A stretch of DNA of 64,000 nucleotides from a virus (lineage: Duplodnaviria > Caudoviricetes), in the IMG/VR virus record IMGVR_UViG_3300042448_001920, positions 2,102-66,101 of that record. One strand, 5' to 3'. Shown here one piece after another: positions 1 through 64,000 of this stretch (its first letter is position 1; each line of letters begins with the position of its first letter). The notes below the pieces were generated by a model. That model had not been told where the DNA came from. It worked only from the letters and a program-made list of their open reading frames with translations, and made no database searches. Made by a program: the position numbers and the translations under genes.

Positions 1-3000
1 TAACAATAGGGTATTGCGCAACTTTTCTTACGTAATATTGACCCTGATAGGTAACACAAGTTTCTGCTTTGTATTCTTTATTTGGGTCAAATACTGTCGC
101 ACCCGTTAAGTTGTGATAATACGTACCACCAGCTAATTTAGGTAATAATCTTTCACTAATAACACCAATAGTACCATAAGGTATTGGTAAACCTTCTGTT
201 GAAGGTGTTATTAATTCAGCTGCCGCAACTATCGGAATTAAATCCAATGAATTTTCAGCAAAGAAATCTTGTTCAAGATTTATTAAATCCCTCTCCCTTC
301 TATCCGTATTAGCAAATGTTCTTTCATCGTAAACATCTGTGTTAGCGTAATAGTTAAATGTTAACGCATTTTGTAATTGGTCAACATATCTTCTTAAGCC
401 TTGTCCACCAATATATTTAAATGATAAATTAACCTTAGCAAGCATTGGTTGTACACCGATACCTTCAGGATTTAAATCCCATAGTAACGGATCATAACTA
501 ATATTCAAACTATTAATAATGATTTTTGTGTGGTAAAAATCACCAATTCTTAAAACAGATACTGGTGGTCTACCAAAAGCTGTGTTTTTAGCATCACAAC
601 CAGGTACACCAATATCTTTAGTAATTGTATCACCAGGTCTCATACATTGCTGTAAGAAAGTTAATCTTGCGTTTAAACCTTCTGGTGTCATCGCATGGAA
701 TGCTGGGCTAAAATATTTTAATTTTTGTTTTAAACTATCAAAAATAATTGGTGACTCTTCTGATAAATAATCAAAGTAATCACACTCAGTTAATAATTTA
801 TTGAGTATTCTTTGCGCAATTTCTCTTTTAGTTACATTTGTTGTTGGAACTTCTTCCTCACGATATAACGGTGGTGTTTCCGCTGGTGGTTCCTTTCTTT
901 CCAAAGGTATTACTTTTGGTATAAGTTCAGCGTTAATTTCAACTCTTCTCGCAAATGAGGCAATTGGCGATAAGTTACCACAAACAATGTCAGATTCTTC
1001 TCTTGCTATTTGTTCAAAAGGTTTTGTTCTTACAGCTATACATGTACCAATATATTTTTCTGCTATTTTAGTACCATCCTTTAGTATAAAATTATCTTTA
1101 TATTTAAACCACTCATCTTTTGTTTTGACCATATAATAAGTTTCGTTTTGACCATAGCTTATTGGGAAATAGTCAACATTATCTTTGGTTTTAAGTGGTC
1201 TACCAAATAATTGGGTGTACTCGTTAGGTTCTGGGTTTGTTTGGAATAAATCGTCTAATGTCTGGCCTCTTGAAACAATATCAAAACTAATCTCTTGTTT
1301 AGAATTAATGTCACCTCTTAAAATAACAATTCTTTTTGATTTTTCCAAATCACCATGTAGTTTATTAACATCAGCTTCTGATATTATTTCTTTACCGTCT
1401 GTTGTAAAACATTTAACATCAGCATCACTCATTACATCAAGTATTAACCATTTTGTAACTGAAACAAATCTTCTTGAAGCCAATTTATCGTTATATCTTT
1501 GCAAAGCCGCTGCATCTTGACCAGGTGCTGATGGTGATGCGTGTGCAACCATACTAAATCTTAAATTATAATCTTTAGTACTAGCATAAGCTTTTGCTGA
1601 ATAAGTTTTTGCTATAGATTGGTATTGTTCCTTATAACCATATGATTTTTGGGGATATGTTTTTCTATCTTCTGTAAAAAAGTGTTGGTGTTCTGCTGGT
1701 GCGTTAGTACCTATTGTATAGTCATATCTAATCCAAGCTAATCTTTCGGCAGGTGATAAATTAGAATTACCGCCAACAGCAACTTCTTTAAACTCTGAGT
1801 TTTGGTCAAGTTTTGTACCTCTCGCCAAACTATCATATATTTCATAATAATCGGAATATTTGTCAACAACAAAATTATCTGGATTTTTATATGAATTTTT
1901 TTGTATTGGAATGTCGTTCTCAAAGAATAAATTAAACTGTGTGTTTTTTATAGTTTCTAATCTTGGGGTTTCTATCTTAACACCTTCTTGCTGGAAACTA
2001 CCAGATGATTCAACTTTAGTTCTTATTTTCTCATTAGGTAATCTAATATCTAAATCAGATATAACCTTTTTAAAATATTCAATATCACTATCACTAAATA
2101 CACCCCATATTCTCGCCAATTCAAATATGTCATAATCCAAACAACCAGCCCAAAAAGCCGCCAATAATTCGTCAACTTCACCATCCGTTAATTGGGCAAA
2201 TTCTTTATCAACCAATAAGTTCATTATTGTTGGGTGATCGACAACGATGTCCCATGACAACGTACCAGATCTTTCCGTGTTGTTATATGTATATATTGGT
2301 TCTGGTCTACCTAAAAATTGGTGAGTAGTCCAGTTTGTTGTTGTATCATCGGTAAATCTAATGTTATAAGGTGGGAACCACATGATTCTTCCACCATTAG
2401 AACCTTTTTCACAAGGTGGTAATTCATTAAATTGCGCTGAATCTCTCCAAGCTAAATTCTCAATGGAGAACATATATTTTCTCGCCCTTTTTTCACCAAA
2501 AGCTTCAACAACGGCATCACCCAAACCATCACCTAATCTACCATAACCTTCGTTAACGTTAAGTGCTGATGGGTGTATATTTAAGTTTCCGTATCTATCC
2601 AATACAGAATTTCTTTCTTTTCTATTTAATTCTTTCCATCTAATAAGATCTGTTATTTTCGAGAATGGCTTTGCTTTTGTCCAAGCTCTACAAAGAGTAA
2701 CCTCATTATACATTCTCTCATCATCTCTCTTACCAGCTGTATCCAAACCAGGTACTAAATAAGTATAACCAATAACCTCATCTTTTTTGTTTTTTCTTGT
2801 GGTTCTAAGTGGAGTAATTACACCAGAACTTTTTGGTGAAAAGTGGTATCCATCGGTAAATTTTGTTTTTGTTTGGTCAATGGATCTTATTGCACGGTTA
2901 CTATAACTACTTTCTAGTAATTTTTGTGTGACATCCATTATTGAACAATCTCTAAATCTATCAGCAGAAGTTCTGGATAAAATATCGTTATCAAGATCAG

Positions 3001-6000
3001 CATCCCAATTAAGTTTACCATTTTTACCATCTTCTATTGTCCAACGTGTTTCAACTGACTCACCTCTCCAAATAAATGAAGTTTGAACTGATCCGTATTT
3101 TGAAACATCTTCAACACCTGGTTCTACGAAATAGTTGGGTACACCACCGTTTTCTCCCGTACCAATTCTAATAGCCTTTGTTAACTCGCTATTAGCTTTA
3201 ACCTGTAAACCATTATTATCTTGTAACAAATAGAATATACTAACATTTTTACCAGCTGTAATGTATGGAGTGAAAACAACATCCTCAGTACCTTTTTGGG
3301 CTTTAGCTGTTCTTTTAAATAACCTTTTATCAGCACCACTTAATTTGTTTGTATAATCTGGTGAATATTTGTTATTACCTAAATTAGAAAACAAGAAAAA
3401 TCTTTGAGCTCTACCCGTTTCATCTAATCTATCAATAACTCTATTCTCTAATTTATCTTCTATTCTTGAATCACCGAAACAAGTTGGTCTTAGTGTAACA
3501 GAATCATCTGAAAAGAAAGCGGATGTTAAACCACCTAAACCACCAATATCTGAAATAAAGCTAGCTAATTTACCTAAACCGCCCTTAAATGTTGTGATAT
3601 CAGCATTACCCCTTTCAAGAATTGATGATGGATCTTTAATGAACTCAATAACTTTGAGTGGGTTTGTTAACATATCATCAATGGTTGTTAAACCAGCAAC
3701 TTCCTGAGCCGTTTTAGCTAATAACCTTGTGTTTAAATGGAATTTTAATTGCAATGCCGCTACTTGTGCCAACACCGTATCATTTTTTAAAGTAGGTTCG
3801 GTTAACAAATTTGCTATATCCAAATCAGCACCTAATAGAGCACTCAATGGTGTTGATGCTGTAGGTATATTTAAGAAATCACCCATTCTTATTTCTGTTG
3901 GGTCAGCATTACTTAATTTGTCCTGAGTAAGATATGGGTTTTGTGGTGTGTTTGGTGTTTGATTTAATAATAAATTTTGTAATATTTCATATACGACAAC
4001 ATTTTCAGCACCATATTTATTACTACTTATATTAGTTGTGTAGTTTGGTGTTAAACTAGATAATTGCGCCTGGTTAGGTACAATAAAGTCGTTTATGATT
4101 GTGGACGCACCAACTGGAACAACACCTGGGTTAGCTAATGTGAATGCATCAGTAGGATCGTTTGGATCCTTAACCATATTTTTATTAAATAAACTGATCA
4201 TTATTGGACCAGCCAATGTAACAACATCACCAGGGTTAAGATTTGCAAATGTACTTATTTGTGCTAAAGTACCTCTACCAGCTAAATACTGTGCAGCAAT
4301 TGACGCACTTGGTGATAAAGCGGTAAGACCAGCAGAAACATCTACTGGTGTGTTTAATGTCATTGATAAGTTTAAGTTCCTTGGTGTTACAGCTTGTGTT
4401 ATTACATCACCAGGGTTAACAACGTTAAAATTATTGATGGTTGTATCTAAACCTCTACCACCTAAATATTGGGATGCGATTAAAGCTGAAGGTGTTAAAT
4501 TAACAATACCAGCAGTAATATCAGCTGGTGTGTTTAGGTTCATCGCAAGATCCAATGTTCTTGGTGCAAATGCATCTGAAACAACATTACCAGGGTTTAC
4601 ATTTATATAGTCATTAATAACACTATCTAAACCTCTACCAGCCAAATATTGAGCCGCTAAAGCACCACTTAATGAAGTAACCCCAGCTGTAATATCAGCT
4701 GGTGTGTTTAGAGTATGTGAAAAGTTTAAGTTTCTTGGTATTACAGAGTCTGTAACAACGTTACCAGGGTTTGTGTTAGGTAATGTACCAATCGCAACAA
4801 ATGATCCCTTACCAGCCAAATATTGCGCTGCATAGGCGCCACTTAAATTATTAACCCCTGCGGCAATATCAACTGGGGTGTTTAATGTTTGTGCAAAGTT
4901 TTGTGTTCTAGGTGTTACAGCTTCACTCAATACATCACCAGGGTTTACGTTTGGTGATGTTGTGATAGCAACAAACGTACCTTTACCTGAAAGGTATTGT
5001 GCTGCTAAAGAAGCGTTGGGTGACAAATCATTTACACCAGCAGTAATGTCCGTAGGTGTACTTAATGTTTGTGCAAAGTTTTGTATTCTAGGAACTACAG
5101 CATCTGTTAATACATCTCCAGGGTTAACAACATTAAATGTGTTAATAACACTGAATGTACCTAAACCAGCTAAGTACTGTGCGGCATAAGCAGCGTTAGC
5201 AGTTAAATCGTTTACACCAGCGGTAATATCAGCAGGTGTATTTAGATTCATTGCAAGATCTAACGCTCTTGGTATTAATGCGTCAGTTAATACATCACCA
5301 GGGTTTATATTCGCAAATGTGTTAATTACGGTAAACGCACCCTTACCTGAAAGGTATTGTGCAGCGTATGCTGCGTTAGGCGTTAAATCGTTCACACCAG
5401 CAGTAATATCTGTAGGTGTGTTTAGAGTCATGGCGAAATCCAAGTTCCTTGGGGCAATTGCATCGGTTAATACATCACCAGGATTAACATTCACAAAATC
5501 ATTTACAACTGTGAATGAACCTCTACCTGAAAGGTATTGCGCAGCAAAAGTCGCATTAGCCGTTAAATCGTTTACACCAGCGGTAATATCCGTTGGGGTA
5601 TTTAATGTATGTGATAAATCCAAATTTCTTGGTGCAACAGCTTCTGTTAACACATCACTTGGATTTACATTTGAAAAATCATTTATTACGGTTAATTGAC
5701 CTTTACTATTAACCAAAGAAGCCACGTAAGCGGCACTTGTTGTTGTATCAAGTAAACCAGCGTTAATATCAGCTGGTGTATTTAATGTTTTATTAAGGTT
5801 TGCTATTCTAGCTGGGATACCATCAGTATCAACATCGCCAGGGTTTTGTACATTATGAAAATGTATCGCAGCGTCTTGTCCTAACGAACTCAAATAAGCG
5901 TTAACCGTAACCGAATTGGTTAAGTTAACCAAACCAGTTACAACATCAGGTGGTGCCTGTAAATTTAAATTAAGGATAACATTTCTAAACTGTCCCGATA

Positions 6001-6016
6001 TACTATTTAAGCTCAT
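1..6016 (-). CDS. Giant (>2000 aa, 3'-truncated) baseplate/tail-tube-initiator-like structural protein with N-terminal tandem repeats and an OmpA-like insert
   Basis: Absent from the ORF track, consistent with no stop before the window edge. ATG at 6016 (MSLNSISGQFRNVILNL...) is in the same frame as ...YVRKVAQYPIV at the window start. Contains RIMWFPPY..FLGRPEPIYTYNNTERSG and FGRPPVSVLRIGDFYHTKIII (gp48/gp54/CIS tube-initiator-like), and YNDKLASRRFVSV...RRVEI (OmpA-like). Confidence 0.8.
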   Translation of the reverse strand, partial: MSLNSISGQFRNVILNLNLQAPPDVVTGLVNLTNSVTVNAYLSSLGQDAAIHFHNVQNPGDVDTDGIPARIANLNKTLNTPADINAGLLDTTTSAAYVASLVNSKGQLTVINDFSNVNPSDVLTEAVAPRNLDLSHTLNTPTDITAGVNDLTANATFAAQYLSGRGSFTVVNDFVNVNPGDVLTDAIAPRNLDFAMTLNTPTDITAGVNDLTPNAAYAAQYLSGKGAFTVINTFANINPGDVLTDALIPRALDLAMNLNTPADITAGVNDLTANAAYAAQYLAGLGTFSVINTFNVVNPGDVLTDAVVPRIQNFAQTLSTPTDITAGVNDLSPNASLAAQYLSGKGTFVAITTSPNVNPGDVLSEAVTPRTQNFAQTLNTPVDIAAGVNNLSGAYAAQYLAGKGSFVAIGTLPNTNPGNVVTDSVIPRNLNFSHTLNTPADITAGVTSLSGALAAQYLAGRGLDSVINDYINVNPGNVVSDAFAPRTLDLAMNLNTPADITAGIVNLTPSALIASQYLGGRGLDTTINNFNVVNPGDVITQAVTPRNLNLSMTLNTPVDVSAGLTALSPSASIAAQYLAGRGTLAQISTFANLNPGDVVTLAGPIMISLFNKNMVKDPNDPTDAFTLANPGVVPVGASTIINDFIVPNQAQLSSLTPNYTTNISSNKYGAENVVVYEILQNLLLNQTPNTPQNPYLTQDKLSNADPTEIRMGDFLNIPTASTPLSALLGADLDIANLLTEPTLKNDTVLAQVAALQLKFHLNTRLLAKTAQEVAGLTTIDDMLTNPLKVIEFIKDPSSILERGNADITTFKGGLGKLASFISDIGGLGGLTSAFFSDDSVTLRPTCFGDSRIEDKLENRVIDRLDETGRAQRFFLFSNLGNNKYSPDYTNKLSGADKRLFKRTAKAQKGTEDVVFTPYITAGKNVSIFYLLQDNNGLQVKANSELTKAIRIGTGENGGVPNYFVEPGVEDVSKYGSVQTSFIWRGESVETRWTIEDGKNGKLNWDADLDNDILSRTSADRFRDCSIMDVTQKLLESSYSNRAIRSIDQTKTKFTDGYHFSPKSSGVITPLRTTRKNKKDEVIGYTYLVPGLDTAGKRDDERMYNEVTLCRAWTKAKPFSKITDLIRWKELNRKERNSVLDRYGNLNIHPSALNVNEGYGRLGDGLGDAVVEAFGEKRARKYMFSIENLAWRDSAQFNELPPCEKGSNGGRIMWFPPYNIRFTDDTTTNWTTHQFLGRPEPIYTYNNTERSGTLSWDIVVDHPTIMNLLVDKEFAQLTDGEVDELLAAFWAGCLDYDIFELARIWGVFSDSDIEYFKKVISDLDIRLPNEKIRTKVESSGSFQQEGVKIETPRLETIKNTQFNLFFENDIPIQKNSYKNPDNFVVDKYSDYYEIYDSLARGTKLDQNSEFKEVAVGGNSNLSPAERLAWIRYDYTIGTNAPAEHQHFFTEDRKTYPQKSYGYKEQYQSIAKTYSAKAYASTKDYNLRFSMVAHASPSAPGQDAAALQRYNDKLASRRFVSVTKWLILDVMSDADVKCFTTDGKEIISEADVNKLHGDLEKSKRIVILRGDINSKQEISFDIVSRGQTLDDLFQTNPEPNEYTQLFGRPLKTKDNVDYFPISYGQNETYYMVKTKDEWFKYKDNFILKDGTKIAEKYIGTCIAVRTKPFEQIAREESDIVCGNLSPIASFARRVEINAELIPKVIPLERKEPPAETPPLYREEEVPTTNVTKREIAQRILNKLLTECDYFDYLSEESPIIFDSLKQKLKYFSPAFHAMTPEGLNARLTFLQQCMRPGDTITKDIGVPGCDAKNTAFGRPPVSVLRIGDFYHTKIIINSLNISYDPLLWDLNPEGIGVQPMLAKVNLSFKYIGGQGLRRYVDQLQNALTFNYYANTDVYDERTFANTDRRERDLINLEQDFFAENSLDLIPIVAAAELITPSTEGLPIPYGTIGVISERLLPKLAGGTYYHNLTGATVFDPNKEYKAETCVTYQGQYYVRKVAQYPIV
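4110..5990 (-). repeat. ~10 tandem 174-180 bp (58-60 aa) coding repeats
   Basis: NP(G/S)(D/N)V anchors at about 5831, 5651, 5471, 5291, 5111, 4931, 4757, 4583, 4403 and 4223. Unit approximately NPGDVLTDAxxPRxLxxxxTLNTPxDITAGVNDLTxNAAYAAQYLxGxGxFxxxxxxxNx. Confidence 0.92.
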
Positions 6017-6021
6017 ATATA

Positions 6022-6028
6022 ATAAATA
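6022..6028 (-). promoter_or_regulatory. Putative late promoter motif TATTTAT
   Basis: 5 nt upstream of the ATG at 6016. Confidence 0.55.
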
Positions 6029-6054
6029 TTATTCAAATCGTTTTTTATTAAGAA

Positions 6055-8817
6055 TTATATTGGCGCAACACCAAAATCAACAATATAATTTGCGGTACCG
6101 TTTCCATTTTGTGACATTGTTTTTTTAATCCACTCACCCATCATAACAGGATCTGAATCATAAAAGTCTTTTGCATTTATTTTTTGAGTACCGTCTTTAG
6201 TTTTTGCTTCAATCTCACCATTCACAACAACCGTAATTGTTTGTTCACTAGAGTTGGCAGAATTTGAATACTTATTAGCGTTTAATTCCGAAATTAATGC
6301 CATTGCTGATCCAGGTGAAGCTGAAAAAGCTTTACCGTTTGATAGTGCTAAATAATCATTAACTTTTAAACTTGCATCAGATATTTCAGCACCTAGTTCT
6401 TGTGGTACAGCGTCAATACCTATTATGCTTTTTAATTCTTCGTTATTACCTTTTAATGCTTCTGATATTAAATCTTGTTTAGCTTGGTTACCACCAGTAA
6501 AAAGATCTGAAAATTGTGCCCCACTAGCGCTAAAATTAGCTACCGCCCTATCAGCCAAATAATCAGCGGCACTAGTCCAACCAACCATATCAGCAGCTGT
6601 CATACCAACAATGTCAACAGCACCACCAATACCAGATAGTATACCACCTAATAAATCGTCACTCCACCCAGCTTGGTTTTGTTCTTCCCTTGTTTTCTTA
6701 ACTATTTCGGTTAAGGCACCCTTGTTATCAATACCCATTGCTTGTGCTATATCCCTTGTTTTTTTATCTTTAGTTTCCATAGCAATACCAGCTTTCCATA
6801 AAGATTCACCGACAGTTGGCACGTCTTTCATTGCTTTAAGTATTTCACCAAATAAGATTTTTACATACGGTATAACACCATCTAAAACAAAACGCACCAC
6901 TTCATTGAATATCGTACCTATTTTTTGGAAAAAAGTTTTGTTTTTATCACCCATGATATCTCTTATACCCTTTATAAAATCCTTAAAACCAGCTAAAAAC
7001 AAATCCATACCAGTTCTAAATGTACCACCTGGGCTAAACAAATCTTTCATAAGTGGTATTAATGTTGCGGCTATTTCTTTACCTAAGGTTTCAATCTCAT
7101 TCAATAAACCGCTATCAGCTAAAAGTTTATTCAACTCCGTAAATAAAGGTGTTAAACCAATTGCAAATCTTTCTAATATATTATTAAATCTATCTTGTAG
7201 TGTTAATCTTTGTTTTGCGGCTTCTTCATTAGCTGTTCTTTGTGATAAAATTTGTCTTAATTGATCTTGGCTTGTTATATTACTAACCAATTGGCTAACA
7301 CCGTTAGCCATTTTAATTTCATATTGACCTTTATCGTTTACTGTCATTAAATTAGCCAATGCCTGTTGGTCGTCATCACTAAAACCAATTAAAGAACCTG
7401 TGGTTTTTGTTAAGTTATTTAATTTGTCAGCTGTTCTAGCTTGCTCTATACCAGCATTAACAATATCATCATAGTTTTGTCCAAGTGCTTCAGCGGTCTC
7501 TCTTAATATTTGACGTTGCGCTGGTGGTATTATAAAATCACCATTTTTGTTTTTAATGGCTAAACTTTTTGCTGAAGTTATTAATTTTTCGGCCATACCA
7601 TCCGCATTGTTCATCGAATCGTACATTAATTGGAACGGGTCACCAAACATTTGTGCAAACTCACCGCCAAGAACTTGTATCTTAGCCGCAGCTTCCACAG
7701 CCTTTTCTGGGCTAAAGAAAGCATCTTTAAATGATTTAATTGATTCAGCTAAGTTAAATCTTAATGATTCGGCTTTAGCGGCTAGTTTTGTTAAACCCTC
7801 AACGCTTCTACCAAAACCAGATCCTGTTAAAGCTTTAACAACATCTGTTGTTGTTTGTAATAATTTTGTTTGATTAATATTAAATCTAGCAGCCTCATTT
7901 CTACCTTTTTGGGCAACTTTAAGTGTTGTACCTAATGAATACCCAACATTATCAAATTCAGCAACCATTTTGGTTACACCCTCAACAGCTAATCCAGTAC
8001 TATTACCAAGATTAACAATATCGGTAATTTCTTTAGTACTAAAAATTCTGTTTTTACCAGTTGCTTCACTAAAACCTTTTATGATCTTGCCAACGTCTTC
8101 TATTTTACCACCATACTCAAGTATTTCGTTGTATATTGTTGGCATCGCATCTAATAACTGGTAATACTCTTTACTTGTCATACCAATATCAGCGGATAAG
8201 GCACCTACAACTTTTTGCATTTCTAGGAACAGTTTCCAAGCTCTTTCTATCGGGAAGATGATTTTAAAAATTGCTTTACCAATATCCCAAGCAGTACTTA
8301 AAATACTACCAAATAAACTAAATAAACCACCAAATACGTTAGTTAATGTACCACCAACTTTACCAAATAAATCAAATGCTCTACCCAAACCACTTACGGA
8401 ACCTTTAGCTGTTTGGTAATTTACTTCTTGTATCTCTTTTTCAAGTTCAAGTTGCTCTTTTTTCTTTTTAACCAACTTAGCTGCTTCTTTGTTACCCCTT
8501 TTTTCAAGTTCATTAGCGACTTTACCCATATTAACAATCTCATCTTCGGTTTTTTTAAGATTTTTCTTAGCTTTTCTAAGGTTATCAGCGTCTTCAGCCA
8601 TTTCCTTAGCAAATCTTTTTAAGTTACCCCATATTGATTGTGTTTTTAAATCCCACTCTCTACCAGCAGCTTTTTTAGCGTTTATGGCATCATACATAGA
8701 CAACATCTTATTGATGTGGTCTTCTTCTTGTGTTTGGCTTATAATACCCTTTTTTCTGGCATCCGTTAACTTGTTTAAAGCCCCGTCCAAATTGTTAAAA
8801 AAATCTGCTTGCGCCAT
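6055..8817 (-). CDS. Tape-measure-like protein, paralog A (920 aa)
   Basis: Long helical Ala/Leu/Lys-rich protein with hydrophobic patches, downstream of the tube and chaperone genes. Motif EAAAKIQVLGGEFAQMFGDPFQLM. Confidence 0.7.
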   Translation of the reverse strand: MAQADFFNNLDGALNKLTDARKKGIISQTQEEDHINKMLSMYDAINAKKAAGREWDLKTQSIWGNLKRFAKEMAEDADNLRKAKKNLKKTEDEIVNMGKVANELEKRGNKEAAKLVKKKKEQLELEKEIQEVNYQTAKGSVSGLGRAFDLFGKVGGTLTNVFGGLFSLFGSILSTAWDIGKAIFKIIFPIERAWKLFLEMQKVVGALSADIGMTSKEYYQLLDAMPTIYNEILEYGGKIEDVGKIIKGFSEATGKNRIFSTKEITDIVNLGNSTGLAVEGVTKMVAEFDNVGYSLGTTLKVAQKGRNEAARFNINQTKLLQTTTDVVKALTGSGFGRSVEGLTKLAAKAESLRFNLAESIKSFKDAFFSPEKAVEAAAKIQVLGGEFAQMFGDPFQLMYDSMNNADGMAEKLITSAKSLAIKNKNGDFIIPPAQRQILRETAEALGQNYDDIVNAGIEQARTADKLNNLTKTTGSLIGFSDDDQQALANLMTVNDKGQYEIKMANGVSQLVSNITSQDQLRQILSQRTANEEAAKQRLTLQDRFNNILERFAIGLTPLFTELNKLLADSGLLNEIETLGKEIAATLIPLMKDLFSPGGTFRTGMDLFLAGFKDFIKGIRDIMGDKNKTFFQKIGTIFNEVVRFVLDGVIPYVKILFGEILKAMKDVPTVGESLWKAGIAMETKDKKTRDIAQAMGIDNKGALTEIVKKTREEQNQAGWSDDLLGGILSGIGGAVDIVGMTAADMVGWTSAADYLADRAVANFSASGAQFSDLFTGGNQAKQDLISEALKGNNEELKSIIGIDAVPQELGAEISDASLKVNDYLALSNGKAFSASPGSAMALISELNANKYSNSANSSEQTITVVVNGEIEAKTKDGTQKINAKDFYDSDPVMMGEWIKKTMSQNGNGTANYIVDFGVAPI

Positions 8818-8845
8818 ATGTTAAATTTAATTATTATTGCTTAAC

Positions 8846-8853
8846 TATAAATA
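8846..8853 (-). promoter_or_regulatory. Putative late promoter motif TATTTATA
   Basis: 28 nt upstream of the ATG at 8817. Confidence 0.6.
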
Positions 8854-8870
8854 TTAAACATTCTATTTTA

Positions 8871-11459
8871 TTATGAATTATAGACCATTTGGTTTATTAT
8901 TTGTTTAGACACAATATTCGTTGCGTCTTTAACACCATTATTATCTAAATCATGTTTTGTTAAATCTATTGTACCAGTTAAATTCAATTTAACAACTGGT
9001 TTTTTTGCTGTAGCTATTTGATTAGCTTTTTGATCAAAAAATAAAATAGCGTCATCTTTTCTACCTTGCATTATCTGGCCATTTGCAAAAACAAAAGGTG
9101 TTTTTGGATCAAATAATTTTAAACCAAAATTATTATCTGTTTTAAACGGTACACTTGCATTTGAAGAACTTTGCCCATAATTCATAAAACTAGGTATTGG
9201 TACGGTATTAAGTCCTTTAAAAGTTTTTTCATTTTCAACAACTTTTTTATTAGCCTCTTCAATTTTTGTTTGTAAACTGGTTAAATCACTTAAATTAATT
9301 TTTTCAGATTCATCATCAGCATATCTGTCATTGTATGTTTTTACATCTTTTATTAAACCTGGTAAGGCTTCTTTAGCTAAAAAACTATTTTCACCAGCAG
9401 ATAAAACGGATTTAGCTTTTAAATTTAAACCATAACCTTTAACCGTATCACTTTTAATTAAACTACCTATACCTTCAATTGCCATACCACCAACATATGT
9501 TATATATGGTAAAACATCTTCTTTAAAAAAAGAAAAAATTAAAGAACCAGACTCACTAATTTTTTGACCTATGGTTAAATTCGGATCTTTCCATATATCA
9601 AATAATTTACTAAAAATATTTTTTACAAAAGTAAAACCCGCTAACACATCTTTACGAAAAGAACCATTGTTAGAAAATCCTTGGTGTATGAAATCAATCA
9701 TGTTAATTGTTATATCCTTTGCTAAGGAATCAAGATCACCAATTGTGTTATGGTTATTAAAAAGGTTATTTAATTCAACAAAAAATTGCGAAAACCCAAT
9801 TGAAAACCTATCAAGTACGATAGATAATCTTTCTGCCAATGTTTTTCTAAGTAACGCAGACTGTTCGTTTTTTCTTTCTTGATTTAAGATACCATATATT
9901 TCTGAGGTACTTGGTGTTTCAGATAAATTTTGTATAACCCCATTTGATAACCTTATACTATAAGATCCATCTTCATTCATTGTCATTAGATTTGTCAATA
10001 AATCTTTTTGGTCATCATTTAAACCAAATGTTGCTATACCTTTTTTTCTTAAAGCTTCTATTTTATCCTCATATTTAGCGTCCTCAATTGCTGCGTTAAA
10101 TAATTCGTCAGCATCTTGATTCATTGCCGTTGCAAACTCCCTGATTAATTCACGATCAGCTGGTGATATTTGAAACCCGTTTCTACCCTTAAAAGCTTTA
10201 CCTTTAACAACTTCCATTAAATCAGCTGTTAACTGTAAAGGATCTTCAATACTTTTAGCCATCAACATCATTGGGTCGCTGAAATAAAAAGCAAATTTAC
10301 CACCAAGTAATCTGGCTGTTGCAGCCGCCTCAATTGCTGTTTCTGGGTCAGTGAAAGCATCCTTAAAAGCCCCGACACTTTTTTTAACATCAATTCTAGC
10401 TTTTTGAGTTTTGATAATTAGTTTGGTCATACCTTCTAAACCCTTCTCAATACCAAACCCAGTTAATTCAACAACCAATTCACTAGCTTTCTTAAGAATC
10501 GTTGTTTGGTTCTGAGAAACCGCCATTGATTTTTTTCTAACAAAATCGGTGAATTTTAATGTTCTGTCTAAAGAATATCCAAGGTTTTCAAAATTACCTA
10601 TAAGTTCACCAGCGGCATCAACACCAAGCCCTGTACCTAAACCAAGCTCAATTATTGATTTAAATTCAGTACCACTAAAAACTCTATTTCTATTTGTTAA
10701 TCTATTATAGGCATCGTAAGCCTCACCAACTTGCTCAATGGTACCACCAACATCTAAAACTTCATTCATTATTGTTGGCATCTGATCTAAAAAATTTTTA
10801 GATTCACTCGCAATTAAACCAGAGTCAGCCGCAACACGACCAACCAATCTTTGCATTTCTAAAAATTTTTCATAAACAGCACCAACCCCAAATTCAAAAT
10901 CAAGTAAATTTTTTGCAAAAGAAAAAGCAACTTTAACAATACTTAAAGCCACTCTAAATAAAGCTTTTAAAGCACTCCACGCTAATTTAGCGACAAGCAT
11001 TATTATGGCCAAATATGGGTTACCACCTTTGGCGCTTGATTGAACAGAATCAGCAACGTCATCCATTGCATCTTTAATATTTTTTTCAATTTCAAGTTGT
11101 ACCCTCTTTTTAAATAACTCTTGACCTAATTCGGTTTTATTATCTTTTATCGCCTCGTTTTCTTTTTCTTTAAAAAGGTTTATTTGATCTTCAAGAAATA
11201 TTAAATTCTCTTTTCTTTTTTGTCTTTCTTTGTATAGTTTGTGTTTTTCGGCTTGGATTCTTTTAAAATAAGCGTATAAACCTTCATTCTTAGAATCCCA
11301 TCTATACATTTCTTTTTTCTGGGCAATAGCATCGTTATACGCATCAATTACATCTTGTACGTACCCCTCAATCATTTGTTGTGAATCGGTTGAAGCTGCC
11401 GTGTTAACTTGCAACTTTTTAACCATTTCATCTATTGCTGATGCTATATCTCCTTGCAT
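8871..11459 (-). CDS. Tape-measure-like protein, paralog B (862 aa)
   Basis: Colinear similarity to 6055..8817 (FLEMQRLVGRVAADSG vs FLEMQKVVGALSADIG; EAAATARLLGGKFAFYFSDPMMLM). Confidence 0.7.
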   Translation of the reverse strand: MQGDIASAIDEMVKKLQVNTAASTDSQQMIEGYVQDVIDAYNDAIAQKKEMYRWDSKNEGLYAYFKRIQAEKHKLYKERQKRKENLIFLEDQINLFKEKENEAIKDNKTELGQELFKKRVQLEIEKNIKDAMDDVADSVQSSAKGGNPYLAIIMLVAKLAWSALKALFRVALSIVKVAFSFAKNLLDFEFGVGAVYEKFLEMQRLVGRVAADSGLIASESKNFLDQMPTIMNEVLDVGGTIEQVGEAYDAYNRLTNRNRVFSGTEFKSIIELGLGTGLGVDAAGELIGNFENLGYSLDRTLKFTDFVRKKSMAVSQNQTTILKKASELVVELTGFGIEKGLEGMTKLIIKTQKARIDVKKSVGAFKDAFTDPETAIEAAATARLLGGKFAFYFSDPMMLMAKSIEDPLQLTADLMEVVKGKAFKGRNGFQISPADRELIREFATAMNQDADELFNAAIEDAKYEDKIEALRKKGIATFGLNDDQKDLLTNLMTMNEDGSYSIRLSNGVIQNLSETPSTSEIYGILNQERKNEQSALLRKTLAERLSIVLDRFSIGFSQFFVELNNLFNNHNTIGDLDSLAKDITINMIDFIHQGFSNNGSFRKDVLAGFTFVKNIFSKLFDIWKDPNLTIGQKISESGSLIFSFFKEDVLPYITYVGGMAIEGIGSLIKSDTVKGYGLNLKAKSVLSAGENSFLAKEALPGLIKDVKTYNDRYADDESEKINLSDLTSLQTKIEEANKKVVENEKTFKGLNTVPIPSFMNYGQSSSNASVPFKTDNNFGLKLFDPKTPFVFANGQIMQGRKDDAILFFDQKANQIATAKKPVVKLNLTGTIDLTKHDLDNNGVKDATNIVSKQIINQMVYNS

Positions 11460-11461
11460 TA

Positions 11462-12220
11462 TTAATAAGTAACAATTATTTGGCCACCACTTTTTCTAAT
11501 ATTTCTTATTTTTTTTGGTAACGCTTTATTAACAAAATCTAAATTACTTCTATCATTAAAATAGGCTATAATTTTGTCTATTGTTGACGGTAATACATTA
11601 TTGATCTCTACTTTTCTTGTAACTTTTTGTTTATTTGTATGTATAACAATTGTGTTATTTAAAGTATGCACTCTAATATCATCTGGATTATTTGGGTCCA
11701 CATTTATTTTCACTTGTGTTTTTGTAAAATCATCCGATAAAAGTGCTCTTAAATTTTTATTATTTAAGTGTATTAAATTTTTATCATACTTAAGTTTAAC
11801 GTCCTGGTACTTCTTTTTATCAACAAAATATGCTATTGTGATAATAATTGCAGCTAAATCCTCACCATCACCCAAAACACTTTTATCATACATTAATGTG
11901 TAGGAACTGATATTCCTATAATGTTTCCCTGCGATTTTTAATAGGTTGTCTTCGGCTTTATCTAAATAAGCGTTACCTCTATTGGCACTAACTTGCGCTT
12001 GAACATTTGCTTCTATGTCAGGCTTACCGACATTTGGGTCGTTTTGTGCATCTTCTTCAGATTTTGCTATAAACTCTTGGAAACTTAAAGGTTTTACATT
12101 AGTCATATCCTCATCTGGTAGTTTTGTAAATTTAACTTTACTACTCCAAGGCCAACTTATCTCACTAAGATTCTCAAATATCTTTTCCAATTGAGCTTCT
12201 GTTATAACATATTTTTTCAT
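11462..12220 (-). CDS. Hypothetical protein, possibly virion-internal
   Basis: 252-aa ORF with N-terminal MKKYVITEAQLEKIFENL and its own late-type motif upstream. Confidence 0.6.
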   Translation of the reverse strand: MKKYVITEAQLEKIFENLSEISWPWSSKVKFTKLPDEDMTNVKPLSFQEFIAKSEEDAQNDPNVGKPDIEANVQAQVSANRGNAYLDKAEDNLLKIAGKHYRNISSYTLMYDKSVLGDGEDLAAIIITIAYFVDKKKYQDVKLKYDKNLIHLNNKNLRALLSDDFTKTQVKINVDPNNPDDIRVHTLNNTIVIHTNKQKVTRKVEINNVLPSTIDKIIAYFNDRSNLDFVNKALPKKIRNIRKSGGQIIVTY

Positions 12221-12233
12221 AAACGTATTTTAA

Positions 12234-12241
12234 TATAAATA
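12234..12241 (-). promoter_or_regulatory. Putative late promoter motif TATTTATA
   Basis: 13 nt upstream of the ATG at 12220. Confidence 0.6.
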
Positions 12242-12252
12242 TCGAATAAAAC

Positions 12253-12279
12253 AAAAAACCCACCTTGATAGTGGGTTTT
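12253..12279 (-). terminator. Rho-independent terminator
   Basis: AAAACCCAC-TATCAAG-GTGGGTTTTTT on the minus strand directly after the 12282 stop. Confidence 0.75.
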
Positions 12280-12281
12280 AT

Positions 12282-12530
12282 TTATCTTCTTCCAGCTTTC
12301 GCTTTATTCATCTCTCTTTCTCTTGCTTCTTTTATTTTTTCGTTTTCTTCCATCAAGATATCAATAAATTTCCTTCTCTCAAAAACTGGCATAACCATTA
12401 CGTCTGAATAAGTAAAATTAGCATGCTTAACCAATATGTACGATTCGTACATCATTTGGTTTCTATACTCATACGTAAGGCCAAAGAAATTTGGCTGTAA
12501 TAGGAAGTTCACCAAAAAAAAACTCTCCAC
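12282..12530 (-). CDS. Tail assembly chaperone C-terminal partner (possible frameshift extension; baseplate-hub-assembly-like)
   Basis: Overlaps the end of 12469..13227 in the +1/-2 frame. FTYSDVMVMPVFERRKF resembles the small myovirus chaperone/gp51-like motif. True start uncertain. Confidence 0.6.
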   Translation of the reverse strand: MESFFLVNFLLQPNFFGLTYEYRNQMMYESYILVKHANFTYSDVMVMPVFERRKFIDILMEENEKIKEAREREMNKAKAGRR

Positions 12531-13227
12531 TTGGAGCTTCTACATTGATGGTCAAATCAAGACCTGGTTCGTTATCTGATAAATGCTTCCTAAATTCAGC
12601 AGAATCCATTGGTGACATAGTATCAATGAACTGGGCAATTGCAGCCTTTTCTCTGATACCATCAACTTCAGTGATTTGACTTTGTAATCTAAGCGTCATC
12701 AATTGGCTAATTGCGTTTGAGCCCATTTTTTTGGTTCTGGCTTGGTCTTCTTTAACCAATTTATCATCTTCATCAGATGTCAAATATCTAAACTTAACTG
12801 TTTTCTTACACTTTGGTAGTGTAAATGAACATTCACCATTTTCATCTGGTTGTAAAGCATTTTCTTTTGTTGGTAATTGACTAATATCAATGTCCTCAAC
12901 AAATTTTTCACCTGTTTTAGGGTCAGTTAATTCAACTGGATAAATTTCACCATATCCTGTTGCTCTTAAAAAGAAGATAATAGCATTTCTATCACCTGGT
13001 AATAATTGACCAGCTTTGATGTCTTTATCTAAAATCTTTTTTTCCAATAAAACATCTAAAACTTTACCGTTTTGTAATAAGTTTGGTGATGTTAAAATGT
13101 TCTCATCAGCCGCTGTCATATAAGCAACCTTGATAGTATCTTTTTTGTTTTTGTAAAATTTACCACCTGAAGGTAAGCTAATCACGTCATGCGCTGGCTC
13201 AAAGTAAACTTGTTGTCCGTTATCCAT
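12469..13227 (-). CDS. Baseplate hub / tail assembly chaperone (T4 gp26-like)
   Basis: ISLPSGGKFY, MTAADENILTS, GDRNAIIFFLRATGYG, LPKCKKTVKFRYLT. Lies between the tube and tape-measure genes. Confidence 0.7.
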   Translation of the reverse strand: MDNGQQVYFEPAHDVISLPSGGKFYKNKKDTIKVAYMTAADENILTSPNLLQNGKVLDVLLEKKILDKDIKAGQLLPGDRNAIIFFLRATGYGEIYPVELTDPKTGEKFVEDIDISQLPTKENALQPDENGECSFTLPKCKKTVKFRYLTSDEDDKLVKEDQARTKKMGSNAISQLMTLRLQSQITEVDGIREKAAIAQFIDTMSPMDSAEFRKHLSDNEPGLDLTINVEAPSGEFFFGELPITAKFLWPYV

Positions 13228-13341
13228 ATTTTATTTATTTAAATTAATTATAGTACATTATTAAATAGTGTAAACAGTATTTTTTTTAAAATTTACAGTT
13301 TACTCGTTTTTTGACGGTACTTATTATAATAATACGCACAT

Positions 13342-13743
13342 ATGACCAAAAAGAAAAGAAAAATTGGGAAATTATTTAAAAAAATGGGTGGTACCTCAAA
13401 CCTTGAAGTATCTTTCGCTGAAATACTTACGAGTTTGAACATAAAGTTTGAACAACATTTTGTCTTTAAAAAACGAGAATTTGATTTTTTATTGACTGAA
13501 CATAACATTTTGGTTGAAACTCATGGTTGTTTTTTTCATTGTTGTAAGAAACACAATCCAGAGCCAAAATACGCCTTCCAAAGAAGAAACTTAAAGAATG
13601 ATCAGTACAAGGTTAAAATCGTCAAATTTGACCCCGCATACACCTTAATGGTCATTTGGGAGCATGAGTTGGAAACTAAAACCGTGTTAATGGAGAAAAT
13701 TAACACTTTTGTTGGTAAACACAGTAAATTGCTTAATGGATAA
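13342..13743 (+). CDS. Vsr/DUF559-like PD-(D/E)xK endonuclease
   Basis: SNLE...FDF...ILVETHGCFFHC...ND..K.......VIWEHE pattern of Vsr-like nucleases. Confidence 0.75.
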   Translation: MTKKKRKIGKLFKKMGGTSNLEVSFAEILTSLNIKFEQHFVFKKREFDFLLTEHNILVETHGCFFHCCKKHNPEPKYAFQRRNLKNDQYKVKIVKFDPAYTLMVIWEHELETKTVLMEKINTFVGKHSKLLNG

Positions 13744-13775
13744 AAAAAAAGGGGTCGCATAGCGTCCCCTCTTTG
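13742..13775. terminator. Probable bidirectional terminator between convergent genes
   Basis: A-tract, GGGGTCGC-ATA-GCGTCCCC, then TCTTT. Confidence 0.65.
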
Positions 13776-13794
13776 TAAAAAGTAATTGCAAATC

Positions 13795-14283
13795 TTAGTA
13801 AACCAATATACAACGGTCCATTCTCAATGTTGCGGTGATATCTGCGATTTCGTCATCGCTGTATTCTAACGATCCAAAGTCAACGTTGGTCATAAATGTA
13901 CCTTGAAGGATCCATTTTTCTACAACAACACCTGTTGGATCAAGCATTTCTAATTCAATATCTTTTTTATAACCAGCAGCATAACCCATTCTTCCTGTTA
14001 CTGATTCAGCATGCAAACGAACCCATTCCATTAATGCTTGTGCAGCTGAAGGACCAATTGGGTCTTTAAACGTAACATCAATTGCATCCCAAGTAAATCT
14101 ACCAGCTACCCATGTAGAAGTATTTAAGAATGGAATCTCAACTTCGTTTATTGCAATTTTTGGTCTTGACGTAGAGATTACAAACCACTCGTTAATACCA
14201 AGTGAGCTTGGGAATCTTAAAATAAACCTGTTCTTTCTTTTTGGTTCGTAAGGAACAGGCATTTTCATTAATAAGTTAGCCAT
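13795..14283 (-). CDS. Tail tube protein (T4 gp19-like)
   Basis: YEPKRKNRFIL, WVAGRFTWDAIDVTFKDP, MLDPTGVVVEKWILQG. Directly downstream of the sheath gene. Confidence 0.9.
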   Translation of the reverse strand: MANLLMKMPVPYEPKRKNRFILRFPSSLGINEWFVISTSRPKIAINEVEIPFLNTSTWVAGRFTWDAIDVTFKDPIGPSAAQALMEWVRLHAESVTGRMGYAAGYKKDIELEMLDPTGVVVEKWILQGTFMTNVDFGSLEYSDDEIADITATLRMDRCILVY

Positions 14284-14320
14284 ATTTTTTCTTTATTTAA
14301 TTTTGTTTTATTGTTTATTA

Positions 14321-14327
14321 ATAAATA
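14321..14327 (-). promoter_or_regulatory. Putative late promoter motif TATTTAT
   Basis: Upstream of the tube ATG at 14283. Confidence 0.55.
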
Positions 14328-14375
14328 TCTTTGTTTTTGCTTTTGTACACCTTTTTAAAAAAATATTTCAAAATA

Positions 14376-14407
14376 CTTGACTTTTGCCGTTTTTTATCTT
14401 ATTTTTG
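14376..14407 (+). promoter_or_regulatory. Bacteroidota-type promoter with no downstream ORF
   Basis: TTG(ACT)-N20-TATTTTTG matches the -33/-7 consensus (TTTG...TAnnTTTG). Confidence 0.5.
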
Positions 14408-14554
14408 TTAAGGGTCTTAACCAAGGTACTCTATTCTTATAGTACTATAATATAATAGTAATTATATTCTATTCTATATATGTACTATATACTTATTTTT
14501 CTTTGTTACTTTCTTTTTAACCGCTGACGGAAAACCACCTACGGTAAAAAATAT

Positions 14555-14577
14555 GGGGGTACTATTAAGGCACCCCC
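14555..14577 (-). terminator. Terminator hairpin after sheath gene
   Basis: GGGGGTGC-CTTAATA-GTACCCCC followed by ATATTTTT on the minus strand. Confidence 0.65.
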
Positions 14578-14584
14578 AGTTTTA

Positions 14585-17500
14585 TTATATGTTATCAAAT
14601 GATACGTTTTGTGGAGTTACTGTAAATTCAAGTTCAATGAATTCTAAAGTAGGTGTTGGTTTGATAAAGATTTTACCTTTTAAAGTATTTCTATCGTTAT
14701 CTTCAATGTCCATCGCAACGCTAACTCTAAAGTCTGTTAAACCTCTTTCTTTTCTAATGTTATCCAAGATTGGGTTAACCAAAGACAAGAATTGGTTTCT
14801 AACTGTAGTATCGTTTGGATCGAATAACAATCTCTTAGACACACTCATGATCAATCTTCTTGCTTGTAACAACAATCTTCTGATGTTAAGTCTATCAAGA
14901 GCGCTTGATTTAACTTGCAAGTTTCTGTTACCCCAGATAACAACCCCAACGTCTGAATAAGTCGCTAATGGGTTAATTCTACCTGGATATAAGATGTCTC
15001 TTGCTTCTTGATCAAGAACGATACGAGCTCTATTACATTTAACTAAACCTCTATTGTAACCAGCAGTTGCAAACCAAGGGAACGCTACGTTATCAGTATA
15101 AGCCATGTTTCTTACTACCTCAGCAGTAGGTGGTATAAATAAGTTTGCGTTATTGTCTGTGTCTGTGATTTGAATCCAAGGGTAGTAAACCGCAGTGTAG
15201 TTAGAGTCAATATCAGTGTTTTCTAATTCATCAACGATATCTTCAGCAAAGTACCAATTTTCAGTATCCGAAGGGTTGTTATTGTTTAACAACTTGATAT
15301 CAGGTAATGTTGGTAAGTAAATTGCATCCAATCTCTTTTCTTCAACAACCTCAATTGCATCTCTAACCAAGTCAGTGTTGTTTAACACGTCAATACCAGG
15401 TGTTGCTAAGATGTTGATAGCGGTTTCTTCTGGGTTTTGGAATGTTCTGATACCGTACATTGTAGCGTAGTAGTCAGAAGTACCAAACAACTCAGCGTAC
15501 TCAACGTTTGTGAATGTATCGAATGTACCAGCTACGAAACCAGTTCTACCGATTTTGTATTCATCTGTATTTGTTCTGTTAACTCTATAAGCATCCCAAC
15601 CGTCAAAACCACCAGCAAATAAAGCTGTGAATTTTCTTGTTCTCATGTTATTATAAGGGTGAGTTGTTGTACCATCAACCACAATTGGGTCAACGAATGA
15701 AGCAACACCAACCGCAAAAACTTGTTCTCCAGTCACAGAGTCAACAATGCTACTTGCATTGATGTCCATGTGGAAACCTTTTGTTTTTGTTGAATAGTCA
15801 TCACCAGTGTTATAAGCGTTATCACCTAAGATACTAATTTTACCTTTAAACAATAATAGGTCTTTGTCAAATCCAAATTGGTTTGAGAAACCTAAATAGT
15901 TTTTAGTTACTCTATCACCACTAGAAACTGTTGCGTTAGCAAATGGTGGGTTGTAAATTGTATCGCCAGGAGCGTAGTATTTTAATTTATAAGGTATTTC
16001 AGGAACAGCTGTTGCTGTGTAACCAGAAACACCATTTGTTCTAAATTCGTAACCCTCAAAACCAGCTGGTACACCATCAGTTGGTGCGTTTACAGCCATT
16101 TCAAGAACAACATAAGAACTCTTAAGTGGGTATTTGTTATCGATAGTACCGATTTTTCTACCAACGAAATTATCTAATGATTCATCCATTGTACAATCAA
16201 CAAATCTTTCAAGTATTGATACCGCTCTATCTGTATCACTAAATGATCTAATGTAGATATCAAAAGTTTTCTTAGATAAGTCAACATTAGCGATTGAAGC
16301 TTTAATCTCAGTGTTTGCACTTGTACCGTCAGAAATTGAAATTAATCTGAACAATCTTTGTGGTAAACCACCTCTTAATTCAGATACGAAGAAAGGTGTA
16401 ACTGGTGATTGGTACTGGAATCTGTAGTGATCCCAATTATTAACTGATGTTAATTCACTATATAAACCTTTAATTTTACCACTTAACCATCCTAATTTTA
16501 ATGAATTATCGTAAACCTCTTCAACAAAGATTTGAGAATCTTTATCACTTGGGGTTGTACCGATTACTTTTTTAATGTAGTTAGATTTTGTGCTATCTAA
16601 AGAAACCGTGTATGTAAATGTGCTACCAGTTGGGTTAGCTGTTGTACCAGTTAAGTCAAATGCTAAATAAGGGTCGCTAACAACACCAGCTGGAGCAACC
16701 ATGTCCAATGAATTAACTCTGTAACCTAATACATCTGAAGTGTAAGTACCTCTACTTCTTACAGTAGCAACGTTTTTATTGTGACCATCTTGGAAAGGAT
16801 CAGCTGTTAAATTAACAGTAAATAACTCTAATTTACCATTAAGTGTATGCGCACCAGCCGATGTAAATGTGTGGCAATATAAAGCAAATGAAGGTCCATT
16901 ATATGTTTCAGTTGCAGTGTTGTATATTAATTCGTTATTTAACACATAAGCATCTCTATCAGAATTTGGAACTGTGAAAGGTAATTCGTATGCGTCAAAA
17001 TAGATTGGTGTTAAAGCGTTTGTAGCTGCATCAGTCACTAAATCAGTGTCCATATCGTCTGTCAAAAGACCCCAATATAAAGCGTTACCAGCGTAGAAAT
17101 CAGCGTTGTTAAAACCACCAATTGTTGTAAAGAATTGATTAAATACTGTATCAAAATCAGTTGCGGCAACACCAGTTAAGTTTGCGATATAATCAATCAA
17201 ATCCGTATTACCAGAACCACCAGTAACATAGAAATCATTGTTATTAGTATCAACTTTGAAATTAATTGTTGTTTGAGTAACACCAGTGTGGGATAAAGTT
17301 GACTCATCGCATGCACCCAATGTCTTAATAACCCAAGCCATACCCGCCTCATAGCCAGATAAACCTAAAAGTCTTGTAACATACAATTGGTTTGATTGCG
17401 TTAAATACTGCTTTGCTATGTACGGTAATTCGTACTTAACGATTTGTGTATTTTTAAATTTTTCTGGATTAGTACCACCAAAAGTAGTCTTAAATTCATC

Positions 17501-17650
17501 GAAATTTCTGATGAATATTGGTTGGAACGCTGGACCCTTTAAGGTTTCACCCACTACACCTAATGTTGTAACACCAACTGTTTCAGTTGTGAATGTTAAA
17601 TCTTTTTCGGTTGTGTAGACACCTGGAGATGCATAAACTTTGTTTGCCAT
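14585..17650 (-). CDS. Tail sheath protein (T4 gp18-like, 1021 aa)
   Basis: SPGVYTTEKDL, GETLKGPAF, YYPW, PWFATAGYNRG, RINPLATY, WGNRNLQ, LDRLNIRRLL, FIELEF. Confidence 0.95.
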   Translation of the reverse strand: MANKVYASPGVYTTEKDLTFTTETVGVTTLGVVGETLKGPAFQPIFIRNFDEFKTTFGGTNPEKFKNTQIVKYELPYIAKQYLTQSNQLYVTRLLGLSGYEAGMAWVIKTLGACDESTLSHTGVTQTTINFKVDTNNNDFYVTGGSGNTDLIDYIANLTGVAATDFDTVFNQFFTTIGGFNNADFYAGNALYWGLLTDDMDTDLVTDAATNALTPIYFDAYELPFTVPNSDRDAYVLNNELIYNTATETYNGPSFALYCHTFTSAGAHTLNGKLELFTVNLTADPFQDGHNKNVATVRSRGTYTSDVLGYRVNSLDMVAPAGVVSDPYLAFDLTGTTANPTGSTFTYTVSLDSTKSNYIKKVIGTTPSDKDSQIFVEEVYDNSLKLGWLSGKIKGLYSELTSVNNWDHYRFQYQSPVTPFFVSELRGGLPQRLFRLISISDGTSANTEIKASIANVDLSKKTFDIYIRSFSDTDRAVSILERFVDCTMDESLDNFVGRKIGTIDNKYPLKSSYVVLEMAVNAPTDGVPAGFEGYEFRTNGVSGYTATAVPEIPYKLKYYAPGDTIYNPPFANATVSSGDRVTKNYLGFSNQFGFDKDLLLFKGKISILGDNAYNTGDDYSTKTKGFHMDINASSIVDSVTGEQVFAVGVASFVDPIVVDGTTTHPYNNMRTRKFTALFAGGFDGWDAYRVNRTNTDEYKIGRTGFVAGTFDTFTNVEYAELFGTSDYYATMYGIRTFQNPEETAINILATPGIDVLNNTDLVRDAIEVVEEKRLDAIYLPTLPDIKLLNNNNPSDTENWYFAEDIVDELENTDIDSNYTAVYYPWIQITDTDNNANLFIPPTAEVVRNMAYTDNVAFPWFATAGYNRGLVKCNRARIVLDQEARDILYPGRINPLATYSDVGVVIWGNRNLQVKSSALDRLNIRRLLLQARRLIMSVSKRLLFDPNDTTVRNQFLSLVNPILDNIRKERGLTDFRVSVAMDIEDNDRNTLKGKIFIKPTPTLEFIELEFTVTPQNVSFDNI

Positions 17651-17687
17651 ATTTAGTTAATTTTATTTATTTAATTTTATCTTATTC

Positions 17688-17694
17688 ATAAATA
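17688..17694 (-). promoter_or_regulatory. Putative late promoter motif TATTTAT
   Basis: Upstream of the sheath ATG at 17650. Confidence 0.55.
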
Positions 17695-17753
17695 TCAGAT
17701 TTTTTACCAAAAAACCATAATATCCGTTCATTTTTAAAATTCTTTCTTTATTT

Positions 17754-18521
17754 TTAAATATTTTCAGTTATTGTAAAAGTTCTGCTAATCGCTGGTGTCA
17801 CAATATAATCTTCTGGATCCGATATAAACCCTTGCAAATTAAAATTGTACAATTGCACGTAAAACCTTTTATTATTAAGATCAGTCACTTGACTTTCATC
17901 TGAAGAATCTTCTAAAACAATTGGAATATAATGTCCATTAACCACAGTATAAGCTTGTCTGCTTTGAAAATTCTTTAAAACCGTGGCGTTAAACTTATTA
18001 AGCTCTTGTTGTCTATAAGAAAAAATTCTAACATCGTAAGTTATATCAACAGGTATTGGTTGAGGTATTTTATAAACATCAACACCCATTTTATTACCAT
18101 CCCAAGTTGGGACTTCCGCATATGTGTAATGTTTACCAGTTGGTATGTTATAAATCAAAGAAGGGTTTGTACCGTATTTTGTGTCTGGATTCCTAACAAT
18201 GTTTATAAAAGGTATTTTAAGATTTTTATATTCATCTGAAAATTTCCAGGTTTGAGAAAACTCGTTCCATTTTTGTATACCCATCATAAAAACAGGTACT
18301 TTTTCACCGTCAAGACTTATTGATAGGTTATTGGTTACAAAGTCTTTAAAACCCCTATCTAAGTCAATATGCATAACACCTTTAGGAAGATACGTATCAT
18401 TATTAATGATCATATCTTTCATATTTTCAGCCGCACCGCTTTGCATAGAGTATGGATACTCAATGTTAGCACGTTGTTGCGTGATATTTATTTTCTTTTT
18501 AAATGAACCTGGTAAAGCCAT
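17754..18521 (-). CDS. Tail completion/terminator protein (gp15-like)
   Basis: Located between head-completion and sheath genes. IPQPIPVDITYDVRIFS motif. Confidence 0.55.
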   Translation of the reverse strand: MALPGSFKKKINITQQRANIEYPYSMQSGAAENMKDMIINNDTYLPKGVMHIDLDRGFKDFVTNNLSISLDGEKVPVFMMGIQKWNEFSQTWKFSDEYKNLKIPFINIVRNPDTKYGTNPSLIYNIPTGKHYTYAEVPTWDGNKMGVDVYKIPQPIPVDITYDVRIFSYRQQELNKFNATVLKNFQSRQAYTVVNGHYIPIVLEDSSDESQVTDLNNKRFYVQLYNFNLQGFISDPEDYIVTPAISRTFTITENI

Positions 18522-18523
18522 AA

Positions 18524-19045
18524 TTACATCCCTTTAAATACGTTAGGGTCAACATTAGTACATTTTATTCTTCTGAAATAACCAGAATAACCGAATTGGC
18601 TACTTGCATTATCTGTGTTTATGGTATCGTCATCAAAAACTGTGAAATATTTCATATTGTTTTCTCTATCTGAATAACCAACAATATCACCATAACTTAT
18701 TTCAGTGTTTTTTTCATTTAGTTGTTTTTGTAAAACCGTAAACTCAAGATTACCATAATCTTGGTACCTTAAATTACCATTTGGTGAATAAGATTTGTTC
18801 TCACCGTTTTCAAGGTTAAGAATAACTTTTAACTCAACTGGTGATAAAAATCTGATATCGTTTACATTACTTTCACCGTAAACATCATCCATTTGAGTGT
18901 TAACTCTATCAACTCTAAATAAAACAACAGTAAAGTTCATATCACCCTCGATTAGCTCAGTAGCCATATCAAGTTCGAGTTGAAAATCTTCTTCGTCATA
19001 AAACCTATTCAACCTTGTGTTTGGTATTCTAGTTTTTCTTTCCAT
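18524..19045 (-). CDS. Head completion/neck protein (gp14-like)
   Basis: VVLFRVD...DDVYGES...GD motif and gene context. Confidence 0.55.
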   Translation of the reverse strand: MERKTRIPNTRLNRFYDEEDFQLELDMATELIEGDMNFTVVLFRVDRVNTQMDDVYGESNVNDIRFLSPVELKVILNLENGENKSYSPNGNLRYQDYGNLEFTVLQKQLNEKNTEISYGDIVGYSDRENNMKYFTVFDDDTINTDNASSQFGYSGYFRRIKCTNVDPNVFKGM

Positions 19046-19056
19046 TACCGTTTATA

Positions 19057-19064
19057 TATAAATA
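19057..19064 (-). promoter_or_regulatory. Putative late promoter motif TATTTATA
   Basis: 11 nt upstream of the ATG at 19045. Confidence 0.6.
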
Positions 19065-19082
19065 CTTTGATTTATTAATGAA

Positions 19083-19113
19083 TTGACTTTGTCCCAAAAA
19101 TTTATTATTATTG
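19083..19113 (+). promoter_or_regulatory. Host-RNAP-type (early/middle) promoter
   Basis: TTGACT...TATTATTG with 20-nt spacing after TTG, upstream of the helicase. Confidence 0.45.
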
Positions 19114-19144
19114 AATAATAATAAATTAAAGGAAAAGGGATTGA

Positions 19145-20923
19145 ATGCAGTTACCAATAGAAAAGAGAGCACTGGATATATTAAAAACATATAAGGGGTC
19201 TAACGATTACATATTAGGTATACAAAACACCTACTTCACAAGTAAAAGTTTTATACCAACAAAGAATCAAAGTGATTATATCATAAGGAATGGCGCTGTA
19301 GAACCAGTTGTTGTTAATAAATTATTTGATATTAGTAAATCTTGTAGACCTTTTATCGCTGAACAATTAAAATTAGATTTTATCCCAGATAAGATTTTTA
19401 TCAATAAATTACTCAGTAGAAAAGAAAATTTTTTACACGTATTTGGCTGTTTTGAAGAGGGTTGTGACAAATATTACACTTTTTATATTTCAAAAGAGTG
19501 TGTAAAGGTTAGTCGACCAGAACCAGAAATTGACCCAACAAAATATGAAAGGGATCCAAAACCACATCAAATAACAGCGATTAAAAAATTATTGACAAAC
19601 GATAAATTTATCCTGGCCGATGAGATGGGTCTTGGTAAAACAACATCCGCTATTATTGCGGCTATGGAAGGACAATTCAAAAAGATATTAGTTGTTTGCC
19701 CAGCATCTCTTAAACTTAACTGGAAGATTGAGATCTCAAATTACGACTCACCTGATAATATCAGTGTTGTTGACGGAAGCAATCTTACCGTAAAGAAATG
19801 GACTATTGTAAACTACGACATTCTTAAAAATTTTCACCATTTACCTAGACGTGGTGTCAAAACAGCGGATCTACCAGTATCACCAATCGATTACCATAAG
19901 TTTGATTTAGTTATTGCTGATGAGGCTCACTACCTTAAAAACGCTTCATCTAACAGAACAAAAATCTTTAATGATTTTGCGATGAAAATACCAGTAAGAT
20001 GGTTATTAACAGGTACACCGATCACAAATAAACCAATTGATTTTTATAATCTTCTGTATTTGTGTGATTCACCTGTTGCAGCTAACTGGGTTGGTTACGT
20101 TAAAAGATATTGTGCTGGTAGACAGTTTAATCGTAAAGGTACCAAACAAAAGTATTGGGTTTGTTCTGGATCTTCAAATCTTGAAGAATTAAAAGATTTT
20201 TCATCTGATGTTATCCTTAGAAGGACTAAAAACGATTCTATTGATTTACCGCAAAAGACTATTAAACCTGTGTATCTCCCATTAGAATTTTCAACGAGTT
20301 ACAATGCATATATTGCTGAGTATGAGGCTTGGATTGAAGAAATGGAAGCGGCTGGGGAAAAACCCACAATTACGGATCACCTTACAAAACTTATCAAAGT
20401 TAGACAATTATTATCTTATGATAAGATCGCTCATACAATTGAAATGGCTGAGGAAATGCTCGAGAACGGTCAAAAAGTTATCATATTTAGTTGTTTTACA
20501 AACACAATTAAAGAATTGCAAGCGCATTTTGGTAAAAAAGCTGTAACAATTGACGGGTCTGTTTCAAAAGAAAAAAGACAACAAGCTGTTGACCAATTTC
20601 AAACTGATGATAAAATCACCGTTTTCTTGGGTAACATTGTTGCCGCTGGTGTTGGTTTGACCTTGACTGAAAGTAGTGTTGTGATATTCAATGATTTAGA
20701 CTGGACACCAGCAAACCATATGCAAGCTGAAGATAGAGCACATAGAATTGGCCAACAAAACCAAGTTCACATCATTTATCCGTTATTTGCCGATACTTTG
20801 GATATGATCATGTACAAAGCACTTCAAAGTAAAATGAAGATTATTAGTACGATTATGGGTGATAACCCATCTGAAGAGGAAATATCAGTTGGTAAAGAGG
20901 TTATTATGCACCTTAGACGTTAA
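19145..20923 (+). CDS. SNF2/HARP-family DEAH helicase
   Basis: LADEMGLGKT, VVCPASLKLNW, DEAH, LTGTP, GVGLTL, DLDWTPANHMQAEDRAHRIGQ. Confidence 0.93.
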   Translation: MQLPIEKRALDILKTYKGSNDYILGIQNTYFTSKSFIPTKNQSDYIIRNGAVEPVVVNKLFDISKSCRPFIAEQLKLDFIPDKIFINKLLSRKENFLHVFGCFEEGCDKYYTFYISKECVKVSRPEPEIDPTKYERDPKPHQITAIKKLLTNDKFILADEMGLGKTTSAIIAAMEGQFKKILVVCPASLKLNWKIEISNYDSPDNISVVDGSNLTVKKWTIVNYDILKNFHHLPRRGVKTADLPVSPIDYHKFDLVIADEAHYLKNASSNRTKIFNDFAMKIPVRWLLTGTPITNKPIDFYNLLYLCDSPVAANWVGYVKRYCAGRQFNRKGTKQKYWVCSGSSNLEELKDFSSDVILRRTKNDSIDLPQKTIKPVYLPLEFSTSYNAYIAEYEAWIEEMEAAGEKPTITDHLTKLIKVRQLLSYDKIAHTIEMAEEMLENGQKVIIFSCFTNTIKELQAHFGKKAVTIDGSVSKEKRQQAVDQFQTDDKITVFLGNIVAAGVGLTLTESSVVIFNDLDWTPANHMQAEDRAHRIGQQNQVHIIYPLFADTLDMIMYKALQSKMKIISTIMGDNPSEEEISVGKEVIMHLRR

Positions 20924-22086
20924 TGTTCGGTATGGATGATTCTTTTTACATCTGATCTATAAAGAGCGTCATCACCATCATTTGGCGTTATAATTACATG
21001 ATATTTTTTAACACCCATATCTTTTGTTGACATCATCTCATCATAAGATAAAATATCATCTATATTTGGTATATTATAATACTCAGCAACCCTTTCTTTT
21101 AAAGTTTCTAAATCATCAATCCTATCTAAATCAAGATCCTTAAACTCACTTGAAGGGAACCTAACCGAAAGTTTTTGATTTTCTGGGTTAATTTTACTTA
21201 ATTCTCTTTTATTAGCATCGGCTGAAAAACTTGTTGAATCTAATTCTGAGTCTTGGGCAACTGAAGCTATTTTTGTGTGTGCGGCACTTATAATATTATA
21301 ACCCTCTTCTTTTAATCTATTTATAACGTTCTCGGCCATTCTAACGTATTTTTCCGTAAAAAAGTCCCCAGAATCGTTCCATCTAAACATAACTCTCCAT
21401 TTATAACCTTTAAGAGCCTTATGTTCAATACATTTATCTTTTAACTCTTTATAAAGTCTTTCTTCATATTCTTTTGGGAAATTTAAAAGATAATTTAATC
21501 TTCTGGTCATACTATCATAAGATGCTGGATATTGGATATATTGACCAGATAAAGCGTAACAACCTTGTCTACAAGTACCTGCACCTGGGCATGTATTTAT
21601 AATAACAAATTTTTTATTTTGTATATCATAAGCTAAACCTCTAAAAGCGGGTAAACCTGTCTTATAAACAAAATCGTTGGGACCACCGCTTTTTATCATT
21701 TTTTCGTTAGTGTTTACAACGTTATTTGGTGGCTCAGTCATTCTTTTTATAAAAGTGTTAACATCAGCTGTTTCAAAATTACCTTTAACCGTTTCATCTT
21801 TATATTCCTTATCTGTACCTAAAAGTCTGGTTTTTGCGTGAATAAATGGTAGACTTGTTGGGAATTTTTTTCTGTCTTTTGTAGATAAATTTCTGTTATC
21901 AATTAAATCATTTAAGTATTCAATTAATTGCGGTAACGGTAAACAACTTTTTTTAACATCACTAAAATCGCCTTCCCAGTCAATTTCAAATAAATCATCC
22001 TCATATAGATTACTTTCATTAATAGGTAAACCTATAATATTTTTCATTCTATTTAACGATTCTTGTAAACTCAATTCCTTTTTCAT
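20920..22086 (-). CDS. GP88-like (radical-SAM-related) protein with capsid-targeting-like N-terminus
   Basis: TCPGAGTCRQGCYA (CX5CX3C) and FRWNDSGDF motifs. N-terminus LQESLNRMKNIIG. Confidence 0.7.
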   Translation of the reverse strand: MKKELSLQESLNRMKNIIGLPINESNLYEDDLFEIDWEGDFSDVKKSCLPLPQLIEYLNDLIDNRNLSTKDRKKFPTSLPFIHAKTRLLGTDKEYKDETVKGNFETADVNTFIKRMTEPPNNVVNTNEKMIKSGGPNDFVYKTGLPAFRGLAYDIQNKKFVIINTCPGAGTCRQGCYALSGQYIQYPASYDSMTRRLNYLLNFPKEYEERLYKELKDKCIEHKALKGYKWRVMFRWNDSGDFFTEKYVRMAENVINRLKEEGYNIISAAHTKIASVAQDSELDSTSFSADANKRELSKINPENQKLSVRFPSSEFKDLDLDRIDDLETLKERVAEYYNIPNIDDILSYDEMMSTKDMGVKKYHVIITPNDGDDALYRSDVKRIIHTEH

Positions 22087-22108
22087 ATAATATTCCCGTA
22101 TTTAAAAG

Positions 22109-22123
22109 TATTTATTATAAATA
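22109..22123. promoter_or_regulatory. Palindromic double late-promoter motif TATTTAT-T-ATAAATA
   Basis: Perfect inverted pair between the divergent GP88-like and neck genes. Confidence 0.6.
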
Positions 22124-22131
22124 TTAGGAAA

Positions 22132-23223
22132 ATGAGAATAAATCCAATCGAAAAGCAAAAAATATACAAACAAGCCAAACACAGGCTTGGGGCCCCTATT
22201 AGAAAGATTCAGTTAGAGGATGAGCAAATGGACTCACTTCTTGAAATCGCTACAGAAGATTATGTTGAGTTTATCAATAACTGGTTGATTGAACATCAAT
22301 GGCCAAGTTTAATTGGTTTGAATGTTAGCGAGGCTGATTTAACAAGAGCTTTTATTTATAGAACTTTTGATTTGGTTACACAATACACATATTCGTATTC
22401 GAAAATAGTTGGTTTGGGTGCTGGTGAGGGTGGTTATGTTCTTAAAAAAGACTATGTTGAGTTAGTTAAAGGTCAACAAATGTATGAAATCCCAGCTAAT
22501 AGAGAGATCAACGAAGTTTTATGGTTTACCCCAGCCTCATTAGACCAATCTGTTATTGACCCATTTTTAGGTGTTTGGAATAATCAATTTGGTGCCGAAT
22601 ACATGGGATTGGGTAGTTATTATATTCTGCCAGCCTTTGATATTTTAATGAGAACGACTGACAGAAATCTTAAGAACAGAATGATTCGTTCTGAGTTAAT
22701 TTATAAAATTACAAACGCACCAGATGGTAAAAAATATCTTCATTTAATGAACACACCTGGTGGTAGATTTGATTTTAGGGGTGCCATGGTTGAACAAGGT
22801 AAATGTTGGTATTGGTATTATGATATCAATCCATTGATAAAAGATGATTGTTTAGCTAAAAATAAAGATATTATTAAATCACCAGCCGATGTTCCTTTGG
22901 ATGATATTTCATTTGATGATTTAAATGACCCAGCTAAAGTTTGGATTAGAAGATATTTTATTGCGTTATGTAAAGAAACTTTAGGTAGAGTAAGAGGTAC
23001 TTTTGGTGGTAAAATACCAGTTCCAGATGCAAATATGGAAATTGAATACCAATCACTTTTATCAGAAGGTAAAGATGAAATGGTTACACTTAAAAAAGAA
23101 TTAGAGGATAGAATGTTCAAATTAAATCCATTAGAGATTTTAAAAAGAATGTCTACCGAAGCTGAAGAAATTAATAAAGCTCTTAGATACAGAGCTTTCC
23201 AAAAACCAATTAAAGTTATATAA
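22132..23223 (+). CDS. Neck/head-tail adaptor protein (gp13-like)
   Basis: RLGAPIRKIQLEDEQMD, WIRRYFIALCKETLGRVRG, LLSEGKDE. Confidence 0.8.
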   Translation: MRINPIEKQKIYKQAKHRLGAPIRKIQLEDEQMDSLLEIATEDYVEFINNWLIEHQWPSLIGLNVSEADLTRAFIYRTFDLVTQYTYSYSKIVGLGAGEGGYVLKKDYVELVKGQQMYEIPANREINEVLWFTPASLDQSVIDPFLGVWNNQFGAEYMGLGSYYILPAFDILMRTTDRNLKNRMIRSELIYKITNAPDGKKYLHLMNTPGGRFDFRGAMVEQGKCWYWYYDINPLIKDDCLAKNKDIIKSPADVPLDDISFDDLNDPAKVWIRRYFIALCKETLGRVRGTFGGKIPVPDANMEIEYQSLLSEGKDEMVTLKKELEDRMFKLNPLEILKRMSTEAEEINKALRYRAFQKPIKVI

Positions 23224-24860
23224 TGTTTTATACAGCCCTAGATAAAAGTGAATATTTCGATTTAATCGTAACAAATGATTGCCGTGATTTCTATCGTGAT
23301 TATAGCGAATGTTATTTAATTGATATTAACGTTACAGCAGGTCTTTGCTCAACAACTGGAATATCACAATCAGAAGAGATTGAACTCGAGAATATAACTT
23401 TAAACGGTTATGATAATTTTTTCATAAACAACGGTGAGGTATCTAATATAAACAATTTCACTGGGGACACCATCGGTTACACGGTTAATGAAAATGTTGT
23501 TGTTAATGTTGATAAGGACCTAGTTTATGTTATTGAAACAGGTGATACATTTTGTTTTCACGAAATATCTGGTTACAGTGGTAATTATTGTTATGAAATT
23601 GATCATTTAAGGGTTGATAATGGTGTTTATTATAACAAATTAAATGGTGGTTTTTATCAAGGTTTTTATAAAATTTTTGGTGAAAATGTTGAATGGTATC
23701 CAGCTAGAGCTAAAATGGGTTGGACCGTTGATATGGTTGTTCATTTTCCAATGGATTTAACAGGTTCAACTGGAACTAGTGGCACCTCTGGAACATCTGG
23801 GTCTTCAGGATCTAACGGTACCTCTGGAACATCAGGTTCCTCAGGATCATTCGGATCTTCTGGGTCTTCTGGTGTTTGTTTAACGTTAAATGACACATAC
23901 CCAAATAACAGTGGTTTTGTTTTTTATTTAGGTACTAGAGCTGAAAATAAATTTGCCGACAAAACTGATGTTGAAATACAAAGATTTGAGGATAACTACA
24001 ATGTTGTGCCACTAAACACACAAAACCTATTTACATATAATAATTTAATAAGTTTGGATGGTTTAACAAATTATGTCGGTTATTTTAATTACTATAATGG
24101 TTTAATGTATACTGGTAGAAATTATACAGTTGACTCACAACCACTACAGTATCATCAAGAATATAGTGATTTAACATATAACGCTTTTGGTATTAGAGTT
24201 ACAAATGACGGTAGAATTGGGTATAGAACAATATACCCAACCGATATTTGCTATACTGGTGTAACACAAGAAGTTAGCGGTATAACAAATAATTCATTCA
24301 TTATGGATCCAACCGATGACTGCGTTAATTATACAAGAGCATTAATCGTTACAAAGTATTTTACTATAGAAGAATGTTACACCAAAAACCCAGTAATTGA
24401 TGTAACCGAAAATAAGTTTTTAAATATAACTGGTGTATTTGAAAGAGATTTTGCGTATGGAAATAATTGCCAGTTAAAATACGGTGATTATAAAAAAGGT
24501 ACGTTCTCAATTTATCTTAACGGGTTTTTAGTTTTTAGAAATCGTAATTTTGTTGAGGTTATACCTCATGAATTAGATACCGAAGCTAAATATCAAGAGG
24601 GTGTTCCATTTAACATTTCATTTGGTGGTGGAACCCAAAGTTTGATCGACACTGTGGTATTTGATAAAACAAAAGTTATGGGTACTGTTTTAGAAAGATT
24701 TTTTGCTGGTACATTTTTAGGTGGGGTGAAATCTATTAAGATGTATTGTGTACCTTTGTATACGGTTGAAATCAAAAAAAATGTTTTAAATATAGCTAGT
24801 TTATATAATTTACCAATAATAAAAGGTGGTAGACAGATATTTATAAAAAATAGATTCTAA
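23223..24860 (+). CDS. Virion structural protein (LamG/lectin-like C-terminus) with Gly-Ser/Thr triplet tract
   Basis: Beta-rich 545 aa; FSIYLNG..F and FAGTFLGGVKSIKMY. Translationally coupled to the neck gene. Confidence 0.55.
   Translation: MFYTALDKSEYFDLIVTNDCRDFYRDYSECYLIDINVTAGLCSTTGISQSEEIELENITLNGYDNFFINNGEVSNINNFTGDTIGYTVNENVVVNVDKDLVYVIETGDTFCFHEISGYSGNYCYEIDHLRVDNGVYYNKLNGGFYQGFYKIFGENVEWYPARAKMGWTVDMVVHFPMDLTGSTGTSGTSGTSGSSGSNGTSGTSGSSGSFGSSGSSGVCLTLNDTYPNNSGFVFYLGTRAENKFADKTDVEIQRFEDNYNVVPLNTQNLFTYNNLISLDGLTNYVGYFNYYNGLMYTGRNYTVDSQPLQYHQEYSDLTYNAFGIRVTNDGRIGYRTIYPTDICYTGVTQEVSGITNNSFIMDPTDDCVNYTRALIVTKYFTIEECYTKNPVIDVTENKFLNITGVFERDFAYGNNCQLKYGDYKKGTFSIYLNGFLVFRNRNFVEVIPHELDTEAKYQEGVPFNISFGGGTQSLIDTVVFDKTKVMGTVLERFFAGTFLGGVKSIKMYCVPLYTVEIKKNVLNIASLYNLPIIKGGRQIFIKNRF
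23760..23873 (+). repeat. (G-x-x)12 Ser/Thr-rich low-complexity coding repeat
   Basis: TGSTGTSGTSGTSGSSGSNGTSGTSGSSGSFGSSGSSG. Confidence 0.9.
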
Positions 24861-25261
24861 TGGTATTTAGTATAAGACAAAACGCAACATTACCTATTTT
24901 GAAAATGAAAGTTTTCAGAGATGGACGCAATGATTTTAGACGTTTCGAGGAATTAATCGAAAATTGTGTCGCAACATTTGCGATGAAAGACGAAAAAACG
25001 GGTATATATAAAGTTGCTAATAAAGCAGCGACAATTGCGCTTGAAAACCCATGTGATGAAAATGGTTATAAACACTACATCATAACGTACCAATTTACCA
25101 AAGATGATACGGATAAACCTGGAATTTTTCTGGGTGAGTTTAAATTAACGCTATTTGATTTAGCTAATCCAACCCAAGTTTACGGTGAATTAATCGCACC
25201 AATTCAAGAGGAACTATATATTCATATTCTCGATTCTTTTGTAAAAACAGACGTTATTTAA
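24860..25261 (+). CDS. BppU-like Ig-fold virion protein
   Basis: F.IRQNATLP.L...YQF...DTDKPG.F.GEF pattern. Confidence 0.55.
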   Translation: MVFSIRQNATLPILKMKVFRDGRNDFRRFEELIENCVATFAMKDEKTGIYKVANKAATIALENPCDENGYKHYIITYQFTKDDTDKPGIFLGEFKLTLFDLANPTQVYGELIAPIQEELYIHILDSFVKTDVI

Positions 25262-25269
25262 TTTTTTTT

Positions 25270-25300
25270 TTTGCTTTTACCGTTTTTATACTTATATTTG
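25270..25300 (+). promoter_or_regulatory. Bacteroidota-type promoter of DNA polymerase
   Basis: TTTG-N19-TATATTTG. Confidence 0.7.
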
Positions 25301-25317
25301 TGCCAAAATAATAAAAT

Positions 25318-28300
25318 ATGGCCGAATACAAGATTTCCCTTGAAGAGATAGAAAAGTTTTTAAATGGGCACGATGATGAAAAATACATCGTGAATGTTGA
25401 GTATGATGCCGAAACTAATCTGATCCATAAGATTAAACAGGACCCAGAGAGGGGTAATTATGTTGAAACAGAGCCTCTGTTGGCTTTTATGTGGATTAAA
25501 AACCTTAACAAGATTAAGGAAATAGTTAATTTTTACGGAAATAGTGATTCAAAAATCAAAGCCGCTAGACAAAGATACGGCATTGAAATCAAATCTTTAG
25601 GTGGGGATCACCCTAAATTAATTGATGGTTATAAATATTTGGTAACTTGTAACCAGGGTCAAAAAAGAATGTTAGAGTTCTTTAGAGAGGGTGGTATTTT
25701 TGTCTATGATACTAGACATGATATTAAATCACATTTTTTGATGTTATCACCTGTTGAGCAGTATTTTATACACACTGGTAAAAGATTATTTAAAGGGTTT
25801 GAGGAGTATGATGAAATCCACAAATTCATATTTGACTTAGAGACAACAGGTTTAGATCCAGCAATCAACCGTATTTTTTTAATTGGTATCTACACTAACT
25901 TAGGTGTTAGAGAAATCATACCCATTGAAGATAATGATGAGTCTGAAAGACAAGGTATTATAAAATTCTTTGAGAAAATCAATGAGATTAAACCAACAAT
26001 TATTGCTGGATATAATAGTGCAAACTTTGACTGGCCATTCTTCTTTAAAAGATGTGAAATTCTCGGGTTAAATATTCAGGATATTGCTATAACACTAAAA
26101 GTTGGTGAATTAATCAACAACAAAGATAGCATGTTAAAATTGGGTAATGAGGTTGAAAACTACACCCAAACTAATATGTTCGGTTACAGTGTGATTGACA
26201 TTATCCACTCCGCTAGACGTGCCCAAGCTATCGATTCTAGTATGAAATCTGTTGGTTTGAAGTATGTTTGTAAGTACAACAAGATCGCTAAAAAGAATCG
26301 TGTTTACATTGTTGGCGATAAAATCGGTGATACTTGGTATTCTGAAAGCAAGTTTTATTTTGATGATAGAACGGGCGCATACGCTAAAACAAAACCCGCT
26401 TTAGAGTTTATGGATTACATTCGCAGAGAAGATATCCAAGCTAATCCAGATAAAGTTTTTGTTTTTGGTGATAACATGATAAGACAGGGACTTGGTGGCC
26501 AGGCTAAAGAAATGCGTGGTGAACCAAATGTTATTGGTATTGTAACTAAACATACACCAGAATCAAACCCAGAGTCTTATTTTAATGACAAAGATTTTGA
26601 GGATATTAAAAAACATATCGATGCCGATGTTAATCAAATAATCGAAAAGATTAAACAGGGTAAAACAATTGTCTTCCCTAAAATGGGTATTGGTACAGGT
26701 TTGGCTCAATTAGATATGCGAGCACCAAAAACATTCAAATACCTAGTTGGTTTATTACGTGCATTACGTGAATATATTAATACATTTCAAGAGGTTGATG
26801 GTAGATACATCGTTGAGCGTTACCTGATTGATGACTTATGGGAGACCATGGAAGTTGACGATGTTTATAATCAATCATCATTCTTGTTGGCTAAATTAGT
26901 ACCAACAACATACCAAAGGGTATCAACTATGGGTACCGCTGGTTTGTGGAAACTACTGATGATGACATATTCATTTGAAAATGATTTGGCCATACCAGTA
27001 TCTGATGTTAAAAGAGATTACACTGGTGGTTTATCGAGATTGTTTAAGGTCGGTTACTCAACGACTTTAAGAAAGATGGACTACAATTCACTTTACCCAG
27101 CTATTCAGTTGGCCCATGATGTATTCCCAGCTGTTGATGTTAACGGTGCGATGAAATCGATGTTAAAGTATTTCCACACTGAACGTTTTAAAGCCAAAAA
27201 TTTGGCTAGTAAATACAAAAAAGAAGGTAACTATCAGTTAGCTGACAAATACAAACGTAAGCAGTTACCACTTAAGATCTTCATTAACTCAATGTTCGGT
27301 GCCTTGGGAGCACCTATGGCTTTCCAATGGGCTGAGATTGATGTCAGCGAACGTATTACATGTACGGCAAGGCAATACCTTAGACTCATGGTCACATTTT
27401 TCCTTAAACGAGGTTACACACCCTTGGTACTTGATACGGATGGTGTGAACTTCATGGCCCCTAAGAATGGTGAACCATTTACTTATGTAGGTAAAGGTTT
27501 TAATGATGAGGTTGAGGCTGGTAAAGAATATAAAGGTGTCAAAGCTGTTGTGGCTGAATTTAATGATACGTACATGCGTGGTGAAATGGGTCTTGGTTTG
27601 GATGGTATTTGGCCAGCAACCATAAACTTATCAAGAAAAAACTACGCTTTATTAGAAGATGATGGAACGATCAGTTTAACTGGTAACAGTATTAAATCAA
27701 AAGCTATGCCCGTTTATATCGAAGAATTTTTAGGTAAGGGTATGAAAATGTTATTAAATGGACATGGTTACGATTTCGTACAATATTACTATGAATATGC
27801 TGAAAAGGTGTGTAATAAGCAAATACCGTTATCTAAAATCGCCACAAAATCTAGGGTTAAGAAATCAATAAACGCTTACATAAATCGTGGTGGTGATAAA
27901 AACGGTAAACAATTGGCTAAACAAGCCCACATGGAATTAGCTATTAAACATAACCTAGATGTTAACCTTGGTGATACAATTTATTACGTTAATAACGGTA
28001 AAACTAAATCACACGGAGATGCCCAGGAAGATAAAAACGGTGAAATGTATGCTACATTAGTACCGAATGACATTATCGAAAACCAACCAGATTATATTGG
28101 TGAATACAATGTACCAAAATATTTGGAAGCTTTAAATAAAAAAGTTGAGCCTTTGTTAGTTGCTTTCCCACTTGAAGTTAGAGATAAAATCCTAATTAAA
28201 AAATCTGGTGAAAGAACAATGTTCTTAAAATCTGAGTTAGAATTAGTGAATGATCAACCAACAGATATTGAAGATCAGGATACTTTGGAAGAATTTTTTA

Positions 28301-28416
28301 CACCGTCCCAAATGGAAAAAGAATTCTGGGCTAAAATGGATTATGAATCAGACTATTGGTTTTCTGACGAAATAACATTCAAAATACCTGGTTTAGATGA
28401 AGAATTTACAGTTTAG
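25318..28416 (+). CDS. polB: Family B DNA polymerase with macrodomain-like insertion
   Basis: ExoI FDLETTG, ExoII GYNSANFD, ExoIII YLIDD. Polymerase motifs MDYNSLYP, KIFINSMFG, LDTDG. Confidence 0.95.
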   Translation: MAEYKISLEEIEKFLNGHDDEKYIVNVEYDAETNLIHKIKQDPERGNYVETEPLLAFMWIKNLNKIKEIVNFYGNSDSKIKAARQRYGIEIKSLGGDHPKLIDGYKYLVTCNQGQKRMLEFFREGGIFVYDTRHDIKSHFLMLSPVEQYFIHTGKRLFKGFEEYDEIHKFIFDLETTGLDPAINRIFLIGIYTNLGVREIIPIEDNDESERQGIIKFFEKINEIKPTIIAGYNSANFDWPFFFKRCEILGLNIQDIAITLKVGELINNKDSMLKLGNEVENYTQTNMFGYSVIDIIHSARRAQAIDSSMKSVGLKYVCKYNKIAKKNRVYIVGDKIGDTWYSESKFYFDDRTGAYAKTKPALEFMDYIRREDIQANPDKVFVFGDNMIRQGLGGQAKEMRGEPNVIGIVTKHTPESNPESYFNDKDFEDIKKHIDADVNQIIEKIKQGKTIVFPKMGIGTGLAQLDMRAPKTFKYLVGLLRALREYINTFQEVDGRYIVERYLIDDLWETMEVDDVYNQSSFLLAKLVPTTYQRVSTMGTAGLWKLLMMTYSFENDLAIPVSDVKRDYTGGLSRLFKVGYSTTLRKMDYNSLYPAIQLAHDVFPAVDVNGAMKSMLKYFHTERFKAKNLASKYKKEGNYQLADKYKRKQLPLKIFINSMFGALGAPMAFQWAEIDVSERITCTARQYLRLMVTFFLKRGYTPLVLDTDGVNFMAPKNGEPFTYVGKGFNDEVEAGKEYKGVKAVVAEFNDTYMRGEMGLGLDGIWPATINLSRKNYALLEDDGTISLTGNSIKSKAMPVYIEEFLGKGMKMLLNGHGYDFVQYYYEYAEKVCNKQIPLSKIATKSRVKKSINAYINRGGDKNGKQLAKQAHMELAIKHNLDVNLGDTIYYVNNGKTKSHGDAQEDKNGEMYATLVPNDIIENQPDYIGEYNVPKYLEALNKKVEPLLVAFPLEVRDKILIKKSGERTMFLKSELELVNDQPTDIEDQDTLEEFFTPSQMEKEFWAKMDYESDYWFSDEITFKIPGLDEEFTV
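26398..26781 (+). other. In-frame ~128-aa macrodomain-like (DarG/TARG1-class) insert in PolB
   Basis: VFVFGDN...GLGGQA...IGIVTK...VFPKMGIGTGLAQL, located between ExoII and ExoIII. Confidence 0.65.
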
Positions 28417-28440
28417 TTGAAATATTACCCAAATCACCGA

Positions 28441-28448
28441 TATTTATA
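28441..28448 (+). promoter_or_regulatory. Putative late promoter motif TATTTATA
   Basis: 12 nt upstream of the ATG at 28461. Confidence 0.6.
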
Positions 28449-28460
28449 GTAAAATATTGG

Positions 28461-29033
28461 ATGGAAACTAATAAAGACATAAACGAATTTATTGACGCAG
28501 ATGGGGATATAATTACTGGTGATAAAAGACATATTGATTATGTTAACACCACTAAAAAAACAACTGATGCTACAATTTTAATGACCAGACAACCATTCGT
28601 CTTCCAAAATTATAGAAGATACTATGGTGAGTCTGTCTTACCTTTTAATAATGAGGCTGATTTGTGTAAAGAAAACCCTAAAAAATTCTATGAGTTTTTA
28701 GAAAAAAAGGGTATGGAACATACTTTTGAGGATTACTTTACTGAAGTAAAGCCAAGAAAAGATGTTAAACCAGTTATTGATCCAAAAGATAAATTAAAAG
28801 AGATTGCGAAAGAAAAAGCATTTAAAATGCTTGAAGATCTTCTTTCCAAGAAAAAAGATAGTGACTATCTTATATCTAAAGATATGCCAACAACTATCGA
28901 AGAAATCAAAGATAAAGAAAAATTACTTTTCGATAAATTCGATAAAATACTAGAATTTTTTAAAGAAAATTTAAGCGAGGGTGAGAAAAAGATATTATTA
29001 TCTTATTTTGAAAATTCATTAAAAAATGGGTAA
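28461..29033 (+). CDS. Hypothetical protein
   Basis: 190-aa ORF, first gene of a tightly coupled operon. Confidence 0.7.
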   Translation: METNKDINEFIDADGDIITGDKRHIDYVNTTKKTTDATILMTRQPFVFQNYRRYYGESVLPFNNEADLCKENPKKFYEFLEKKGMEHTFEDYFTEVKPRKDVKPVIDPKDKLKEIAKEKAFKMLEDLLSKKKDSDYLISKDMPTTIEEIKDKEKLLFDKFDKILEFFKENLSEGEKKILLSYFENSLKNG

Positions 29034-29520
29034 GAATTCAAAATTATATGAAGTAAACTCAAAACTTATCGGTATGTCTTATGATATACCAGATGAGATT
29101 TTAATTCATATTAAAAATACATTAGAAAAATTTAAAGATCATAAAACGGTTAAAGGTTACAAAAGAGCTAATTTTTTGGTGAATAACCCAAACCAGCCTT
29201 ATGTTAATTTAGCTATGATCAAATCATATTTTGATAATGTAAATAAGGATGAGGTTAACCCAATTGAATACGCTTTAAATGGTGGCGATGTGTTAAATGT
29301 TTGGGTTCAGGATCTTATAAAAAGAGAAAAAGAAAGAGTTGAGGGTAGTAAAGTTGCGAGAACAAACGCTGGTATGAAAGGTCAATATAGAAAAGATTCC
29401 GAAGGTAATGATTTTGATACCAGTTTGGATGATAGAATTATGGATACCCCAGATATAATGTTTAATAGTGCATTATTAGAAGATATTAATAGAATAAAAA
29501 ATTTAATAAATAAAATTTAA
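29026..29520 (+). CDS. Hypothetical protein with C-terminal LLEDINRIKNLI motif
   Basis: 164-aa ORF overlapping the previous stop. Confidence 0.7.
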   Translation: MGKNSKLYEVNSKLIGMSYDIPDEILIHIKNTLEKFKDHKTVKGYKRANFLVNNPNQPYVNLAMIKSYFDNVNKDEVNPIEYALNGGDVLNVWVQDLIKREKERVEGSKVARTNAGMKGQYRKDSEGNDFDTSLDDRIMDTPDIMFNSALLEDINRIKNLINKI

Positions 29521-29522
29521 TC

Positions 29523-29786
29523 ATGGCTGACAATATTTTAAAAGTACCAGCATCAGAGCAATTAAGACAAATTGCTTTTGAAGAAAGAGAGGGTAAATTA
29601 ATACCCGTTAACGAATATAAACCAAACGCTTTTGAGTATAGCGCAACAAACCCTAACGCACTTAGTGGTGACGCTAAAGGTAAAGGTGATATCGGTAACA
29701 CTACTGATGTTGAAGAAAGATCAAAGTTAATTGCTGTTAATAATTATAAAGATAGTAACACATATCCAGATTCATCTGTAGTTTAA
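29523..29786 (+). CDS. Hypothetical protein with internal duplication
   Basis: EEREGKLIPVNEYK / EERSKLIAVNNYK. Confidence 0.7.
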   Translation: MADNILKVPASEQLRQIAFEEREGKLIPVNEYKPNAFEYSATNPNALSGDAKGKGDIGNTTDVEERSKLIAVNNYKDSNTYPDSSVV

Positions 29787-29798
29787 TTTTTTCCATTT

Positions 29799-30377
29799 AT
29801 GCTTATTATTGAACAAAACGAAAATGAAAAGTTGTCCTTATTACGTCAAGCGATTGAAAATAAGGTAGAAATTTCATTTTGGTATAGAGGTATCAAAGTT
29901 AGCGACCCTAAAAATAAAAAGTACACCAAACAAAACTGGAGATTTGCCCAACCAACCGATTTAGGTAAAAGCAAGGGTGATGGTAACAGATGGATGTTAA
30001 GGGCGTACCAAAAAAGCGGGGCTAGCAATACCAATAATAGAGCATGGAAGACATTTTTAGTGGATGAAATGAATAATATAACGCTTTTAGGTGGCGATGA
30101 CAAGGCAGCTATATTAAGTAAGTATGGTTATTTTGATAAACCAGACGGGTCTGGATTCAACCTAAGCGGAGATAAAAAAATGGTTAATGATAAACCAGAA
30201 ATTAAAATAGATATAAACAAAAAAAGACCAGAAAATAAACCAGAAGAAAAGCCAGTTGAACCTCAACCACAAGGACAACCTCAAGGACAAAATGTCCCAG
30301 AGACCCCAAATGATGAGGAGCCAATAACTGAACATAGTTCTGGATTCTTAAAATGGATTTATAATATATATGGATAA
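29799..30377 (+). CDS. WYL-domain-like protein
   Basis: AIENKVEISFWY...R.AQP..LG...LRAYQ...WKTFLVDEM, followed by a Pro/Gln-rich tail. Confidence 0.6.
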   Translation: MLIIEQNENEKLSLLRQAIENKVEISFWYRGIKVSDPKNKKYTKQNWRFAQPTDLGKSKGDGNRWMLRAYQKSGASNTNNRAWKTFLVDEMNNITLLGGDDKAAILSKYGYFDKPDGSGFNLSGDKKMVNDKPEIKIDINKKRPENKPEEKPVEPQPQGQPQGQNVPETPNDEEPITEHSSGFLKWIYNIYG

Positions 30378-30978
30378 TCAAGATAAAGCGGCTTTATTAG
30401 CACAAGGAATTGCTAAAGCTAGAATGGTAATGGAAAAAGTTGAAGCCAATACAGGTGGTAGAATGGCTCAGGATAGAGGTGTGTCATCTATGAACAGAGA
30501 AATGTACTCTGATAATTATGAGGAACGTGAACCAGAGTATTTATCAGAAGAACAAGTTGCGGCTAGAACAAGAAATGCCGCTGGTAACGTACCCAAAAAC
30601 ACTATGAGAAATTTAGCAACATCAAAAATGCCAAAAGAAATACTACAATCGTTTATGGAAAACCCAATTGTTGACCCAACGGTTCCAGTTGGAATGGATA
30701 GTTTAATGGAACATGTGGCTAAAACACAACCTAAAATGAAACAAATTGAAGAAATGGCTCAACCAAGACATACTCCGCAGGCACCACAAAATCAAGCGGT
30801 TACAATGGATAGAGAATTAATCGAATATATCATTAAAAAAACTGTTGAGACGGTTCTTGAAGAACAAGCTAAAAAAACCAGTATTGACGAAAATTTTCAA
30901 ATTAAAATAGGAGATAAAATATTTGGTGGTAAATTAAATGTTTTAAAAGAAAGTAATAATAAAACAAATAAAAAGTAA
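30370..30978 (+). CDS. Hypothetical protein
   Basis: 202-aa ORF in the operon. Confidence 0.7.
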   Translation: MDNQDKAALLAQGIAKARMVMEKVEANTGGRMAQDRGVSSMNREMYSDNYEEREPEYLSEEQVAARTRNAAGNVPKNTMRNLATSKMPKEILQSFMENPIVDPTVPVGMDSLMEHVAKTQPKMKQIEEMAQPRHTPQAPQNQAVTMDRELIEYIIKKTVETVLEEQAKKTSIDENFQIKIGDKIFGGKLNVLKESNNKTNKK

Positions 30979-30983
30979 AAACT

Positions 30984-31151
30984 ATGAAAAAAGAACAATT
31001 ATTAGGTGTTGTACGTCACGTATTAACATTTGTTGGTGGTATTTTAATCGCTAATGGTTTAGCCAACGAAGCTTTATCACAAGAGCTTGTTGGTGCAACA
31101 ATAACTTTGATCGGTGGTATCTGGTCAATTGTAGAAAAAAACAAAAAATAA
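30984..31151 (+). CDS. Small 2-TM membrane protein, putative holin (Pam3-gp28-like)
   Basis: 55 aa, below the track cutoff: MKKEQLLGVVRHVLTFVGGILIANGLANEALSQELVGATITLIGGIWSIVEKNKK. Confidence 0.65.
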   Translation: MKKEQLLGVVRHVLTFVGGILIANGLANEALSQELVGATITLIGGIWSIVEKNKK

Positions 31152-31152
31152 G

Positions 31153-31338
31153 ATGAGTAACGTAGTTAAATTTTGTAAAAACAAATGTTGCCCAGTTATT
31201 GAAGTACAAGAAAATGCAATTGTATTAGGTGACAAAGAAGGCCCAGAAGGTATAACAACATGGACTAAAAACCAATTTGCTGACTTTGTTGAGGCGGCTA
31301 AAGAAGGTAAATTTGATGAGATCATCAATGAAAATTAA
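31153..31338 (+). CDS. DUF397-like small protein
   Basis: CCPVIEV...IVLGDKEGP...WTKNQFADFVEAAKEGKF. Confidence 0.5.
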   Translation: MSNVVKFCKNKCCPVIEVQENAIVLGDKEGPEGITTWTKNQFADFVEAAKEGKFDEIINEN

Positions 31339-31367
31339 TTGTTAAAAATTTTAACAAAAAACTAATG

Positions 31368-31397
31368 ATGGGGAATTTGACATTCCCCATTTTTTTT
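31368..31397 (+). terminator. Rho-independent terminator
   Basis: ATGGGGAAT-TTGAC-ATTCCCCAT followed by T7. Confidence 0.8.
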
Positions 31398-31406
31398 GTA
31401 TATTTG
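31376..31406 (+). promoter_or_regulatory. Bacteroidota-type promoter overlapping the terminator
   Basis: TTTG-N19-TATATTTG, 4 nt before the ATG at 31411. Confidence 0.65.
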
Positions 31407-31410
31407 TGAT

Positions 31411-32160
31411 ATGGATAAGATAAAGATTGTAGTTATTGGAGAAAATTGTACTGATAAATTTATATATGGTAGTGTTACCAGATTATGCCCAGAGGCACCA
31501 GTACCAATATTAAACCCTTATAAAACAACAAAAAATCCTGGGATGGCTGGTAATGTTGTTGAAAATATTAAAGCGCTTAGAAAAGAATGTGATATCACAT
31601 TTATTCATCAGGATACTAAGATCGTTAAAACAAGGTATGTTGACGAGCAAAGTAATCAAATGATTATTCGTGTTGATGAAGGTGAGAATGACGTAAACCC
31701 ACTACAATTAACCCAGGAGTTAATTGATGAGTTATTATTAGCTGATATTGTGATTGTTAGTGATTACAATAAAGGTTTTTTAACAAATGAAATTTTAAGC
31801 AGTATTGGACATTACTCATCGTGCTCAATACTTGATAGTAAGAGAGTTATGTTACCAATATTTAAAGATTTTACTTTTATTAAATTAAATAAAAGCGAAA
31901 GATTACAACAAAAAGACGGTTTAATTGCCGATTTAAATATTATAACTACTTTGGGTAAAAAGGGTGCTGAATATAAGGGTAACGTTTACCCATCCCCAAT
32001 GCCAAGAGATACTATTGATGTTAGTGGGGCTGGTGATACCTTTACAGCTTCATTTATTTTAAAATACCATGAAACTAAAGATATTAAGACAGCCATATAT
32101 TTTGCTAACACCAAAGCGTCTGATGTTGTTAGTAGAAGAGGCGTTGTTGTACCGAAATAA
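31411..32160 (+). CDS. rfaE: RfaE/HldE-like heptose-7-phosphate kinase (PfkB family)
   Basis: VIGE.C.D.FIYG...RLCPEAPVP, GMAGNV, KTRY, SDYNKG, DVSGAGDTF. ATG at 31411 preferred over TTG at 31396. Confidence 0.85.
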   Translation: MDKIKIVVIGENCTDKFIYGSVTRLCPEAPVPILNPYKTTKNPGMAGNVVENIKALRKECDITFIHQDTKIVKTRYVDEQSNQMIIRVDEGENDVNPLQLTQELIDELLLADIVIVSDYNKGFLTNEILSSIGHYSSCSILDSKRVMLPIFKDFTFIKLNKSERLQQKDGLIADLNIITTLGKKGAEYKGNVYPSPMPRDTIDVSGAGDTFTASFILKYHETKDIKTAIYFANTKASDVVSRRGVVVPK

Positions 32161-32223
32161 ATTTCATAATATGTTTTGATTTTTCCCTTATTTTTCCTAT
32201 TATTATGGAAACATATTGAATTT

Positions 32224-33444
32224 ATGAGCAAAATTAATATACTGGTACAACCAAATGACCGAGCTGGTTCAGGTAAATATAGATGCGTGGATCCTCACGT
32301 AACCTTACAGAATAACAATCCAGAGGATTTCTTTGTTGAGATTAACGAAAATGTTAATTTTAACGATGATAACTATTTGAAAAAATTTCAGTTATTCTTC
32401 TTTCATAGAGCACCTGGTGGAAATTACTTACAGGGTGTCGAGATTGTTAAAAAAATTAAATCATTTGGTGGTAAAGTTATCATTGACTTAGATGACCATT
32501 GGAATTTAGACCCATCACATGGTCTTTATCAAACTTCTAAAAAGAATGATATCCCATTCCACACAATTTCTATCATAAAAGAAGCTAATTTGGTAACAGT
32601 ATCTACGCACTTGTTACAAAAAGAAGTACTTAGGTATAACAAAAACTGTGTTGTTTTAGCAAATGCCATAAACCCTAATGAAACTCAATTTAAACCACAG
32701 CCAAGTGAATCAAATCGACTTAGATTCGGCTGGCTTGGTGGTTCATCGCACATAAAAGATATTGAATTATTAAAAGGCGTACCCCAAAAATCAAATGAAT
32801 ATGGGGATAAAATGCAAATTGTTTTATGTGGATACGATACAAGGGGTAAAGTTAAAGCCATACACCCAGAAACTGGTCAGGTAATGGAAAGAGATATGCA
32901 ACCAGTTGAAACAACCTGGTTTATGTATGAAGTCTTTTTGACGGATCATTTTAAAACAATCAAAGATCAGGAGTATATTAAACATTTATTAAAATTTGAT
33001 CAAACATTGAATTATGATGATAAGTATATGCCGTATAGAAGAATTTGGACTAAGTCTATTGACACATACGCAAAGGGCTATAATGAATTTGATGTGGCAT
33101 TAGCACCTTTAAATGATAGCCCATTCAACCTTTATAAGTCACAATTGAAAGTTATTGAAGCTGGATTCCATAAAAAAGCTATAATTGCACAGAATTATGG
33201 ACCATATACAATTGATTTAGTTTCTGCAATAGAAAAGGGTGGTGGTTTTAATGACAACGGTAATTCTTTACTAGTTGAACCGAGTAAAAACCACAAACAA
33301 TGGAGCCAACACATTAAGAGATTGATTGATAACCCAAATCTCGTTAAAGATCTTGGTGAAAAATTATATGAGTCTGTTAAAGATAAATACAATATCAACT
33401 ATGTAACCAAATTGAGGGCTGAAATTTATAAAACATTAATATAA
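32224..33444 (+). CDS. Glycosyltransferase (GT-B fold, GT4-like)
   Basis: GSGKYR, IIDLDDHW, GWLGGSSH..D, LAPL...FN..KSQLKVIEAG. ATG at 32224 preferred over 32176. Confidence 0.8.
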   Translation: MSKINILVQPNDRAGSGKYRCVDPHVTLQNNNPEDFFVEINENVNFNDDNYLKKFQLFFFHRAPGGNYLQGVEIVKKIKSFGGKVIIDLDDHWNLDPSHGLYQTSKKNDIPFHTISIIKEANLVTVSTHLLQKEVLRYNKNCVVLANAINPNETQFKPQPSESNRLRFGWLGGSSHIKDIELLKGVPQKSNEYGDKMQIVLCGYDTRGKVKAIHPETGQVMERDMQPVETTWFMYEVFLTDHFKTIKDQEYIKHLLKFDQTLNYDDKYMPYRRIWTKSIDTYAKGYNEFDVALAPLNDSPFNLYKSQLKVIEAGFHKKAIIAQNYGPYTIDLVSAIEKGGGFNDNGNSLLVEPSKNHKQWSQHIKRLIDNPNLVKDLGEKLYESVKDKYNINYVTKLRAEIYKTLI

Positions 33445-33445
33445 T

Positions 33446-34030
33446 ATGAACAATAAATTAGAAAATTTAGACATGGGTGAGTTTTTTGATGATGAAACAA
33501 AAAACGAATTGGATAGTATTCTAAAACAAACCCAACACCTGATGGGTGATTGGGATTACGATCCAGAAACAATGTTAATTAAACTAAAAGTTTCTTTTAT
33601 AAATAAATCGGATAACCCAGATCCAACTTATGAAAAAGAAGGTGATAGTGGTTTTGACATAAGAGCTAATATAAACAAAACAATCGAAATTGAGCCTGGT
33701 CACAGGGCTTTAATTCCAACTGGTTTATATTTTGAAATACCTTTAGGCTATGAGCTACAAGTTAGATCTAGAAGTGGGTTGGCTTTAAAAAATGGTATTA
33801 TGGTTTTAAATAGCCCTGGTACTGTTGATTCTGGTTATAGGGGTGAGGTTGGTGTTATATTGTATAATTCAGATAAATCAACACCTTTTTATGTACATAA
33901 AGGGGATAGAATTGCACAAGGTGTTATTTCAGCTGTACAAACAATGGGAAAAACAAAATTTATAAAAACGAATACACTATCAAGTAGTGATAGAGGTGCT
34001 GGTGGATTCGGTTCAACAGGTATTAATTAA
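33446..34030 (+). CDS. dut: dUTPase (trimeric)
   Basis: SGFDI, PTGL, RSRSGLA, GTVDSGYRGE, GDRIAQ, RGAGGFGSTG. Confidence 0.95.
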   Translation: MNNKLENLDMGEFFDDETKNELDSILKQTQHLMGDWDYDPETMLIKLKVSFINKSDNPDPTYEKEGDSGFDIRANINKTIEIEPGHRALIPTGLYFEIPLGYELQVRSRSGLALKNGIMVLNSPGTVDSGYRGEVGVILYNSDKSTPFYVHKGDRIAQGVISAVQTMGKTKFIKTNTLSSSDRGAGGFGSTGIN

Positions 34031-34338
34031 TGATAGTATTTAAAGATCAAATAAAAGCGTATAAATCAATCACACCTGATATATTAAATCAAATAGAATA
34101 TAAAACTGTTTGGTCTGGTAAAAGAATACAGGTTGGTGATAAAGTTTTGTATGCTTTTGTTTACCCATTAAATTCAGAGGATTATAAACTAGCCACATTT
34201 CTTGAGCGTGAACTTGATGAGGTTAATCAACTATTCACGTATATCCAAACAATAAAAGGTATCATACCTGTTTTAAAATACAAAAGCGATAATCTTGAAA
34301 GGAGTTTAATCGTAGAGGAAGAAGATGATGGACTATAA
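34030..34338 (+). CDS. Hypothetical protein
   Basis: 102-aa coupled ORF. Confidence 0.65.
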   Translation: MIVFKDQIKAYKSITPDILNQIEYKTVWSGKRIQVGDKVLYAFVYPLNSEDYKLATFLERELDEVNQLFTYIQTIKGIIPVLKYKSDNLERSLIVEEEDDGL

Positions 34339-35764
34339 AATTAGTGTTGTATTCTCAACCAGAAAAATAGACGAAAACTTTATTGATCATGTTAAAAAAA
34401 CATGCATGTATAAAGGTGTTGAGGTTTTACCTTATGAGAATAATGGTGAATATTCTTTAACTGAGATATATAATAAGGGTTTATCAGAGGCATCAAGCGA
34501 CATTGTTGTTTTTTGTCATGATGATATCTTATTTGAGACAAAAAATTGGGGTGAGAAATTATTAAAAGCTTTCACCAAAAATCCAGAATATGGTATTCTT
34601 GGTGTTGCTGGTACAAACCATATGATTAGTGGTATGTGGTGGGAGATCAAAAATGCGATGCATGGTACTGTTAAACATACTGATGGTACTAAAGTTTGGA
34701 CAAATAAGTATTCACAAAATTATGGTAATGATTTAAAAGAGATGGTTGTTGTTGACGGTTTATTTATTGCTGTTAACAAAAATATCATAAAACATAAATT
34801 TGATGAAAAATTTAACGGGTTTCATTTTTACGATTTGTCTTTTTGTTTTAAAAATCATTTAGATAATGTAAAAATAGGTTTAATCTCAAACATCCTAATA
34901 CTACATAAATCAGTTGGTGCTGTTAACCAACAATGGGCTGAAAATAAAACTAAATTTGAGTCAATTTATTCTGATAAATTACCAATTTGTTTAAATAAAG
35001 AAAACAGTCATATCATCTTCGATAAAGACCTACCTAAAATAGACATGCATGTCCTTTGCTGGAACGAGGAAAAGATTATACCGTATTTTTTAAATCACTA
35101 TGAGAATTTGGTTTCCAACATATTTGTTTATGATAATAAGTCAAATGATAACGGTACAAAGATTTTAAAAAAACACCCTAAAGTCACGATTATACCTTAT
35201 GATACAAATGACCAGATTAGAGATGATGCTTACCTACAAATAAAAAATAACGCATGGAAAAACTCAATAGGTAAGGCTGATATTGTCATTGTATGTGATA
35301 TGGATGAATTTTTATACAGTGATGATTTAAAGAAATCAATTATTGATTTTTACGAAAGCGATGCCACCCTCATTAAACCAACTGGTTATGATATGATTGT
35401 AAATGAGTTTGAGTTTAACTATAATGATAAGTTAACTAATCTTGTTAAAACTGGTTATAAAAACAATCTTTTTGATAAGATGGTTATGTTTAAAACAAAG
35501 GATATAACAGAAATAAATTATAATGGTGGTTGCCATGTCGCTGCACCAAGAGGCCCTAAGGTTAAACTATTCGAAAATAATTTTTTACTCCTACACTACA
35601 AACGACTTGGTTTAAAATATTTTTTAAATAAAATGTCGTCTTATAGAAAAAGGTTAAGCGAGTTTAATAAAAAGTATAAGCTTGGTTATGAATATGAATT
35701 TAATAACGATAAACACATTGAAGATTTTAATGACTCTTTGAGTAAAATATCCGATGTTATTTAA
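34325..35764 (+). CDS. Two-domain GT-A glycosyltransferase (GT2-like plus GT2-like)
   Basis: N-terminal YNKG...FCHDD...VVDGLF...FHFYD; C-terminal WNEEKII..F..HY...YDNKSND...VCDMDEF. Confidence 0.8.
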   Translation: MMDYKISVVFSTRKIDENFIDHVKKTCMYKGVEVLPYENNGEYSLTEIYNKGLSEASSDIVVFCHDDILFETKNWGEKLLKAFTKNPEYGILGVAGTNHMISGMWWEIKNAMHGTVKHTDGTKVWTNKYSQNYGNDLKEMVVVDGLFIAVNKNIIKHKFDEKFNGFHFYDLSFCFKNHLDNVKIGLISNILILHKSVGAVNQQWAENKTKFESIYSDKLPICLNKENSHIIFDKDLPKIDMHVLCWNEEKIIPYFLNHYENLVSNIFVYDNKSNDNGTKILKKHPKVTIIPYDTNDQIRDDAYLQIKNNAWKNSIGKADIVIVCDMDEFLYSDDLKKSIIDFYESDATLIKPTGYDMIVNEFEFNYNDKLTNLVKTGYKNNLFDKMVMFKTKDITEINYNGGCHVAAPRGPKVKLFENNFLLLHYKRLGLKYFLNKMSSYRKRLSEFNKKYKLGYEYEFNNDKHIEDFNDSLSKISDVI

Positions 35765-35797
35765 TTTTTATAACTATTTAGATTAAAGTAATATTAT

Positions 35798-36778
35798 ATG
35801 GGTTTTTTTAGAATTAGAAAAAAAGTAAAAGATGATTATACCATAACGGAAGATCTCGTACAAGAAGAGAGATTAGTTGATCTACCAAAAATAACCATAA
35901 AAAAAAGTTATACGGATACAAATAAAGGTGAACCATACGTGAAAAAAACTTCAACAGTAGTTAGAAAAAATGAGGCCCCTGATGTAACAAAGTATTTTGA
36001 AAAAAAAGAATTTGTTGCAGATTACGCTTTTCCAGAAATAACAGAAAAATTTGGTATTATAGATAATATTAATAATATTGAACCTTTCCCTTTTAGACAA
36101 AGGAAATTGGCTGTTTTTCTTCACATGTTCTACCCAGACCTATGGGATACGCTAGACAGCTATTTGAGTAACATCGAATGTGAGTTTGACCTATATATAA
36201 ACGCTGTGATGGATAAATATGATAATGATGTTATATACAAAATAGTTGATAAATACCCCAACGCAAAAATTATTAAAAATATTAATAAAGGTCGTGATAT
36301 TGGTGGTTTAATAACCATGTCAAAATATATTATAAAAAATCAGTATGATTGTGTATATTTTATACACACAAAAAAGAGCCCGCATTTAAAAAGTGGGCAC
36401 GTTTGGAGAAATGATATGTTAACTTCATTAATGGGTGACGAAAATAAAGTTAATAACCTTATTAAAGATATAAGGTATAATAATTTTGGTTTGGTAGTAC
36501 CAGGTTTATATAAAACAAATTCCATGGGTAGTAATTATACTAATTTAAAAAAATTAATGCAATTATATGGAGTTGATTACGACTTAAATAAATTAGAATT
36601 TTCAGCTGGTACATTTTTTTTATGTAATGCAGAATTAATTGAAGAAATAGGTGCGTTAATGGATTTATCATATTTTGAAGATGGTTCTGATCTTGACGGG
36701 CAAATGGCCCACGCATTTGAAAGGTTTTTACCCATTTTAACAATAAAAAAATTACATAAAACAATTAAATATGTCTAA
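35798..36778 (+). CDS. Rhamnan synthesis F (RgpF)-like glycosyltransferase
   Basis: AVFLHMFYPDLW, NKGRDIGG, IHTKKS, WR, AGTFF, HAFER. TATTTAG late-like motif at 35775. Confidence 0.8.
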   Translation: MGFFRIRKKVKDDYTITEDLVQEERLVDLPKITIKKSYTDTNKGEPYVKKTSTVVRKNEAPDVTKYFEKKEFVADYAFPEITEKFGIIDNINNIEPFPFRQRKLAVFLHMFYPDLWDTLDSYLSNIECEFDLYINAVMDKYDNDVIYKIVDKYPNAKIIKNINKGRDIGGLITMSKYIIKNQYDCVYFIHTKKSPHLKSGHVWRNDMLTSLMGDENKVNNLIKDIRYNNFGLVVPGLYKTNSMGSNYTNLKKLMQLYGVDYDLNKLEFSAGTFFLCNAELIEEIGALMDLSYFEDGSDLDGQMAHAFERFLPILTIKKLHKTIKYV

Positions 36779-37850
36779 ACCAAAAATTATTTGTTTCTAT
36801 CTACCACAATTTCACCCTTTTGATGAAAATGATCAATTTTGGGGCCGTGGTTTTACTGAGTGGAATAATCTATATAGCGTAAAAAAATTTCATAAAAATC
36901 AAAAATTTATGAGAACATCATCTGAATTTGGTGATTATGATCTGAGAAGTTATACTGTTAGAAAAAGACACGCTGAGTTAGCCAAAGAGCATGGTATAGA
37001 TGGGTTTTGTCTTTACCATTATTGGTTTTATGGTCACCCAGGTAATAAAGTTATGTATGAGGTTGCTGAGAGAATGCTTGAGGATGGTGAACCTAACATT
37101 AATTTTTGTTTTGAATGGGCAAACGAACCTTGGACAAGAACTTGGGATGGTATGGAAAAAAACTACCTAATAAAACAGGAATATGGTACTGAAAAAGATT
37201 GGACAGAACATTTTAATTATTTATTGAAATTTTTTAAACACAAAAATTATATAAAAGTTGATAATAAACCAATGTTTCTTGTTTATAGAATGGGTCACTT
37301 TAAAGAGTTTGATAAATTTAAAAAACATTTTGATAACTTAGCTAAGAAAGAGGGTTTTGATGGTATTATTTTTTCACAAACTTTAAACCATTTTAATGAA
37401 GATGGTAGTTATGAAGGTGTTAATAAAAATGCTGATGCATATATCGAGTACCACCCTATGTATGTAAATAGATTTTCTAAACCAGAACCAGAAAGTAATG
37501 ATGATGTAACTATATTCTATGCACCTAAAAAATGGGAAGACATAACCAATCTTAAGAAACCAAAAGATGTTGGTGATAAACCATATATTCGTGGTTTTTA
37601 TAGTGGTTGGGACTCATCCCCAAGGGCTAAAAACAGAGCATCAACAATTGATTTATACAACGACCCAAAAAACTTTGAGTTTTATTTAAAAAAACAGTTA
37701 AATAATGTTGTTGACGACAATAATGAACCTTATAATTACTTATTTATTTTTGCTTGGAATGAATGGGGTGAAGGTGCGGTAATTGAACCGAGTGATCTAT
37801 ATGGTAACCAATATTTGGTTGCGATAAAAAACGCATTAAATGGAATCTAA
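36771..37850 (+). CDS. WbsX-family (GH99-like) glycosyltransferase
   Basis: FYLPQFH..END..WG.GFTEW, GIDGFC.YHYWF, WANEPW, AWNEWGEG. Confidence 0.88.
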   Translation: MSKPKIICFYLPQFHPFDENDQFWGRGFTEWNNLYSVKKFHKNQKFMRTSSEFGDYDLRSYTVRKRHAELAKEHGIDGFCLYHYWFYGHPGNKVMYEVAERMLEDGEPNINFCFEWANEPWTRTWDGMEKNYLIKQEYGTEKDWTEHFNYLLKFFKHKNYIKVDNKPMFLVYRMGHFKEFDKFKKHFDNLAKKEGFDGIIFSQTLNHFNEDGSYEGVNKNADAYIEYHPMYVNRFSKPEPESNDDVTIFYAPKKWEDITNLKKPKDVGDKPYIRGFYSGWDSSPRAKNRASTIDLYNDPKNFEFYLKKQLNNVVDDNNEPYNYLFIFAWNEWGEGAVIEPSDLYGNQYLVAIKNALNGI

Positions 37851-38481
37851 TAAAGTCTGTATAATCGCATTAAAATATTTAGAAGATTATTGGGAATCAA
37901 CGCAAAAAAATATTGTTGATTCTGGTTTACCTGTTATATATGTTGATAGGGAAGGTGTTGGCTCTATGACAAAAGCTTTTAACTCAGCAATACCAGAATT
38001 AAATATTATTTTTGGTGATAATTTACCTGAATATTTGTTTTTTGTAACAAATAATAATTTTACATTAGATGTTGTTAATAGATTAGTGGAATCGATGGAT
38101 AACACAGGCTTTGCAGCAATTCACCCAACACATGATAGTGATCACCCATCACATATAAATAATAAATCTGGACAAGTTATTGAAACAAAGTATATTGAGT
38201 GGACATCACCAATTGTTAGAACTGACTTGTTTTTAAAATATCCTTTAAATGAAAATTATCATTATTGGTTTTTTGATTTGGTTTGGAGTTTTGAAATCAA
38301 AAAGCTTGGTTATAAAATTGGTGTCGATCATGGCGCTTTTGTTGATCACAGGTATCTTGTAAAAGATTTATCAAACCCAATATCCAAAAAAAGAAAAGAA
38401 TTAAGAGACGCTAGAAATAGTTTTGAGTATCAAATATTAAATAAGGATTACGGCAATAATTGGCGATTAATCCTTATGTAA
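37840..38481 (+). CDS. GT2-like glycosyltransferase
   Basis: GSMTKAFN...YLFFVTNN...LNENY..WFFDL...G.KIGV...VDH. Confidence 0.6.
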   Translation: MESNKVCIIALKYLEDYWESTQKNIVDSGLPVIYVDREGVGSMTKAFNSAIPELNIIFGDNLPEYLFFVTNNNFTLDVVNRLVESMDNTGFAAIHPTHDSDHPSHINNKSGQVIETKYIEWTSPIVRTDLFLKYPLNENYHYWFFDLVWSFEIKKLGYKIGVDHGAFVDHRYLVKDLSNPISKKRKELRDARNSFEYQILNKDYGNNWRLILM

Positions 38482-38491
38482 ATAAATTTAA

Positions 38492-38929
38492 ATGGAAGTA
38501 ACAAAAATATTAATTGATTTTGATGGTGTCTTAACAGATGGTAAGATATATTATACACACAATGGTGAACAATTTAAAGGTACCAATACACGTGATGTTA
38601 GGGCTATTAGGGAATTAATATCATATGGTTATGATGTTATCATATTAACAGCAAGTAGCTGGCCAGGTTCGGAAACTTTTGCTAAAAAAACTGGATCAGA
38701 GATTGTTATATCAAAAGATAAAAAACTTTTTGCTGATCAACTAAACGAAAAATTTATTGCCGTTGGTGACGATGTTTGGGATCTTGGTTTAATAGAAAAA
38801 TCAGAAAGATTCTTCGCACCAAAAGATTGTGATAGGGCGATTCGTTATAACAGTAATAAAATAGAAATACTTAACTGTAAAGGTGGTGAAGGCGTTATTG
38901 CTGAACTAGTATGGTTATTATGTAAATAA
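38492..38929 (+). CDS. kdsC: KdsC-like HAD phosphatase
   Basis: IDFDGVLTDG, VGDDVWD, KGGEG. Confidence 0.8.
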   Translation: MEVTKILIDFDGVLTDGKIYYTHNGEQFKGTNTRDVRAIRELISYGYDVIILTASSWPGSETFAKKTGSEIVISKDKKLFADQLNEKFIAVGDDVWDLGLIEKSERFFAPKDCDRAIRYNSNKIEILNCKGGEGVIAELVWLLCK

Positions 38930-38950
38930 ATAAATAAGAAAAAAAAATCT

Positions 38951-39715
38951 ATGAACACAAACAAGACAAAAACATCTTCTAGAAGAACGAGAAAAAAATT
39001 AACACCTGAAGAGGAGTATGAAGCTTTTGAAGCTATTAACAAAGCGCACAGCGGTAACGTTCTTGATAAGATGAAAATTGACATCAAATGCAAAACACAA
39101 AATCAAAAAAAATTAGTGACTGAAATAAAAAACAAAGAAATGGTTATTTGTTCTGGGTTACCAGGTACTGGTAAAACATTCTTATCATGCGCCATGGCGT
39201 TAGAACTCCTTAAGAATGACCCAAGGTATAAAAAGATCGTTATCGTTAAATCTGTTACAACATTAAAAGACGAAGAAATTGGATTTTTAAAGGGTACGAT
39301 GAAAGAAAAAATGGAACCATTTATGTACTCATTTATGCATAACTTTGAGAAGGTTATCGGAAGACACAATGTTGAGCTTTTAAGAGCCAATAATATGATT
39401 GAGGAGATGCCAATAGCTTACATGAGAGGTATTAACATCGACAATTCAATAACCATAATTGACGAGGCCCAAAACATTTCAATCGATAACATTAGAACAA
39501 TTATGACTAGACTTGGCGAAAACTCTAAGATGATATTCTTGGGCGATGAAAACCAAATTGACATGAAAAGGAAGGGTGAAAGTTCATTAAACTTTATCAT
39601 TCAAAAATTCAGTGACTTCGATGAGGTTGGTACAGTAGTTCTTGGTGAGGACGATGTTGTTAGAAACCCGCTGATCAAAAAAATCGAAAAAATATTTAAC
39701 GAAAGTAAAATGTAG
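38951..39715 (+). CDS. phoH: PhoH-family ATPase
   Basis: GLPGTGKT, IGFLKG...EKM, YMRG, IIDEAQN, TRLGE, GD..Q.D, VRNPL. Confidence 0.95.
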   Translation: MNTNKTKTSSRRTRKKLTPEEEYEAFEAINKAHSGNVLDKMKIDIKCKTQNQKKLVTEIKNKEMVICSGLPGTGKTFLSCAMALELLKNDPRYKKIVIVKSVTTLKDEEIGFLKGTMKEKMEPFMYSFMHNFEKVIGRHNVELLRANNMIEEMPIAYMRGINIDNSITIIDEAQNISIDNIRTIMTRLGENSKMIFLGDENQIDMKRKGESSLNFIIQKFSDFDEVGTVVLGEDDVVRNPLIKKIEKIFNESKM

Positions 39716-39767
39716 TCTTTATTTTAGGCCGAAACCCTATTATTTTTATATAAAAATAAACAATAGT

Positions 39768-40403
39768 ATGGTAATAGGTATTACGATAAATAACATTTTA
39801 AGAGAACACATTAGTAAACTAAAGGATTTATATGAATTTGAGTTTGAAAAAGAACCCATTTTACCTATAAATCCTTTTGATTTATCCAAATCATTCCCAG
39901 ATATTGAGGGTGAAATTGTTGACACTAATTTTGAGGTTGACAAAGAGTTAGAGTTATCTGAAAATAAGAAAGACACTTCTTTTAACTTAAGTAAATTCAT
40001 GTATGAAGATGCGTGTTTTGAAGTATTTGGTAGAGTTGAAGAAAGTCAACCAGGTATCATTAAACAGGTATGTGATTTTTCTAACAAAAACAAAATCAAA
40101 ATCGTGTTATTAAATAATGAAAGCCAAAGATCTAAATCAGCAACATTATTCTTCCTAAGTAAGAACTATTATAACCTAGAACAAATAATCTTCCCAAGCA
40201 AATGGAAAGATTTTTGGTCGTATTGTGATGTCTTAGTTACTGATAACCCTAAACTATTAAAAACCAAGCCAAAAGACAAAATATCGATAAAATACAAAAA
40301 TGATTTTAATGTTGACATTAAATCAGATTATACTATAATTAACATTGAAGAATTATTTAAAATTTTAAAAAAATTAAAGAAAGAACAAAATGGAAAAAAC
40401 TAA
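39768..40403 (+). CDS. 5'-nucleotidase-like HAD protein (degenerate motif I)
   Basis: VIGITINNILR in place of DxD; CDVLVTDNP. Confidence 0.5.
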   Translation: MVIGITINNILREHISKLKDLYEFEFEKEPILPINPFDLSKSFPDIEGEIVDTNFEVDKELELSENKKDTSFNLSKFMYEDACFEVFGRVEESQPGIIKQVCDFSNKNKIKIVLLNNESQRSKSATLFFLSKNYYNLEQIIFPSKWKDFWSYCDVLVTDNPKLLKTKPKDKISIKYKNDFNVDIKSDYTIINIEELFKILKKLKKEQNGKN

Positions 40404-41472
40404 CGAAATAGTTAAAAACATTGAATCGGCTATAAGTAAGATTCAAAACAAAGAACAAAAAATTGTTTTTTTGGTACCAGACACCAAGGGTAATGCTAAA
40501 TCAAGTGTTATCCATCTGTATAAACAAGCGTTAACACTTAAAAATTTAGGTTATAACGTTAGTATGTTACACGAAAAAAACGACTACATTAAAGTTGGTT
40601 CATGGTTGACGCCAGAATGTGATGAGTTAGAACACTTATCAATTGAAGATAATAACTTAGTTGTCGGGGCTTCTGATTTTATCATCGTACCAGAAGTATA
40701 TGGTAGTGTATTTGAACAAATTAATAAAATGCCATTAGAAAAGGTTATTTACGTACAATCATTTGATTACATGCTTGAGGCTTTTGCCCCAGGTAAATCA
40801 TGGGTTGACTTAGGTGCTGAAGAATGTATCACAACATCAAACACACTTAAATCAATGATTGAGGATACAGTTCCAGTTGAGGATGTTCAATTCATTGAAC
40901 CAGCGGTTTCAAGTGAAATTTTCACTTTAAATGATAAACCACAAAAACCGATTATTGCTATCTATTGTCGTGAGGCTAGAAAAGCCGCAAAAATGATCAA
41001 ATCATTCTACTTGAAATACCCTATCTACAGATTTGTGTCTTTTAAAGACATGCATACAATGCCACAAGACACTTTCGCTAAAAACTTAAAAGAATGTTGC
41101 GTGTCTGTTTGGATTGACGATGATTCATCATTTGGTAGATACCCAATCGAATCTATTAAGTGTAATGTACCTGTAATCGGTAAAGTACCTAACATTATCC
41201 CAGAGTGGATGACAGATGAAAATGGTGTATGGGTTTATGATGAAAATCAAATCCCTGAAATCTTATCAAGCTTTATTAAAAATTGGTTGGAAGACACTTT
41301 ACCAGAAAATTTATTGAATGTAGCGAAAACCGTTGAAGGTAAATACACTGAAGAGGGTTTTGAAAAAAACACCAAAGAGGTTTATGAATACCTATTCAAT
41401 AAAAAAGTGTCAAAATTAGAAACAATAAAAGAAAATTTTAAAAAGGAAGTGGAACAAAATGAACAAAACTAA
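40390..41472 (+). CDS. GT-B-fold glycosyltransferase-like protein
   Basis: IIVPEVY, SFGRYPIESIKCNVPVIG. Confidence 0.7.
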   Translation: MEKTNEIVKNIESAISKIQNKEQKIVFLVPDTKGNAKSSVIHLYKQALTLKNLGYNVSMLHEKNDYIKVGSWLTPECDELEHLSIEDNNLVVGASDFIIVPEVYGSVFEQINKMPLEKVIYVQSFDYMLEAFAPGKSWVDLGAEECITTSNTLKSMIEDTVPVEDVQFIEPAVSSEIFTLNDKPQKPIIAIYCREARKAAKMIKSFYLKYPIYRFVSFKDMHTMPQDTFAKNLKECCVSVWIDDDSSFGRYPIESIKCNVPVIGKVPNIIPEWMTDENGVWVYDENQIPEILSSFIKNWLEDTLPENLLNVAKTVEGKYTEEGFEKNTKEVYEYLFNKKVSKLETIKENFKKEVEQNEQN

Positions 41473-42289
41473 TTTAACCGTTATAATCCCAGTTCACTCG
41501 GTTAGTGATATTGGAAACCAAAAATTTGACGATCTTTTTGACATCGCACTATCGTCAATTAGTAGAAATGACATTAAACCAGAAAAGGTTTTAATCGTTA
41601 GATGCAATTGTATTGAAGTTGATGCTAAATTATCATCAATGGATTTATCAAAATACGACTTAAACATTGAAATTATTGCTAATGATGGTGATACTGATTA
41701 CCAAAGTCAAATAAACTTTGCGGCTCAGAATGTTGAGACTGAATACATGTCAATTTTGGAGTTTGATGATGAAGTATCAAAAACTTGGTACAAGAACGTT
41801 GAGCAGCATATCCAGGCTTACCCAGAGGTAGATATGTTCCTTCCGATAATTAATGACGTATCTGAGGATAATAAATTTATCGGTCTTTCAAACGAAGCTG
41901 TATGGGCCTATAATTTTACAGAAACTATGGGTAACATAGATTTGGAATCTTTGTTGGAATACCCAAACATTAGCCCTTGTGGTATGGTAATTAAAACAGC
42001 CGTATTTAATGAAATTAAAGGTTTAAAACAAATCAAGTTAACATTTAATTATGAATTCTTATTACGTTTCCACAAAAACGGTTACAAGTCAATGGTAATC
42101 CCAAAAATTGGGTACAAACACGTGAATATGAGACAGGAATCATTATTCTGGTTATACAAAAATAGTGAAGCTGTTGAGTATAAGATGGAACCTAAACAAG
42201 CTTTATTTTGGATGGAAACAGCGAAGAAAGAATATTTGTTTAACGATGATAGGAATATAATATATGAGGAAAATGAAGTTAGTGAGTAA
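41459..42289 (+). CDS. GT2 glycosyltransferase
   Basis: LTVIIPVH, ILEFDD, YEFLLR, IPKIGYKH. Confidence 0.8.
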   Translation: MNKTNLTVIIPVHSVSDIGNQKFDDLFDIALSSISRNDIKPEKVLIVRCNCIEVDAKLSSMDLSKYDLNIEIIANDGDTDYQSQINFAAQNVETEYMSILEFDDEVSKTWYKNVEQHIQAYPEVDMFLPIINDVSEDNKFIGLSNEAVWAYNFTETMGNIDLESLLEYPNISPCGMVIKTAVFNEIKGLKQIKLTFNYEFLLRFHKNGYKSMVIPKIGYKHVNMRQESLFWLYKNSEAVEYKMEPKQALFWMETAKKEYLFNDDRNIIYEENEVSE

Positions 42290-43002
42290 TGGCAAGACAG
42301 AAAAAAGATCGCAACTATTATGGTGTAGACCAGGAAAAAGCGGTGATCATGTTTCTGGAAGCCAAAACGGTTGGTGAGCGAGAAAAAATTTATAGAGAGT
42401 ACTTACAAGAACCTATCAATACAATGATAGAAAGTATTATTAGGACTTATAAATTATATAGACAATCATACGAATTCCACGATTTACATGCAGACACGCT
42501 GTCATTCTTGATGACAAAATTTGACAAATTTAAGCCCGAAAAAGGTAAAAGATCATTTTCATACTTTGGTACGATATGTAAAAATTACCTTTTTGGGGAA
42601 ATGGTCAAAGAATATAAAAAAAACACGTCACTGGTTGATATAGATCAATCTGAAGGTGATGTATTAAGGAGAGATGAACTACTATATCGTATTGATAATG
42701 AGGATCTTGACCTTACACTTTTTATCGAAACATTAGCCACTAACATAAAAGATGAGCTAAAATCTGATGATTTATCGGAAAACGAATTTAAGGTTGGCCA
42801 TTCATTAGTAAAAATACTAGAGGAATGGCGTGAATTATTTTCCCAGGTCAGTGATGGTAAAAACTCACCCAAATTCAATAAAAACTTGATATTACTATAT
42901 ATTCGTAATATGACTGGCTTAAATACGAAGGAAATCAGGAATAGTATGAAAAGATTTAAGTCTTTATATCGTATTTTTAAGGATAATTATTTAGATGGTT
43001 GA
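42289..43002 (+). CDS. Phage late sigma factor (T4 gp55-like)
   Basis: KFDKFKPEKGKRSFSYFGTICKNYL resembles sigma region 2 of gp55-type factors. Confidence 0.7.
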   Translation: MARQKKDRNYYGVDQEKAVIMFLEAKTVGEREKIYREYLQEPINTMIESIIRTYKLYRQSYEFHDLHADTLSFLMTKFDKFKPEKGKRSFSYFGTICKNYLFGEMVKEYKKNTSLVDIDQSEGDVLRRDELLYRIDNEDLDLTLFIETLATNIKDELKSDDLSENEFKVGHSLVKILEEWRELFSQVSDGKNSPKFNKNLILLYIRNMTGLNTKEIRNSMKRFKSLYRIFKDNYLDG

Positions 43003-43010
43003 TATTTATA
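43003..43010 (+). promoter_or_regulatory. Putative late promoter motif TATTTATA
   Basis: 16 nt upstream of the ATG at 43027. Confidence 0.6.
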
Positions 43011-43026
43011 TTAAATAACATTTACT

Positions 43027-43413
43027 ATGGTACCAAAAAAGAAAAAAGTTGACGTTTCAGAGGATAGTATGAAAGAACTCATGCAAGAAACTTATAATGA
43101 AATTGTTGATGAAAGAAATAGGGCTTTAACAGCCTATAAAAAATTTACAAAAGATATTAATGAAAATTCTGATATCGCTTTGGTTGGTAAGATTACAAAT
43201 GACTTATTAAAAATAATAGATTCATCTATCGAAAAAAAACTAAGGTTAATAAAAATTCAAGGTGACATTCTTTATAAGTCTGGTAAACCGTCTGATTCCG
43301 CTAGTATTGGTAATATGACAATTACCGATGAAGATAGAAAATGGGCTGAAGATTTTATTAAAAAACAAGCTACCTCAAGTGAATCGGATACGAATGAAAA
43401 AGAGTATGAATAA
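43027..43413 (+). CDS. Hypothetical helical protein (possible small terminase subunit)
   Basis: 128 aa, coiled-coil. Function inferred only from size and late context. Confidence 0.5.
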   Translation: MVPKKKKVDVSEDSMKELMQETYNEIVDERNRALTAYKKFTKDINENSDIALVGKITNDLLKIIDSSIEKKLRLIKIQGDILYKSGKPSDSASIGNMTITDEDRKWAEDFIKKQATSSESDTNEKEYE

Positions 43414-43415
43414 TA

Positions 43416-45320
43416 ATGGGTTCACAAAGCGAAATATTTTCAAGATATAGATCACTAGTGGTTTCTAATAATCAGAAACCATATGCTACTAATGCACAAA
43501 AAAAACTAGACAAATTAGAGTTCGTTGACTTCTTAGTTGAGTTAGTAAAATCAACCAGAGGTCAAAAAGAATTTAAAAGTTTAATACTAAAAGGTAGTTT
43601 ATCTCAATTAAAAAAATTCGATGATATCAACAAGGTTATTGTTGATAACATTATTGCTTTATTTGGGTGTGACGATAATTTAGTTATACCACAAAAATAC
43701 ACAACTTTAGCCGCTGGGGGTATAGAAATTAATAAACAAGAGATTGATTCTTTTGGTTTATTAAATATCGACCCAGATAGTAAGACTGGTAAATTGATGT
43801 ATGAAGGTAACGACATCACCAAACACGTAAATTACTTTTTTAGTAAATCACAAAACGCTATAAGTGACGCTCCACTAGAACTTAAAAAAGGTAATAGAGT
43901 TTTATTTACTTTATACGCAAAAGATTCATCAACATTTGTTTTTAAATTCGGTGAGTTTTATTCTAAAAAATTATTTTCAGATTTTTTAAAGGATTATTTA
44001 ACCGTAGCAACACCAGTATTTAATTTCCCCAATTTTATGGCCATATTAATGGATATATTAACTGGGGCTTTATCTGTTAAAGCTAAATTAAATAAAAAGA
44101 TTATAGTAAAACAAAGCGCCTTAATTAAAGGTTTAAAGAAAATGTTTGGGTTTTGTAATGAGGATGATACAGAAAAACCAGACTCATCAAATAAATCATT
44201 TTTAGATAAAGAATTTAATCCAGCTGACGCTCAAAGAAATGGTGAGGATAGCGGTATTTTAAATAATGATGCGGATTTCGATAACGTGTTTAATTTTAAT
44301 AAAACCGAACTTGACGATATCGAAAATACTGGTAATCTAAGGGCAAATGGGTTTTTAAGGTTCTCATCTTGTGGTAATCTTGATGTGGCTATAAACCCAG
44401 ATGACATTTTAAACTCATTAGAGGAATTGTTTAATAATAGTCAGGGTGATAAATTACTATTTCCAGGTGAAAACCCGCAAGATGTGACGCCACAAGCAAA
44501 TGACTCCTTGACCGATAATTCTAAAAAAATACCTAATCTCGATCAAGCGTCCGATGTATTGGATAAAGCCTTAAAAAACGGTATTAATGATATTGTAAAT
44601 TCAGGTGAAATTAACGCAGCGATTAATTTACCTAATATTAACGCTGAAATTCAATTAAATATATTAAAAGCTATCCCTTATGCGTTAATGCAAATGATAA
44701 TAACACCAAAATTAATGATGGTCCCTAAATTGTTTTTAGTGTTAAAGGGTGATGATAGTAAAAAATCACCAGAAGAAATGATTTCTTTTGTAAGACCATT
44801 GATTAAAAAAATTGGTAGTTTTATAACGGATTTATTGGTTAAAAATATATTTAACTTAATAAAAAAAGATTTAATTGGTTTGGCTAAAAAAATAAGTGCT
44901 GATTTCTTAAAACAAAGAGGTCTTGATTACATATCATCATTAAAAAGTTTATTAGCTCTTTTAAAGGCTTTAAAAGGTTTCAAAGTGGGTGGCTGCCAAT
45001 CAATAATAGAACAAATACTTCGCTTATTAAAATTATTGAATGTAACACCTATGCCACTTATACCACCACCATTAGTTTTATTGGGTGGTGCCTTAAAACC
45101 AGGGTTAAACCACGTATCAATGATAAATGATCTTAAATCTAATTTAAGTGAAAAGGGTATTGAGACAGCTGCAACATTCCCAGACGGGACACCAAATCAT
45201 CTTATGATCGCTTTGGAAGAAACGATGAAAGTTATGGTTTCAAGCATAAAAACAAACGCAAAGGTTGAGGTAACAACAACAGGAGTTGGTCTTACAACAG
45301 GCTTTGGACAAATACAGTAA
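43416..45320 (+). CDS. Hypothetical structural (baseplate-region) protein
   Basis: 634-aa ORF in the late operon upstream of the spike-like gene. Confidence 0.6.
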   Translation: MGSQSEIFSRYRSLVVSNNQKPYATNAQKKLDKLEFVDFLVELVKSTRGQKEFKSLILKGSLSQLKKFDDINKVIVDNIIALFGCDDNLVIPQKYTTLAAGGIEINKQEIDSFGLLNIDPDSKTGKLMYEGNDITKHVNYFFSKSQNAISDAPLELKKGNRVLFTLYAKDSSTFVFKFGEFYSKKLFSDFLKDYLTVATPVFNFPNFMAILMDILTGALSVKAKLNKKIIVKQSALIKGLKKMFGFCNEDDTEKPDSSNKSFLDKEFNPADAQRNGEDSGILNNDADFDNVFNFNKTELDDIENTGNLRANGFLRFSSCGNLDVAINPDDILNSLEELFNNSQGDKLLFPGENPQDVTPQANDSLTDNSKKIPNLDQASDVLDKALKNGINDIVNSGEINAAINLPNINAEIQLNILKAIPYALMQMIITPKLMMVPKLFLVLKGDDSKKSPEEMISFVRPLIKKIGSFITDLLVKNIFNLIKKDLIGLAKKISADFLKQRGLDYISSLKSLLALLKALKGFKVGGCQSIIEQILRLLKLLNVTPMPLIPPPLVLLGGALKPGLNHVSMINDLKSNLSEKGIETAATFPDGTPNHLMIALEETMKVMVSSIKTNAKVEVTTTGVGLTTGFGQIQ

Positions 45321-45322
45321 AT

Positions 45323-45541
45323 ATGAATAACCCAAAATTAAAAGAAATTTTTGAAAACGTTGAGAAAAAATCTAATAAAGATTTAGCAAGATTATTAGTT
45401 GCTTTAAAAAATGATTTTGAAGATGTTAAAGAAACTGCTCTAAGGTTAACAGCTACAATGGAAGAGGTTGAAATGACCTACGATAAAGTTTATAATGAAT
45501 TAAAAGAAAGGTTAAAATTCGAAGATAAAAATGAAGGCTGA
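45323..45541 (+). CDS. Small coiled-coil hypothetical protein
   Basis: 72-aa coupled ORF. Confidence 0.65.
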   Translation: MNNPKLKEIFENVEKKSNKDLARLLVALKNDFEDVKETALRLTATMEEVEMTYDKVYNELKERLKFEDKNEG

Positions 45542-47204
45542 ATTTAGTTTAGGTATTTGTTTCAACAATGGTGATCCGTTAAACCACGGAAGAATTCTCG
45601 TTGCCCCATATGAAGAATATAAAGGACATGTTTCTTATGTTTCAATTGAAAACGCCATTGATCGAATCAATATCAGTTCTACTAAATATGAAAAATGGTC
45701 TGATAGGGGTATATCCAACACTAAAACTAGTGACCCGTATGTTGCAACACCATTTTTACCTAATCAATTATCGATAATACCAAAACCTGGCCAAGTTGTT
45801 AGATTAATTAAATTTGATGATGGTTCGATAAATTATATTGGGCCAATAACACAAAACCCTCTAACATTAAACACAACATATTTTGAGGAAAATAGTAGAA
45901 GAAAATTTCCAGTATCTGATGATATATCAAATAGCATCAATGATGCGGTTTTTTCTGGTTATAATAATGAACAAGTTTCGCTTGGTAACGATAGGATCTT
46001 ACTAAGATTAGATCACCTATCTAACAGAACCAGAAAAAAAACATACCCAATATTCCAATTATCTAAATTTACAAAAACAATAAATTATGCGGTTAAAGAT
46101 GTTACTGAAACTGTTAAACCAGATGTTTTTTTAGACTATATTATTGAAATAACTTTTGACTACAGTAGAAAAGAAAATTTTGAAAGTAAAAATATCGTGT
46201 GTAGTGTAAATCTATATAACACTTTAGAGGTTGTAACTACTAAACAAAGCAACCAATCTAATGTTGTTAAAGGTTTAATGAAGAAAGATTATAGCAGGTT
46301 CCAAGATTACACATCTGGTGCAAACTATAACCAATATACTGTTAACCATACCTTAGAGTTTAATGATGTTGAATCAATGGACAAAGCTATTGAAGAAATT
46401 ATATCATCATATAGGACCAAAAAAATTAAATACTATAATCCACAATTAATAGGTACCCAAAAAATTGAAACACAGTTTAATACGATTACATTAAGCAATA
46501 GGATACCTTTTAGGGCCAATAATGCTGGTGCTAACCACGACACACCAGATGAAGTTGCTGATTTAAAAAACTTTGTTGTTAGGATAAACCCAAATAGTAG
46601 GGATTTATACACAAAACCTAGTGCTGATTTACAAAACAAACTCAATATACCAGCAACGCAACCAACTGATAACACAACACTTAACTATATTAGGTTTACT
46701 GAATTTAATAAATTCATAACTAAAATTAAAAAATATAATAACGAAAGATTTTTAGGTGACCAAGAATTACAATCACCTGTTACAACAACAAGTAAAAAAA
46801 CTCAAGAGAGTTTAACTGATAAAGAAGTTACTGTAAACGTTAATTACGCTGATAAATTTTTATTTTTAAGTAGTATTAACTCAAGAGACTACCTAGAAAA
46901 TGCTAGAGAAGGTATGAGTAATGAAACTATTTCAAAATTTTTATCAAATTTATCTGTGGATGATTCGGGTAGAACTTACCAAACTTACGGGTTTGTTAGG
47001 GGTGAAAAAATTCTTGAACTTTTAGATCAAATTTTAGCTGTTTTCTTATCCCACGGGCATTCCATCGGACAATCTGAAGGGTCTTTAAGTAATAATGCCG
47101 TTGAATTAATTAAAAATTTAAGAGGTGATATTGCGCAAGAAATAAACGGAAACACAACAAATTCAACAACAAAGATAATTAACCATAACTTACGTCTTAA
47201 TTAA
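45531..47204 (+). CDS. Baseplate central spike / gp5-like protein
   Basis: N-terminal OB-like DPLNHGRI...PFLP...IPKPGQVV; C-terminal VRGEKILELL...SHGH. Confidence 0.6.
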   Translation: MKAEFSLGICFNNGDPLNHGRILVAPYEEYKGHVSYVSIENAIDRINISSTKYEKWSDRGISNTKTSDPYVATPFLPNQLSIIPKPGQVVRLIKFDDGSINYIGPITQNPLTLNTTYFEENSRRKFPVSDDISNSINDAVFSGYNNEQVSLGNDRILLRLDHLSNRTRKKTYPIFQLSKFTKTINYAVKDVTETVKPDVFLDYIIEITFDYSRKENFESKNIVCSVNLYNTLEVVTTKQSNQSNVVKGLMKKDYSRFQDYTSGANYNQYTVNHTLEFNDVESMDKAIEEIISSYRTKKIKYYNPQLIGTQKIETQFNTITLSNRIPFRANNAGANHDTPDEVADLKNFVVRINPNSRDLYTKPSADLQNKLNIPATQPTDNTTLNYIRFTEFNKFITKIKKYNNERFLGDQELQSPVTTTSKKTQESLTDKEVTVNVNYADKFLFLSSINSRDYLENAREGMSNETISKFLSNLSVDDSGRTYQTYGFVRGEKILELLDQILAVFLSHGHSIGQSEGSLSNNAVELIKNLRGDIAQEINGNTTNSTTKIINHNLRLN

Positions 47205-47206
47205 AA

Positions 47207-47213
47207 TATTTAT
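47207..47213 (+). promoter_or_regulatory. Putative late promoter motif TATTTAT
   Basis: 4 nt upstream of the ATG at 47218. Confidence 0.5.
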
Positions 47214-47217
47214 TACT

Positions 47218-48594
47218 ATGGGTATATACAGAACATATTTTGATAAAAACAACACAATCGTTAAAGATAGTGATGTTAATACTGGCAGAAATCAAGTGTC
47301 AGAGCTATATTTTGGTAATCTCATCAGTAGGTTTTTGTTTTATTGCTCATTTGATGAAATCAGAAATCTTGTCGATTCTGGTGTTATCAATTTAAACGGA
47401 AACGTAAGACATATATTAACTATTAAGAATACTAGTAGTTTTGATATTAAGGATATATTAACTATAGATAATAATTTAAGATTCGGTGATTACTATAGAC
47501 CAACATCTTTTGATGTTGAGTTACATGGTGTTAACCAACTTTGGGACGAGGGTAATGGGTATGATTTTGTCACTGGTATAAGAACTTTCCCACAAAACAT
47601 TGAGTATGTTTTAGGGCCATCAAATTGGACTAAAGCTACAAATACGACTAATTTTACCACATCTGGTGTTGTACCTAACGGAGCTACACCAATAGCAACT
47701 CAACATCTGGATTTAGGTAATGAGGATATTAAAATGGATATAACAAACTTTGTTAATTCAATTATAAGCGGAGCTACAAGTGGTACAACCTATAACGGTT
47801 TCTGCTTAAAGTATTCAGATGCTATTGAAGCTTTAACATTCCCTGATAATAGAACTTGCGCTCTTGGTTTATTCACAAGACACACACAAACATTTTTTGA
47901 ACCGTACATTGAGACAATATATGATGATCATATTGACGATGAAAGAGTTACATTCTATTTAGGTAAAGAAAATAAATTGTTTTTTTATTCGGTTATCAAC
48001 GGTAAACTAGAGAATCTAGACCAATTACCTACTTGTACTATTAACGGTACAACATATACAGTTAACCAAAAAACAAAAGGTGTTTATTACGTGACTGTTG
48101 ATGGTGATGAGTCAACCTTTGTTAGTTACACAGAATCTAACGACATTTGGAGTGACATTATTTATAATGGGAATGCTAGACCTAACGTTAAATTAAGATT
48201 TGTCCCAATTGACGCTGATAAGTACTATAACTTTAATATAGATGCTTTGGATGATACCAGATATGGTTTATCTTTGAGTGGTATAAAAGTTGGTGAGGGT
48301 TTACAACAAGGTGAGCAAAGAAAAGTTAATATCCTTTTAAGAAAACCTTATACTGTTTCAGAATACTACGTTAGTAATAGTGTTTACTACAAGTTATATG
48401 TTAAACAAGGCCCAGCTGTTATTGATATTTTTGATTGGCAGTTGGCAAATAAAGCGTTAAATAATAATTATTTCACAATTGATACAACCTGGTTGGTACC
48501 ACAAAGATATTTTGTTGACATTAAAATTGAAACAAACGGTGAGGTAACGTTACACAGTAACGAATTACATTTTGACGTTGTGAATAAAGCTTAA
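47218..48594 (+). CDS. Virion structural protein (beta-rich, Ig-like C-terminus)
   Basis: SRFLF, WDEGNGYD, MDIT..V, F.TRHT.T.FEP patterns. Confidence 0.6.
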   Translation: MGIYRTYFDKNNTIVKDSDVNTGRNQVSELYFGNLISRFLFYCSFDEIRNLVDSGVINLNGNVRHILTIKNTSSFDIKDILTIDNNLRFGDYYRPTSFDVELHGVNQLWDEGNGYDFVTGIRTFPQNIEYVLGPSNWTKATNTTNFTTSGVVPNGATPIATQHLDLGNEDIKMDITNFVNSIISGATSGTTYNGFCLKYSDAIEALTFPDNRTCALGLFTRHTQTFFEPYIETIYDDHIDDERVTFYLGKENKLFFYSVINGKLENLDQLPTCTINGTTYTVNQKTKGVYYVTVDGDESTFVSYTESNDIWSDIIYNGNARPNVKLRFVPIDADKYYNFNIDALDDTRYGLSLSGIKVGEGLQQGEQRKVNILLRKPYTVSEYYVSNSVYYKLYVKQGPAVIDIFDWQLANKALNNNYFTIDTTWLVPQRYFVDIKIETNGEVTLHSNELHFDVVNKA

Positions 48595-48597
48595 GAT

Positions 48598-49002
48598 ATG
48601 TATTTAATTTATATAAACCCACTTAATAAAAATTTTAAAGGTCAGTACACCTACGAGTTTATCTTTACAAAACGTTTGGATAACGTTGAGTATGGTGATG
48701 ACTGGGATGTCCAACCAGCGTCAAGCGGATCACCAACACCACCAAATGTTAAACAAATCGAATCAATTGGTATGTTAAAATCAGACGATATTGAATTAGA
48801 TCTTGCAATGAACTCAGATACATTTTCAATGTATGACTGTGTTGAAGGTATTATTGCACTTGGTTGGGAATCAGAATCACCTGAAATTGATGATAGATTA
48901 GTGTTCAGATATGGGGAAACCATTGAATCAATAAAAGAAAAAATATACAGTAGAGATAAACTACTAACAATAATAAATAAAGAAGAAATAGATAAATTCT
49001 AA
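48598..49002 (+). CDS. Hypothetical protein
   Basis: 134-aa ORF. Confidence 0.7.
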   Translation: MYLIYINPLNKNFKGQYTYEFIFTKRLDNVEYGDDWDVQPASSGSPTPPNVKQIESIGMLKSDDIELDLAMNSDTFSMYDCVEGIIALGWESESPEIDDRLVFRYGETIESIKEKIYSRDKLLTIINKEEIDKF

Positions 49003-49838
49003 TGGAAAACATGGAAACAAATAACAATGATGATGTAATGGGTAAAGCAGCTGCCTCAGCAATTGAAAACCCAGAGGGTATGGTGCAAAGTTTAGATAAT
49101 TTAAAAAACACATTACAACAACTTGCGGATAAAGCAAAAGAAGTAAAAGCTACTGCTGGTGTAGAAGAAACTGGTGGTCAGGTTAAAGAAGATTCAGCAA
49201 AATCTTGGACTATGGAAGATACTATTGACGAGTTGATGTCTAAAATTGTGATGGGTCATACTTATTACGATGAACCATGGAATGAGAGAAACAGACCAAA
49301 ACTTAGCGGTGCTAGGTATAATATTAATGATGAATCTGGTGATACCGTTAAAGCAAATGCATCTGAAGACGATGTTATTGAGTACGCTAATACTGTTTAT
49401 CACTATGATATGGCTGACAATGAAGCTGAAGAATTTAAAACCTTCCAAGACGCTAAAAACGCCTTAGAAAATGAGGGTAATTTTATGGTTATTAATGTTG
49501 ATGACACAAAACAGATGAGTTTATTCCCATCTGAAAAGAAACAACCTGAAGAAAAACCAAATACTGTCATAAGTAAAATGGATGATTCAGAATACCAAAG
49601 ACTACTTAGTATGATTAACAACCCTTTTGTTCGTAACAAGATTGATGCTACGGTACAAATGTTAAGGGTTAATAAACAAAAAGAAGCGTATAGTCAATTA
49701 AGAAATTTATTGGATTCACTAAAAGAATCTAAAGAAAATTTGGTTGGTTCAGAAACATTTCGTATTATTGCAGAGTCAGAAAAACCAAAATTGACGAAAT
49801 CGGATATTTTGGAATTTGTTAAACAACGCAAAAAATAA
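49002..49838 (+). CDS. Hypothetical acidic protein (possibly head-associated)
   Basis: 278 aa; C-terminal IIAESEKPKLTKSDILEFV. Confidence 0.65.
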   Translation: MENMETNNNDDVMGKAAASAIENPEGMVQSLDNLKNTLQQLADKAKEVKATAGVEETGGQVKEDSAKSWTMEDTIDELMSKIVMGHTYYDEPWNERNRPKLSGARYNINDESGDTVKANASEDDVIEYANTVYHYDMADNEAEEFKTFQDAKNALENEGNFMVINVDDTKQMSLFPSEKKQPEEKPNTVISKMDDSEYQRLLSMINNPFVRNKIDATVQMLRVNKQKEAYSQLRNLLDSLKESKENLVGSETFRIIAESEKPKLTKSDILEFVKQRKK

Positions 49839-49847
49839 ATTTTAAAT

Positions 49848-49976
49848 ATGAAAAATAACCAACTAAGCCCAACTGAAAATCCAGTTGAAACTCCTGTAAA
49901 GACACCTAGTCCAGTTAAGGATCCATCAAAAATTGATATCCCCAAACCAAAGGCTGATCCAAAACCAAAAGCATAA
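49848..49976 (+). CDS. 42-aa Pro/Lys-rich peptide
   Basis: MKNNQLSPTENPVETPVKTPSPVKDPSKIDIPKPKADPKPKA. Fills the gap in operon orientation and is followed by a terminator. Confidence 0.65.
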   Translation: MKNNQLSPTENPVETPVKTPSPVKDPSKIDIPKPKADPKPKA

Positions 49977-49979
49977 AAA

Positions 49980-50011
49980 TTTGGTTGTTTAAAAACTTTT
50001 ACCTATATTTG
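49980..50011 (+). promoter_or_regulatory. Bacteroidota-type promoter
   Basis: TTTG-N20-TATATTTG. Confidence 0.6.
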
Positions 50012-50042
50012 CCTTGTTAATTATAAACAAGGCATTTTTTTT
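50010..50042 (+). terminator. Rho-independent terminator
   Basis: TGCCTTGTT-AATTATA-AACAAGGCA followed by T8. Confidence 0.7.
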
Positions 50043-51179
50043 ATGAGAAAATCAGGACTACAATTGGGTGATTACCCAAACTACATCGCTAAATCAACAG
50101 TTGATAAACTATCTAAGCGAACCCATCCATTGGCTAAAATGCCATACTACGATCAATCTACTCACCCAGAAACTTGGAGAGAGGAGATTATAGCATCTGA
50201 CCGTTATAAAGAATTGGTTGATTCTTATTGTAACACATTTGGTATGGATAAATCCCAATTAAATCCGATGGAAGTTATGATTTCCGCTAGTTCTGCTAAT
50301 TATATTGCAGTTAATAAAGAAAGTGGTAAAAGACCAAGACTTTGTTCATTGGCTGAAAAAATTATCAGAGAAGAATGGTTCCTTGGTAAGGATGAGGTTA
50401 TTTTTGATCTTGAAATATTAGAACCAGGTAACATTAAATTACCTGAAAATATGAGTATGGAATCACCTTTAACCGAGGAAGAAAAGGAAGAACTTGAAAA
50501 TGAAATGGAAGATGAGATTGTAAAGAGAAGGACAATTAATGCACTTGCGCAAGGTGCCTCATTAAGGGGTCATTACCTATTCCATTTATACCGTACTGAA
50601 ATTGAAGAAATTGTACCAGATATAACAAGTTATTATCAAAAAGCGTTAATTGCTAATGACTTATTTTATTATTTGATTAGTGATGAGATGTTTCAACAAC
50701 AAATTGAGAGCGATGATTCTAATAACGCAGGTTACGTTAAGCTTGACTTTAGCGGAGAAACACCTAAAATTATAGCAAAAGCGATTAATTTACCGATATT
50801 AATCCATGAAATGATAAAAGGTATTATTTCTCTACTATCTGTAGCTGGTTTACCAGAAAAAGATGCGGATAAAGTGATTGATTATGCTGATACTATCATT
50901 GCTGAGTTATGGGATATTCGTTTATTTCCTATTATATGGGGTAATTTTCACGCTTTAATTGATGAGGAAGATTATGACATTAAGAAGTTAATCTTAATGG
51001 ATCTCTTTAAAAGAGATGCTGAGGATTTTATTAATTTCATGTCATTGTTGGAACATCGACCTGATTACGCAAAAAAAGAGATAAAAGACATCGTCAAAGA
51101 AAAACGAATGGAAATTATGGAATATAATTTTGTTAAAGATGACCTTGACAATCTTGATTTAAGCGCTTTAGGACTATAA
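50043..51179 (+). CDS. Conserved-looking hypothetical protein with HExxKG motif
   Basis: KRRTINALAQG, LIHEMIKG, ADTIIAELWDIRL. Confidence 0.7.
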   Translation: MRKSGLQLGDYPNYIAKSTVDKLSKRTHPLAKMPYYDQSTHPETWREEIIASDRYKELVDSYCNTFGMDKSQLNPMEVMISASSANYIAVNKESGKRPRLCSLAEKIIREEWFLGKDEVIFDLEILEPGNIKLPENMSMESPLTEEEKEELENEMEDEIVKRRTINALAQGASLRGHYLFHLYRTEIEEIVPDITSYYQKALIANDLFYYLISDEMFQQQIESDDSNNAGYVKLDFSGETPKIIAKAINLPILIHEMIKGIISLLSVAGLPEKDADKVIDYADTIIAELWDIRLFPIIWGNFHALIDEEDYDIKKLILMDLFKRDAEDFINFMSLLEHRPDYAKKEIKDIVKEKRMEIMEYNFVKDDLDNLDLSALGL

Positions 51180-51184
51180 TAAAC

Positions 51185-51192
51185 TATTTATA
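51185..51192 (+). promoter_or_regulatory. Putative late promoter motif TATTTATA
   Basis: 15 nt upstream of the terminase TTG start. Confidence 0.6.
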
Positions 51193-51207
51193 TGGAAACA
51201 ATAGGCC

Positions 51208-53019
51208 TTGGCAAAACAAATTACAGATAAAAAAGAATTACTTTTAGAGTTCGCAAGATGCTCTCAAGACCCTTGTTATGTTATAGAAAGTTATTTCGAA
51301 ACTTTTGATAAAACAAGAGAGGGGTATGTACCTTTTGAACTTTTTGATGGCCAAAGAACTTTAGTTTCTAACTATAGAAAACATAGATTTAATTTAGTTC
51401 TAAAATATCGTCAGGCTGGTATCTCAACGGTAACAGCCGCATATTCTGCTGTACTCACAGCTTTCGCTAGTCCAGACAGACCTGAGAAAGTATTGATTCT
51501 TGCCAACAAGCAAGAAACAGCGATTGAGTTCCAAAACAAAATCATTAACTTCATTAAACAATTACCTGATTGGGTAAATGTAACATTTGATAAATCATCG
51601 CAAAAACACGTTAGATTATCTAATGGTTCTGAAATTAAAGCCGTTGCAACATCTCAGGATGCCTTGCGTGGTTATACACCTACGGTCTTATTAATTGACG
51701 AGGCTGCGTTCGTTGAAGGTGGTCAAGAGTTATGGACAGCGTGTTTGGCCTCAATTGGTACTGGTGGTAAAGCTGTATTAATTTCAACACCTAACGGATT
51801 AGATCCAATCTATTACGCCTCATATGAGGGTGCAATTAAAGGTGATAATAGTTTCTGTGTTACTCACTTAAAATGGTGGCAAGATCCACGATTCAACAAA
51901 GATTTACGTTTAATTAAAACTAAAGATATTGTTGACTGGATTCAAAAACCAAATACTGAAAAACACGAAGAAATTATTGAATCGGTTATTGATTTACACC
52001 CAGATGTTATAGCTAAATTTATCGCAGATGGTTATAAACCACACTCCACATGGTATGAAAACATGTGTAGGGATATGAACTTTAACAAACGTATGATTAA
52101 CCAGGAGTTGGAATGTGCGTTTATTGGATCTGGTGATAACGTAATTGAAGGTGAGGTTATTAGAAAACAAGAACAAGAAAATGTTAGAGTTCCTGAGGTT
52201 AAAGATAAAGCTTGGGACAGTAACCTATGGATATGGCAATTACCACAAAAGGGTCATAGATACATATTAGCCCTTGACGTATCCAGAGGTGACTCTGAAG
52301 ATGCTACGGGTATGTGTATTATTGATTACGATACTTTTGAGCAGGTTTTAGAGTATCATGGTAAAGTTCCACCAGATGTAGCCGCTTTAATTGTAGACCA
52401 ATACGGTAGAATGTATGACGCATTGTCAACATTTGATATTACAGGTGGTATGGGTATAGCCTCAACACAAAAACTAAAAGAATTGGGTTACCCTAAAAAA
52501 TTATTACATTATGATAATGATGGTGATAGTAACAGCATGTATTACATGCCAGATGAAAACGCTATACCAGGTATTAATTTTGCATCTAAAAACAGAAGGA
52601 GTCAAATTGTGGCTGCTTTAGAAGAAGCTGTTGCTAGAGGTGGTTTTAAAATACGCAGCGAAAGATTGACAGCTGAGTTAAAAAAATTCGTTTATAAAAA
52701 CGGTAAACCAGACCACATGAAAGGTTCACACGATGACCTTATTATGGCCCTTGGTATGTGTCTATTTGTGGCTAACACATCATTTAAAAGGTTACAAGAA
52801 TCTGATAATATGACCAGAGCTATGTTAGACAGTTGGAAAATAACAACTAATAACACAAAAACAGATGCAGACTATTTATTAAAAGACGTAACTAGCTCAC
52901 CAAATCCTGATAAATCATATTATAATTCTGATGAATTTGCTACGAATAATAATATGATGAACACCAGGGAATTTTCTTGGCTTTTTGGCGTTATGAAACC
53001 TAAACCTAATAATAATTAA
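51208..53019 (+). CDS. terL: Terminase large subunit (T4 gp17-like)
   Basis: LKYRQAGIST, LLIDEAAF, ISTPNG, QELECAF, LDVSRG, HDDLIMALG. Confidence 0.95.
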   Translation: MAKQITDKKELLLEFARCSQDPCYVIESYFETFDKTREGYVPFELFDGQRTLVSNYRKHRFNLVLKYRQAGISTVTAAYSAVLTAFASPDRPEKVLILANKQETAIEFQNKIINFIKQLPDWVNVTFDKSSQKHVRLSNGSEIKAVATSQDALRGYTPTVLLIDEAAFVEGGQELWTACLASIGTGGKAVLISTPNGLDPIYYASYEGAIKGDNSFCVTHLKWWQDPRFNKDLRLIKTKDIVDWIQKPNTEKHEEIIESVIDLHPDVIAKFIADGYKPHSTWYENMCRDMNFNKRMINQELECAFIGSGDNVIEGEVIRKQEQENVRVPEVKDKAWDSNLWIWQLPQKGHRYILALDVSRGDSEDATGMCIIDYDTFEQVLEYHGKVPPDVAALIVDQYGRMYDALSTFDITGGMGIASTQKLKELGYPKKLLHYDNDGDSNSMYYMPDENAIPGINFASKNRRSQIVAALEEAVARGGFKIRSERLTAELKKFVYKNGKPDHMKGSHDDLIMALGMCLFVANTSFKRLQESDNMTRAMLDSWKITTNNTKTDADYLLKDVTSSPNPDKSYYNSDEFATNNNMMNTREFSWLFGVMKPKPNNN

Positions 53020-53033
53020 AACAATTAAACAAA

Positions 53034-53273
53034 ATGGCAAATATAATTAAACAAGCTAGAAGTACTGGACCAGGGTCCACATCAATCATTAGAAAAGTAG
53101 ACCCAAAAAATTTAGACAGAAGAGATGGTAGAGCATTGCAAAGAAATATTGATGCAATTAAATGCTCACCAGAATCAGATGGTACAACAACATATGTACA
53201 AAAAAAAGAATGGGTCGAAGCTGTTGAAAATTACAACTTCCCACCATATGTAGATTGTGAATACGTAAATTAA
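53034..53273 (+). CDS. Hypothetical protein
   Basis: 79-aa ORF between terminase and portal. Confidence 0.6.
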   Translation: MANIIKQARSTGPGSTSIIRKVDPKNLDRRDGRALQRNIDAIKCSPESDGTTTYVQKKEWVEAVENYNFPPYVDCEYVN

Positions 53274-53279
53274 AAATAT

Positions 53280-55139
53280 ATGGCAGATAATAGATTAACA
53301 ATATTTCAAAGATTAAATAAAGTTCTCGGCAATGAAGTCGATGGGCCAAAATACGTCATTGACCCTAGTTCATTCAATGGGTTAAGTGGTGATGATTTGG
53401 AACAAAAAAAGTTAGAGGCGCAACAAACGCTATATCTACAAAATCAGTGGAAAAAAATTGATAATGAACTTTATCAAAAAGCCGTTTACTATGAACCAAC
53501 AAGAATTGCGTCATATTATGATTATGAAGCCATGGAATATACTCCAGAAATTTCTGTTGCGTTGGATATTTTTGCTGAGGAAGCAACAACTGCAAATGAA
53601 AACGGTAAAGTTTTAACAATTTATTCTGATAGCACAAGAATTAAAAAAGAGTTAACGGATTTATTCGAAAATGTTTTGGATATTAACGCTAACCTTACGT
53701 CTTGGGCTAGAAACGTATGTAAATACGGTGATAACTTTGTCTATAACAAGATTGTACCTAACCAAGGTATTGTTGGCGTAACCCAATTACCTAATATTGA
53801 GATGACCAGATCTGAACCAGGTTTTTCAAAGGTTACAAGTTTGGATGATCAACAAAAAGAAAAAAACATTAAATTTTTCTGGAAAGATAAAAACGTTGAG
53901 TTTAACTCATTTGAAATTTCTCACTTTAGATTACTTGGTGACGATAGGAGATTACCGTATGGTACCTCTATGCTTGAAAAAGTAAGAAGGATTTGGAAAC
54001 AATTATTGTTATCTGAAGATGCTATGTTAGTTTACCGTGTAACCAGAGCACCAGAAAGACGTGTTTATAAAGTATTCGTTGGTAATATGGATGATAAAGA
54101 TGTTGATGCTTATGTTGACAAGATCGCCAATAACTTTAAAAGGGTTAATATGGTTAATAAAGATAATGGTAATCAGGATACACGTTATAACGCATTAGCT
54201 GTTGATCAGGACTATTTTATCCCTGTTAGGGATCCAAGCCTTGCGATGCCAATTGAGACGCTTCCTGGGGCTCAAAACCTATCAGAAATAGCCGATATCG
54301 AATACATTCAAAAGAAAATGCTTGCCGCTCTTAGAGTACCTAAAGCTTTTATTGGTTTTGAAGAAACAACTGGTGATGGTAAAAACTTGGCCATCCTTGA
54401 TGTTCGTTTTGCAAGAGCCGTACATAGAATACAAAAAGCTCTTATCCAAGAGTTAAATAAAATGGCTATTATCCATTTATATACCAAAGGTTTTACAGAT
54501 GACCTAGAAAACTTTACATTAACATTAACAAGCCCATCCACACAAGCTGAAATGCTTAAAATCCAAAACTGGAAAGAGAAGGTTACGTTATATCGTGATG
54601 CGGTTTCTGATGCTGGTAATGGATTCTCAGCTATGTCAATGACTTATGCTAAGAAAGAGATCTTAAACATGAGTGATGATGAGATTAAACTTGATATCCA
54701 AAGACAAGCTGTTGAAAAAGCTGGTGGTGAGGAAATTAAAGCTCTTGGAGAAACCATTAAACAAACAGGTATATTCAGAGATATTTACAAAATTTACAAA
54801 ATCGACCCTAATAACATGACACTTGGTGCTACTGGTGGAACTGGTTCAGACGCTGCTGCTATGGGTGGTGGTGGTGGATCCATGGGCGGTGGTATGACGG
54901 AACCTGCTGGTGGTACAGACTTTACAGCACCTTTAGAAGTTCCAGGAGCTGAGGCTGGTGCTGAAATACCTGGTGCGGAAACCCCAGAAGCTGGTGCCGA
55001 AACAGAGGCTAGTACGGAAATACCTGGTACTGAAGAACCTTTAGCTGAGATAACTAAAAGAAAATTAGATGCTAAGAATAAATTAATCAATGAGGCGCTC
55101 AAAAAAACAATTGATGAAATTGACGATTTATTGGTATAA
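53280..55139 (+). CDS. Portal protein (T4 gp20-like)
   Basis: YEAME..PEI..ALDI, PYGTSMLE, EDAMLVYRVTRAPERRV, DYFIPVR, IETLPG, ALRVPKA. Confidence 0.95.
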   Translation: MADNRLTIFQRLNKVLGNEVDGPKYVIDPSSFNGLSGDDLEQKKLEAQQTLYLQNQWKKIDNELYQKAVYYEPTRIASYYDYEAMEYTPEISVALDIFAEEATTANENGKVLTIYSDSTRIKKELTDLFENVLDINANLTSWARNVCKYGDNFVYNKIVPNQGIVGVTQLPNIEMTRSEPGFSKVTSLDDQQKEKNIKFFWKDKNVEFNSFEISHFRLLGDDRRLPYGTSMLEKVRRIWKQLLLSEDAMLVYRVTRAPERRVYKVFVGNMDDKDVDAYVDKIANNFKRVNMVNKDNGNQDTRYNALAVDQDYFIPVRDPSLAMPIETLPGAQNLSEIADIEYIQKKMLAALRVPKAFIGFEETTGDGKNLAILDVRFARAVHRIQKALIQELNKMAIIHLYTKGFTDDLENFTLTLTSPSTQAEMLKIQNWKEKVTLYRDAVSDAGNGFSAMSMTYAKKEILNMSDDEIKLDIQRQAVEKAGGEEIKALGETIKQTGIFRDIYKIYKIDPNNMTLGATGGTGSDAAAMGGGGGSMGGGMTEPAGGTDFTAPLEVPGAEAGAEIPGAETPEAGAETEASTEIPGTEEPLAEITKRKLDAKNKLINEALKKTIDEIDDLLV

Positions 55140-55154
55140 TAAAAAAATAACTGA

Positions 55155-55162
55155 TATTTATA
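55155..55162 (+). promoter_or_regulatory. Putative late promoter motif TATTTATA
   Basis: 15 nt upstream of the ATG at 55178. Confidence 0.6.
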
Positions 55163-55177
55163 TAAAAAATTAAACAA

Positions 55178-55891
55178 ATGTTTGGACAATTAAAAGAAAG
55201 TATTCTTTCAGATTTAGAAAAAACATACCAAGAAAAAGGTGAAAAAGATTTTAAGAAATCTTTTGCTAAGTATGTTAAAGTATTAAAAGAAAATAACGTA
55301 TTAAGAGAGTTTAATGAGGTTTATAACTTATTGAACACAATGAAATTTGAAAACGAAGAAATTGCAAAAGAATTCGTTGAAGAATCAATAATACATTTAA
55401 AATCTTTTGATTTAACAAAAGTTGATGCTTTAAAAAGTTTAACTGAAAACGTTACTATTGTTAATAACACAATTAACGAAAGTATCGACCAGCTTATTTT
55501 TAATAAAAAAATATCTTTAGTTGATAAAGTTAAACATAAAACAAATTTGGTTAAACACTTAACTAGAGTTGATGAAAATGTTGTATCGTTAAAAGAATCA
55601 ATCGATAAGATTAATGAAAGTTTAGCGGATAAAATCTCAAAATTAAATGAGGAACAAGTAAAGGTTTTAAATTTATTTGCTGAAAATGATGAATCGGCTA
55701 TTAATGAATATTACACAACATTAATTGAAAGCACACAAGGTGTGGTTGAAGAGACTATCAATAAAGCTGATGACATTATTGTTGTTAAGAAATTATTAGA
55801 GGTTAGATCAAAGTTAAATGAGATGAAAAATCAAAAACCATCGCTAGATGTCATTGATAACGTACTTGATTTAAAGAAAAGTTTCGAATAA
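55178..55891 (+). CDS. Probable prohead core/assembly protein
   Basis: Helical, E/K-rich with many [LI]xE sites, immediately after the portal gene. Confidence 0.55.
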   Translation: MFGQLKESILSDLEKTYQEKGEKDFKKSFAKYVKVLKENNVLREFNEVYNLLNTMKFENEEIAKEFVEESIIHLKSFDLTKVDALKSLTENVTIVNNTINESIDQLIFNKKISLVDKVKHKTNLVKHLTRVDENVVSLKESIDKINESLADKISKLNEEQVKVLNLFAENDESAINEYYTTLIESTQGVVEETINKADDIIVVKKLLEVRSKLNEMKNQKPSLDVIDNVLDLKKSFE

Positions 55892-55913
55892 AACAAAATT
55901 ACTTATAAAAAGT

Positions 55914-55945
55914 AAAGCCAGGGTAGCGAATCCTGGCTTTTTTTT
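55914..55945. terminator. Terminator hairpin between convergent genes
   Basis: AAAGCCAGG-GTAGCGAAT-CCTGGCTTT followed by a T-tract. Confidence 0.8.
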
Positions 55946-55992
55946 GTTCCATAACTGGAACGGTCCTAAAACACCGCTTATAGCGGAATATC

Positions 55993-56301
55993 TTATTTGG
56001 TTTCCTCAACCGCAGTATCTTCAGTAGCAGCTGACGCCTCAGCATTTGATTTCGCTATTGATACTTTGTGACCAGTATAGTTTTTATAACCAATTAAAGC
56101 GGCCCCAATCATGGTAAAAGCCACCGCCTGGTTAATTACGTCCATACTTTTGTCAATGAACATTTTATCAATCACCCCTAATAAGAATGATAAACAGCCA
56201 ATCATTACGATTATAAAGCCTGATGTTGATGTTACAGATGTTTTTCCGTCTGGGTTCGATGTCATCTCACCGAAAGACCATTTTTTGATGTCTACGTTCA
56301 T
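55993..56301 (-). CDS. 2-TM membrane protein, holin candidate
   Basis: GFIIVMIGCLSFLLGVI and AVAFTMIGAALIGY. Late motif TATTTATA at 56319-56326 on the minus strand. Confidence 0.6.
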   Translation of the reverse strand: MNVDIKKWSFGEMTSNPDGKTSVTSTSGFIIVMIGCLSFLLGVIDKMFIDKSMDVINQAVAFTMIGAALIGYKNYTGHKVSIAKSNAEASAATEDTAVEETK

Positions 56302-56406
56302 AATTAATGTGTGTTTAATATAAATATCCGAAATTTGCTTTAATGAACTTTTTTTCTTATTATTATATTAATAAATAATAAAAAAGACTAAACATGAAGA
56401 AAGAAA

Positions 56407-56856
56407 ATGCAATGCAAATTTGGGAAAGAAAAGAAACTCTTTACAGACGAGAGATTTCGAGTTAAATACGGTACGATTGATGCCGTAAAATTAAACGCAG
56501 TATACCTAAATATCGAATCCTGGGTACAACCAAAAGATATAGAAAATTACGATTCATATATCAGGTTAATGCGAAAACAAATTATTGTTAAAATAAAGGA
56601 TAGTATCGACACAATAACGTTTAATGAGAATTTTATTGTTGATCTAGACCTGAGAGCTTCAGGTATGTCAACAGATAAAAAAAGTTTTATGTTTATCGAA
56701 TTAACCGTGTATCCAAAAGAAAAATTGAAATTTAATTCAACTTTAATGTTTAAAAAAATGCAAGAATTATCTAATCTTGTGATAGAATCCTTAGAACAGA
56801 ATAAATTAAACTACTTTTCAAAAAAATCAAATGCTAGATCAAGAAGACTTATATGA
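56407..56856 (+). CDS. Hypothetical protein
   Basis: 149-aa ORF; YGTID...IVDLDLRASG...SFM.IE.T. Confidence 0.7.
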   Translation: MQCKFGKEKKLFTDERFRVKYGTIDAVKLNAVYLNIESWVQPKDIENYDSYIRLMRKQIIVKIKDSIDTITFNENFIVDLDLRASGMSTDKKSFMFIELTVYPKEKLKFNSTLMFKKMQELSNLVIESLEQNKLNYFSKKSNARSRRLI

Positions 56857-57754
56857 GATGTCTCCAGAAGAGGGACAGGAAATGCTTAAAGACCATTTAG
56901 AAAAAATATACCCATCAATTGAATCGTGGTATACAATAAACAATACTGATTTCTTTTTTAATTTTAAAACAGTTGCCACTGTTGAATCTGGTTTATATAG
57001 CATGATATATAACGATGGTAACGGCTTTGGTGTTTCAAAACTACCATATAAAAGCGATGAATTTTTTCATTTACCATCATTACCACATAATGAAATTATT
57101 GATGATTTAATTAATTTTTGGGATAATGTTGATAGGTTTAAAAAATATAACCTAACACCTAAAAGAGGTATTATTTTATATGGTGACCCAGGTTGCGGTA
57201 AAACATCATTAATTTATTTATTAGTTGATAAGTTAAAAGAATATAACGGACTGTCAATCTATTTTGATAACCCATTTAATTGGGTTGAATTAGCTAAATT
57301 AGTTAGAAAGGTTGAAAAGACAAGACCTTTACTTTGTATCATTGAAGATATAGATCTTGTAATTCAAAAGTTCGGTGAGGAAGTTTTTTTAAACTTTTTA
57401 GATGGCCTAAACTCAATAGATAATGTTGTTTACGTTGCCACAACAAATAATCTTGAGAAAATACCAGCTAGGATTAAAGATAGACCATCAAGATTTGATA
57501 AAAAATATAAGATAGAAAAGCCAACCGCAGAAGATAGAAAGATTTATTTCAAGGAGATATTGGATGAAGAAGACCAAAAGCTGTATGACATGGATAAATT
57601 AGTTAAAGATACTAATGGTTATACCATGGCCCATCTTAAGGAAACTTTTATTTCATTATATATTCTTAAAAACCCATATGATGAAACGATCAAGCGATTA
57701 AAAAATAAAAAAATTGCTGACGAAAGAATGGGATTTGATCTTTCTGATGATTAA
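56831..57754 (+). CDS. AAA+ ATPase
   Basis: RGIILYGDPGCGKTS, IIEDID, LNFLDG, ATTN, RPSRFD. Confidence 0.9.
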   Translation: MLDQEDLYEMSPEEGQEMLKDHLEKIYPSIESWYTINNTDFFFNFKTVATVESGLYSMIYNDGNGFGVSKLPYKSDEFFHLPSLPHNEIIDDLINFWDNVDRFKKYNLTPKRGIILYGDPGCGKTSLIYLLVDKLKEYNGLSIYFDNPFNWVELAKLVRKVEKTRPLLCIIEDIDLVIQKFGEEVFLNFLDGLNSIDNVVYVATTNNLEKIPARIKDRPSRFDKKYKIEKPTAEDRKIYFKEILDEEDQKLYDMDKLVKDTNGYTMAHLKETFISLYILKNPYDETIKRLKNKKIADERMGFDLSDD

Positions 57755-57779
57755 CCACGCACTTAACTTGTTTTCATTA

Positions 57780-57787
57780 TATTTATA
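57780..57787 (+). promoter_or_regulatory. Putative late promoter motif TATTTATA
   Basis: 17 nt upstream of the protease ATG. Confidence 0.6.
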
Positions 57788-57804
57788 TTATATAATCTAC
57801 TAAA

Positions 57805-58518
57805 ATGGGTATAAAAATATTAAAAGAAAACGAAGAAGGTTTTGGTATCTTAATTGAAGGTGATGCTGGTTCAGTATCCGAGGTATTACAAGGGCAAATT
57901 ATAAATGAGGAAATTAGTAAGGGCCCGATAGATTTATCTGGACCCATATACTATTACGCCACATTACAAAAATATGGTGTTGAAAATAGAAATGGTAGGG
58001 TTTATCCTGAGAATATCTTAAGAAAAGAAGTTGAGAGATATAGAGAAGTTATTGCTCGTAATTCCAGTTTTCATGAATTGGATCACCCACAGGAATCGGT
58101 TATATCACTTAAAGGTGGTTCACCACATAGGATAGTTGATATCTTCTGGAAAGATAATGTTCTTATCGGTAAATTAGAAATATTAGTATCTGAAGGTTTT
58201 AGAAGAGGTGGTATAATTTCTTGCAATGGTGATTTAGTAGCACACTACTTAAGTTATGGTATGACATTAGGTATCTCATCTAGAGGTGTTGGTAGCCTTA
58301 AAAAGATCAACGGTAAAAATGTTGTGCAAGATGACTTCGAATTAATATGTTGGGATATTGTTTCATCACCGTCTACCCCAGGTTCTTACTTATATAAAGA
58401 CCCACAGGATTTCAAAAAATATGATGAAGTTTTAAACGAACCAGCTGGTATTGAAGAAAACGCAGCACCAGAAGAGGATAGTTTTTTAGCAAATCTTAAT
58501 AAATTTTTGAAGTTTTAA
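57805..58518 (+). CDS. Prohead core protease (T4 gp21-like)
   Basis: NRNGRVYP, ELDHP, GISSRGVGS, DIVSSPSTPG. Confidence 0.92.
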   Translation: MGIKILKENEEGFGILIEGDAGSVSEVLQGQIINEEISKGPIDLSGPIYYYATLQKYGVENRNGRVYPENILRKEVERYREVIARNSSFHELDHPQESVISLKGGSPHRIVDIFWKDNVLIGKLEILVSEGFRRGGIISCNGDLVAHYLSYGMTLGISSRGVGSLKKINGKNVVQDDFELICWDIVSSPSTPGSYLYKDPQDFKKYDEVLNEPAGIEENAAPEEDSFLANLNKFLKF

Positions 58519-58572
58519 GTTGTTTTTTTAAAAAATTTTTACTACTATTATAGCAGTTAAAAAATATTTTTT

Positions 58573-58812
58573 ATGAAAACTTACTATTGGTACACAGTTA
58601 CAATTCAATTCGTTGTTGAAGACGAGCAAACAGGAAAAATTAAAAAGATTAAAGAAAATTATCTTACCAAAGCAATCTCTGTTACTGACGCAGAAGCCTC
58701 TGTAATCAAGGATCTTGAAGGTACAATGGGTGATTTTAGAATCTTAAAAATTGATGAGTCTAAAATTGTTAGAGTTATCCTTCCACAAGGAGTTGACATC
58801 AACGCTGAATAA
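58573..58812 (+). CDS. DUF4494-like protein (family typical of Bacteroidota and their phages)
   Basis: GKIKKIKENYL..A.SVTDAEA...F.I..I.ESKI. Confidence 0.65.
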   Translation: MKTYYWYTVTIQFVVEDEQTGKIKKIKENYLTKAISVTDAEASVIKDLEGTMGDFRILKIDESKIVRVILPQGVDINAE

Positions 58813-58833
58813 AAAACTAAGACAAAAACATTT

Positions 58834-58865
58834 AAAAAACCATCCATATCGGGTGGTTTTTTTTT
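58834..58865 (+). terminator. Rho-independent terminator
   Basis: AAAAACCATCC-ATATC-GGGTGGTTTTT followed by further T. Confidence 0.75.
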
Positions 58866-58937
58866 GCTTAATGCCCATGTTATATGGGAAAAAAGGGATA
58901 ATTTTTATTTTTTTTTGTTCTTTTGATATTTTCATAG

Positions 58938-58944
58938 TATTTAT
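58938..58944 (+). promoter_or_regulatory. Putative late promoter motif TATTTAT
   Basis: Upstream of the scaffold-MCP operon. Confidence 0.55.
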
Positions 58945-58987
58945 TACTAAGATAACCTATCATAATAATTTTTTAATAAATTAAAAC

Positions 58988-60280
58988 ATGAGCAAAACAA
59001 ATATTTTAGCAGAGACTCTAGCTGAAATTCAAGAATTAAGAGAAGCCGTTTCTAAAAACGCTAATCACGCTTTGAAAAGCACTCTTAAAGAAGAATTAGA
59101 AGAAATTGTCAAAAACAACCTAGAGGAAGTTAATGACGAAGAGTTAACAGATGACATGCCTGGTGATAATCTACCAGGTGATCAAGCAGCAGATAATGAT
59201 GCTGACGGTATGGGTGATATGCCTACTGAACCACAAGATGGTGAAGAGGTTATTGACTTAACCGACAAATCAGATGAGGAAGTAATTAATCATTTCAACC
59301 TCATGGAACCAGCTGACGAGATCGAAATCGTACAAACTCCAGAAGGTGGGGTACAAATCAACATTACAGCATCTACTAAGGATGACGAAGAATCTAAAGA
59401 AGATTCTGAAGAAACACCAGTAGCTACTGATATTGATGAGTACAACGATAAACCAATGGAAGGTATGGTCGATGAAATGATTGACTTAGAAGAAGAGCCA
59501 GTGTATGAGGTTGAAATCTCAGAAGAGGATCTTAACGAAGTTGCTAAGGAAGCTACAGCTCACATCGTAAACAAAGGTGGATCAGTTCCAACAGGTGAAA
59601 GTAAACTTGAAGAACCCGCTAAAGAAAATGGTGTGATTAAAAATGCAGCTACCAAACACATGTCTACTAAAGGTGGATCAATTCCAACAGGTGAAAAGAA
59701 ACTTGAGGAACCAGCTAAAGAAAACGGTGTAATCAAAAATGCGGCTACGAAAGACATCCACGAAAGTACACAAAATAAGGCTGGAAACAAAAACAAAGAA
59801 AAAGAGTTACATGAAAGCTTGGTGGTAATGAGAAAAAAATACCAAGAAGCAGTGGCTGAAAATAATAAAAAGACTCAAGAGTTAGATAGCTTCAAAACTT
59901 TAGCGGAAGAATTTAAAGGTTCTGAAACTGAATATAAGTCAGCTATTAAAAATCTTAAGTCGCAGTTACAAGAAGTTGCTTTGTTCTCATCAAATCTAAC
60001 TTATGCAATCAAATTGATTACTGAAAACTCTACAACTAAGGATGAAAAATTAAATATCCTTAAGAGATTCGATTCAGCTAAAAACTTAAACGAGTCAAGA
60101 GAAATCTTCAATAGTTTGCAAGATCAGTTAGTTTCTGGTAAAACAGCAACAAAACAGGTGATTGAAGACAAAATTATGGAAAGTCCGAAAGCTAGTGGTT
60201 CTTCAAAATTAAATGAATCAACTGCTTATCAAAATCCACAATTATCTAGAATGTTAGATATCATCGGAAAAATTAAATAA
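58988..60280 (+). CDS. Prohead scaffolding protein (gp22-like)
   Basis: Acidic and coiled-coil, directly upstream of MCP, with many [LI]xE sites. Confidence 0.8.
   Translation: MSKTNILAETLAEIQELREAVSKNANHALKSTLKEELEEIVKNNLEEVNDEELTDDMPGDNLPGDQAADNDADGMGDMPTEPQDGEEVIDLTDKSDEEVINHFNLMEPADEIEIVQTPEGGVQINITASTKDDEESKEDSEETPVATDIDEYNDKPMEGMVDEMIDLEEEPVYEVEISEEDLNEVAKEATAHIVNKGGSVPTGESKLEEPAKENGVIKNAATKHMSTKGGSIPTGEKKLEEPAKENGVIKNAATKDIHESTQNKAGNKNKEKELHESLVVMRKKYQEAVAENNKKTQELDSFKTLAEEFKGSETEYKSAIKNLKSQLQEVALFSSNLTYAIKLITENSTTKDEKLNILKRFDSAKNLNESREIFNSLQDQLVSGKTATKQVIEDKIMESPKASGSSKLNESTAYQNPQLSRMLDIIGKIK
59552..59752 (+). repeat. 96-bp (32-aa) tandem duplication in scaffold
   Basis: KGGS(V/I)PTGE(S/K)KLEEPAKENGVIKNAATK occurs twice, starting at 59573 and 59669. 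Confidence 0.92.
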
Positions 60281-60312
60281 TAAATTAAAAAAAAACTTAA
60301 AAAAATACTAAA

Positions 60313-61896
60313 ATGGGAGCATTATTAGAATCAGGAAAAGTTGGTAACGTAAGCTTAAATCACTTGAAAGCTGTACGTACTGACGTAATTAACAGATGGG
60401 ACAGCTTAGGTCTTTTAGAAGGTCTTGCTGGTCACAGAAAAGAGAATATCGCACAATTATTTGAAAACCAAGCATCACACATGCTTAATGAATCAGTTGC
60501 TTTAGGTAACGAAGGTTCTTTCGAAACTGTGGTATTCCCAATCGTGAGAAGAGTATTCTCAAAATTATTAGCTAACGAAATCGTTTCGGTTCAAGCATTA
60601 AACTTACCTATTGGTAAATTGTTCTACTTCATTCCGAAGTTAGAGAATTCATCATTTGCTTCGGGTGCAGCTGGTATCGACAAAACCCCTAACAGCACAA
60701 TCAGCCCTAACCTTTATGACGCTTTCTATGGCGAAAACGGTCTTTATGACAACTCAAAAGGTGCTGCTTCAACAATAACAGGTGCTACAACAACTGCTAA
60801 CTTGTACCAATTTAGCTCATCATCTTCTGATGGTTATGCTACTTTAGCTGGAACTAGTGCACCAACAGGCGCAACTTCAATCGTCAAGGTTGATTTCGCT
60901 CCATCTATCACTAACTGGGATAATGCTGAAGAAGTTCTTTCAACATTGAATGTTACTTCAGTTACTTCTGGTGCTGATTTCGATTTCTATTTACCAGCTC
61001 AAAAATACGGTAAATCAATCATGGATTCTAACGGTGTTATCTATGTTGCAGTTGTTAACAACAGTGCTACAGTAGCATTACCTTTGACTGGTTTAACAGT
61101 AACGGCTAAAGAATACGCTTCATTAGAGTATGAAGATACAATGGGTGAAGTAAGCTTCGAACTTCAATCTGTAACAGTTTCTGTTATCGAAAGAAAGTTA
61201 AGAGCTCAATGGTCTCCAGAATTAGCTCAAGACGTATCAGCGTTCCATAACATTGATGCAGAAGCTGAATTAACAGCTTTATTGTCTGAGCAAGTTGCTG
61301 CTGAGATTGACCGTGAAATCTTAAGAGACTTAAGAAGAGGTGCTGCTTGGAGAATGACTTGGGATTACTCAGGTTCAAGAGTTAACACTGGTGGTTTGAA
61401 CGCTACAAACGGTTTCTATACTCAAAAAGATTGGAACCAAACTTTGATCACTGCGATCAACCAAGTTTCTGCACAAATCCACAAAGCTACTTTAAGAGGT
61501 GGTGCTAACTGGATCGTAGTTTCTGCTGAGGTTTCAGCTATCTTGGACGACTTAGAATACTTCCACGTATCTAACGCTGCTCCAGAGCAAGACAAATATA
61601 ACATGGGTATTGAAAGAATCGGTTCATTGGGTGGAAGATACCAAGTTTACCGTGATCCTTACTTCCCAGCTGATACAATCTTGATGGGTCACAAAGGTAC
61701 ATCTTTGTTGGATACAGGTTACATCTACGCACCATACGTGCCAATGCAATTAACTCCTACAATGTACAACCCATTCACCTTTGCACCAGTTAAAGGTATT
61801 ATGACTCGTTACGCTAAGAAAATGGTTAACAACCGTTTCTATGGTGTAATCAAATGTCAAAATATCGTTAGCTTCGGTATCACAGGTTTGAGATAA
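60313..61896 (+). CDS. Major capsid protein (T4 gp23-like)
   Basis: FENQ, PIVRRVF, RKLRAQWSPELAQD, DAEAELT, EIDREI, GYIYAPYVP, GIMTRYA. Confidence 0.97.
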   Translation: MGALLESGKVGNVSLNHLKAVRTDVINRWDSLGLLEGLAGHRKENIAQLFENQASHMLNESVALGNEGSFETVVFPIVRRVFSKLLANEIVSVQALNLPIGKLFYFIPKLENSSFASGAAGIDKTPNSTISPNLYDAFYGENGLYDNSKGAASTITGATTTANLYQFSSSSSDGYATLAGTSAPTGATSIVKVDFAPSITNWDNAEEVLSTLNVTSVTSGADFDFYLPAQKYGKSIMDSNGVIYVAVVNNSATVALPLTGLTVTAKEYASLEYEDTMGEVSFELQSVTVSVIERKLRAQWSPELAQDVSAFHNIDAEAELTALLSEQVAAEIDREILRDLRRGAAWRMTWDYSGSRVNTGGLNATNGFYTQKDWNQTLITAINQVSAQIHKATLRGGANWIVVSAEVSAILDDLEYFHVSNAAPEQDKYNMGIERIGSLGGRYQVYRDPYFPADTILMGHKGTSLLDTGYIYAPYVPMQLTPTMYNPFTFAPVKGIMTRYAKKMVNNRFYGVIKCQNIVSFGITGLR

Positions 61897-61918
61897 TCTT
61901 AGGGTTACATTAAAAATT

Positions 61919-61947
61919 AAAAGGGTGGATTTTTTCCACCCTTTTTT
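61919..61947 (+). terminator. Rho-independent terminator after MCP
   Basis: AAAAGGGTGGA-TTTTT-TCCACCCTTTTTT. Confidence 0.85.
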
Positions 61948-61950
61948 GTT

Positions 61951-61979
61951 TATATTTGTTTCTATTATTACTATATTTG
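61951..61979 (+). promoter_or_regulatory. Tandem Bacteroidota -7 elements
   Basis: TATATTTG at 61951 and 61972, upstream of the ATG at 62001. Confidence 0.5.
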
Positions 61980-62000
61980 TATGGTTAATTAGAAATATTT

Positions 62001-64000
62001 ATGAAAAAATTATTATACATCGCCCCACACCTTTCCACAGGCGGTTTACCACAGTACCTAACTAAAAAAATTGAATTACTTAGAGATTCATTTGACATTT
62101 ATGTTGTTGAATGGTCTAACCACACTGGTGGTGTGTTGGTTGTACAAAGAGATAAAATAACTTCAATGGTTGCGCCAGATAAATTTTTTACTCTGGAAGA
62201 AAATAAAATGCAATTGATTGATATTATTAATCATGTATCACCTGATATTGTACACTTAGAAGAAATCCCTGAATATTTCATGGATTTTGAAGTTGCAAAA
62301 GAAATCTACAAAAAAGATCGTAATTATGTTATTGTAGAAACTTCTCACGATTCATCATACGATGCCACACAAAAGAAATTTTTTCCAGACAAATTTATGT
62401 TTGTATCTGATTGGCAAATTAAATTATTTGAATCGATTGATATACCAAAAGTTTTGGTTGAATATCCTATTGAATACAAACAAAGACCAAATAGAGAGGA
62501 TGCTTTAAGAGATTTAGGTTTAGACCCTAATAAAAAGCATATACTACACGTTGGTTTATTTACACCAAGAAAAAATCAAAAAGAATTTTTCGAATACGCA
62601 AAATCTTTACCAGAATATGTTTTCCATTCTGTTGGAAATCAAGCTGGGAACTTTGCGCACTACTGGGAACCTTTAATGAAGGATAAACCAGAAAATGTTG
62701 TTTGGCATGGTGAAAGAAAAGATGTTGATAGATTTTATCAGGCGATGGATCTATTCTTATTTACATCCAGGGGTACAGATAATGATAAGGAAACAATGCC
62801 TTTGGTTATTCGTGAGGCTATTTCCTGGAACTTACCAATTTTAATTTACAACCTTGGTGTTTATTTGAATTATTTTGATAAATTTGATAACATCAGTTAT
62901 TTAGATTTTACAGATTTTAATAAAAACTGCTCTTTGATAACAGAGGTTCTTGAAAATGGTTACCAAAGTAATCAAGCGTTAGATATTGATAGAAGTAACG
63001 AGGCTGTAATAATCTCAACTTACCCAACGACAAAAAGCGTATTTGATACAACCGCTGAATGTATAATGGCTGCTAAAAAAACAGGTAGAAAGGTTATATT
63101 AACTTCTCACCTGCCAATTTCACCAGATTTACAAAATTTAGTTGACTATTGTATATACGATAAAAATAATATTTTAACAAAACACACATACTACTCTCAA
63201 AGTAGATACAGTGAAGCTGATTTCTTTGCGTTTGTTAATTTAAGAGGTGAAGGTAACGATGTTTATCACGGGCCCACTTGTTACACAAACTACTACAATG
63301 GCGCTGCATTGGCAAATGAATTGGGTATGGAAAAAGTTTATTTCCTTAACTATGATTATGTCCTTAAAAATGACGCTTATTTGGATAATGTTTCAAAAGT
63401 ATTAAACACAAAATCAGCTTACTTTGGGGATATGCCAAATAATCAAGAGGGTCACTCAGTTACTACATTCTTTATGGGTATTAGACCTAGTTTTTATTTA
63501 AACACGGTTGATCCAATATTTTGTGCGCAAGACTATGAAAATTTAAAAACTAAATGGGGTTCATTTAGCAATGGATATGAAAATATGATGTATTTTGCTT
63601 TTAAAGACAAAATGAATCAAATTGAATTGGTTGGTGAGGAACAATTTAAAACCGAAGTTGCGACTAATTTCCACCATAGAGATTATTCTAGAGTAGAATA
63701 TTTTACGGTGTTACCGACAAATATCCCTAATTCATTCACCGTTTATTTCCAAGTTTCAAATTCAATCGATAGTAGAATTGTTAACATAAAAATTAACAAA
63801 AACGGATCATTATTAAAAGAAGAGCAAATTACTGTGACAGGTAGAGGTGCTTGGTACAATATGGTTGGTTATAATTTAGATGAGAACGCTGAATATACTA
63901 TTGATTATCAAGCTTTTGATAAAGACACACAACAATTTATTGAAAGTAAGTTAATGAAAATTGACAACAATTATATACTAAACACATTACCTAATAATGG
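62001..64000 (+). CDS. Multidomain glycosyltransferase (N-terminal GT4), 3'-truncated
   Basis: Not in the track because it is open to the window end: MKKLLYIAPHLSTGGLPQY...VGLFTPRKNQ...DLFLFTS...ETMPLVIREA, then a second GT-A-like domain (ILTSH...FLNYD). Confidence 0.85.
   Translation, partial: MKKLLYIAPHLSTGGLPQYLTKKIELLRDSFDIYVVEWSNHTGGVLVVQRDKITSMVAPDKFFTLEENKMQLIDIINHVSPDIVHLEEIPEYFMDFEVAKEIYKKDRNYVIVETSHDSSYDATQKKFFPDKFMFVSDWQIKLFESIDIPKVLVEYPIEYKQRPNREDALRDLGLDPNKKHILHVGLFTPRKNQKEFFEYAKSLPEYVFHSVGNQAGNFAHYWEPLMKDKPENVVWHGERKDVDRFYQAMDLFLFTSRGTDNDKETMPLVIREAISWNLPILIYNLGVYLNYFDKFDNISYLDFTDFNKNCSLITEVLENGYQSNQALDIDRSNEAVIISTYPTTKSVFDTTAECIMAAKKTGRKVILTSHLPISPDLQNLVDYCIYDKNNILTKHTYYSQSRYSEADFFAFVNLRGEGNDVYHGPTCYTNYYNGAALANELGMEKVYFLNYDYVLKNDAYLDNVSKVLNTKSAYFGDMPNNQEGHSVTTFFMGIRPSFYLNTVDPIFCAQDYENLKTKWGSFSNGYENMMYFAFKDKMNQIELVGEEQFKTEVATNFHHRDYSRVEYFTVLPTNIPNSFTVYFQVSNSIDSRIVNIKINKNGSLLKEEQITVTGRGAWYNMVGYNLDENAEYTIDYQAFDKDTQQFIESKLMKIDNNYILNTLPNN

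Follow-up and report, generated by a model that had tools for sequence, protein, structure and literature searches.

A DUF7831 domain within the exonuclease domain of a phage family B DNA polymerase as a candidate ADP-ribose-processing module

A family B replicative DNA polymerase from a large uncultivated phage carries an extra domain, DUF7831, inside its exonuclease domain. The insert is most likely an ADP-ribose-processing module that is tethered to the replisome, and our best specific guess for its function is the removal of DNA lesions of the DarT type. The gene lies in a window of 64,000 nucleotides (positions 2,102 to 66,101 of IMG/VR record IMGVR_UViG_3300042448_001920), and the source record is 66 kb long with a CheckV completeness of 22%. 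The original prediction, made from the letters of the window, was that a DarG/TARG1-like macrodomain is built into the replicative polymerase. By profile match the block belongs to a family already catalogued in Pfam and is not an unknown domain, and its likeness to macrodomains is found in the predicted structure.

An additional domain between ExoII and ExoIII

The open reading frame encodes a protein of 1032 aa with intact exonuclease and polymerase motifs. Its product matched both DNA_pol_B_exo1 and DNA_pol_B in Pfam and PHROG 262 (phrog_262, 'DNA polymerase') with an E-value of 6.5e-45. Membership in family B was also indicated by ExoI–III and motifs A, B and C, all of which were present with their catalytic acids. 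When the protein was aligned with 83 relatives, the catalytic residues D173/E175, D238, Y502/D506, D588, K653 and D706/D708 were invariant. The full-length polymerase was modelled with AlphaFold (AF2) at a pLDDT of 89.3 and a pTM of 0.79. The coordinates of the gene, its motifs and the insert are given in Table 1.

Table 1. Positions in the window of the polymerase gene, its motifs and the elements of the insert
Feature	Residues	Position	Strand	Evidence
Family B DNA polymerase gene		25318..28416	+	Pfam, PHROG, motif and AF2 evidence
ExoI FDLETTG	172-178	25831..25851	+	D173, E175 invariant in 83 relatives
ExoII GYNSANFD	231-238	26008..26031	+	F237, D238 invariant in 83 relatives
DUF7831 insert (ALEF...REYIN)	361-488	26398..26781	+	Between ExoII and ExoIII; Pfam PF25176
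End of strand 1 and first glycine loop FGDN-x4-GLGGQA	383-396	26464..26505	+	Conserved in family
EMRGEPN loop and strand 2 ending T410-K411		26509..26550	+	K411 candidate catalytic Lys
End of strand 3 and second glycine loop FPKMGIGTGLAQL	453-465	26674..26712	+	Conserved; hhalign to DarG
ExoIII YLIDD	502-506	26821..26835	+	Y502, L503, D505, D506 invariant in 83 relatives
Polymerase motif A DYNSLYP	588-594	27079..27099	+	D588, S591, L592, Y593, P594 invariant
Polymerase motif C LDTDG	705-709	27430..27444	+	D706, T707, D708, G709 invariant

An in-frame block of about 128 aa had been proposed to split the polymerase between ExoII and ExoIII, and this was confirmed by the motif positions (231-238 and 502-506 on either side of 361-488). 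Each of the short strings quoted for the block was present once, namely FGDN (383-386), GLGGQA (391-396), IVTK (408-411) and FPKMGIGTGLAQL (453-465). The Pfam envelope covered residues 363-477 (nt 26404-26748), about 115 aa within the 128-aa block. At the same site in the alignment, 18 polymerases of the sister clade (919-1067 aa) hold only 14-17 residues compared to 128 here, and the block is therefore a true domain insertion. The sister clade was cleanly without it. The GC content was 0.339 in the insert and 0.348 in the rest of the open reading frame, and there is thus no compositional break at the insert. The block was also devoid of intein features, as first described, since it matched zero intein families, its first residue is Ala, and its last, Asn, is part of a helix. 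The intein reading was ruled out, with no splicing or homing endonuclease family matched in this polymerase. One related polymerase, P0173, does contain the intein families PF14528 and PF14890.

Insert-bearing polymerases amount to roughly 76 clusters, and the insert was retained across polymerases down to about 48% identity. Its motifs were strictly kept in 51 of 65 related insert-bearing polymerases and were changed or lost in the other 14. Because the domain is absent from some related polymerases and present with destroyed motifs in others, its predicted activity is, judging from sequence, accessory to polymerisation. A tree of inserts was built with 318 tips, including 58 inserts from polymerases; seven degenerate ones were left out, two of them shorter than 100 aa and five with long branches that had distorted a first tree. 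One clade with a support of 0.933 held 45 of the 58 polymerase inserts and one other sequence, and a clade with a support of 0.848 held all 58 together with 14 others, which may include polymerase fragments. This fits an origin of the polymerase inserts in one or a few captures.

The DUF7831 family and its relation to macrodomains

The insert matched DUF7831 (PF25176) with an E-value of 1.2e-44 and 151.4 bits (cut-off 27) over profile positions 2-116 of 118, a resemblance far above chance, and all 117 aligned relatives matched the same family. It was also matched by phrog_2072, annotated as of unknown function, with an E-value of 2.8e-16. Clustering at 50% identity divides DUF7831 into about 2,560 clusters, Pfam assigns it no function, and a literature search by family name found no publication. 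The typical member is a stand-alone protein of 125-135 aa from large phages, giant viruses or mobile elements, and the insert is 39-54% identical to stand-alone proteins from Caulobacter, Rhizobium, Sinorhizobium, Rhodobacter and Ruegeria phages and from metagenomes. Its predicted fold was shared with the DUF7831 proteins of Tupanvirus, Hyperionvirus and Caulobacter phage Seuss (TM 0.79-0.86), and an ESM Atlas search returned DUF7831 clusters only. Weak matches to NCBIfam A1S_2505_Nterm (E 0.055) were seen in 4 of the 117 members. The stand-alone genes of phiM9 and RcXuper are flanked by small hypothetical genes, which were uninformative.

The isolated domain was modelled with AF2 at a pLDDT of 90.4 and was predicted to form a compact four-stranded alpha/beta fold with two glycine-rich loops, GLGGQA after strand 1 and GIGTG after strand 3, both of which are conserved in DUF7831. 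Across the 117-member alignment the invariant polar residues were Asn, Lys, Arg, Gln and Asp/Glu. The F, G, D, N, G, G, Q and A of the first loop region were invariant in all 117 members, as were R, N, G and K of the following loop and strand 2, where the T was at least 90% conserved; in the second loop P, G, G, T and G reached at least 90%. The invariant K411 is the candidate catalytic lysine, and hhalign placed its (P/V)TK on the PTK lysine of DarG and paired the second loop with DarG IPPLGCGLGGL. The catalytic lysine of TARG1 is K84. The invariant N386 is by position and by eye a candidate counterpart of DarG2 N22, in a segment that hhalign left unaligned to the VNTVN strand of DarG. Both DarG2 residues, N22 and K80, are given in a figure legend in the accessible part of PMC13309987.

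In a structural search of 48,161 representative chains with VIA, 12 of the 14 best matches were macrodomains, and the three top matches all came from one subgroup, DarG2/TARG1/Poa1p. Foldseek found no PDB match for the domain model at E<=0.001 (best E 0.11, query-normalised TM <=0.44). None of the 117 members matched PF01661 (Macro) at E<=10, and in hhalign DUF7831 reached 1.4-13.8% with two MacroD-type alignments, over about 20 columns, compared to 99.5-99.8% when the same alignments were used to link true macro subfamilies. The DarG model PADLOC PDLC02990 also matched 0 of the 117 at E<=10 and gave 1e-132 on true DarG proteins adjoining DarT. The profile-profile probability against DarG was 4.4-15% and was unstable, as it fell from 15% to 4.4% after 144 more diverse domain segments had been added, and against five TARG1-like stand-alone sequences alone it was 0.2%. 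The original prediction was supported in part: the TK strand and a conserved second glycine loop were present and most of the best structural matches were macrodomains, but a sequence or profile relation to the Macro or DarG families was not found.

Other assignments were considered for the domain. A phosphatase reading, suggested by weak Foldseek rows to protein tyrosine phosphatases, was rejected because the rmsd was 9-11 Å and no phosphatase was among the VIA matches listed. Further weak Foldseek rows were Get3, NifH and CbiL. Triose-phosphate isomerase, the sole match of the family profile against PDB sequences (E 0.054, over a GIGTGLA-like stretch), was taken as chance. A SLOG identity was weakened by an hhalign value of 0.1% against a 16-sequence YAcAr alignment and by a separate SLOG domain that is fused to DUF7831 in P0321. 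No SLOG chain was among the best 50 VIA structural matches, and 1 of the 117 members weakly matched ThsA_Macro (E 0.13) and PADLOC ThsA1 (E 0.02).

Fusion partners and possible substrates

DUF7831 was found as DUF7831-DUF4326-NADAR in P0272 and P0307, as DUF7831-NADAR in P0325, as DUF7831-DUF4326 in P0249 and P0303, and joined to cpYpsA (SLOG) in P0321. Additional partners were SSB, RNase H, relaxase and AlkB-like domains, and in P0333 sigma-70 regions 3 and 4. The fusions with NADAR, DUF4326, SLOG and AlkB-like domains independently support a link to ADP-ribose. No Macro, NADAR or DUF4326 genes were found in the 66 kb record, and no DUF7831, Macro or NADAR genes in 10 sister-clade phage records that are 23-75% complete. 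In five insert-bearing records DUF7831 was present only within the polymerase, and a stand-alone gene replacing the insert was not seen among these 10 and 5 records, a weak comparison given that they are fragmentary.

DarT toxins halt phages by attaching ADP-ribose to single-stranded DNA. We propose that DUF7831 would be a module that binds and hydrolyses ADP-ribose, an NAD-derived ligand, with a pared-down macrodomain-like architecture nearest to DarG/TARG1/Poa1p. Embedding it in the polymerase would place this activity in the replisome, where its likeliest substrate would be ADP-ribose put on the single-stranded template by DarT-type defence toxins. N386 and K411 would act like N22 and K80 of DarG2, so that replication would not be blocked. 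The domain may in this way let the replication machinery reverse a host defence in which ADP-ribose is put on DNA as a mark. Taken as a whole, from binding and hydrolysis of ADP-ribose to the clearing of DarT-type marks from the template as an accessory to polymerisation, we hold this reading tentatively, at somewhat below an even chance.

An enzyme of the same class could act on another substrate, either soluble NAD derivatives (ADPr-1''-phosphate, O-acetyl-ADPr or cyclic ADPr-type immune signals) or ADP-ribosylated proteins, with the fusion serving early co-expression or localisation and the template left untouched. We consider this possible, if doubtful. Poa1p, which is among the three top structural matches, is an ADPr-1''-phosphate phosphatase, a weak 2H CPD match in P0286 favours a soluble substrate, NAMPT occurs as a neighbour of DUF7831, and in 8 Hymenobacter genomes the gene context is conserved and of a housekeeping kind. 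The accessible text of Iyer et al. predicts that DUF4326, one of the fusion partners, acts on ribose-linked phosphates of ADP-ribose, and that of Iyer et al. 2022 argues that diffusible ADP-ribose derivatives are the targets of most phage Macro/NADAR/SLOG domains. However, an insertion within the exonuclease domain that is kept down to about 48% polymerase identity is closer than co-expression needs, and the other partners of DUF7831 (NADAR, SSB, RNase H, relaxase and AlkB-like) are DNA-centred.

The proposal of template repair also has a bolder form, which we regard as unlikely. Here the polymerase would be a self-repairing replicase in which a DarG-like glycohydrolase erases ADPr-thymine or ADPr-guanine from the single-stranded template in cis just ahead of the active site ('read-ahead repair') and confers DarT resistance. 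DUF7831 would then be a large unrecognised minimal-macrodomain family that shields the single-stranded DNA of phages, giant viruses and conjugative elements while it enters or replicates, and the triple fusions would pair it with NADAR against DarT1 and DarT2 marks.

It is quite improbable that the insert has no link to ADP-ribose and is instead a small Rossmann-like module with other nucleotide or phosphate chemistry, or a replisome docking platform, whose likeness to macrodomains is convergent. Macrodomains, assumed to make up little of the set of 48,161 chains searched, took most of the best matches with the top three in a single subgroup, the fusions with NADAR, DUF4326 and SLOG arose repeatedly and independently, and the motifs strictly kept in most insert-bearing polymerases are so in 117 of 117 stand-alone proteins. 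Least probable of all is a non-catalytic sensor that binds an NAD-derived or nucleotide defence signal and switches the balance between polymerase and exonuclease like 'sensor-activated' viral SLOG fusions, a role that the position in the exonuclease domain, the regulatory architecture of P0333 and the sporadic SLOG fusions to 3'-5' exonuclease, helicase and HNH in the accessible text of Iyer et al. 2022 (where regulation by ADP-ribose derivatives is proposed) would suit, but the conserved polar set (D, N, Q, E, R, E, N, T, K, D, T) exceeds what a binding pocket usually needs, most members stand alone without an effector, and a relation to SLOG was not detected in the comparisons above.

Comparison with known systems

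We do not know of an earlier replicative family B polymerase with a built-in lesion-reversal enzyme. In agreement with the original prediction, no description of a macrodomain or DUF7831 insertion in such a polymerase was found in the accessible text of the literature searched, including PMC9503650, PMC7824862, PMC11481870, PMC13309987 and PMC11377751. The phage counters to DarT described in the accessible literature are separate proteins (AdfA, AdfB, the NADAR AdfN and the macrodomain AdfM) or point mutations in the polymerase, and a polymerase with a built-in eraser would, if true, be a third strategy. A link to ADP-ribose would provide an annotation for a gene that is common in jumbo phages, giant viruses and mobile elements, and would offer biochemists a minimal scaffold of about 115 residues for ADP-ribose recognition. 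Even without such an activity, DUF7831 is a frequent and strongly conserved enzyme-like domain in need of a function.

The viral ADP-ribose-processing proteins of Iyer, Burroughs, Anantharaman and Aravind (2021, 2022) combine Macro or SLOG with DUF4326 and NADAR. DUF7831 occurs in the same architectures and has the same distribution over jumbo phages and giant viruses, but the accessible text of both papers names Macro, SLOG and NADAR and not DUF7831 or an insertion in a family B polymerase. Their figure 5i mentions 'SLOG fused to 3'-5' exonuclease', and its examples could include the present polymerase. The stand-alone DUF7831 proteins are separate proteins, whereas here the domain sits within the exonuclease domain of a polymerase.

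The macrodomains of the DarG2/TARG1/Poa1p group, including phage AdfM, were the best structural match of the insert model and were colinear with it over about 105-109 residues. Both have, in the same order, a Thr-Lys strand and a Pro-x-x-Gly-x-Gly loop that precedes the last helix, and by eye an Asn-ended strand followed by a glycine loop comes before these. In the accessible literature AdfM acts in phage counter-defence, the setting also proposed for the insert. In contrast to the approximately 150 residues of these macrodomains, the insert has about 115 residues and four strands; loop 1 leads to the TK strand with no helix-strand unit in between, and the final strand is absent. The DarT-binding C-terminal domain of DarG is also missing, as the insert is a single domain of 115-128 aa flanked by polymerase.

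Archaeal family B polymerases scan the template ahead of the active site with a uracil pocket in the N-terminal domain. This accessory pocket is a precedent for read-ahead inspection by a polymerase of this family, but it has an unrelated fold and only senses uracil and stalls, whereas the present polymerase has an enzyme-like domain in its exonuclease domain with a putative contact to the template.

A DUF7831 domain within the polymerase exonuclease domain

The window's polymerase (P0001) is a replicative enzyme that is normal except for a complete, motif-intact DUF7831 domain set into its exonuclease domain. The polymerase matched phrog_262 'DNA polymerase' (E 6.5e-45) and retained the full motif set, and the catalytic acids of the exonuclease and polymerase motifs were invariant in an alignment of 83 relatives. 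The original prediction had placed a non-intein block between ExoII and ExoIII, splitting the exonuclease domain, and the block was found there with every quoted string. An alignment with 18 sister-clade polymerases (related family B enzymes without the insert, 919-1067 aa) showed 14-17 residues at this site, compared to 128 in the window, and well-conserved sequence on both sides, and it is therefore a clean domain insertion. The GC content of the insert (0.339) matched that of the remainder of the gene (0.348). A Pfam scan of the window's polymerase matched no intein family. A 1,392-aa relative, P0173, had the intein families PF14528 and PF14890 alongside DUF7831; thus, inteins invade this polymerase clade and are distinct from the DUF7831 insert. 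The window covers 64,000 bases of an IMG/VR record of 66,101 bases, which CheckV scored as 22% complete; this puts the phage genome at probably around 300 kb.

Features of the polymerase, its insert and nearby open reading frames
Feature	Position (nt)	Strand	Polymerase residues	Remarks
Family B DNA polymerase gene	25318-28416	+		1032 aa; Pfam DNA_pol_B_exo1 + DNA_pol_B
ExoI			172-178	FDLETTG
ExoII			231-238	GYNSANFD
DUF7831 insert	26398-26781	+	361-488	
ExoIII			502-506	YLIDD
Polymerase motif A			588-594	DYNSLYP
Polymerase motif B			653-661	KIFINSMFG
Polymerase motif C			705-709	LDTDG
Open frame	2-6016	-		2,005 aa; continues beyond window start
SNF2/DEAD-type helicase	19145-20923	+		592 aa; phrog_62, E 3e-109; few genes upstream of polymerase
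ORF with collagen-like Gly-Thr/Ser-Ser-Gly run	23223-24860	+		545 aa; two genes upstream of polymerase; weak matches to tail-fibre PHROGs; unusual company for a replication gene

Distribution and decay of the insert

Residues 363-477 matched Pfam DUF7831 (PF25176) over its full length, with E 1.2e-44 and a score of 151 bits where the cut-off is 27, and the insert also matched the function-less PHROG 2072. DUF7831 is a large family that is catalogued yet has no assigned function. A profile of 117 members recovered 2,560 clusters at 50% identity from 1.84 billion representatives (E ≤ 0.001), mostly stand-alone proteins of about 125-135 aa, and 360 of 396 candidates of 92-294 aa matched DUF7831 at E ≤ 0.001. 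Named carriers were phages of Caulobacter, Rhizobium, Sinorhizobium, Brevundimonas, Rhodobacter and Ruegeria, and the fold added examples from Tupanvirus, Hyperionvirus and Yasminevirus. Twelve positions (F, G, D, N, G, G, Q, A, R, N, G and K) were invariant in all 117 sequences and eighteen more were at least 90% conserved, a pattern more in keeping with an active site or a tightly fitting ligand pocket than with a spacer.

Among the best 120 full-length polymerase relatives listed, 76 carried PF25176 and 44 lacked it, and carriers ranged down to about 48% identity on contigs of up to 358 kb. When 18 motif positions were scored against the window in the 83-sequence alignment, 51 polymerases had N386, K411 and at least 14 positions in common with it. 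Seven close relatives (polymerases 73-79% identical) had 11-13, with the Asn retained and Lys or Arg; seven kept an insert of 86-127 aa with six or fewer, and 18 had no insert. The motifs were thus partly or wholly lost in 14 of 65 insert-bearing polymerases (among P0185-P0187, P0202, P0204-P0206 and P0128-P0136). Since relatives lack the insert or have degraded motifs, the polymerase can function without these motifs; where they are retained, retention is strict. In a tree of inserts and stand-alone proteins from which seven degenerate polymerase inserts were omitted, 45 of 58 polymerase inserts grouped in one clade together with a single additional sequence (support 0.933), and a clade with support 0.848 contained all 58 plus 14 further sequences. 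This fits one or a few acquisitions of the domain, after which it was inherited vertically and decayed repeatedly. The fusion is old, and it is widespread among large phages that have not been cultivated.

Three uncultured crAss-like phage proteins of 1,278-1,451 aa in BFVD (A0A7M1RV35, A0A7M1RU68 and A0A7M1RTM7) contained a fold resembling that of DUF7831 (E 2e-6 to 5e-6, TM 0.68-0.78), and the window's insert weakly matched phrog_17 'DNA polymerase' (E 0.067, profile positions 547-649); therefore, a second polymerase lineage may carry DUF7831.

Fold and relation to macrodomains

AlphaFold2 modelled the domain with a pLDDT of 90.4 and a pTM of 0.83 from the 117-sequence alignment. A short strand followed by a helix opens the model; strand 1 then ends in FGDN and leads through a GLGGQA loop to a short helix, strand 2 ends in TK before a long helix, and strand 3 ends in FP before a GIGTG loop and another long helix. 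The same elements were present in the full-length polymerase model (pLDDT 89.3).

The insert had been read as a DarG/TARG1-like macrodomain. Macro-like and nearest to DarG/TARG1 is the best structural description, but family membership failed in the sequence tests. Among the 50 structural matches listed against representative chains, the 14 best comprised 12 macro folds and two CbiL methyltransferase halves, and none of the 50 was a SLOG, TIR or phosphatase chain. The macro-fold count follows from matches of a 21-sequence DarG/TARG1-like profile to 2afc (3.9e-12), Poa1p (1.8e-10) and the designed hydrolase 4ess (1.1e-6). A separate Foldseek search of the domain model against the PDB gave nothing at E ≤ 0.001 and no macrodomain among the matches listed.

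None of the 117 members matched Pfam Macro at E ≤ 10 or the PADLOC DarG model, which recognised two DarG-DarT pairs at E 1e-132. Using hhalign against a 26-sequence DarG/TARG1-like alignment, DUF7831 reached 15% probability (P 0.0018, 82 columns), with IGI(P/V)TK superposed on INFPTK, PxxGIGTGLAxL on IPPLGCGLGGL, and a long helix between. A second profile-profile run gave 12.3%. The DarG/TARG1-like alignment ranked first of 42, of which 37 were decoy families from neighbouring genes, by a small margin (score 26.5 against 24.9), and the probability dropped to 4.4% with a more diverse DUF7831 alignment. The same small alignments gave 99.5% for DarG against MacroD and 99.8% for TARG1-like against DarG; DUF7831 is therefore not a macrodomain recognisable by sequence methods. 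If it is a macrodomain at all, it would be a very remote, shortened form that lacks the final strand as well as the helix-strand unit separating loop 1 from the TK strand. According to PMC13309987, DarG2 uses N22 and K80; DUF7831 has an invariant Asn ending strand 1 and an invariant Lys ending strand 2. The hhalign superposition supports a putative equivalence of this Lys to K80, and the Asn may correspond to N22 by position only.

Genomic context and possible function

The strongest functional clue came from domain and gene context. Among 22 multidomain DUF7831 proteins scanned against Pfam, five contained NADAR and/or DUF4326 (both in P0272 and P0307, NADAR in P0325, DUF4326 in P0249 and P0303) and three contained DUF488-N3a, one below the cut-off. 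Single proteins had a cpYpsA SLOG domain, an AlkB-like dioxygenase, zeta/AAA_33 kinase with UvrB_inter and phage Mu F, DUF7666, sigma-70 regions 3 and 4, or a sub-threshold 2H phosphodiesterase; eight had no second family. NADAR enzymes, phage AdfN among them, remove the guanine ADP-ribosylation made by DarT1. Iyer et al. interpret the combinations of Macro, SLOG, NADAR and DUF4326 that occur in jumbo phages and giant viruses as modules for ADPr processing, in which DUF4326 forms a bridge to replication and restriction-modification components. The metagenomic proteins P0272 (841 aa) and P0307 (919 aa) were DUF7831-DUF4326-NADAR triple fusions, which, if DUF7831 is DarG-like, could remove ADP-ribose from both thymine and guanine in DNA.

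In 80 cellular loci, 59 DUF7831 genes were small and at least 15 were very large, at 480 to 3,400 aa, the latter mostly from Pyrinomonadaceae. Recurrent neighbours were SSB (36 loci), an unknown 552-aa protein (34), RNase H (33), YAcAr SLOG (16), relaxase (10) and DUF4326 (9), in counts that are non-independent and dominated by one bacterial family. The SSB/RNase H/relaxase setting resembles the leading or entry region of a conjugative element, a stretch in which the DNA is single-stranded. In very large proteins of 1,300-6,725 aa (loci L002, L005, L010, L011, L012, L016, L024, L028 and L038 from Pyrinomonadaceae and other Acidobacteria, L074, and proteins P0264, P0284, P0299 and P0386), DUF7831 was N-terminal or internal and, DUF488-N3a aside, hardly any further Pfam family matched; in this these proteins are similar to the 'polyvalent' proteins that phages and conjugative elements encode. 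In eight Hymenobacter genomes (L017, L025, L027, L048, L062, L064, L068 and L073), a stand-alone DUF7831 gene in a conserved chromosomal setting was flanked by lspA (signal peptidase II) and an ABC ATPase, with ileS (isoleucyl-tRNA synthetase) and RNase R nearby, which points to a cellular rather than a mobile-element role there. In a planctomycete MAG (Isosphaeraceae, L069:5995-7891), the gene overlaps the start of a nicotinamide phosphoribosyltransferase (NAMPT) gene by a few bases, linking it to NAD salvage. A Methylobacterium copy adjoins a cytosine methylase and a Rhizobium copy an SNF2 helicase.

The original interpretation was partly supported: an ADP-ribose role has independent backing from the NADAR, DUF4326, SLOG and AlkB-like fusions, and we have moderate confidence that DUF7831 binds or hydrolyses an ADP-ribose-type ligand. 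That the insert targets ADP-ribose placed on single-stranded DNA by DarT-type toxins is a tentative reading, slightly short of an even chance. It is favoured by the DarG-like top structural matches, by the company of NADAR, SSB, AlkB-like and relaxase proteins, and by the known facts that phage replication is halted by DarT and that mutations in the polymerase allow one phage to escape. Against it count the housekeeping contexts in some bacteria, the lack of other ADPr genes (Macro, NADAR, DUF4326) in the available 66 kb, and the lack of a replacement gene (DUF7831, Macro, NADAR) in ten sister-clade records that were 23-75% complete. A strictly fork-coupled version of the DarT-lesion reading seems unlikely.

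Our literature search found the name DUF7831 in no paper and no account of a family B polymerase carrying an insert of this kind. Figure 5i of Iyer et al. 2022 mentions 'SLOG fused to 3'-5' exonuclease', which could be the same fusion under another name. Anti-DarT factors of the macrodomain and NADAR kinds are known in phages as separate proteins.
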